Shown here: positions 1-33,431 of the stretch, piece after piece
Layout: each line of letters opens with the position of its first letter
Position numbering within the stretch: position 1 is the first letter of the stretch
Assembly: GCA_900299315.1 (NCBI GenBank)
Contig: OMJI01000280.1
Coordinates: forward strand, 1 to 33,431
Direction: 5' to 3'
Origin: Verrucomicrobiota bacterium
Lineage (GTDB): Bacteria > Verrucomicrobiota > Verrucomicrobiia > Palsa-1439
Length of the DNA: 33,431 nucleotides
Notes under the pieces: generated by a model
Database searches by the model: none
What the model saw: the letters and a program-made list of their open reading frames with translations, nothing else
Told to the model about the DNA's origin: nothing
Program-made: the position numbers and the translations under genes

Positions 1-965
1 CAGATTTCCGTCGGGCCTTTCTTGAACGATTGCAGGTGATATTGCAGGTGGTCGAAGATCACGCCGGAGAACGTGTGATAAACGCCGTCATCGATGTAGT
101 AGCACAGCTTCCCGTCGCGGCGGGCTTTGCCGATGATCTTCGAGATCGCCGTGCCGGCCGACGCCACCATGAACCGACCGGGTTCGGCGAGGATCTGGAT
201 GTCTTTCGGGAACAGCCGGTCGATCTCGCGGTTGATGAGCCGGGCGAGGTCGCGGAACGGTTTCACCGTTGCGTCGTACGGGGCCGGGAAGCCGCCGCCG
301 ATATCGATCAAGTTCATCTTCGCGTAGCCGCGGTCTTTCGCTTCCCGGAAGATGTTGGCGGCGAGACTGAGCGCGGCGACGTAATTCTCAAAGTTCGTCG
401 TCTGGCTGCCGACGTGGAAGCTGAGCCCCTCGACGGTGAGCCCGGCTTCGTGCGCCGCGAGGATGAGATCCACCGCCTCACCGGGTGCCGCGCCGAACTT
501 GGAAGAGAGTTCCACCATCGCGCCGGTATTCGGCACCTTCAGTCGCAACGCCAACCCGGCACGGGGGGCGTACTTCTTGATCTTCTTGATCTCTTCGAGG
601 TTGTCGTACGTCACCAAGGGCCGGTACTGATCAAGTTCCTGGAGTGTCTCGGTCGCCTTGATTGGGTTGGCGTAGATGATCTTGTCCCAAATCCAGTCCT
701 GCCTTTCCTTGGCCGGCAGGTCCTTGATGTACTCGTACACGACCCGGAACTCCGGCAGGGATGCCACGTCGAAACTCGCCCCGGCCTCGAACAGCGTCTT
801 CACAATGGCCGGTTCGGGGTTGGCCTTCACGGCGTAGTAGGCTTGGACGCGCGGCAGGTACTTCTTGAACACGGCGTAGTTCCGCCGCAACTCGGCGTGG
901 TCCACCACGAACAACGGCGTGCCGTGTTCCTTGGCGAGCTTCTTGAGTGCGCTGCGTGAAATCAT
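1..965 (-). CDS. Fold-type III PLP-dependent ornithine/lysine/arginine decarboxylase (3' end outside the window)
   Basis: Not in the ORF track because it has no stop in the window. Manual translation from ATG at 965 gives MISRSALKKLAKEHGTPLFVVD...YYAVKANP (PLP Lys), FDVAS, LSFHVGSQ, IDIGGGFP, AEPGR, YYIDDGVY. Starts 1 nt after the homospermidine synthase stop. Confidence 0.92.
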   Translation of the reverse strand, partial: MISRSALKKLAKEHGTPLFVVDHAELRRNYAVFKKYLPRVQAYYAVKANPEPAIVKTLFEAGASFDVASLPEFRVVYEYIKDLPAKERQDWIWDKIIYANPIKATETLQELDQYRPLVTYDNLEEIKKIKKYAPRAGLALRLKVPNTGAMVELSSKFGAAPGEAVDLILAAHEAGLTVEGLSFHVGSQTTNFENYVAALSLAANIFREAKDRGYAKMNLIDIGGGFPAPYDATVKPFRDLARLINREIDRLFPKDIQILAEPGRFMVASAGTAISKIIGKARRDGKLCYYIDDGVYHTFSGVIFDHLQYHLQSFKKGPTEI

Positions 966-966
966 C

Positions 967-2424
967 TCAGTTTCCGTCCGCGATCAGGAAGTTCTTGAAC
1001 TGCCAGACATCGCTGCGGTCGAGGCTGGGGTCGTTGTAGCCATTGAAGGCGTTCGTGTAGTGCTTCAGCGGCGTCCAGTCCGACGGTTTGGAGATGAACT
1101 TGCCAAGGTAGGGCTTGGAGACCTTGAGGATGTACTCGTGCGGCAAGTCATCCGGTACCACCACGCCCCGGGCGGGATTCTGAATCATCCACATCGTCGC
1201 TGCGATGACGGAGATGGCCACCTGCATCGTCGTCGCGTTCTGGTGCGGCACGAGCCGACGGGATTCCTCGATGCTCAGGTCGCTGCCGGTCCACCATGAG
1301 TTGAACGGATGTCCCATCAACAACGCGCCGAGGATGTCGGCGCCGCTGGTGATTTCATCGTTCAGGATGCGTTGCTTCTCCGGTAGCTTGTAATCGTAGC
1401 CGCGCAACTCGTTCAGTGACGCGATCGCCACGTCGGCAGGGCAGTACGCGTAATGCACTGTCGGCCGGTAAACCGCCTTGCCGCCTTCCCAGACCGTGAG
1501 CCGGTCGGAGATCGTGAACGCCTCGCCGTGGCGGACGACCATGCCGTGGATGCAATAGTTCGGCACCCACGACCGGACCCAGGTGTTGATGCCCATGCGC
1601 GCAAGGCAGATCTGGTTGCGCGGACCTTCGGCGTGTTCGTAGGCGAGGGCCGGCAACTCCTTCTCGTGCGTGCCCCAGCCAAGTTCAGCCGTCGTGGTGC
1701 CTTCCTCGCGGAAACCCTCGACGCTCCACGTGTTCACAAACTCGTTCACCTGCTTCGGCTTGTTTGTGATCTGCGTGTCGCGCTCGCTGCAATGGATCAC
1801 CTTCACGCCCAGCTTCCACGCGAGGCGATTGAACTGCTGGTCCTTCATCGACTGCTGAATTTCCTCGGCCAGCGCCCCGGCAACCTTCTTTTCCGCCAGC
1901 GCCCGCTTGCCGATGTCCAGCAACCCTTGCTTGGTGAAATGCGAAATTAGCCCTGGATTCGCGCCATGCTCCAGCACCGCCGTCGGGCCGGGGTCGGACC
2001 ATCCGCTGATCATCCGGCGCAAATTCATGTGCCGCCAGTAGAGCGTCATCTTCTGCGGTGGCGCGTCCTTGGCGTTCTCGTACGGGTCCCAAAGTTCGAC
2101 CGACGTGTTGATGTAGAGCACGCCGTTGTCGTGGCACCACTGGAGGATCTCGCAACAATCGATGTTCCACGCGAGGTCGATCAGCACGTCACCGGCGCCG
2201 AGATATTTCCCAAGCAGCGCCCCCATGTTGTCGCGCGTCACGCGCTTGCGGAGGAACTTCACGCCCTTCGCAATCCACGGTTTCAGAATGCCGCGCCGGT
2301 CCTCGAAATCCATCACCGTCACATTCTTCAACGGCATCTTGATGTGCTTCGCCAAAATCGGCAACGCGCACTGCGCCACCGCGCCATACCCGACAAATAC
2401 AATTCGCTTGTTGAACGAAATCAT
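967..2424 (-). CDS. hss: Homospermidine synthase (saccharopine dehydrogenase-like)
   Basis: Rossmann VGYGAVA, EHGANPG, NTWSVEG, HGEA and HYAY motifs. Start set to ATG 2424, which has AAGGAG upstream; the ORF-track extension to 2652 overlaps the divergent gene. Confidence 0.92.
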   Translation of the reverse strand: MISFNKRIVFVGYGAVAQCALPILAKHIKMPLKNVTVMDFEDRRGILKPWIAKGVKFLRKRVTRDNMGALLGKYLGAGDVLIDLAWNIDCCEILQWCHDNGVLYINTSVELWDPYENAKDAPPQKMTLYWRHMNLRRMISGWSDPGPTAVLEHGANPGLISHFTKQGLLDIGKRALAEKKVAGALAEEIQQSMKDQQFNRLAWKLGVKVIHCSERDTQITNKPKQVNEFVNTWSVEGFREEGTTTAELGWGTHEKELPALAYEHAEGPRNQICLARMGINTWVRSWVPNYCIHGMVVRHGEAFTISDRLTVWEGGKAVYRPTVHYAYCPADVAIASLNELRGYDYKLPEKQRILNDEITSGADILGALLMGHPFNSWWTGSDLSIEESRRLVPHQNATTMQVAISVIAATMWMIQNPARGVVVPDDLPHEYILKVSKPYLGKFISKPSDWTPLKHYTNAFNGYNDPSLDRSDVWQFKNFLIADGN

Positions 2425-2530
2425 TTCATCTCCTTGAAAATTCGCCGCTGCATATAGTCGGAAACCGCCGCGCCTGACAAGTGCGAATTGATTGCTTTTG
2501 CGGTGGGGTTCTGTTAGGGACGACAACGCT

Positions 2531-3613
2531 ATGGGCGAATTCGATGGGCTGTTTTGTGACATGGGTAGTCTGGCTCGTTTGTCGGCGGCAAAGACGCGGT
2601 CCATCAGCGCCGAGAACTTTACCGGTGAAAAGAGTAAGGGCGGCATGGCCACGGAGGGTACCGGCCAGAACTGTGCGCGCGATCTCGGTCAAGGTTGGAA
2701 AATTTCTCCGTCGGTCAGCATCGCGCCGGGCACGACGTTCACGCTGGCTGACATCAACGGGCCGGGCGCCCTCCAGCACATCTGGATGGCTGGCACCTGG
2801 CATCCCCGCTTCAACATTCTGCGCATCTACTGGGATGGACAAGAGCAACCCAGCGTTGTTTGTCCCCTCGGCGATTTCTTCTGTAACACGCTGGGTCGGT
2901 ATGTCCCCCTGAGCTCACTCGCCGTCTGCCTCAACCCCGGCAGCAGCGGCGCGCTGAATTGCTTTTGGCCGATGCCGTTTCGGAAGCGCTGCCGGATCAC
3001 GATCGAGAACATTCACACCGAGCCGGTCGTCTTATATTACCAGATTGACTATGCGCTCGGGCCGGTCCCGGAAGAGGCTGTGTATTTCCACGCCCAGTTC
3101 CGCCGGGTTAATCCGCTGCCTTACAAGGAGGTGTGCATGATTGTGGATGGCATTCGCGGTCGCGGTCAATACGTTGGCACGTACTTGTTTTGGGGCGTCA
3201 ACAACAACGGTTGGTGGGGCGAAGGCGAAATCAAGTTCTACATGGATGGCGACAAGGAGTTCCCCACGATCTGTGGCACCGGCACTGAGGACTACTTCCT
3301 CGGCGCCTACAACTGGGATGTCGGCGGCAAGTATGTCGAGTACAGCGGCCCGTACGCCGGTATGTTCCAAGTCTTGCGACCGGACGGCACGTATCAGTCG
3401 CAACACCGGCACGCCATGTATCGCTGGCACATTCCCGACCCCATTCGCTTCGACCGTGATCTGAAGGTCACCATCCAGGCGCTTGGCTGGCGGAGCGGTG
3501 GCCGGTATTTGCCGATGCAAGACGATATCTCCAGCGTTGCCTATTGGTACCAGACTTTGCCCACCGCACCTTTCCCGCAGTTGCCGGACAAAGATTACCT
3601 CGAGATCATCTGA
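2531..3613 (+). CDS. DUF2961 / glycoside hydrolase family 172-like protein
   Basis: SISAENFTGEKSKGG, GPGALQHIW, WPMPF, WWGEGE, GTGTEDYF and YRWHIPDPIRF motifs; no signal peptide. Start chosen at the first ATG. Confidence 0.85.
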   Translation: MGEFDGLFCDMGSLARLSAAKTRSISAENFTGEKSKGGMATEGTGQNCARDLGQGWKISPSVSIAPGTTFTLADINGPGALQHIWMAGTWHPRFNILRIYWDGQEQPSVVCPLGDFFCNTLGRYVPLSSLAVCLNPGSSGALNCFWPMPFRKRCRITIENIHTEPVVLYYQIDYALGPVPEEAVYFHAQFRRVNPLPYKEVCMIVDGIRGRGQYVGTYLFWGVNNNGWWGEGEIKFYMDGDKEFPTICGTGTEDYFLGAYNWDVGGKYVEYSGPYAGMFQVLRPDGTYQSQHRHAMYRWHIPDPIRFDRDLKVTIQALGWRSGGRYLPMQDDISSVAYWYQTLPTAPFPQLPDKDYLEII

Positions 3614-3697
3614 CGGGTCGCAGTGAACCGGTAGAGTCGCTCCTTACGACCCAGCTTCTGGATTGGCGAAACGACGCACTCTGTGTACAACCGACGC

Positions 3698-5020
3698 ATG
3701 GTGACCGGGAATCGCAGAACGCGTTGGCGCAGCCGGCTCTTCGCGCCCATCGACGGTGCGTCGCTGGCGGTGTTCCGGATGTGTTTTGGCGGCATCATGC
3801 TCTACGAGATGCTGGCGTTTCTGTTTTCGGGTGACGTCTATTGGCACTTCGTGGCGCCCCAGTTTCACTTCTACTATCCCGGCTTCAGTTGGGTGAAGCC
3901 GTGGCCGGGGTGGGGGATGACGGTGCATTTCTGGGTCTTGGCGGTGCTGGCGGCGCTGGTGATGGTGGGGCTGTGGTACCGGGTCAGCATCGCGTTGTTT
4001 TGCATTGGCTGGACGTACGTCTTCTTGCTCGAAGCGACGGAATACCTCAACCACTTCTACCTGATTTGTCTGATCAGTTTCCTGCTGATCTTCATACCGG
4101 CGCATCAGGTCTGGTCGGTGGACGCGTGGCGGCGGAAACGGGATCCATTCGTGCCGGTGTGGAGTTTGTGGTTGCTGCGGGCGCAACTGGGCATCGTGTA
4201 CTTCTACGCCGGTGTCGCGAAGATCAATCCGGACTGGTTTCGCGGCGAGCCTCTGCGCTCGTGGATGACGGAGTTGACCCACCGGCCGATCTTGGGCGCG
4301 CTTCTTCATGAAGAATGGATGGTGATGCTCTTTGTTTACGGCGGATTGATGCTGGATTTGTTCATCACGCCGCTGCTGTTGTGGCGGCGGACGCGACCGG
4401 TCGCCTTTGTGGCGGTAAGTGTGTTCCACCTCACGAACGCGACCGTCTTCGGCATCGGCATCTTCCCCTGGATGATGCTGACCACGACGTTTTTGTTTCT
4501 CGAACCCGGTTGGCCGCGGCGACTGGTCGCCCGCCCTGCAGCGGCCGCCGTCCCGGCGGCGTTTCCCTATCGGCCCCGGACAGTTCAACTGCTGGCGATC
4601 TATCTGGCGCTCCAAATCCTCCTCCCGCTCCGGCATTTCCTTTATCCCGGTGAGGTGAGTTGGACAGAAGAGGGCCACAAGTTTTCGTGGCACATGAAAC
4701 TTCGCCAGAAAGAAGCGACGGCGAAGTTCTGGGCCACCGACCGACTGACGGGGCGGACGTGGCTGGTCGCGCCTGAGGATTACATCACCCTCCGGCAGTA
4801 CGTCCGCATGTCCACGCGACCAGAACTGATTCTCCAGTTCGCTCACCACATCGCTGAGGATGAGGCGCGGCACGGTCGCGGCGAAGTCGCCGTGCGCGCG
4901 GAAGTCGTCGCTTCGCTCAACTCGCATCCGCCGCAGGCGCTGATCGATTCGAATGTGAACCTCGTCGCGCAAACCGATTCGTGGCGACCGGCGGCGTGGA
5001 TCGTGCCCTTGAAGGAGTGA
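3698..5020 (+). CDS. HTTM-domain / vitamin K-dependent gamma-carboxylase-like membrane protein
   Basis: DGASLAVFRMCFG, YLNHFYL, VYFYAGVAKINPDW, FHLTN, IGIFPW, WTEEGHKFSWHMKLR; several hydrophobic segments. Start uncertain (3683 GTG or 3698 ATG). Confidence 0.85.
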   Translation: MVTGNRRTRWRSRLFAPIDGASLAVFRMCFGGIMLYEMLAFLFSGDVYWHFVAPQFHFYYPGFSWVKPWPGWGMTVHFWVLAVLAALVMVGLWYRVSIALFCIGWTYVFLLEATEYLNHFYLICLISFLLIFIPAHQVWSVDAWRRKRDPFVPVWSLWLLRAQLGIVYFYAGVAKINPDWFRGEPLRSWMTELTHRPILGALLHEEWMVMLFVYGGLMLDLFITPLLLWRRTRPVAFVAVSVFHLTNATVFGIGIFPWMMLTTTFLFLEPGWPRRLVARPAAAAVPAAFPYRPRTVQLLAIYLALQILLPLRHFLYPGEVSWTEEGHKFSWHMKLRQKEATAKFWATDRLTGRTWLVAPEDYITLRQYVRMSTRPELILQFAHHIAEDEARHGRGEVAVRAEVVASLNSHPPQALIDSNVNLVAQTDSWRPAAWIVPLKE

Positions 5021-5022
5021 CC

Positions 5023-6060
5023 ATGCGCGGTCGTGGCGCTGCCGAGAATCCGCCCAACCGGTTCGAGTTGCTCAGCGTCGAACGCGATCCGGCCAGTGAC
5101 CAACCGGAAGCTGTCGGGCTGCACACGCAGTTCTACCGGGATAACTCCCGGTCAATCATCACCTACAACGACAGCCCGGACATTCCTTTCAACGCCAGCC
5201 TCAATCCATACCGGGGCTGTGAGCACGGTTGCGCTTATTGCTATGCCCGGCCGTATCACGAATACCTCGGCCTCTCTCCCGGGCTCGATTTCGAAACCAA
5301 AATCATCGTGAAAGAAAACGCGCCGGAATTGTTGCGGCGTGAATTGTCATCCCCGCACTGGAAGCCTCAGACGCTGTCGCTGAGCGGAGTCACCGATCCG
5401 TACCAGCCGGTCGAGCGCACACTTCAGCTGACGCGGCGCTGTCTCGAAGTGCTCGCGGAATTCCGCAACCCGGTCGGCATCGTGACCAAGAACCAACTCG
5501 TCACACGTGATCTCGATTTGCTGGCTGAGCTGGCGAAGTACCGGGCCGCAGTTGTTTACCTCAGCATCACCACGCTTGATGCCGAACTGGCCAGACTCAT
5601 AGAACCGCGAACCACCCAGCCAGCCGCCCGGCTCCGCGCGATCAGCGAGTTGGCGCACGGGGGTGTGCTGGTTGGGGTCCTCGTTGCACCTGTCATTCCC
5701 GGCCTGACCGACCATGAACTGCCGGCGATCTTGAAAGCGGCGGCGGACGCCGGCGCACGATTTGCCGGTATGGTGCCGCTGCGGTTGCCTCACGCGGTGA
5801 AGGACATTTTCACCGCATGGCTGGAACGAAACTTCCCCGATCGCCGCGAGAAAGTACTCGGCCAGATCCGGTCGCTGCGCGGCGGTAAACTGAACGAGGC
5901 CGCCTTCGGCAAGCGCATGACTGGTGAGGGGATTGTCGCGGAACAACTCGCCCAACTCTTCACCGTCGCGAACCGACGGGCCGGTCTGGCGGATTCGAGT
6001 CCGGAGCTTTCCGCTGCTTCATTCCGGCGACCCGGTGGCCGGCAGTTGGAGATGTTTTGA
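5023..6060 (+). CDS. PA0069/Rv2578c-family radical SAM protein (spore photoproduct lyase-like)
   Basis: RGRGA N-terminus, NPYRGCEHGCAYCYAR (CxxxCxxC), TDPYQP, C-terminal QLEMF. AAGGAG RBS lies at the end of the upstream gene. Confidence 0.9.
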   Translation: MRGRGAAENPPNRFELLSVERDPASDQPEAVGLHTQFYRDNSRSIITYNDSPDIPFNASLNPYRGCEHGCAYCYARPYHEYLGLSPGLDFETKIIVKENAPELLRRELSSPHWKPQTLSLSGVTDPYQPVERTLQLTRRCLEVLAEFRNPVGIVTKNQLVTRDLDLLAELAKYRAAVVYLSITTLDAELARLIEPRTTQPAARLRAISELAHGGVLVGVLVAPVIPGLTDHELPAILKAAADAGARFAGMVPLRLPHAVKDIFTAWLERNFPDRREKVLGQIRSLRGGKLNEAAFGKRMTGEGIVAEQLAQLFTVANRRAGLADSSPELSAASFRRPGGRQLEMF

Positions 6061-6063
6061 GGT

Positions 6064-6135
6064 CTACTGGCAGTAGCACTGACAGCCCGTGAGAAGCACC
6101 GGGATCAGGAGCAACAGGAAGGGGAAGAGTGACAT
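6064..6135 (-). CDS. Putative 23-aa micro-lipoprotein MSLFPFLLLLIPVLLTGCQCYCQ
   Basis: Manual translation of the intergenic gap: hydrophobic stretch, LTGC lipobox, TAG stop. Candidate promoter TTGCCA-17-TATCAA ends 8 nt before the ATG. Confidence 0.5.
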   Translation of the reverse strand: MSLFPFLLLLIPVLLTGCQCYCQ

Positions 6136-6176
6136 GGTGCCGGTTGATAGCAGGCACCGGCAGGCTTGGCAAGCGG

Positions 6177-6809
6177 TCACCGGCGGACGAAGGTTAAGAC
6201 GTCGGAGACGACGAACTGGAATTTTCGCTCATGCTCCCGGATGAGAAACGGCAGGTCGCGTCGGCGCTTGAGGACGAAGGCCGGGGCCAGAAGCTTGGGA
6301 AGTTCCCCGGGCTGAATCCAATACCGGCGGGCCGTGTATTGCGTGAGCCAGGAGTAGGGCGTGGCCAAGACAAGTTGACCGCCGGAAAGCACTAACTCCG
6401 GCAGGTGGGCGAGGAACTGCCGGGGGTTCGGTAGCCGGCAAATCAGGTTTACGGCGAGCACCACGTGATATTGGCCGGTAACGGTCATTGCGTCGCCGAC
6501 GCGGAACTTGATGTGCCGGGACTTGGTGTGTTGCCGAGCGGCGCGGATGAATTGCCGGGAGTTGTCGATGCCGGTGGCTTCATCGACGACTTTGGCGAGT
6601 TCGTGTGTCAGTCCGCCGACAGCGCAGCCCAAGTCGAGTCCGCGTGTTGGACTGGAAAAGTGGAGCGGCAGGAGACATTCCCGGACGATCCGGCGGTGGA
6701 AGTGGAACGCCGCCTTTGGCGCGAACGGGTACGGACAAAGCTCGCGAGGTGAGCCGTAATGGAAGAGCAAATATTCCGCGAGGTACCGGCGCGTTTCGTA
6801 GGGGTTCAC
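6177..6809 (-). CDS. Class I SAM-dependent methyltransferase resembling the OvoA C-terminal (mercaptohistidine N-methyltransferase) domain
   Basis: NPYET..LAEYLLFHYG N-terminus, LDLGCAVG motif I, NLICRL, TPYSW, FLIREHERKFQ. GTG start overlaps the upstream stop. Confidence 0.8.
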   Translation of the reverse strand: MNPYETRRYLAEYLLFHYGSPRELCPYPFAPKAAFHFHRRIVRECLLPLHFSSPTRGLDLGCAVGGLTHELAKVVDEATGIDNSRQFIRAARQHTKSRHIKFRVGDAMTVTGQYHVVLAVNLICRLPNPRQFLAHLPELVLSGGQLVLATPYSWLTQYTARRYWIQPGELPKLLAPAFVLKRRRDLPFLIREHERKFQFVVSDVLTFVRR

Positions 6810-7930
6810 AACGCAACGCTCTTCACGAAGTCGGTGGGATTGTAATGTTCGATGAGCAGTTTCTCAGTGCCACCCTTGTGGAGCCAGACGCCTGTGACGT
6901 CGATCTCCGGGGTTTTGTGGGGCGCGAATAGAATGTCCTCGTGAGTCGCGTTGCGTTTGTTGAGGAACTTGGCCGGGCCGAGCGAGCCACCAAGATGGTC
7001 GCTGCGGCCAGTGGCGACGTGGAACGTGCCGAGAATCTTCTCGTCCTGAATATCCGCGCCTGCGACCGGCAGGTCTTGAGTTCCCAATCCGAGTTCGCCC
7101 AATTCGCCGGTGGCGGGATCGCTGCGGAATCGTTCGAGTGCCGCATTCACCGTGGCTTGCTCGCCGCGGAGGAGGGTGACGTCCTTGACCCGGCAATCCG
7201 CAACATGCATGACGCCAAGCGTCCCGTCCTTGAACCGGTGGGGAAACTGGCCATGCGCACCGGTCGGCACCCAGTAGATTTCTCCCGCCGGCAGATTTGC
7301 GATTTCGCCGGGCGTGCGACAGAGTCCGTGGCTCTTCTGCGCTTCCTGACGGCCAAGCTCCAGCGTCAGCCGGTAGCGCTGGCCGAGCGTGTCGAACTCG
7401 ACCACCACGTCGTCAGCCCGCGTGAGTGCCTGCCGGAAGCGTTCGGCTTTTTGGGAGACATCGTTGTAATTCTTGGAGAGACCGGTTTCGAGGATGATGC
7501 GGTTGCAGCCGTGCATGGTGGCGCCGCGGAAACCGAGTTGCTTGGCAATGGCCGTGATGGGAGCGGTCGCCGAGTAGGTGCTGAGATAGAGAACAATGTC
7601 GAGGTTCGGCAGGATCTCGTTCACAAGATCCAGACTTTGGCCACGGAGATTGTAAGCCACCGGCGGGAGGTCCAAGTTGCTGCCGCCGGTGGGTTCGTAA
7701 GCGTAGAAGCTGACCGCGCTGAGACCAAGTGCAGTTCGTTCATCCAGCAACCGCCGGTAGAACACCTCGTAGGCGATGCGCCGCGACGTCCACGGGCGGT
7801 CGTTGAGGAAATTCAAGGTGGCGATATCTTGTGGCCTATCGAGATCGATAAACACTCCCACGCGTTCGCCCGGGCGGGGCGCGAAGACGGTGGTCATGAG
7901 TTGGGACAGATCAAAGTTCAATTCGTGCAT
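6806..7930 (-). CDS. M29-like (thermophilic metalloprotease / aminopeptidase T) family protein
   Basis: NLPAGEIY, GELGLG, QDEKILGTFHVATG and THEDILF metal-ligand pattern; GAGGAG RBS. Confidence 0.75.
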   Translation of the reverse strand: MHELNFDLSQLMTTVFAPRPGERVGVFIDLDRPQDIATLNFLNDRPWTSRRIAYEVFYRRLLDERTALGLSAVSFYAYEPTGGSNLDLPPVAYNLRGQSLDLVNEILPNLDIVLYLSTYSATAPITAIAKQLGFRGATMHGCNRIILETGLSKNYNDVSQKAERFRQALTRADDVVVEFDTLGQRYRLTLELGRQEAQKSHGLCRTPGEIANLPAGEIYWVPTGAHGQFPHRFKDGTLGVMHVADCRVKDVTLLRGEQATVNAALERFRSDPATGELGELGLGTQDLPVAGADIQDEKILGTFHVATGRSDHLGGSLGPAKFLNKRNATHEDILFAPHKTPEIDVTGVWLHKGGTEKLLIEHYNPTDFVKSVAL

Positions 7931-7992
7931 GGGAATCTCCTCGGCTAGGATGAAGTGAATCGCCCCGTGGTTTCAAGCGGACAAATTAGCGG

Positions 7993-8020
7993 TTGAAAAA
8001 TTTCGCGCGGACGGTACTCT
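7993..8020 (+). promoter_or_regulatory. Sigma-70-like promoter for the tRNA
   Basis: TTGAAA-16-TACTCT, 16 nt upstream of the tRNA 5' end. Confidence 0.55.
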
Positions 8021-8036
8021 TCGACGCGCTTTCGGA

Positions 8037-8111
8037 GCCAGGGTAGCTCAGTGGTAGAGCAGGGGACTCATAAGCCCTTGGTCGCGAGTTCGACTCTCGC
8101 CCCTGGCACCA
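8037..8111 (+). tRNA. tRNA with CAT anticodon (elongator Met or lysidine-modified Ile2; not initiator)
   Basis: Acceptor stem GCCAGGG/CCCTGGC, D arm GCTCAGTGGTAGAGC, loop CT-CAT-AA, T loop GTTCGACTC, encoded CCA. The G1-C72 pair argues against fMet. Confidence 0.95.
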
Positions 8112-8202
8112 TCTTTTCCCGTATTCGAGGATGCAACAGTGCAATCCTGCGAAACATCTCACTTCTCTCCCGCCAAAACACCAAAAATTCGTGGTTTTTC
8201 AT

Positions 8203-8219
8203 CTGGCAGCGTGACTGCT
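8203..8219 (+). promoter_or_regulatory. Candidate sigma-54 (-24/-12) promoter
   Basis: CTGGCAGCGTGACTGCT has the exact GG-N10-GC spacing, about 45 nt upstream of ATG 8264, after an AT-rich tract. Confidence 0.5.
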
Positions 8220-8263
8220 TGGCAAGGAGGTGTTCGTTCAAGGGAAATCAGGGAAAGGATACT

Positions 8264-8809
8264 ATGAAGTATTTGGGAGTCGTACTGGCCGCCCTCTTGT
8301 TCGGGGCGTCAGCTGGCCAAGCTGCTCAGGTTCGCTTCCGCATCGCTCTGCGAGGTACGGTGCAGACCGCTCAGGGAGTCACGACGCTGACCGACCAGAG
8401 CCTCGTTTCCATGTCCGGGAATGCGCTGGTGTTGATGCTCGATGTCGACGCCGGTGTCGTTGCCATCGAAGAGTGGAATTCAAGTCTCACGACGGAGATC
8501 GACCGGGATCCCGTCTTGTCCGGTACGCAGGCGTTGATGGAAAACTTCCGGATGGCCACCATTACCGGACGCGGTTCGCAGTTCATGGCCAACCTCGAAA
8601 TGGTGGACGTGGACTGGAATCACGATGGCGTGGAAGACACCGACGGCGATTTGCAGATTATCGGAAGGCTGATCTACAACCGTGACGGCGCATTGATGCG
8701 AGTGACCGGCCAACTGATCGGGGTGTTGAATGACCCGATCAACGGCGCCGGTGGCGGTGTAGCGAAGGTGTTTCGGGGCACTCTGCGGACCATTGGACCT
8801 GCCTTCTGA
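8264..8809 (+). CDS. Hypothetical secreted protein (181 aa)
   Basis: AAGGA RBS; signal peptide MKYLGVVLAALLFGASAGQA; beta-rich mature region with acidic DVDWNHDGVEDTDGD loop. Confidence 0.8.
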   Translation: MKYLGVVLAALLFGASAGQAAQVRFRIALRGTVQTAQGVTTLTDQSLVSMSGNALVLMLDVDAGVVAIEEWNSSLTTEIDRDPVLSGTQALMENFRMATITGRGSQFMANLEMVDVDWNHDGVEDTDGDLQIIGRLIYNRDGALMRVTGQLIGVLNDPINGAGGGVAKVFRGTLRTIGPAF

Positions 8810-8844
8810 TTGCATCGTGACCGGTGGCAGGCTATATCGGCGGC

Positions 8845-9765
8845 GTGAGCCAGCCTCGATTTCTCTTCGTGCGCGGTGGCGCCATCGGCGATTTCATCAT
8901 GACGCTGCCGGCAATCGGGGCAGTTCGTGAGCGATGGCCGGAGAGTCATATCGAGATTCTTGGGTACCCACACATCATCGAATTGGCGAATGGCCGGTAC
9001 TACGCCGACGCTACCCGCTCAATTGAGGCTCGCGCGCTGGCGCAGTTCTTTGTGTCCGGTGGCTCGCTCGACAGTGCTTTGGTGGACTACTTCGGTAGCT
9101 TCAATGTGGTGGTTTCGTACCTCTATGACCCGGACGAAGTCTTCGCCGAGAACATCCGTCGTTGTGGCGTGCGTCAGTTGATCACCAGCTCGCCGCGTGT
9201 GACGGAGTCCCCGGCCGCGCAGCACTACTGCAAGCCACTGGAGGCGCTTGCTCTGTACGTGGACAAGCCTCAGCCACGACTTTTTCCGAGTCAGGCCGAC
9301 CGCGACGCGGCCGAAAGGTTCTTGGCAGGTTACGGGAGCGGTCGAAGAATTGCGGTCGTCCACCCCGGTAGTGGCGGAGAGAAGAAGAACTGGCCGGCTG
9401 AGAAGTTTGGAGAGATCTGCCGGTGGTTGATGGATTCGACTTCTCTACTGGTCATACAAGGAGAAGCGGATGAAGAGGCCGGGCGCCAATTGGTCAAGAT
9501 TCTGGCTGGTCGCGAGTTTCGCTGGGCGAAGGGACTCAAGCTCGTGGAGTTGGCAGCAGTCTTGCAGAGAAGTGCGGTTTATGTGGGAAATGATTCTGGA
9601 ATCACTCATCTTGCCGTGGCAGTTGGTGCGCCGACCGTTGCGATTTTTGGCCCGAATTCCAGCTCGCTCTGGCATCCGGTCGGCGAACGAGTCCGGGTGG
9701 TTTCGATGGGGACAGATGATGTTGCCCAAGTGCGGCGGGCGGTTGACGAGGTTGTTGCCGCTTGA
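8845..9765 (+). CDS. Glycosyltransferase family 9 (ADP-heptose:LPS heptosyltransferase-like)
   Basis: RGGAIGDFIMTLP, HPGSG..KKNWP, GNDSGITHLAVAVGAPTVAIFGP motifs. GTG 8845 is the preferred start. Confidence 0.9.
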   Translation: MSQPRFLFVRGGAIGDFIMTLPAIGAVRERWPESHIEILGYPHIIELANGRYYADATRSIEARALAQFFVSGGSLDSALVDYFGSFNVVVSYLYDPDEVFAENIRRCGVRQLITSSPRVTESPAAQHYCKPLEALALYVDKPQPRLFPSQADRDAAERFLAGYGSGRRIAVVHPGSGGEKKNWPAEKFGEICRWLMDSTSLLVIQGEADEEAGRQLVKILAGREFRWAKGLKLVELAAVLQRSAVYVGNDSGITHLAVAVGAPTVAIFGPNSSSLWHPVGERVRVVSMGTDDVAQVRRAVDEVVAA

Positions 9766-9843
9766 AGTCCTTGCGCCGCAAGCCATTTGGCTTGACGCTT
9801 CTTGGAAGGCCCGGTAGAGTGGAGATGCTGGCAGGGAGGCTGG

Positions 9844-10365
9844 ATGCGCGATCAACGACTGGATAAGAATATTGGACGGGTTGAGGAGTTTATCGAGCTT
9901 TGGAAGCAGTTGAGCCAGTTTTTAGATCGGGGGTTGCGCGGCGGTACGTTTACGGATGAGGAAGAGGGGCAGTTCCTCCAGTTGAAGAGCCAGATTGCCC
10001 AGCAGTATGAGTTGTTGATGACGACGTTGGGAACGGAGGCGGAGCGGGATGACAAGGCGCTGCGCCTGTTGAACAACACACCAAGCCTGATGTCGTTCAA
10101 AGATTTGCGCGAAGGGATGGACAAGCGCCTGACGTCGGAGTGGCACAGCACGTATATTTCGCTGCAAGCGTTGCTCGGCCGGTTGAAGGGACGGCAGGCT
10201 CAACTCGCGAGTATCAATTCGTTTGCGGTGGCGATGCGGGGTGTGTTCGCGAATCCGCTCGTGTTGGTGTTCGTGGCGCTCATGGCAGGATACGGGGTGT
10301 ACCGGCTCGCGGACGATATCATCCCGAAAATCATCAAGGTCGTCGAAGAGGGAGAGAGAAAATGA
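9844..10365 (+). CDS. Hypothetical helical protein with C-terminal membrane anchor
   Basis: Promoter TTGACG-17-TAGAGT and GGAGG RBS before ATG 9844; hydrophobic segment PLVLVFVALMAGYGVY; ATGA overlap with the HU gene. Confidence 0.75.
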   Translation: MRDQRLDKNIGRVEEFIELWKQLSQFLDRGLRGGTFTDEEEGQFLQLKSQIAQQYELLMTTLGTEAERDDKALRLLNNTPSLMSFKDLREGMDKRLTSEWHSTYISLQALLGRLKGRQAQLASINSFAVAMRGVFANPLVLVFVALMAGYGVYRLADDIIPKIIKVVEEGERK

Positions 10366-10682
10366 CAAAACGTGACTTGGTCATTCGCATCAGCAATGAA
10401 ACCAACATGATCCAGCAGGACGTGTTGATGGTCGTCCAGAAGACGCTCGACTACATCACCGAAGCCCTCGTGAAGGGCGAAACGGTGGAATTGCGCAACT
10501 TCGGCGTATTCGAAGTGAAGTTGCGCAAGCCGCGCGTGGGGCGCAATCCCAACGACCCCGGTAAGGACGTCCAGATTCCTGCCCGGGCAGTCGTCAAATT
10601 CAAGCCCGGCAAGGAAATGCGCGAGGAAGTTCTGCGGCTCACCACCACATACAAACCGCCCGCGCCACCACCCGCAAACTGA
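10362..10682 (+). CDS. HU/IHF family nucleoid-associated protein
   Basis: MTKRDLV..., VELRNFGVFEV, RVGRNP, VVKFKPGKEMR; Pro-rich tail. Confidence 0.95.
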   Translation: MTKRDLVIRISNETNMIQQDVLMVVQKTLDYITEALVKGETVELRNFGVFEVKLRKPRVGRNPNDPGKDVQIPARAVVKFKPGKEMREEVLRLTTTYKPPAPPPAN

Positions 10683-10705
10683 CGATACGCCACATCACAC
10701 CTTGG

Positions 10706-10736
10706 CAGGGGCGAGGTTCTCTCGCCCCTGACTTTT
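10706..10736 (+). terminator. Intrinsic terminator-like hairpin between the HU gene and hisS
   Basis: CAGGGGCGAG-gttct-CTCGCCCCTG perfect 10-bp stem followed by ACTTTT. Confidence 0.6.
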
Positions 10737-10737
10737 C

Positions 10738-11943
10738 ATGAACGCACTCCCCGGCTTTCGCGATTTTTACCCTGAGACGCTCGCCGTTCGGCGCTACCTC
10801 TTCGACAAGTGGCGCACGACGGCAATCCGGTACGGCTTCCGGGAATACGATGGTCCGCCGCTCGAGCCGCTCGACCTCTACCGGCTGAAGTCCGGTGACG
10901 AGATCGTGAAGCAACTCTACAACTTCATCGACAAGGGCGAGCGTGAAGTGGCGCTCCGCCCCGAGATGACGCCCACGCTGGCGCGGATGGTCGGCGCAGG
11001 TCACCGCAACTACAAGAAGCCGATCAAGTGGTTCGCCATCCCCCAGCTATTCCGGTACGAGAAACAACAGCGCGGCCGGCTGCGAGAACATTTCCAGTTT
11101 AACGCTGACATCATCGGCGAGACGGACGTCGGCGCAGACGCCGAGTTGATCGCGCTCGCGATCGACACTATGCGAAGCCTTGGACTCGCGGAGCAGGATG
11201 TTGTGGTCCGCGTCTCTGACCGCCGGGCATGGCATCGCTTCCTGACCGGCTTGGGAATTCCCGACGAGCAACTCTACACCGCGTTTCAAGCAATCGACAA
11301 AATGGAGCGTGAGCCGGTAGAGCAGACGCGCGCAAAGCTCGGCCCGGTAGCCGATCAAGTTCTGGAATTTGCCGGCCAGAAACATCCCAAGGATGAGTTG
11401 GGTCAACTATTCGCCCAGTTGGGTCCGCTCGCCAAGTTCTGCGAGGTGGATTTCAAGATCGTCCGTGGTCTGGCGTACTACACCGGTATCGTTTGGGAAA
11501 TCCATGACCGGAAGGGCGAGTTGCGCGCCGTGGCCGGCGGTGGCCGGTATGACAATCTTCTGAAACTGGTCGGCGGCGTTGACCTGCCGGCGTTGGGCTT
11601 TGGGATGGGCGACGTGGTGCTGACCGAATTGCTCAAGGACCGCGGGTTGTTGCCGGCCTACAATGCCGGGCTGGATTGCTTCGTTGTGATCGCCGACGAA
11701 ACGCTGCGCCTGCCGGCGTTGCAGATGATTCATGGATTGCGCGAGGCGGGGATTTCAGTAGACTACGCGCTCGCTTCCGACAAGGTTGGCAAACAGTTCC
11801 AGCTCGCCGCTGCGCTCGGGGCGCGGTTTGCTGTCGTCGTCGGCGCGCAAGAATGGCCGGGCGGCGAGGTGAAAGTAAAGAACCTGGCGACCGGCGTCGA
11901 GGAACGCGTGGCCGTCGCCGAAGTGGCAAAGAAGATTTCATGA
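10738..11943 (+). CDS. hisS: Histidine--tRNA ligase
   Basis: PGFRDF, LRPEMTP, FRYEKQQRGRLREHFQ, VRGLAYYTG, GGGRYD and a C-terminal anticodon-binding domain. Confidence 0.97.
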   Translation: MNALPGFRDFYPETLAVRRYLFDKWRTTAIRYGFREYDGPPLEPLDLYRLKSGDEIVKQLYNFIDKGEREVALRPEMTPTLARMVGAGHRNYKKPIKWFAIPQLFRYEKQQRGRLREHFQFNADIIGETDVGADAELIALAIDTMRSLGLAEQDVVVRVSDRRAWHRFLTGLGIPDEQLYTAFQAIDKMEREPVEQTRAKLGPVADQVLEFAGQKHPKDELGQLFAQLGPLAKFCEVDFKIVRGLAYYTGIVWEIHDRKGELRAVAGGGRYDNLLKLVGGVDLPALGFGMGDVVLTELLKDRGLLPAYNAGLDCFVVIADETLRLPALQMIHGLREAGISVDYALASDKVGKQFQLAAALGARFAVVVGAQEWPGGEVKVKNLATGVEERVAVAEVAKKIS

Positions 11944-13718
11944 AACGGACACATCATTGCAGTCAGTTGCGCGCGACGGACGTGGGGCACAAGGTGGCAT
12001 TGGCCGGTTGGGTCCATGTGCGGCGCGACCATGGCGGAATTGTTTTCATCGATTTGCGGGACCGGGAGGGATTGACCCAGATCGTGTTCGATCCGCAACA
12101 CAACAAACCCTCGTGGGAACTCGCGCAGGCATTACGCAGCGAGTTTGTTGTGGCCGTGGAAGGCGTCGTGCGCAGCCGACCGGCTGGAACTGATAACCCC
12201 AAGTTGCCGACCGGCCAGATTGAAGTGCTCGTGCACACGCTCGAAGTGCTCAACAGCAGCGAGACGCCGCCGTTTCAGATCGATGAGACGCAGGCCGGTG
12301 AGGATTTGCGCCTCCAGTACCGGTATCTCGACCTGCGGCGACCGGCCATGGCGAAGAACCTCATCTTGCGCCACAAGGTTGCGAAAGCGGTGCGCGATTA
12401 TTTCGATGCCAACCGGTTCTTGGAAGTGGAGACGCCAATCCTGTTCAAGAGCACGCCGGAAGGTGCCCGGGAATATCTCGTCCCGTCCCGCGTGAACCCC
12501 GGCAAGTTCTACGCGCTGCCGCAGTCGCCGCAACAGTTCAAGCAGATGCTGATGGTGGCCGGCGTGGAGCGGTATTTTCAGATCGCGAAATGTTTTCGCG
12601 ACGAGGATCTCCGGGCGGACCGACAACCGGAATTCACGCAGATCGACATCGAGATGTCATTTGTCACGCGCGACGATGTGTTGGCGATGATGGAGGGGCT
12701 CGTCGCACACATCTGGCAGGCGGCGCGGGGCGAGAAACTGCCGCTCCCATTCCAGCGGATGGCGTACAAAGATGTGATGGAGCGTTTCGGCAGCGACAAG
12801 CCGGACACACGGTTCGGGATGGAGCTCGTCGACTTCACGGAGGACTTCAAGGCGAGCGCGTTCAAGGTGTTCCGGTCGGCTGTTGATTCCGGTGGCGTCG
12901 TCAAGGCGCTGAATGCCAAGGGTCTGGCCGGTGCGACGCAGGGTCAGATTGAACAGCTCACCGAGACCGCCAAGAGTTTTGGCGCCAAGGGTCTCGCCTA
13001 CATCAAGGTTGAGGCTGGCGAATGGAAATCGCCGATCGTGAAGTTCTTCAGCGAGGCCGAGAAAGCGGCATTGATCCAGAAGCTGAAGATCGAGGAAGGC
13101 GATCTCATTTTGTTTGGCGCCGACAAGCGTGAGTCCGTTTGGGAAGTGCTGGGCCGGTTGCGCCTCGTGGTGGCGGATATCTTGAAGAAGACCGGCAAGC
13201 TGACGGTGCGCGATGATCAATGGAATTTTCTGTGGGTGATTGATTTCCCGTTGCTGGAGTACCGGCCCGAAGAAGGAAAGTACTACGCCCGGCAGCATCC
13301 GTTCACCGCGGCGGTGCCGGAGGATGTCCACCTGCTCGACACCGACCCGCTCAAGGTGCGCGGTTCGCAGTACGATCTCGTCCTCAACGGCCAGGAGATG
13401 GCCGGTGGCTCCATCCGTATTCACCGACCGGACATGCAGAAGAAGATGTTCGAAGAGGTCTTGAAGATACCGGCGGACGTGGCGAAGGCCCGTTTCGGTT
13501 ACATGCTCGAGGCCTTCCGGTACGGTGCGCCACCGCATGGCGGCATCGCGTTCGGATTCGACCGGCTCGTGGCGACGTTGTGCGGCACGAGCAACATCCG
13601 CGATGTGATCGCCTTCCCGAAGACGGCCAAGGCATTTGACCTCATGACCGATTCGCCGAGCGAGGTGGAGCCGAAACAGCTCCGCGATCTCCACATCAAG
13701 CTCGACCTCGAATCCTGA
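11940..13718 (+). CDS. aspS: Aspartate--tRNA ligase, probably non-discriminating (Asp/Asn)
   Basis: MKRTH, RRDHGG, YRYLDLR, LPQSPQ, FRDEDLRADRQPEFTQ, GAPPHGG, IAFPKT; ATGA overlap with hisS. Confidence 0.97.
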   Translation: MKRTHHCSQLRATDVGHKVALAGWVHVRRDHGGIVFIDLRDREGLTQIVFDPQHNKPSWELAQALRSEFVVAVEGVVRSRPAGTDNPKLPTGQIEVLVHTLEVLNSSETPPFQIDETQAGEDLRLQYRYLDLRRPAMAKNLILRHKVAKAVRDYFDANRFLEVETPILFKSTPEGAREYLVPSRVNPGKFYALPQSPQQFKQMLMVAGVERYFQIAKCFRDEDLRADRQPEFTQIDIEMSFVTRDDVLAMMEGLVAHIWQAARGEKLPLPFQRMAYKDVMERFGSDKPDTRFGMELVDFTEDFKASAFKVFRSAVDSGGVVKALNAKGLAGATQGQIEQLTETAKSFGAKGLAYIKVEAGEWKSPIVKFFSEAEKAALIQKLKIEEGDLILFGADKRESVWEVLGRLRLVVADILKKTGKLTVRDDQWNFLWVIDFPLLEYRPEEGKYYARQHPFTAAVPEDVHLLDTDPLKVRGSQYDLVLNGQEMAGGSIRIHRPDMQKKMFEEVLKIPADVAKARFGYMLEAFRYGAPPHGGIAFGFDRLVATLCGTSNIRDVIAFPKTAKAFDLMTDSPSEVEPKQLRDLHIKLDLES

Positions 13719-13723
13719 GCAAC

Positions 13724-13753
13724 AAAAAGGGCGACCCCCGGCGGGTCGCCCTT
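13724..13753. terminator. Intrinsic terminator between convergent aspS and lipoprotein genes
   Basis: AAGGGCGACCC-ccggc-GGGTCGCCCTT 11-bp stem. The A run on the left gives a U tract for the minus-strand transcript. Confidence 0.85.
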
Positions 13754-13769
13754 GAAATGAATCGATCGC

Positions 13770-14408
13770 TTACTGGGCTGGGGCAGGCGCGGGAGCCGGT
13801 GCCGGTTCCGCGGCCTTCGGAGCTTCTTCGACCTGAGGAGCCTCGGTCTTGGGCGCTTCCGCTGGCGTGGGGGCCGGGGCGGGAGCAGGTGCTGCTTCGG
13901 CAGGAGCTGGGACTACCTGAACGGGTTTGGCTTCTTCCTTCATCTTGCGCGTGGGCAGACCGGGAGGCGGTTCGCCAGACCACTTGATCGCCAGAATGGT
14001 CACGCCTTCTTGGAAGGACTCCGGGTTGAAGGTGTTGACCTGAGTGAGAGTGGGGGCGCCACCCGTCGGGGCTGCATCACCGGGGCGAGGGCCGTAATTC
14101 GTTGCAAAGTAGATGCGCCCCTGCACGAAGAGTACGGCGTCGGCGCCAAGCTCTTCGGCTTTCCGGCAGACGACCTTCATGTGCTGCTCTTCCGGCTTCG
14201 CGTAGAGCAGGCTTTCGATGCGGATTTCGCCGAGTACCTCGTAGGGTGACGGCGGCAGGTTGGTGAAGATGGGCAATTTGAACCGGGTGTTTACGATGCT
14301 GCCCTCGGCAGTCGGCCAGGATTGCTGGGAGCCGACGTAAGGACGGAAGATGGCCTTGGTGCAGCCAACCGTGAGTACCAGTGCAAGCGCGCAGATGAGT
14401 CTGTTCAT
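13770..14408 (-). CDS. Lipoprotein with a YbjQ/RcsF-like domain and Pro/Ala/Glu-rich tail
   Basis: Signal ending LTVGC; PYEVLGEI...KAEELGADAVL pattern; APAPAP low-complexity C-terminus; GGAGG RBS. Confidence 0.75.
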   Translation of the reverse strand: MNRLICALALVLTVGCTKAIFRPYVGSQQSWPTAEGSIVNTRFKLPIFTNLPPSPYEVLGEIRIESLLYAKPEEQHMKVVCRKAEELGADAVLFVQGRIYFATNYGPRPGDAAPTGGAPTLTQVNTFNPESFQEGVTILAIKWSGEPPPGLPTRKMKEEAKPVQVVPAPAEAAPAPAPAPTPAEAPKTEAPQVEEAPKAAEPAPAPAPAPAQ

Positions 14409-14489
14409 AAAGAATCCTCCAAACGTGAGTTGATTACTTGCGGACGTTTATCACAATGTTGCTTCGTTTGAAAAGTACAAAAACCGTTC

Positions 14490-15503
14490 TCAAGCGTTCG
14501 CCTCGGCAGGCGTGGCTTTCGTCTTGGGCCGGCGCTTCTTCGGTTCGGCTTTCGCGACGGGGCCGATTTTGCGGTACTTCTTGTACCGGGCTTCGAGTAG
14601 GTCGCTCGTCTTCATCTCGTTGAGTTTTTCGAGATTCTTGAGGATCGCCTTCTTGAGGTTGGCAGCGGTGGTGTCGTAATCCTTGTGCGCGCCGCCGAGC
14701 GGCTCGGGAATGACTTCGTCCACGATGTCGAGTTCGAGCAAGTCTTTGGCGGTGAGCTTCAACGCGGCGGCAGCTTGGGCGGCGTTGGCGCGGTCCTTCC
14801 AGAGGATCGCGGCGCAGCCTTCCGGGGAGATGACGGAGTAGTAGGCGTTTTCCATGATGAGCAGCCGGTCGGCAACGCCGATTCCCAGCGCGCCACCACT
14901 ACCGCCTTCGCCAATCACCACGGCGACGATGGGTGTCTTGAGCACCATCATTTCGCGAAGGTTGACGGCAATGGCCTCGGCGATGTGACGTTCCTCTGCG
15001 CCGACGCCGGGATAGGCGCCGGGGGTGTCGATGAACGCGACGATGGGCAGTTCGAACTTCTCGGCCATTTGCATCAGGCGCATCGCTTTCCGGTAGCCTT
15101 CGGGGTGGGCGCTGCCGAAGTTGCGGAGGAGATTCTCTTTGGTGTCGCGGCCCTTCTGGTGCCCGACGACCATCACGCGCTGCTCGCCGATAGTGGCGAG
15201 CCCGCCGAGGATGGCCCGGTCGTCCGCAAACCGCCGGTCGCCATGCAACGGGATGTAGTTCGAGGCGATCCGGGCGAGGTAATCGAGCATGTACGGCCGC
15301 CGGGGATGCCGGGCGAGCTGGACGCGTTGCCACGGGGTGAGGTTCGTGAAGGTCTCTTTGCGCATCGCCTCGAGCTTCTGCTCGATCTGGGTAATCTGCG
15401 CCGAGAGATCGATCTTTTGATCCTCCGCCTGCTTGCGCAGGGCCTTGAGGGTTTCTTCGAGTTCGAGGATCGGTTTTTCAAAATCGAGCGTGTACAGTTT
15501 CAT
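14490..15503 (-). CDS. accA: Acetyl-CoA carboxylase carboxyltransferase alpha subunit
   Basis: LDFEKPI, ARHPRRP, HGDRRFADD, GHQKGRDTKE, DTPGAYPG, GEGGSGGALG, ISPEGCAAILW. Confidence 0.98.
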   Translation of the reverse strand: MKLYTLDFEKPILELEETLKALRKQAEDQKIDLSAQITQIEQKLEAMRKETFTNLTPWQRVQLARHPRRPYMLDYLARIASNYIPLHGDRRFADDRAILGGLATIGEQRVMVVGHQKGRDTKENLLRNFGSAHPEGYRKAMRLMQMAEKFELPIVAFIDTPGAYPGVGAEERHIAEAIAVNLREMMVLKTPIVAVVIGEGGSGGALGIGVADRLLIMENAYYSVISPEGCAAILWKDRANAAQAAAALKLTAKDLLELDIVDEVIPEPLGGAHKDYDTTAANLKKAILKNLEKLNEMKTSDLLEARYKKYRKIGPVAKAEPKKRRPKTKATPAEANA

Positions 15504-15512
15504 GGTTGTACC

Positions 15513-16370
15513 TCATTCGCGAATGGTGACGGGTGTGCCGAGCGGTAGCATGGTGTAAAGCTCCGCAACGTCGTCGTTGACGAGCCGAATGCAGCCGGCA
15601 GTGGCTTGTTTGCCAATCGAACTGTTGTCCCACGTGCCGTGGATGCCGTAGCCGGGAATGTCCAGCCCCAGCCAATGCGTGCCGAGAACGTTCTCTTTGT
15701 CGCCGAAGGGGATTTCTTTGTCGCCCCGGTACCAAGTGGGTTTCTCCTGCCGGGAGACGATCTTGAACTGGCCGACCGGGGTCTTGCTGAATTCGCCCGT
15801 TCCGATCCGGTAGCGTTTGAAGAAGTGACCGTGGTCGGTGACGGTGAGGGTGTTGGAAGTCTTGTTGGCGATGAGTGCGAATTCGGCTTGGTAGATTCGC
15901 AAGCGCGTGCCGATGCGGATTACGTCGGAGGTGAGGTTGTTGGCTTTCTTGATGAGGGCGATCGGGGCGTTGTACTTGGCGGCGAGTTTGCCGAGTGTGT
16001 CCCCGCCGGCGATGGTGTACTCGGCCTTCTGCGGAGCCGGGACCGGGCTGAATAGAATCTGGGTATTGATTTCGCCGATCAACGCGAGGACTTCCGCGGG
16101 TGCATCCGGGGAATCGGCGATTGGCTGCAATGCCTCGCGAGCCTCCGCTAGTTTGCCCTCAGCCTTGAGGGCTTGCGCCTTCTTCAATTCATCGGAGCCA
16201 ACCGGTATGACGCCGGCGGGCGGGGCAGGGGGTGGTGGAGGAACGGGCGTAGCGACGGTTTCGTTCGTGGAAGCAGGAGGTGTAGATGACGAGGCCGGTG
16301 TGGTTGGCATACGCTCACAACCCACCCAGCAGAACGACAGGACAACAATCCCCCTCGTGAACAGATTCAT
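15513..16370 (-). CDS. LysM + YkuD L,D-transpeptidase, probable lipoprotein
   Basis: Signal ending WVGC, Pro-rich linker, LysM (YTIAGGDTLGKLA...), catalytic YGIHGT...SIGKQATAGCIRL. Confidence 0.92.
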   Translation of the reverse strand: MNLFTRGIVVLSFCWVGCERMPTTPASSSTPPASTNETVATPVPPPPPAPPAGVIPVGSDELKKAQALKAEGKLAEAREALQPIADSPDAPAEVLALIGEINTQILFSPVPAPQKAEYTIAGGDTLGKLAAKYNAPIALIKKANNLTSDVIRIGTRLRIYQAEFALIANKTSNTLTVTDHGHFFKRYRIGTGEFSKTPVGQFKIVSRQEKPTWYRGDKEIPFGDKENVLGTHWLGLDIPGYGIHGTWDNSSIGKQATAGCIRLVNDDVAELYTMLPLGTPVTIRE

Positions 16371-17170
16371 GTCTGCAAGTCGCGCACGACCAAACTCATG
16401 GAAGGGTATCGACGTGGCATGTCCTTTTCAAGACATTTGAGGATTACCCGCTCCAAAGCCACCGGGCAATCAGGCGCACGTTGCCGCGGCGGGACGATGT
16501 GCTCGTTGAACTTCATGTACTTCTCGACGAGTTCATCCCGGCTACTGGTCATCACCGGCTTCTTGCCGGTGACCAGCTCGTAGGCCGTGATGCCGAAGGC
16601 GAAAATGTCAGCGCGTTCGTCGAACGGTTGTCGGGCGATTTGCTCGGGTGACCAATAGGCCGGTGTGCCAGACGTTCCGTTGTGTCGCTCCGGTTCCTTG
16701 GGGCGGGGAATCGCCAGGTCAAAATCAATGATCTTCGGTTCGTAGGTTCGCGGGATGAGGACGTTCTCGGGCTTGAAGTCGAGATGGAGAAACCCGCGGT
16801 CGTGAATGTGGGCCAAGCCGGCGGCCATGCCCTGTAGGAGCCGATGCCGATTGGCTTTCAGCAGGGGATCAGCCCGGAGTAGGCGTTCTCGTAGGTTCGA
16901 GCCGTCCACAAACTCAAAGATGGCGAAGAACGTGTCGAGGAACTGACCGGAGCCGTGGAATTCGATGATGTTCGGATGGTTGAGCTTGGCGAGGACCTCG
17001 CAGCCCCACTGAAATTGCCGCAACCGCTTCCTGTCTTCCCGAAATTCCGGCAGCATCACCCGGAGGATGAAACGCTGGTCGCGCGAATCAGCAACCAGAT
17101 AGATATCCGCCATCCCGCCGTGATTGATCCGTTCGAGGACGGTAAACCCCGCAAATGTGCTACCAATCAT
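16367..17170 (-). CDS. Hanks-type Ser/Thr kinase domain protein with atypical catalytic motifs
   Basis: HGGMADIY, LNHPNII, HLDFKPEN, IIDFDLA, GTPAYWSPE, ADIFAFG; kinase domain only. Confidence 0.9.
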   Translation of the reverse strand: MIGSTFAGFTVLERINHGGMADIYLVADSRDQRFILRVMLPEFREDRKRLRQFQWGCEVLAKLNHPNIIEFHGSGQFLDTFFAIFEFVDGSNLRERLLRADPLLKANRHRLLQGMAAGLAHIHDRGFLHLDFKPENVLIPRTYEPKIIDFDLAIPRPKEPERHNGTSGTPAYWSPEQIARQPFDERADIFAFGITAYELVTGKKPVMTSSRDELVEKYMKFNEHIVPPRQRAPDCPVALERVILKCLEKDMPRRYPSMSLVVRDLQT

Positions 17171-17269
17171 GGCTCGGCAGGGTAGCGAACGCGCGCAGCC
17201 AATGCAATCGGCATTCCCGGTTGTCCTCTTGAAACGCTCTACTGAGCTCTGCTATAAGGGAAGGGCTTC

Positions 17270-17635
17270 GTGAGGACATACGGCTACATCCTTTGCATAG
17301 TTTACTTGGTGCTCAAGACCTACGCGCGTTTTTACCTCTACCAATCCGTTCACGCCCGGCCGGCGATGACCCGTTCCAACGAGGCGCTGCAAATAATGGA
17401 TGTGGCGAGTTGGTTGGCGTTGAGCGGGGCGTTCTTCTTCATTCTCCGGCCGGAACGACCGCTGTCGACCATAATTCTTACCGTGGTCTTGGCGGTTTAT
17501 GACCCGGTGGCCCGGTTTGTCTTTCTGCGGATGGAAGTACGGCGAATGCAGTTACAGTCACCCAACCGGAAATGGCATTACCGGGACGCTCGCCGGCATG
17601 TGCGGCGGCGCGCCGTCAACGCCATGTTCCACTAA
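17270..17635 (+). CDS. Hypothetical small membrane protein
   Basis: Three hydrophobic segments and a basic tail; fills the gap between the kinase and MTAP genes; upstream TTGAAA-18-TATAAG. Confidence 0.65.
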   Translation: MRTYGYILCIVYLVLKTYARFYLYQSVHARPAMTRSNEALQIMDVASWLALSGAFFFILRPERPLSTIILTVVLAVYDPVARFVFLRMEVRRMQLQSPNRKWHYRDARRHVRRRAVNAMFH

Positions 17636-18486
17636 ACGTATTTTCCGATCAGCAGTTGCAGCTTCTTCTTTGTGGCCGGTCGCATGGCCTTCCGGTCGGT
17701 CATGACGGCGGCGGATAAGGCGTGGTGACACGAACAGTCAGCCTTTGCATCGAGGGCACCGACAGCGGCGCGGACAATTTCTTGGGCCATTCGAGAGTTC
17801 TGCTTCAGCGTGTTGATGACCATCTCCACCGTGACGGCGTCGTGGCCGGGGTGCCAGCAATCGTAGTCCGTCACCATTGCCATCGTCGCATAACACAACT
17901 CCGCCTCGCGGGCGCACCGGGCTTCGCCGAGGTTGGTCATCCCAATCACGTCCCAGCCTTGTGCCCGGTGGAAGTGCGACTCCGCGCGTGTGGAGAACGC
18001 CGGGCCTTCCATGTTCACGTAGGTGCCGCCGTCGTGCGCCGTCGCACCGGCTTTGCGGGCGCATTTCAGTAAGGTTTGGCGGACGTCGGAACAAACCGGG
18101 TCGGCGAATGCCACGTGAGCGACCACGCCGTCGCCAAAGAAAGTGAAGTCCGCGTTGCGCTTTGTCCGGTCGAAGAACTGGTCCACCAACACTACATCCG
18201 TCGGCTTGTAAGCCTCCTTCAAGCTGCCGACGGCGCTCACGCTGATGATTCGGGATACGCCGAGTTTCTTCATGCCATAGATGTTAGCCCGGTGATTCAA
18301 CTCGCTGGGAAGAATCCGGTGACCTCGTCCGTGGCGGGGAAGAAAGACCACATCCTTACCGGCTAGTTTGCCGGTGAGGTACTGGTCCGAAGGTTTCCCG
18401 AAGGGGGTGGTCACCGTAACCCAGCGCTGCCCGGTAAAACCTTCCACTCCATACAAACCACTGCCGCCGATGATTCCGATTTTCAT
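17632..18486 (-). CDS. mtnP: S-methyl-5'-thioadenosine phosphorylase
   Basis: MKIGIIGGSGLY, TPFGKPS, FLPRHG, SAVGSL, MEGPAFSTRAES, IGMT, VTDYDCWH. True start is ATG 18486. Confidence 0.93.
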   Translation of the reverse strand: MKIGIIGGSGLYGVEGFTGQRWVTVTTPFGKPSDQYLTGKLAGKDVVFLPRHGRGHRILPSELNHRANIYGMKKLGVSRIISVSAVGSLKEAYKPTDVVLVDQFFDRTKRNADFTFFGDGVVAHVAFADPVCSDVRQTLLKCARKAGATAHDGGTYVNMEGPAFSTRAESHFHRAQGWDVIGMTNLGEARCAREAELCYATMAMVTDYDCWHPGHDAVTVEMVINTLKQNSRMAQEIVRAAVGALDAKADCSCHHALSAAVMTDRKAMRPATKKKLQLLIGKYV

Positions 18487-18595
18487 GTCGCAACGAATAC
18501 TCCCGGCGTTCACAGATGCGCAAGCCGGGAAACGTTTTTGAACAGAAATGAGGATGAGGAGTGTGGATGGTGCAGGTGCTGATGCTGCGCCGCCC

Positions 18596-18613
18596 GTGGC
18601 ACTTGGGCTGCTA
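18596..18613 (+). promoter_or_regulatory. Candidate sigma-54 (-24/-12) promoter
   Basis: GTGGCACTTGGGCTGCTA contains TGGCAC with GG-N10-GC spacing; predicted start site about 2 nt before ATG 18625. Confidence 0.6.
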
Positions 18614-18624
18614 ATTTTGATCTT

Positions 18625-19047
18625 ATGCGCGCATACAGGGAAACCAGACGGAAGAAGATTGCGGTGGTGGCAGAGGATGACGACCGAGTGGGCAGTTTGG
18701 TGGAGGAACTTCTCAAGGAAATCGGCTTCGAGACCCACCGGGCTGCGGATGGCGTCACGGCGATTAACGAGATTCTGGAACGAAAACCAGACGTACTGAT
18801 TTTGGATCTCGTGTTGCCACGCCTGCGCGGTCAGGAAATTTGCGCCATGGTGCGGAAAAGCCCGACGGTGAATCGGACGGCGATTGTTGTGATCTCCGGT
18901 AATGTTGAGGCGGATTCGAAGGCGGATTTGTTCCGGTTGGGCGCAGATGATTTTGTCTCCAAGCCGTTCCAGACCGATGAACTGACGGCCCGCGTCCAGG
19001 CGGTCTATCACCGGGCGCAACACCGGGCGCACACCATCACTGAGTGA
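18625..19047 (+). CDS. Stand-alone response regulator receiver protein
   Basis: AEDD acidic pocket, LILDLVLP phospho-Asp, ISG, GADDFVSKPF; no output domain. Confidence 0.9.
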   Translation: MRAYRETRRKKIAVVAEDDDRVGSLVEELLKEIGFETHRAADGVTAINEILERKPDVLILDLVLPRLRGQEICAMVRKSPTVNRTAIVVISGNVEADSKADLFRLGADDFVSKPFQTDELTARVQAVYHRAQHRAHTITE

Positions 19048-19100
19048 GCTTTGGACATTTCCCGGGCACTGCGTTAGTATCCGGCGGAGGAAGGTGATTC

Positions 19101-19427
19101 ATGGATATTCTTATTCACGCTGACGGGCTCACCATTAACGACGACTTGCGCGATGCCATCGAGGGCAAGATTGGCCACGTGGAGCAGTTTGCGCCGCGGG
19201 CCGTCCGCACCCGGGTGTACTTACGCAAGACCAGTGCGCACGTCTCGACCCGGCAATACTCCGTGCGCGTTCTGTGCGAGGTGCCCGGCAAGGATGTGAG
19301 TTGTGAGCAATTCGGCCCGGACGTGTTGTCGGCCGTGGATGTTGTCGCCGGCAAGATCGAACGTCTGCTGCGAAAGCAGAAAACCTCCCGGCTGGCCAAG
19401 CGCGCCAAGGGGCCGCACCGGGATTAG
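19101..19427 (+). CDS. hpf: Ribosome hibernation promoting factor / RaiA (short form)
   Basis: MDILIHADGLTINDDLRDAIEGKI...DVLSAVDVVAGKIERLLRKQK, S30AE-type pattern; GGAGG upstream. Confidence 0.85.
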   Translation: MDILIHADGLTINDDLRDAIEGKIGHVEQFAPRAVRTRVYLRKTSAHVSTRQYSVRVLCEVPGKDVSCEQFGPDVLSAVDVVAGKIERLLRKQKTSRLAKRAKGPHRD

Positions 19428-20104
19428 GCGAAGTGCCCGGCTAATTGGCCGAAGTTTTCGAGGATCAGCGTCTCGCCACCATTCGGGCTGATTTCCTCCA
19501 GCTCATGGTGCCAGGTGGTGTGGTAGGGAATGAATACCGTGTTGAGGCCGGCCGCTTTGGCCGGGTTGATGTCGCTGCGCGGTGAATTTCCAATCATCCA
19601 CGTGTTGCCGGGATTGAGTTGATGGCGGGCGACAATCTCCCGGTAGGTGGCTACCAGTTTCTCGAAGACCACCTCGGTAGCGTGGAAATAGTTTGCGAGC
19701 CCGGAGCGCTCCAGCTTGCCGAGTTGTTCGTCGTGCTGCCCCTTGGTAACAAGGATCAGCCGGTTGCGCTCGTGGAGAAGGGGGAGTGTTTCGCGGACGC
19801 CCGGCATGAACTCGATCGGATAATGCCGGATCCAGAGTTCCTTTCCGGTAATCCACGGTTCGAGGTCAGTGACGCCCAGCTCACAAGCCGCTTCGTGGAG
19901 GGATTTGCAGAAGGCGTTGCTTCCGTAGCCGGTCAACTTGATGTTGCGCTGCTCGGTGTCCCAGAGCACTTGCTGCGCTCGCTCTTCGGGGATGCCGCGG
20001 TCTCGCAGGCGGGCGAAGAACTCCGACGCGACCTGCTCGAAGTAGATGTTGTTCTCCCAGAGTGTGTCGTCAGCGTCGATGAGGAGTGTGCGGGTGGTTG
20101 ACAT
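19424..20104 (-). CDS. HAD-superfamily hydrolase
   Basis: IDADDTLW motif I, VTKG motif II, MIGNSPRSDI motif IV. Confidence 0.9.
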   Translation of the reverse strand: MSTTRTLLIDADDTLWENNIYFEQVASEFFARLRDRGIPEERAQQVLWDTEQRNIKLTGYGSNAFCKSLHEAACELGVTDLEPWITGKELWIRHYPIEFMPGVRETLPLLHERNRLILVTKGQHDEQLGKLERSGLANYFHATEVVFEKLVATYREIVARHQLNPGNTWMIGNSPRSDINPAKAAGLNTVFIPYHTTWHHELEEISPNGGETLILENFGQLAGHFA

Positions 20105-20126
20105 CGCGACGCGGAGTTTTTAATCT
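20098..20126 (+). promoter_or_regulatory. Sigma-70 promoter of frr (leaderless)
   Basis: TTGACA-17-TAATCT, 7 nt before ATG 20134; no Shine-Dalgarno. Confidence 0.75.
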
Positions 20127-20133
20127 GCGCGCC

Positions 20134-20694
20134 ATGAGCTTGCAAGCTGTCCTCGACGAGATGGAAGAGAAGATGATGAAGACCTTGGAGGTCGTGCACA
20201 ACGAGTTCTCCACCGTGCGCACCGGCAAGGCGTCCACGTCATTGGTGGAGAACATCCAAGTGGAGGCCTACAGCGCACACATGCGGTTGCGCGAGGTCGC
20301 CGGCATCTCGACCCCCGAGCCGCGATTGATCGTAATTCAGCCGTGGGATGCGACGTTGGTGCAGGCGATTGCGCACGCCATCCAAAAATCTGAACTGGGA
20401 ATCAACCCGGTCGTCGACGGAAAAATCATTCGCATCCCGATTCCGCAACTCGATCAGGAGCGGCGCCGGGAGCTTGATAAGGTCTGCAAGAAACTCGCCG
20501 AGGATGGCCGGATTGCCGTTCGCAACGAGCGCCGGCAGGGAATGGAAGCCGCCAAGAAACTCCAGAAGGACGGCAAGATTACCGAGGACGATTTGAAGCA
20601 CGCCGAGAAAGAAATCCAGCAGAAGACGGACGAGTACATCAAGGAAATCGACACCACGCTCGCCCACAAGGAGAAGGAAATCCTTTCGGTGTAA
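20134..20694 (+). CDS. frr: Ribosome recycling factor
   Basis: VRTGKAS, IQPWD, LGINP, IRIPIP.L..ERR, RIAVRNERR, KEKEIL. Confidence 0.97.
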   Translation: MSLQAVLDEMEEKMMKTLEVVHNEFSTVRTGKASTSLVENIQVEAYSAHMRLREVAGISTPEPRLIVIQPWDATLVQAIAHAIQKSELGINPVVDGKIIRIPIPQLDQERRRELDKVCKKLAEDGRIAVRNERRQGMEAAKKLQKDGKITEDDLKHAEKEIQQKTDEYIKEIDTTLAHKEKEILSV

Positions 20695-20774
20695 GCGCAG
20701 CCACCGGCGGCTGATTTCTTGTGTTTTGGAGCCGCTGTGATACTCTCTCCTGACGAACCTCGTCAGGACAAGGA

Positions 20775-21515
20775 ATGCGAGATAACATTTTGAGCCGGTT
20801 GTCTTTGGGTCTGCTTTTCGCCTGCCTCTGCACCTTGTTTGCCGGGTGTAACTCGGGGCTGAATCAACTCTCCGAAGAAGATCGCAACCCCTACGCCCTG
20901 AAGGCCAAGGAAATGGTACAAGACCGCGACTTCCGGGGGGCTGCTGAACTCTACCGGAAAGCCCTGCGCGTGAATCCCGAGCTGGCCAATATCCACCTCG
21001 AACTCGGCCTGCTCTACGACGACAAGCTCGGCGACCCGATCTCGGCGATCTACCACTACCGGCAGTATCTGGAATTGAAGCCGGACTCTCCCAAACGCCC
21101 GTTGGTCGAGAATTTCATCGATCGCGCCAAGCTCAACCTCATCGCCAAGATTCCGCAAGCACCCCTCGCCGAGCCCGGTGACTTGGCGCGGATTCAGTCC
21201 GAGAAAGCGGCGTTGCTGCAGGAGAACGCCACGCTTCAGCAACGGGTATCGGAATTGGAGAAGGCGCTGGCAGGTCAGCCGGTCGCCGCAGCGCCGCAAC
21301 CCCCGGCTCCGCCGCCGGTGAGCACCCCGACCGAGCCGCCGGTGGCCCGGCCGACAGTGCGGACGCATACGGTGCAGAAGAGCGATACCTTGTACTCGCT
21401 GGCCGAAAAATATTACGGCTCGAAGTCCGACTGGGCGAAAATCTACGCTGCGAACCGGCAGACCATGCGGAGTCCGAACGAACTCAAGGTGGGCCAGCAG
21501 TTGGTGATTCCGTGA
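20775..21515 (+). CDS. Lipoprotein with TPR, coiled-coil, Pro-rich linker and C-terminal LysM
   Basis: Lipobox FAGC; TPR-like AAELYRKALRVNP / AIYHYRQYLELKP; LysM HTVQKSDTLYSLAEKYYG...LKVGQQLVIP. Confidence 0.88.
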   Translation: MRDNILSRLSLGLLFACLCTLFAGCNSGLNQLSEEDRNPYALKAKEMVQDRDFRGAAELYRKALRVNPELANIHLELGLLYDDKLGDPISAIYHYRQYLELKPDSPKRPLVENFIDRAKLNLIAKIPQAPLAEPGDLARIQSEKAALLQENATLQQRVSELEKALAGQPVAAAPQPPAPPPVSTPTEPPVARPTVRTHTVQKSDTLYSLAEKYYGSKSDWAKIYAANRQTMRSPNELKVGQQLVIP

Positions 21516-21543
21516 AACCGGTGGGCGATCGCAAGCGGGCATC

Positions 21544-22344
21544 ATGATGGGGCGAATTACAGCGGCGGTGGTCGTGATCTTCTGGTTGGTGATGACCGGT
21601 GCGCTCGTGCGGCTTGAGTTCTTCCCGGAACCCATCGGCGTCAACGAAGTCCCGCCGGAGTTGGTGCTGCGAAAGATTTTCAACAATCCAGACTCCCCGG
21701 GCTTGAACGTGTTTTACCACGGCAGCCCGCTCGGCTTCTGCAAAGTTGAGTTCACTCCCATCTTCACCACGACCAACGAAGTTCCCGCTCGCCCCACGTC
21801 GTACCGGGTGCAGAGCGAGCTGACGCTCACCGTCCAAGGCGGGTTTCCCGCCAACCGGATCCGGCTGATCGGCGACAGTTATTTCAATTCCAAGTTTGAG
21901 ATGGAATCGTTCCATCTCCGGTCGGGCTTTGCCGAGAACCGCTTCGAGGTCCGGGGTGACGCCGCAAGCAACAAAGTGGTGCTCGACGTCGAGTTCGGCG
22001 AGTTTCGCGAGCACCGTGAACTGGAGTTCTCCCGGATCCAAGGCGCAGGGCTGGCCGGGGCGATGGGCGTGCCGGGGTTGTCGAGCTTCGGTTTGATCGG
22101 TGGTGTGCCGATGGGGCCCGGTGGCTTGGGGATGTCACAACCCAAGACGCGCATCTACCTTACCGACCTGCATGTCGGTGAAGCAAAGATGCAGGCCTAC
22201 CTCATCGACTCCCGGTTCGACGACACCCTCTGGTCCAAACTCTGGGTGAGTCAGCGCGGCGAGATTCTCAAAGTCGACACCTCGGTCGGCGTCACGATGG
22301 TCCAGAACATGTTTGCGCAGGATGGAATGCATGATACGGACTGA
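21544..22344 (+). CDS. Hypothetical membrane-anchored extracytoplasmic protein
   Basis: N-terminal hydrophobic helix followed by beta-rich sequence; overlaps the ABC ATPase start. Confidence 0.75.
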   Translation: MMGRITAAVVVIFWLVMTGALVRLEFFPEPIGVNEVPPELVLRKIFNNPDSPGLNVFYHGSPLGFCKVEFTPIFTTTNEVPARPTSYRVQSELTLTVQGGFPANRIRLIGDSYFNSKFEMESFHLRSGFAENRFEVRGDAASNKVVLDVEFGEFREHRELEFSRIQGAGLAGAMGVPGLSSFGLIGGVPMGPGGLGMSQPKTRIYLTDLHVGEAKMQAYLIDSRFDDTLWSKLWVSQRGEILKVDTSVGVTMVQNMFAQDGMHDTD

Positions 22345-23083
22345 ACAACTGACCAAGGCGTTTGGCGGCGTCCGGGCGGTTGACGGGCTGAACCTCGACA
22401 TCGCCGCCGGCGAGTTTTTCGCGTTCCTTGGTCCGAACGGAGCCGGCAAGACCACCACAATCAAGTTGCTGACCGGCTTGCTGAAACCGACATCGGGCCG
22501 GGCGTTGATCTGCGGTCATGACATCCAGCAAGCGCCGATGGAGGCCCGCAAACAGATCGCCTACGTGCCGGACCTGCCGTTCCTCTACGACAAGCTCGCG
22601 CCGCTGGAGTTCATGCATTTCATCGGTCAGCTCTACGGGATGGACCGGGCTATCGTCGAGCGCGCCTCGGCGGAACTGTTCGATGTCTTCGATCTGAACG
22701 GAACCCGGGAGAAGTTGATTGAGACACTCTCGCATGGGACCCGGCAGCGATTGGTCATCGCCTCCGCGTTGCTCCACAACCCGAAGGTCATCATCATCGA
22801 CGAGCCGATGGTTGGCTTGGACCCGCGCAGCGCACGGGTGGTGAAGGACGTTCTCAAGGAGCGCTCGCGGAACGGGGCTACCGTGTTCCTGTCCACGCAC
22901 ATTCTGCATGTCGCCGAGGAACTGGCCGACCGGATTGGAATTCTGAATCATGGCAAGCTCATCGCCGTGGGCACGATGGACGAATTGCGGGCGGCGAGTG
23001 GCGTTGTTGGCGCGCTGGAAGACGCGTTTCTCTCATTGACCCGCGAAGAAGAAGAAGCGCCTGTGGAGCCTGCCTCGGAATGA
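22331..23083 (+). CDS. ABC transporter ATP-binding protein (ABC-2 exporter type)
   Basis: Walker A GPNGAGKTT, signature LSHGTRQR, Walker B IIIDEP, STH switch. Confidence 0.95.
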   Translation: MIRTEQLTKAFGGVRAVDGLNLDIAAGEFFAFLGPNGAGKTTTIKLLTGLLKPTSGRALICGHDIQQAPMEARKQIAYVPDLPFLYDKLAPLEFMHFIGQLYGMDRAIVERASAELFDVFDLNGTREKLIETLSHGTRQRLVIASALLHNPKVIIIDEPMVGLDPRSARVVKDVLKERSRNGATVFLSTHILHVAEELADRIGILNHGKLIAVGTMDELRAASGVVGALEDAFLSLTREEEEAPVEPASE

Positions 23084-24810
23084 CCGCGCCCACATTTTTC
23101 CGCGTCCTGATGGATCTCCATCTGCACATGGCCCAGCGTCGGCTCGGATCGCTCAAGCAACAGTCCCGGTTGATGCTCGCGGTGATCATGCTCTTCGTCC
23201 TCGGATACTGGGTGGCCGGGTACGCTCTGTTTCGTGCCGGCTTTTGGTACCTGACAAAGTTCCCGGGACTTGGCGGTTTGTTGATGGATCGGATGCTGTA
23301 CCTCTTCTTCGCATTCCTCTTTCTGATGCTCGTCTTCTCTAACATGATCATCGGCTACTCGACCCTGTTCAAGAGCCAGGAAACGCAGTGGATGATGACC
23401 CTGCCGGTGCGCCACACGGATGTGTTCCGGTGGAAGCTGGTCGAGACCGCGTTGCTGGCGAGCTGGGCGTTTCTGTTTCTGTCAGCCCCGTTCATGTTGG
23501 CCTACGGTAACGTCCGGGACGTGTCGTGGTCGTTCTACCTCAAGGCGCTGCTGCTCTTCGTGCCCTTTATCGTCATCCCGGCCTCCGTGGGCTTGCTGGT
23601 GATCCTTTTCGTGACCCGGTATCTCCACCGGCAACTCTTCAAATGGGCGCTGTTCGGCTTGGGGACGTTGGCCATCATCGGCGCCGTCTTGCTCGTGCGA
23701 CCGATGGATGCCGGGCAGTTGCAACAAGCCGAGATGATTTCCTCGATGAATCAGCTTCTCCACAACAGCCGGTTGGCCCTGCAACCCCTGCTGCCGAGCT
23801 ACTGGGTTGCCTCCAGCATGATTGCGTGGGGAGAAGGGTGGGGCGGCCGGGGGTTGTTCTTCTTCCTCGTCTTGGTCAGCAACGCGGCGATGGCGGTCCT
23901 GCTCTGCGCGGTGGCCAGCAGCCGGTTGTTCTACGACGGCTGGTCGCGCAACCACAGCCAAGGGCCGTTCCGGTTCGGCGTCACTGTCCTCGACCGCGAG
24001 TTTGCCGTCCGCCCGCGCAGTAGCGGGCTCGACCGGCTGCTGCGCCTCTGGCCGTGGCTGCATCCGTCCACCCGGGCGCTGATGGTGAAAGATATCCGGA
24101 TTTTCTGGCGCGACACATCGCAGTGGAGCCAGTTCGTGATCTTCTTCGGCCTGCTCGGTCTCTACGTCCTGAACCTGCGGAACGTTTCCTACGACTGGAG
24201 CAACGAGTTCTGGGTCAGCTTCGTCTCCTTCCTGAACCTCGGCGCGTCGAGCATGACCTTGGCAACGTTGACGACCCGGTTCGTCTTCCCCCAATTCAGC
24301 ATGGAAGGCAAACGACTCTGGATCGTCGGCATGGTCCCGTACGGCATGAAACGCGTCTTGCTGGAGAAGTTCTGGCTCAGCAGCGCGTGGTCGGTCGGGA
24401 TTACCCTGACGCTGACTCTCCTGTCGAGTTGGATGCTTAAGCTACCGGCTTGGATGACGGTCCTCTTCTCCGCGACGGTCGTGCTGATGAGTTTTGCGCT
24501 CTGCGGCATTGCCGTCGGCGTCGGCGCGCTGTTTCCGAACTTTAGCACCGGTTCGACTGCCAACCGGTACGACAATCCGGCCAAGATCGTGTCCGGCTTT
24601 GGCGGCACGTTTTGTTTCGTGCTCAGCCTCGTCTACATCGTCCTCGTGATCCTCGCCGAAGCACTCCCGGTTTACTGGGGAGTGGGCGTCGGCAGCGGCC
24701 GGCCGTGGGGCATTGTCCTCTCCTGGATCTTCGTCTCGGGGCTCAGCCTCCTCGCCATCGTCGTGCCCATGTCGCTCGCCTTGAAAAAGGTGGGCGAAAT
24801 GGAGATGTGA
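23080..24810 (+). CDS. Putative ABC transporter permease (two-repeat multi-pass membrane protein)
   Basis: Many hydrophobic helices; internal repeat motifs MMTLPV and KDIRIFWRD...SMEGKRLWIV; ATGA overlap with the ATPase. Confidence 0.85.
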   Translation: MTAPTFFRVLMDLHLHMAQRRLGSLKQQSRLMLAVIMLFVLGYWVAGYALFRAGFWYLTKFPGLGGLLMDRMLYLFFAFLFLMLVFSNMIIGYSTLFKSQETQWMMTLPVRHTDVFRWKLVETALLASWAFLFLSAPFMLAYGNVRDVSWSFYLKALLLFVPFIVIPASVGLLVILFVTRYLHRQLFKWALFGLGTLAIIGAVLLVRPMDAGQLQQAEMISSMNQLLHNSRLALQPLLPSYWVASSMIAWGEGWGGRGLFFFLVLVSNAAMAVLLCAVASSRLFYDGWSRNHSQGPFRFGVTVLDREFAVRPRSSGLDRLLRLWPWLHPSTRALMVKDIRIFWRDTSQWSQFVIFFGLLGLYVLNLRNVSYDWSNEFWVSFVSFLNLGASSMTLATLTTRFVFPQFSMEGKRLWIVGMVPYGMKRVLLEKFWLSSAWSVGITLTLTLLSSWMLKLPAWMTVLFSATVVLMSFALCGIAVGVGALFPNFSTGSTANRYDNPAKIVSGFGGTFCFVLSLVYIVLVILAEALPVYWGVGVGSGRPWGIVLSWIFVSGLSLLAIVVPMSLALKKVGEMEM

Positions 24811-24867
24811 CGCTTTACATCCCGGGCGCTTTCTGCTATCCCCTGACTCAACAAGGAGGATGTATCT

Positions 24868-25509
24868 ATGAAGGAGGGGAGCAGTACCATCGCGCTTAGT
24901 GTGCCCGCTTCGAACAACGGGTTGGAATTTCCCGTCGTCGAGCAACCAACCGCCGCCGTCGAACTCGAAACCAAACTCGATCAGGCCCGTGGTGATTTGC
25001 TGGAATTACGCCGCCGGCAGGAAGAACTCGAGCGTCAAAAAGGGGAACTCGAGGAACTTCGCCGCAAGCAGGAGGAATACTCCCGCGGTCGTGCCGAGAT
25101 GTTGGACAATCTCACCCGTGGTCTCGTCACGCTCGAACGTGAGCAAATCGAGTCGCAAAGACTCGCGGAACTCTGCGGCAAGACCATGACCGCCTTCCGC
25201 GATTACAAGGATCGCATCGAGGCGATCAACGACCAGGAGTGGAACTCTGTGACGTTGCGCCCCGAACTCAGCCGGGCCCTGGCGGTGATTCAGGACTCCC
25301 GGCTCGAATACAACCGCGCCCGGACCAAGCTGGATTGCCTCAACCCGGGCGCCAACCAACCCGCTGCCGTTGTTGAATCTGCTCCGAAGCCGCTCATCGA
25401 CCAGCGCGAATTGATCCGGTACGCCCTGATTGGCGCCGCCGCCAGCGCGCCGCTCATCATTGCCGGGACGATCTGGTTGATCGTGCTCGTCGCGACGCAC
25501 GCGAGGTAA
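24868..25509 (+). CDS. Hypothetical coiled-coil protein with C-terminal membrane anchor
   Basis: AAGGAGG RBS and TTTACA-17-TATCCC upstream; ELRRRQEELERQKGELEELRRKQEE heptads; hydrophobic C-terminus. Confidence 0.8.
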   Translation: MKEGSSTIALSVPASNNGLEFPVVEQPTAAVELETKLDQARGDLLELRRRQEELERQKGELEELRRKQEEYSRGRAEMLDNLTRGLVTLEREQIESQRLAELCGKTMTAFRDYKDRIEAINDQEWNSVTLRPELSRALAVIQDSRLEYNRARTKLDCLNPGANQPAAVVESAPKPLIDQRELIRYALIGAAASAPLIIAGTIWLIVLVATHAR

Positions 25510-25514
25510 TCGAA

Positions 25515-26027
25515 ATGTTCTGGCAAAAGGCAGACAAACCGGTCGACCGCGCGTTGCTGGATGTCGAACGCCAGCTTGCCGAAGTGCGCCGCCAGCTCCG
25601 CGACGCCGAACGTCCCGGCGGGGCTCCCGTCGCGCCGCGTGGCCCTTCGTCCGGTACGTTCGTCAAACAGATGCTCACCCCTTCGCGGGGTGACAACAAG
25701 CCGACGTACCACGCGAAGAAGGCCGACCTGTTTGACGTCGGTGCCGAACCTCTCAAGGAGTTGGAAGCCGAGGCGATCGACCAAGCCAGGCCGAAGCAGC
25801 CGGAGCTTTTCTCCGGCGCAGCGCCGGGTGGCAACGGCACCCGGGCTGTCTCGCTCCAGTCTGATCCCCAGGACAAGTTGTTCACCTATCTGGGCGCGGG
25901 CAGCATCCGGTCATTCCAGCCGCAGCGCCAGCTCAAGAGCGTCCAGCGCCGTGAGCGCAACCGGTTCTTTGGCTGGCTCGGCTTGGCGGTGGCCACGTTG
26001 TGGTTGTTGTACGTGATGGTCCGGTAA
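25515..26027 (+). CDS. Hypothetical protein with C-terminal membrane anchor
   Basis: GAGGT RBS; short N-terminal coiled coil, disordered middle, RNRFFGWLGLAVATLWLLYVMVR tail. Confidence 0.75.
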   Translation: MFWQKADKPVDRALLDVERQLAEVRRQLRDAERPGGAPVAPRGPSSGTFVKQMLTPSRGDNKPTYHAKKADLFDVGAEPLKELEAEAIDQARPKQPELFSGAAPGGNGTRAVSLQSDPQDKLFTYLGAGSIRSFQPQRQLKSVQRRERNRFFGWLGLAVATLWLLYVMVR

Positions 26028-26077
26028 GGTTGTAAGGTTCGCAGTTCCGGCTCGACCAACCAGCAGAAGGCAAGGCG

Positions 26078-28264
26078 ATGCTCGGGCGTTACATTCATTG
26101 GCTACACACGCGGTGGCCGGCAGGCACCGTGGAGAAACTGCCGATTGTCGGCACTGACGGCGAAACGGCAGTTCCCGGCGTCCGGGTCGTTGGTGATCTT
26201 ACCGGTGTTCCTCTTCTCAAGTTCTCCGCCGATACCGGGGCGCTTGCCGTGCAGGCGATTCTGCGGGAACCGAATTTCAAACCCGGTGGCGACATCCTCG
26301 ATCTTGCCATCATCGGCGCCGGTGTCTCCGGAATCTCCGCCGCACTGGAAGCCCGGCAAGCCGGGTTGACTTTCAAAGTGTTCGAGGCCGTCCAGCCCTT
26401 CTCGACAATCGTCAATTTCCCCAAGGGCAAACCCATCTACACCTACCCGACCGAGATGGAGCCCGCGGGACAAATGCGTTTCCGTGCCGATGTGAAGGAG
26501 TCATTGCTCGCGGAACTCGAATCCCAGCGTGCCGGAATTGAAGTCGTCCGTGCGCGCATCGAGAAGGTGGAACGAGCCGGCGACGAACTTGTCCTGGATG
26601 GAAATATCCGAGCGAAGCGGGTCATCATCGCCATCGGGCGCAGCGGCAATTACCGGAAGCTCAAAGTCCCCGGCGAAGATCTCGACAAAGTTTACAACCG
26701 CCTCTATGACCCGAAAGAATATGCCGGTAAACAATGCCTTGTCGTGGGCGGTGGCGATTCTGCCCTCGAGACCGCCATCGCCTTGGCGGTCAGCGGCGCG
26801 CACGTCACGCTGAGCTACCGGAACAAGGAGTTTTCCCGGCCCAAACCCGATAACATCGAGAAGATCGAGATGCTCGCCCGTGACCCGCAAGCACCTACCG
26901 GCGTCGAGCAGCCCACCAGCGAACGAGTGACAACGGCGATGGACTCGGCCAACGCCGGCGCGCACGCTCCCGGGTCGTTGCGCTTGCGGTTAGGCATGCA
27001 GGTGAAGGAAATCCGGCAGAACGCTGTGGTGCTCGATAGTGAAACCATCCCGAACGACGTGGTCTTTGTGATGATCGGGCGGGAAGCGCCCTTGGACTTC
27101 TTCCGTCGTTCCCGAATTCCCATCCGTGGCGAATGGACCGCCAGGACGTGGGCGGGTTTCATCGCGTTCTTTGTGTTTTGCGTGTTCCTCTACAACTGGA
27201 AATCCGGGGGGGGGCTGAATCACTGGTTTCAAGAGCACCGGCTCTTCCCCTACAACCTTGCGGCGGCGGGGCCGCTACGCGAGCCGGGATTCTACTACTC
27301 GCTGGCGTACTGCCTCTGCGTGGTCATCTTCGGCATTGGACGAATTCGCCGGCGCCGGACCCCCTACGTGACGGCCCAAACCCTGACCTTGATGGCGGTG
27401 CAGGTGGTGCCTCTTTTCCTGCTGCCGTATTTCATTCTGCCGGCAATGGGAAATGCCGGTTGGTTCGAGAACGGCGTCGGCAAGATCATTGGCGATAACC
27501 TATTTCCCCACGGTGAATACTGGCGCTCGTTCGGGCTGATTCTGGCGTGGCCGCTGTTCATCTGGAATTTCTTCACGGCGCAACCGCTGTGGTGGTGGCT
27601 CATCATCGGCTGTTTGCAGACGTTCGTGATCATCCCGCTGATCGTCTACCGGTGGGGCAAGGGCGCGTATTGCGGCTGGGTCTGTTCCTGTGGCGCGCTG
27701 GCGGAGACGCTCGGTGACCGGCACCGCCAGAAGATGCCGCACGGTCCGTTGTGGAACCGGCTCAACCTGACCGGCCAACTGATCCTCGCGTTTGCGTTCG
27801 CCTTGTTCGCGCTCCGGATCCTCGGCTGGAACTGGCCGGGGAGTTGGGCCGACCGGCTCTTTCAAGCTGGTCAGGCCTTTTACTACCATTGGGTGGACAT
27901 CTTCCTCGCCGGCATCGTCGGGGTGGGGATGTACTTCTGGTTTAGCGGCCGCGTCTGGTGCCGGTTCGCCTGTCCGCTTGCGGCCTTGATGCACATCTAC
28001 GCGCGGTTCTCGAAGTTCCGCATCTTCCCGGAGAAATCGAAGTGCATCTCCTGCAACGTCTGCACCAGCGTGTGCCACCAAGGGATCGACATCATGAACT
28101 TCGCCAACAAAGGCCTGCCGATGCAGGATCCCGAGTGCGTCCGATGCAGCGCCTGTGTGCAGGAATGCCCCACCGGCACCCTTGCGTTTGGCCGTTACGA
28201 TGGCGCGGCCATCAAACTCGATCGGCTACCGGCGTCGCCGGTGCGGATGCGGGAGGGGAAGTAA
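26078..28264 (+). CDS. FAD/NAD(P)-dependent oxidoreductase fused to a membrane 4Fe-4S (NapH/NosR-like) module
   Basis: GAGVSG, IIAIG, GGGDSA; TM region; CGWVCSCG, CRFACP, CISCNVCTSVC, CVRCSACVQECP. Confidence 0.9.
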   Translation: MLGRYIHWLHTRWPAGTVEKLPIVGTDGETAVPGVRVVGDLTGVPLLKFSADTGALAVQAILREPNFKPGGDILDLAIIGAGVSGISAALEARQAGLTFKVFEAVQPFSTIVNFPKGKPIYTYPTEMEPAGQMRFRADVKESLLAELESQRAGIEVVRARIEKVERAGDELVLDGNIRAKRVIIAIGRSGNYRKLKVPGEDLDKVYNRLYDPKEYAGKQCLVVGGGDSALETAIALAVSGAHVTLSYRNKEFSRPKPDNIEKIEMLARDPQAPTGVEQPTSERVTTAMDSANAGAHAPGSLRLRLGMQVKEIRQNAVVLDSETIPNDVVFVMIGREAPLDFFRRSRIPIRGEWTARTWAGFIAFFVFCVFLYNWKSGGGLNHWFQEHRLFPYNLAAAGPLREPGFYYSLAYCLCVVIFGIGRIRRRRTPYVTAQTLTLMAVQVVPLFLLPYFILPAMGNAGWFENGVGKIIGDNLFPHGEYWRSFGLILAWPLFIWNFFTAQPLWWWLIIGCLQTFVIIPLIVYRWGKGAYCGWVCSCGALAETLGDRHRQKMPHGPLWNRLNLTGQLILAFAFALFALRILGWNWPGSWADRLFQAGQAFYYHWVDIFLAGIVGVGMYFWFSGRVWCRFACPLAALMHIYARFSKFRIFPEKSKCISCNVCTSVCHQGIDIMNFANKGLPMQDPECVRCSACVQECPTGTLAFGRYDGAAIKLDRLPASPVRMREGK

Positions 28265-29114
28265 CCCGATCGCCCGCCGCGCGGGCGGTCAACCACACCA
28301 GCGTCAGCCCGAGGAAGTAGAAGATATTCCCCAAGATCTCGTGCGTGATGTGGTAGCTGAACGGCGACCGTGGCGCGCTGTAGCAGATGCTCACGATCCG
28401 CAGGAAGTTACAGCCGATCGCCACCGGCACCGCAAGGATGACCAACCCGATTTTCTTGAGCAGAGAAACCCGGTATTGCAGCCCGAAAATCGTCGCCAGC
28501 AACAACGACGAGGTCAGCAGTCCGAACCCGTTACATTCCGTCGCCACGATGTAGTTGTGGCCTTGGAGCGACAACATCAACTCCGGTGGTCCGCCCAGCA
28601 CGAGATGCAATTGGATCGGCAGCCCCAACCATTGCATGAACTCCGCTGCCCGCCGCGCCGCAATCGCGCGCAACGGCCAGTCGAGTGCCGGGAACAAACC
28701 GATCAGTAACCCGAACACCACAAAGCCGCCGAGCGCCGGTCGGAATTGCCGGACGCCAAGTTGGCCAAACACAAACGAGATGATGGCCGCCAGGGAGCAA
28801 CAGAACGACAAAATCAGCAGCGGCAACGGCGGTAGATTGGAATGATGCGGCAGCCATAGGAAGAACACTCCGAGGAACAACAGCGCCAGCCCGTGCGTGC
28901 TGATGGCCGGCTCAACGCGGATCGAGGTGAGACTCGTCCGGAGGCAAACCAACATCGCAAACAACACGAGCACCGCGCCATTCGTCAGTTGTGTGACCTG
29001 CCAACTCACCTTGCCGAGCCAGATCAACAACGGCGCATACGTCAGCGCCAGCAGCACCGCAATCCCCGATATGGCAATGGTCGTTGAACGCCGGTTGTCC
29101 TGCGTGTCTGTCAT
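28212..29114 (-). CDS. Exosortase/archaeosortase family membrane transpeptidase
   Basis: Multi-pass membrane protein with Cys-Arg-His triad: VATECNG, NFLRI, THEILG. Confidence 0.82.
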   Translation of the reverse strand: MTDTQDNRRSTTIAISGIAVLLALTYAPLLIWLGKVSWQVTQLTNGAVLVLFAMLVCLRTSLTSIRVEPAISTHGLALLFLGVFFLWLPHHSNLPPLPLLILSFCCSLAAIISFVFGQLGVRQFRPALGGFVVFGLLIGLFPALDWPLRAIAARRAAEFMQWLGLPIQLHLVLGGPPELMLSLQGHNYIVATECNGFGLLTSSLLLATIFGLQYRVSLLKKIGLVILAVPVAIGCNFLRIVSICYSAPRSPFSYHITHEILGNIFYFLGLTLVWLTARAAGDRVTSPPASAPATPVADRV

Positions 29115-29225
29115 CGTTCTGAATTCGACTCTAAAACGCGCCCGCTGCTCAAGAAAGTTCTAAATCCCGGGCTACAATTTCTGCTCGACACGAAAAGTTT
29201 CCTCCTTATTCTCCCTGCGGCTTAC

Positions 29226-29311
29226 GGAGAGATACCGAAGTGGCCAAACGGGGCAGACTGTAAATCTGCTGGCTTACGCCTTCGATGGTTCGAATCCATC
29301 TCTCTCCACCA
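29226..29311 (+). tRNA. tRNA-Tyr (GTA)
   Basis: Acceptor GGAGAGA/TCTCTCC, anticodon arm GCAGA-CTGTAAA-TCTGC, long variable arm, GGTTCGAATCC, encoded CCA. Confidence 0.97.
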
Positions 29312-29347
29312 CTTTTTTCTGCAAGGCTCTGCGAGCACCACCGGCCG

Positions 29348-29929
29348 TTACGTTAGCGGGTGGCGGCCGTAGATGAGGGCCATGATCTCGGTGCGGGTGG
29401 AGACGCGTTTGCGGAAGCCGCCGCGCATTGCGGAGGTGATGACGGAGGTGCCGGGTTTCTTCACGCCCCGCATGGTCATGCAGGTGTGGACGCCTTCGCA
29501 GACGACCGCGACGCCGTCGGGCTTGAGTTGCTTCTCGATGATGTCAGCAATCTGGCTCGTCATGCGTTCTTGAACCTGCGGCCGTCGGGCAAACGCCTCG
29601 ACGACCCGGGCCAGCTTGGAGATACCGACCACTTTGCCGTTGGGAATGTAGGCGACGTGCGCCTTGCCGAAGAACGGCATCAGGTGGTGTTCGCACATCG
29701 AGAAGAACGGGATGTCTTTCACGAGTACGACTTCATGGTGTTGTTCGTCGAAAATCTTGCTGAGCGCGATCTGTGGATCTTGTTCGCCCTCGCCGAAAAT
29801 TTCCTCGTACATGCGCGCCACCCGGTCGGGTGTGTCCCGCAGGCCGTCGCGCTTGGGATTCTCGCCGATGCCTTCCAGCAACAGGGCGACCGCTCTCCGA
29901 ATCTTCTCTTTGTCGATTTTCTTGGGCAT
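29348..29929 (-). CDS. folE: GTP cyclohydrolase I
   Basis: [38 protein letters not shown]; promoter TTGACC-17-TATCGT. Confidence 0.97.
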
Positions 29930-30012
29930 TTGCCGGGGACGATAGCGGAGGGATGCCGGGAGGTCAACGGCGCGGCTGTTATTGTGAACTGTTCAAAGTG
30001 TTGGGCAGGCCT

Positions 30013-30058
30013 TGTAGCCGAGGCGTAAGCCTCGGCCGAAGCTTACGCTTCAGCTACA
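30013..30058. repeat. GTAG-type REP doublet (REPIN-like)
   Basis: GTAG+CCGAGGC-GTAA-GCCTCGG directly followed by an inverted variant, read on the minus strand as GTAG+CTGAAGC-GTAA-GCTTCGG. Confidence 0.75.
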
Positions 30059-30098
30059 GGTTTCAGCGAGTGCCCGAGACTTGGAAGTGCAGAGGCTG

Positions 30099-33000
30099 TT
30101 ATTGACGGACGAGGATGGCGGCGCTTTTCTTGTCGAGTGTGAGTGTGACTTTGCCGTCGCGGACGGGGTAGGTGGCGGCGGCACCGAAACGCAGGGTGCG
30201 CACGGTGGCGCCATTGGCGAAATCGGGGAAGCCGGCCTGGCTGAGTGGCGTGTCGACGAAGGTGGCCGGGTTGGCGTTCAGGACATCGAGCAGGCGGCTG
30301 CCGTCGGGGAACGACACCGGCAGGTCGACCGTCTGTTGCCGGTCACTGTTGTTGATGACGACGGCGACGGTGTCGTCCCGGCGGGTTCGGGCGAAAGCAA
30401 AGATGTCCCGCGCGTCGTCGGTGAACAAGGACCGGTAAAGCCCGGTGCGGAGGGCGGGATAGGTGTTGCGGATGACGATGACTCGCCGGTAATGCTCCAG
30501 CACGTCGGTGGCGACGAAGTCCTTTGCGTTCGCGTAGGGACCGAGATCCGGCCAGAGCATGGGTTTGCGGTTGGTCGGATCGTCGGCGCCGTACATGCCT
30601 ACTTCATCCCCGTACCAGATCATTGGCGCGCCGAGGAACGTCATCTGGAATGTCGCCATGAGTTTGAGCACCCGGTAGGCGTCGGGCCCGGGCTTGGAAC
30701 CATCGTAGGGCGCGCCGTCCTGCGGTCGGTTGTCGGCGTCGTAGTTCCGGTCGGGATTGATGATCATGTTCGCGAGCCGGTCGGTGTCGTGCGAGTCGTA
30801 GAGGTTCTGCATCGCGAAATCGACCTGCAACGGATAGAGCCCGAGCAATTGGCGCAATTGCCGGTCGAACTCGCTGGCGGTGATCTTACGGTTGTGGTCG
30901 ATGAAGTACCGGGTGGCGCGCGTGGCAAAGGCATAGTTCATCGTCGCGTCCCATTGATCGCCCTGCAGGTTGCGGACGGGCTCGCCCCAGTGCTCGCCGA
31001 CGATGTAGGCGTTCGGGTTGATGGCTTTCACCAACTTGCGCCACTCGATCCAGAACGCATCCGGGATGTCCGGCGCCACGTCGAGCCGCCAGCCGTCGAC
31101 GCCATCACTTGGATCGCCATCAGCGTTCGGATCCATCCAGCGACGAGTGACGTTGAAGATGTAGTCACGGGCGGATTTCGAGGCGATGCCGGTCTTGTTG
31201 TTCTTGCGGAAATTCGGCATCCAGCCGCCGCCGTCCCACGACCGGTATTTCACGGGCGGTCCCCAGTCCTCGATGTCAAACCAGTCCGCATACGCCGATT
31301 GCGCGCCGTTGGTCAGGATGTCCTGCATCGCGAAGCTCGATTTGCCCATGTGATTGAACACGCCGTCGATCACCACCTTCAATCCCTGCGCGTGCGCCTG
31401 CCGGATCAAGTCGAGGAAGAGCCGGTCGGACTTCGTCCATTGCCATGTGGCCGGGTCGAGCGTCTCGGCGGGTACCGGTTCGCGGAAGCCGAAGTGCTGC
31501 GCGATGTGCCGGTAATCCGTCGTGTCATAGCCGTGATAGGCACCGGCCTCGAAGATCGGACAGAAATACAACGCCGTGACACCGATCTCGTGAAAGTACG
31601 GCAAGTGCTTGATCACGCCCTGCAAATCGCCGCCGAACCACCGGTTGTACCAGTCACCGGAAAACGTCCGCGCCTCGTTTGGTCGTTCCTTCGGCGCAAA
31701 CTGGTACCAATCCCACTTCCACGGCAACGTACCGGGCGGGTCGTTGTCAGGCGTGCCGTTCGCGAAGCGCTCGGGGAAAATCTGGTACCAGACGACGTTC
31801 TTCGCCCAGTCCGGGGTGGGGAAGGTGATGGTTGACGGGCAGGGAAACGGCCCGAGCGTCGCGGCTTTGTCGCCGCCACCCAATTCGACCGAGTACGCCG
31901 GCGTGTTTGTGTCGGTGAATAATTCACCGCGCCAGAAATCAAAACCGAATGCTGTCTGCGTGCGGCGCAACGTAACGGGCGCGCCGCCGGTCAGGCGCAC
32001 CTCCACGCGGTTCACGTCGCTCGCGAGCGTCCGCACCGTGACCTCCGCGAGCTCGCTGGAGACGCGGTTGAACTTCTGCCGGACCGCGCGGAGGTTGACT
32101 GCGTCCTTGGCCGGCGGGCCATAATCCCGGCCTTGCTCGCCGACGAAGATACCGGAGTTTTTCCCTTCGTGACCGTCGTCCACCGCCAAGGCACTGTCCG
32201 CCCGCAAGTCCGGCAGCCAGATGTCGCCGTTGACGACGAACTTGTAGTAGTACGCACCCTCATCGAGTTTCACGCGCGCCACAAAAGTGCCGTCCGCTTG
32301 CTGTTCCATCGGCGTGGCGGTCGTGCTCCAATTGTTAAAGCTCCCGGCGAGGTTGACGGCGGCGACGTTGATGCCCCGATCCTCCAGCACGACGTAGTCC
32401 GGCGGGTGAAAGATGAACTCGGTGAGTGGTTCCGGCGTGCAGGTGAAACTGCCGTCTGCCTCGTCGTACCGGACGTGCCAGTACTGGATGTTGGTCTGGG
32501 TGACGCTGACGCTGAGGAACTGGACGAGATCACCGGCATCGTGGTTGCGCAGCAGCAACAGCTGCCGCTCACCGGGTTTGTCCGAGCGCAACCACTTCTC
32601 ATACACCCCCGCGCCGGTACGCTCCATGAACGTGACCGGCTTCGTCGGTTCCGCGGCAGTCCAATCGCCGACGACTTGATAACTGCGCTGCGCCTTGGCT
32701 GTGACGTTGACCGGCTCGCTGGCCAAACCGTCATTGACCCGCAGCCAGAACCGGTAGGTTCCTTCGCGCGGCAGCGTCACCGTCCGCGTCGGAGCGGGCT
32801 CGCCCGGTAATTTCACTTGGACGGCATCATTGGTGTCCTGGCCAAATTCATACTCACCGATTGTTCGTCCCACCCGCGGCACGCTCTCGGAACCGTCGAG
32901 CACCACCGGCAAGCCGGCATCAGGCACACCGCGCACGAGCAGGACGGCGTGCGGTTGCGTGGGTTTGCTTTCGCGGAGGAACCAGCGGCCTTCGTTCAGG

Positions 33001-33305
33001 TCGAGCGTGATGGCGAACACGCCATGCCGGGGAATGGCGAGCTTGATGTTGTCGCCACCGGTGACGAGCGCGCCCCGGGAGTTGACACCGCGCCAGTTGC
33101 CGTCGGTGGTGAACTTGAACTGGTAGCTGCCTTGCTGGAAGAATTGTTCCGTCCGGTAGACTCCGTTCGTGACCGCGGACATCTGCCAGAGCGCGTTCGT
33201 GGGATTCCAGTCGTTGAACTCGCCGGCGAGGAAGACGTTGGTGACCTGCGCGAGTGAAGCGATTGACGAGACGATCCAAAAAAAGAAGGCGAGGGGAACT
33301 CTCAT
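30099..33305 (-). CDS. Secreted multidomain GH13 alpha-glucan hydrolase (neopullulanase/amylopullulanase-like) with CBM48-like and PKD-like domains
   Basis: WYQIFPERF, GGDLQG, HGYDT, DGVFNH, DGWRLDVA, VGEHW, DSHD catalytic motifs; VFLAGEFNDW and VNLAGSFNNW modules; signal peptide MRVPLAFFFWIVSSIASLA from ATG 33305. Confidence 0.92.
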   Translation of the reverse strand: MRVPLAFFFWIVSSIASLAQVTNVFLAGEFNDWNPTNALWQMSAVTNGVYRTEQFFQQGSYQFKFTTDGNWRGVNSRGALVTGGDNIKLAIPRHGVFAITLDLNEGRWFLRESKPTQPHAVLLVRGVPDAGLPVVLDGSESVPRVGRTIGEYEFGQDTNDAVQVKLPGEPAPTRTVTLPREGTYRFWLRVNDGLASEPVNVTAKAQRSYQVVGDWTAAEPTKPVTFMERTGAGVYEKWLRSDKPGERQLLLLRNHDAGDLVQFLSVSVTQTNIQYWHVRYDEADGSFTCTPEPLTEFIFHPPDYVVLEDRGINVAAVNLAGSFNNWSTTATPMEQQADGTFVARVKLDEGAYYYKFVVNGDIWLPDLRADSALAVDDGHEGKNSGIFVGEQGRDYGPPAKDAVNLRAVRQKFNRVSSELAEVTVRTLASDVNRVEVRLTGGAPVTLRRTQTAFGFDFWRGELFTDTNTPAYSVELGGGDKAATLGPFPCPSTITFPTPDWAKNVVWYQIFPERFANGTPDNDPPGTLPWKWDWYQFAPKERPNEARTFSGDWYNRWFGGDLQGVIKHLPYFHEIGVTALYFCPIFEAGAYHGYDTTDYRHIAQHFGFREPVPAETLDPATWQWTKSDRLFLDLIRQAHAQGLKVVIDGVFNHMGKSSFAMQDILTNGAQSAYADWFDIEDWGPPVKYRSWDGGGWMPNFRKNNKTGIASKSARDYIFNVTRRWMDPNADGDPSDGVDGWRLDVAPDIPDAFWIEWRKLVKAINPNAYIVGEHWGEPVRNLQGDQWDATMNYAFATRATRYFIDHNRKITASEFDRQLRQLLGLYPLQVDFAMQNLYDSHDTDRLANMIINPDRNYDADNRPQDGAPYDGSKPGPDAYRVLKLMATFQMTFLGAPMIWYGDEVGMYGADDPTNRKPMLWPDLGPYANAKDFVATDVLEHYRRVIVIRNTYPALRTGLYRSLFTDDARDIFAFARTRRDDTVAVVINNSDRQQTVDLPVSFPDGSRLLDVLNANPATFVDTPLSQAGFPDFANGATVRTLRFGAAATYPVRDGKVTLTLDKKSAAILVRQ

Positions 33306-33309
33306 GGCA

Positions 33310-33431
33310 CTACCGGACAGCGGAACCATTTCGCAGGACGCCGCCCGGCACGGGAGTGAGGGTGAGTGTCTCGAGGAAGGCGAAGAGTTCGTCCAAGTTG
33401 GTCTCATCGTAAAGCGCCTGGAGCGCGAGGA
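33310..33431 (-). CDS. 3' end of an unidentified upstream gene (partial)
   Basis: Open frame ...LALQALYDETNLDELFAFLETLTLTPVPGGVLRNGSAVR* ends 4 nt before the GH13 ATG. Confidence 0.55.
   Translation of the reverse strand, partial: LALQALYDETNLDELFAFLETLTLTPVPGGVLRNGSAVR

Follow-up and report, generated by a model that had tools for sequence, protein, structure and literature searches.

A conserved 23-codon micro-ORF that may encode a minimal lipoprotein precursor with a three-cysteine tail

The micro-ORF and its predicted lipoprotein signal

The stretch of DNA analyzed here (the window) is 33,431 nucleotides long and comes from a Verrucomicrobiota genome that we call G000. Within it, two converging genes are separated by an intergenic gap of 116 nt (positions 6061-6176), and this gap is mostly occupied by a minus-strand open reading frame of 23 codons, which we refer to as the micro-ORF (Table 1). 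The frame had been proposed as an unannotated gene in an earlier interpretation made without database searches (the sequence-only reading), and inspection of the DNA confirms its presence and position. The flanking genes encode a radical SAM protein and a class I methyltransferase. The micro-ORF lies on the same strand as the methyltransferase gene and begins 41 nt past the stop codon of that gene, and its own stop codon is 3 nt away from the stop codon of the radical SAM gene. We found no paralogs of the micro-ORF in G000.

Table 1. Features of the locus and homologs of the micro-ORF. Positions are those of the window unless a locus (L) is named.
Feature	Position	Strand	Description
Radical SAM ORF	4981-6060	+	Pfam Radical_SAM, E 1.4e-15; NCBIfam NF033668 (PA0069 family), E 1.2e-140
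Micro-ORF	6064..6135	-	ATG at 6135-6133; 23 codons, MSLFPFLLLLIPVLLTGCQCYCQ, to 6067; stop codon TAG at 6066-6064
Predicted mature hexapeptide CQCYCQ	6067..6084	-	Cys18 is the predicted lipidation site; two further Cys
Predicted signal peptide, residues 1-17	6085..6135	-	Ends in L-T-G before Cys18; matches the canonical lipobox regular expression
7-bp inverted repeat TGCCGGT/ACCGGCA	6138..6162 (arms 6162-6156 / 6144-6138)	-	Brackets the -10 region
Extended -10-like element TGcTATCAA	6144..6152	-	Block CTGCTA[T/A]CA[A/C]C conserved in G001 and G002
-35-like hexamer TTGCCA	6167..6172	-	Within block GCTTGCC[A/T]A, which G001 and G002 carry with little or no change ahead of the oxidoreductase gene
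Methyltransferase ORF	6809-6177	-	Several class I methyltransferase Pfam families, E ~1e-11
Micro-ORF homolog, G001	L032:1644-1721		25 codons, MTPRLIRLLVTLLPLILTACRCYCQ
Micro-ORF homolog, G002	L031:5736-5813	-	25 codons, MNHYLIQLLLLLWPLLIAGCQTCCQ
Micro-ORF homolog, G014	L082, ends 1536		...LLATGCQCFCP-stop; located by profile search

Three further genomes are central to this analysis: G001 and G002, which are the other two genomes of the same genus (g1), and G014, which belongs to genus g13. An exact-match search with seven sequences (the micro-ORF peptides of G000, G001, and G002, longer readings from G000, G001, and G014, and a zinc-ribbon protein described below) found none of the seven in a collection of 15 billion proteins. 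Likewise, no curated family in Pfam or NCBIfam covers the micro-ORF peptide above its cut-off. The top Pfam match of the G000 peptide is LPAM_1 (PF08139), which falls below threshold (E 0.0091, 16.8 vs 20 bits) and gives no match for the G001 and G002 peptides. The NCBIfam models of small lipoproteins reached best E values of 0.062-0.27 (11-13 bits vs cut-offs of 27.7-168), with alignment in the signal region only, and the micro-ORF peptide has no sequence relation to such models (entericidin A, E 0.27; LptM, E 0.069; again in the signal region only).

The end of the predicted signal peptide resembles those of longer lipoproteins from the same taxonomic family (...LLLPFLLTGC and ...LVPLLLTGC; P-x-LL[TA]GC). 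A positively charged n-region is expected by the PROSITE-type lipoprotein rule. As the sequence-only reading had cautioned, this region of the G000 peptide carries no lysine or arginine, and the putative -10 hexamer lacks its final T. The G002 peptide also has no basic residue in its n-region, and that of G001 has two (R4 and R7).

The G000 genome encodes Lgt (222.7 bits), LspA (141.4 bits), and Lnt (323.7 bits), each of which scores over its cut-off; NF045702 gave no match over its cut-off. One Lgt copy is present in each of G000, G001, and G014, and three are present in G002. A cassette of an Lgt paralog and a tetraether-synthase-like gene is not common to these genomes. Short synthetic lipobox peptides are cut by LspA in vitro, as described in the accessible portion of PMC8689077.

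To place the micro-ORF against a chance level, the whole G000 assembly was scanned for frames in which a start codon leads into a hydrophobic core and a lipobox, with no more than 12 residues past the cysteine. This strict scan recovered 6 such ORFs in G000 vs 12 in the reversed (not complemented) genome. By itself, G000 does not have the lipobox micro-ORF pattern above chance, and a single genome is insufficient for the claim of a gene. The window micro-ORF is the best looking of the six: it begins with ATG, its core is rich in Leu, and it lies between genes. When all six frames were searched more loosely, for a lipobox with three or more Cys and a stop within 13 residues, G000 yielded 70 matches, and a Met followed by a hydrophobic core is found in only one of them, which is the window micro-ORF.

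Conservation and range among relatives

The micro-ORF is present in all three genomes of genus g1 and in the sole genome of genus g13 (G014). The family therefore has four members in two genera of uncultured bacteria, and each comes from a draft assembly (76-91% complete). Common to the four copies are the start region, the hydrophobic core, a lipobox or near-lipobox, the six-residue tail, and the position of the stop codon. When the window peptide alone was used as a query, the micro-ORF was the sole match in each of the other genomes (E 0.0018 in G001, 0.156 in G002, and 0.167 in G014). Because of this conservation in relatives, and not on the evidence of G000 alone, we judge that the micro-ORF is very probably a real protein-coding micro-gene that is restricted to a small lineage. 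The alignment of relatives that the sequence-only reading had suggested as a check thus shows that the frame, the start, the three-Cys tail, and the stop position are kept, together with a canonical lipobox in three of the four copies. The same reading had named a contrary outcome, in which homologs would reveal a stump of a longer lipoprotein gene. This is not what is found, because the homologs are just as short.

Synonymous codon differences occur between copies at Cys, Gln, Pro, Leu, Thr, and Gly, and even the stop codon changes at its kept position (TAG, TAA, TAG, and TGA). Third codon positions differ most, with 10-13 differences vs 4-10 at first and second positions. By the Nei-Gojobori method, pS is 0.52-0.78, which is near saturation, vs a pN of 0.28-0.41; dN/dS is 0.15-0.56 where it can be computed, a range computed over about 20 codons, the synonymous sites of which are saturated. 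We also simulated neutral evolution of the window ORF by substitutions only, and required that the start, the open frame, the stop, the lipobox, and at least three Cys be retained. The fraction of survivors in 20,000 runs was 0.00215 at 30% divergence, 0.00015 at 45%, and 0 at 59%.

The lipobox pattern [LVI][ASTVI][GAS]C, as quoted in the accessible portions of PMC7296081 and bioRxiv 10.1101/2025.04.02.646747, is matched by LTGC in G000, LTAC in G001, and IAGC in G002. The fourth copy, G014, reads ATGC and has an A at position -3, outside the canonical lipobox. All four copies keep G or A at -1 and T or A at -2, directly before an invariant Cys. The hydrophobic core carries a Pro in the genus g1 copies and a Thr instead in G014. 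Signal lengths are 17, 19, and 19 residues in G000, G001, and G002, which fall inside the average of 16-26 residues given for lipoproteins in the accessible portion of PMC8689077. The start of the G014 copy is uncertain: a GTG is the only common in-frame start codon, and it would give a signal of 12 residues that is not in the usual range.

The tail is conserved more strongly than the signal in the four-copy comparison. The relatives carry CRCYCQ, CQTCCQ, and CQCFCP, the last of which is from G014. Tail positions 1 and 5 are invariant Cys, and every tail has exactly two Cys after the first, with C-x-C spacing in three species and C-C in one.

How far the family extends was assessed at several taxonomic depths. 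Among 45 genomes of the taxonomic family, the DNA pattern C-[QRH]-x-[YC]-C-Q-stop matched 12 genomes, with 4 matches in the backward control, and real ORFs were found among these only in the three genomes of genus g1. A profile built from the three g1 peptides matched g1 in the same 45 genomes with E values of 2e-14 to 9e-12, and the best match elsewhere had an E value of 0.0093. We examined 27 of the 35 rows outside g1, the other eight having no locus and E values of at least 0.9. The 27 comprised one homolog (G014), an unrelated 39-codon ORF (G016), ordinary lipoprotein signals, and matches within genes.

Across 401 genomes of the class, the pattern [GA]-C-[QRH]-C-[YF]-C-x-stop matched 19, with 4 control matches, and the real cases were G000, G001, and G014; G002 was missed because its variant tail cannot match. 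A search of 185,579 species genomes gave seven pattern stretches and one listed locus; this is no real copy but a chance match, out of frame, within a gene of 316 codons in an Obscuribacterales MAG. In metagenome contigs, none of 106 pattern stretches was confirmed, and a DNA pattern gave four stretches with no real ORF. The distribution of the micro-ORF family is narrow.

Promoter-like box and gene contexts

Upstream of the micro-ORF, the sequence-only reading had described a candidate promoter in which TTGCCA is followed by 17 nt, TATCAA, 8 nt, and the ATG, and this geometry is what the DNA contains. The TATCAA hexamer (6149-6144) has a TG (6152-6151) one base ahead of it, as in an extended -10 element. 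The 10-mer of this -10 block, TGCTATCAAC, occurs once in the whole G000 assembly. In G001 and G002, both blocks recur upstream of an oxidoreductase gene, where the 17-nt spacing and a distance of 7-8 nt to the ATG are also shared and the spacer sequence varies. Because the -35 and -10 blocks, their spacing, and the distance to the ATG are shared while the spacer varies, the G000 box is, judged by these sequences, orthologous to the box that precedes the oxidoreductase gene and its coupled micro-ORF in G001 and G002. This orthology lends support to the box as a candidate promoter.

A sigma-70 consensus scan of positions 5500-6900 reported one other site and no terminators. The micro-ORF box was not listed because the scan requires a T at -10 position 6. 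Genome-wide, TANNNT hexamers are most frequent 6-9 nt ahead of the first start codon (56, 20, 28, and 42 vs a background of about 12), as counted for 3,325 candidate starts of long ORFs with shadow ORFs included. Shine-Dalgarno-like words are also enriched in G000, and both kinds of start exist. In the window, the full arrangement of -35, -10, and start is found on three long ORFs. The claim that the micro-ORF has the same leaderless geometry as other genes here is thus borne out for these three ORFs and, genome-wide, for the subset of genes with a -10-like hexamer. On this evidence, a leaderless reading of the micro-ORF box fits the genome.

A 7-bp inverted repeat had also been noted around the -10 region, and it is indeed there. 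The stability of its fold is unremarkable (z 0.22, equaled or bettered by 113 of 200 shuffles), and the repeat, which lies in a stretch of spacer whose sequence changes from species to species, is not conserved in G001 or G002. These sequence comparisons suggest that the repeat is probably incidental.

The four copies of the micro-ORF lie in three gene contexts, and no neighboring gene is common to all four. In G000 the order is methyltransferase, promoter-like box, and micro-ORF, followed by the converging radical SAM gene. In G001 and G002, the order is methyltransferase, zinc-ribbon membrane protein, promoter-like box, oxidoreductase of the Gfo/Idh/MocA type, micro-ORF, and a QueE-like radical SAM gene (E 2.3e-86). 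In G014, a zinc-ribbon gene is followed by the micro-ORF, which starts about 60 nt later, and then by a LysR gene. The ATG of the micro-ORF overlaps the TGA of the oxidoreductase gene in both G001 and G002, and such an ATGA overlap is the usual mark of translational coupling.

Relative to G000, the methyltransferase orthologs have 76% identity in G002 and about 71% in G001, and those of G001 and G002 are closer to one another (84% and 74% over two pieces) than either is to G000. The radical SAM and methyltransferase neighbors seen in G000 are not a conserved context among the four copies. We found no orthologs of the oxidoreductase, zinc-ribbon, and QueE-like genes in the assembly of G000 (86% complete). 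Be it that the oxidoreductase gene was lost from G000 or that G001 and G002 gained it, the micro-ORF, as judged from these gene orders, remains behind the promoter-like box.

Two neighbors were considered as partners of the micro-ORF and rejected. The zinc-ribbon gene is not an obligate partner, since no micro-ORF follows its homologs in G015 and G026 and the micro-ORF occurs without it in G000. The oxidoreductase gene was surveyed at 18 family loci, of which two partial ones were dropped, and the micro-ORF is present at 0 of the 14 other loci with a complete 3' end. At 10 of these 14 loci, the QueE-like gene directly follows the oxidoreductase gene, with no micro-ORF in between.

The predicted product, competing explanations, and known systems

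That the micro-ORF is a real gene encoding a minimal precursor that undergoes lipoprotein processing is a proposal for which we consider the chances evenly balanced. The proposed course of events begins in G000 with transcription, most likely from the extended -10 promoter 8 nt upstream, which would yield an mRNA that is leaderless or nearly so. In G001 and G002, the orthologous promoter would drive the oxidoreductase gene, and the micro-ORF would be translated by coupling because its ATG overlaps the oxidoreductase TGA. A pre-peptide of 23 residues is too short for co-translational targeting and therefore would insert into the membrane after its release, with the N-terminus inside. Lgt would then add diacylglycerol at Cys18, LspA would cleave before this residue, and Lnt would acylate the new N-terminus. 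We infer each of these events, namely the transcription start, translation, membrane insertion, lipidation, and cleavage, from the sequences.

The resulting product would be a lipid-anchored hexapeptide, Cys-Gln-Cys-Tyr-Cys-Gln, with two free thiols in C-x-C spacing (C-C in one species). For N-acyl-S-diacylglyceryl-CQCYCQ in its tripalmitoyl form, the calculated monoisotopic mass is about 1534.9 Da. The tail, rather than the signal peptide, looks like the working part because it is the better conserved of the two. C-x-C and C-C thiol spacings occur in metal-thiolate and redox-active motifs. Two free thiols at this type of spacing would therefore favor a soft-metal ligand or a redox-active dithiol anchored at the membrane surface, a role for the tail that is speculative and that we rate as unlikely.

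The main competing explanation holds that the peptide of 23-25 residues is never processed and spans the membrane once, with a short Cys-rich tail at its C-terminus, and that, like other tiny membrane proteins, it belongs to or regulates some larger complex in the membrane. The evidence of conservation applies to such a peptide equally well. Furthermore, the absence of basic residues from the n-region in G000 and G002, the sub-threshold LPAM_1 match, and the noncanonical -3 residue in G014 are all in keeping with it. However, it leaves unexplained why small residues are kept at -1 and -2 before the invariant Cys in all four copies, and with about 15 residues its hydrophobic stretch falls short of what a stable span would call for. 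The match of the signal end to bona fide longer lipoproteins of the same taxonomic family, and the presence of Lgt, LspA, and Lnt together, also argue against it. We consider this explanation doubtful, although it is the strongest competitor of a lipoprotein precursor.

Two other explanations appear improbable. In one of them, the micro-ORF would encode the precursor of a DAG-RiPP or a similar ribosomal peptide, whose Cys residues are altered, before lipidation or after it, by enzymes encoded elsewhere. Ribosomal peptides that use the lipoprotein pathway do exist, some with Cys-based copper ligands, according to the accessible portion of PMC13056109. The tail is Cys-rich, and in G000 the micro-ORF has a radical SAM gene on one side and a methyltransferase gene on the other. 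However, no enzyme gene is common to the four contexts, and the MNIO family (PF05114) is found in none of the four genomes (76-91% complete). The flanking radical SAM genes also differ, being of the PA0069 family in G000 and QueE-like in G001 and G002, and the QueE-like gene follows the oxidoreductase gene without a micro-ORF at 10 of 14 other family loci.

The other improbable explanation is a frame that does no work, having arisen by chance or being what remains, still undecayed, of the 5' end of a lipoprotein gene. Such frames can evidently form: they are at least as common in the reversed control as in G000, and the stump-like 39-codon lipobox ORF of G016 is unconserved and has a signal like that of a nearby 652-codon ORF. 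Retention in four species and three contexts while synonymous sites became saturated is hard to reconcile with this view, and retention under neutrality would not exceed 1.5e-4 per lineage. All homologs are just as short and end at the same place, and G000 keeps both the box and the micro-ORF even though the zinc-ribbon, oxidoreductase, and QueE-like genes are not found there.

A regulatory leader or upstream ORF, in which translation rather than the peptide matters (for sensing of Cys supply or for coupling to a downstream gene), is a very remote prospect. In G001 and G002, the QueE-like gene does follow closely after the micro-ORF, which is rich in Cys codons there. In G000, however, no gene on the same strand follows, and what lies 3 nt away is the end of the converging gene. 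Between the micro-ORF and the QueE-like gene, G001 and G002 have a separate promoter-like box, which is conserved and also occurs in genera that have no micro-ORF. Moreover, conservation is at the amino acid level and is strongest in the tail. Least credible of all is a conserved noncoding element (a small RNA, riboswitch, terminator, or operator) within which the ORF is incidental: the region is intergenic and has an inverted repeat upstream in G000, but there is no Rfam match at E values up to 1 in G000 (601 nt) or around the micro-ORF in G001, G002, and G014 (9,198 nt), the fold is ordinary (z 0.22), the RNAalifold consensus amounts to -0.12 kcal/mol with three pairs and none compensatory, and it is third codon positions that differ most.

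Returning to the reading as a lipoprotein precursor, the closest counterparts are small lipoproteins. Atu8019, of the entericidin family, has 53 aa with a mature part of 32 aa (PMC7296081), and PflE of Campylobacter has 57 aa with a lipobox cysteine at position 17 (bioRxiv 10.1101/2025.04.02.646747), as given in the accessible portions of both sources. Like these proteins, the micro-ORF is a very short gene with an N-terminal lipobox signal, an invariant Cys, and predicted use of Lgt and LspA (and Lnt). Unlike them, as far as those portions describe them, it has a predicted mature part of 6 residues rather than 32 and about 41, it ends in a three-Cys tail, and it is known from sequence alone. 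The product of the micro-ORF is far shorter than the small lipoproteins that we found in print in the accessible portions of these sources. A word-matching search of the open-access literature did not find a natural gene-encoded hexapeptide of this kind or a lipoprotein whose mature part is just a few residues long.

The micro-ORF also has likenesses to tiny unprocessed membrane proteins of the Prli42 type, which the accessible portion of bioRxiv 10.1101/2025.04.02.646747 mentions: it is of similar size, has a single hydrophobic segment, and is missed by gene callers. It differs from them by its conserved lipobox, invariant Cys, and conserved tail.

A second point of comparison is provided by DAG-RiPPs, which are ribosomal peptides with a signal peptidase II signal that are lipidated by the lipoprotein pathway (PMC13056109, accessible portion). 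The micro-ORF likewise encodes a short ribosomal lipobox peptide with a predicted diacylglyceryl, N-acyl product, and Cys residues are functional in some DAG-RiPPs according to the same portion. It is unlike them as defined there in that the neighboring modifying enzyme (MNIO and its partners) is neither near the micro-ORF nor found in the four genomes. Because no modifying enzyme of the DAG-RiPP type was found there, the product would come from housekeeping enzymes alone. The supplementary datasets of that study list mined precursors, and similar peptides could be among them. The micro-ORF likewise departs from methanobactin-type precursors: PF05114 (MbnB_TglH_ChrH) is not found in the four genomes, and the leader of the micro-ORF is a hydrophobic signal.

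Triacyl lipopeptides of the Pam3Cys type are laboratory compounds, and metallothioneins and copper chaperones are soluble proteins with Cys-x-Cys or Cys-Cys thiolate motifs. The predicted product would have the same chemistry as Pam3Cys-peptides, with a peptide part of five residues, and its free thiols would be spaced as in metal-thiolate motifs. We therefore offer a tentative proposal in full: the micro-ORF may give rise to a natural gene-encoded triacylated hexapeptide that is made by housekeeping lipoprotein enzymes alone, that would be by far the shortest lipoprotein described, and whose C-x-C dithiol, anchored at the membrane, would bind metal or act as a redox group.

If this proposal is true, the micro-ORF would in effect encode a ribosomal lipopeptide that has no biosynthetic gene cluster. 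From a gene of 23 codons, the lipoprotein pathway could make a lipopeptide of about 1.5 kDa without dedicated enzymes, which would blur the boundary between lipoproteins and lipopeptide natural products. A mature part of six residues would also set the lower size limit in vivo for substrates of the Sec/YidC-Lgt-LspA route. Finally, the micro-ORF would be a concrete functional gene below the length at which gene callers report.

Neighbors of the micro-ORF in its own genome

The methyltransferase gene beside the 23-codon, lipoprotein-like micro-ORF has as its top NCBIfam match TIGR04345, the OvoA C-terminal 4-mercaptohistidine N1-methyltransferase domain (E 2.3e-33), although the score of 115.7 bits is sub-threshold against a cut-off of 170. 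This gene is preceded by a 374-codon ORF for which no family match was found in Pfam or NCBIfam. The stop of that ORF and the start of the methyltransferase gene overlap, and the pair is kept in both other genomes of the genus (G001 and G002). Immediately upstream of the radical SAM gene lies an HTTM-domain ORF, whose second domain is the vitamin K-dependent gamma-carboxylase lumenal domain (E 1.5e-44).

Features in the window and at related loci in G001 (L032), G014 of a second genus (L082), and G016, a family genome without a true micro-ORF (L079)
Feature	Location	Strand	Description
HTTM ORF	window 3683-5020	+	445 codons; HTTM domain E 1.7e-87
Methyltransferase and 374-codon ORF	window 6177-7930	-	
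Zinc-ribbon protein gene	L032:241-606; L082:1046-1417		~122 residues
Similar short words, oxidoreductase gene ends	L032:640-665; L032:1628-1655		CAACCCG, some bases, ATGA, CCC
Two GC-rich hairpin-forming stretches	L032:1722-1790		3' of micro-ORF
Lipobox ORF	L079:1426-1542		39 codons; lipobox + 8-residue tail CTSYCDFY

Gene content around micro-ORF homologs

The zinc-ribbon gene adjoins the micro-ORF in G014 and lies 1 kb upstream of it in G001 and G002. Its product, which ends in a C-terminal membrane helix, corresponds to Pfam DUF983, with the G014 match above the cut-off at 27.5 bits. The gene is rare (3 of 201 genomes of the class) and was not found in the genome that holds the window (G000).

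The oxidoreductase gene of G001 is situated between a promoter-like box and the micro-ORF, and similar short words occur at its two ends. This possible microhomology could provide a route for clean loss or gain of the gene.

The GC-rich stretches of G001 are absent from G002. Past them is the promoter-like box of the QueE-like gene (TTGAC..N17..GATAC), which is conserved across genera. The gene itself is present in family relatives of G000, and no ortholog was found in the G000 assembly by tblastn (best match 35% over 75 residues). Because this assembly is 86% complete, the absence may reflect a gap.

A lipobox ORF in G016 and start signals in G000

The short lipobox ORF of G016 is not conserved within the family. 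Its signal is similar to that of a 652-codon ORF ~850 nt downstream, and it therefore looks like a duplicated 5' stump.

In the G000 assembly as a whole, the frequency of TANNNT hexamers reaches a maximum 6-9 nt upstream of the first start codon. Words resembling the Shine-Dalgarno sequence show an enrichment as well, at 4-11 nt. Gene starts in this genome seem to be a mixture of leaderless and Shine-Dalgarno-led types.
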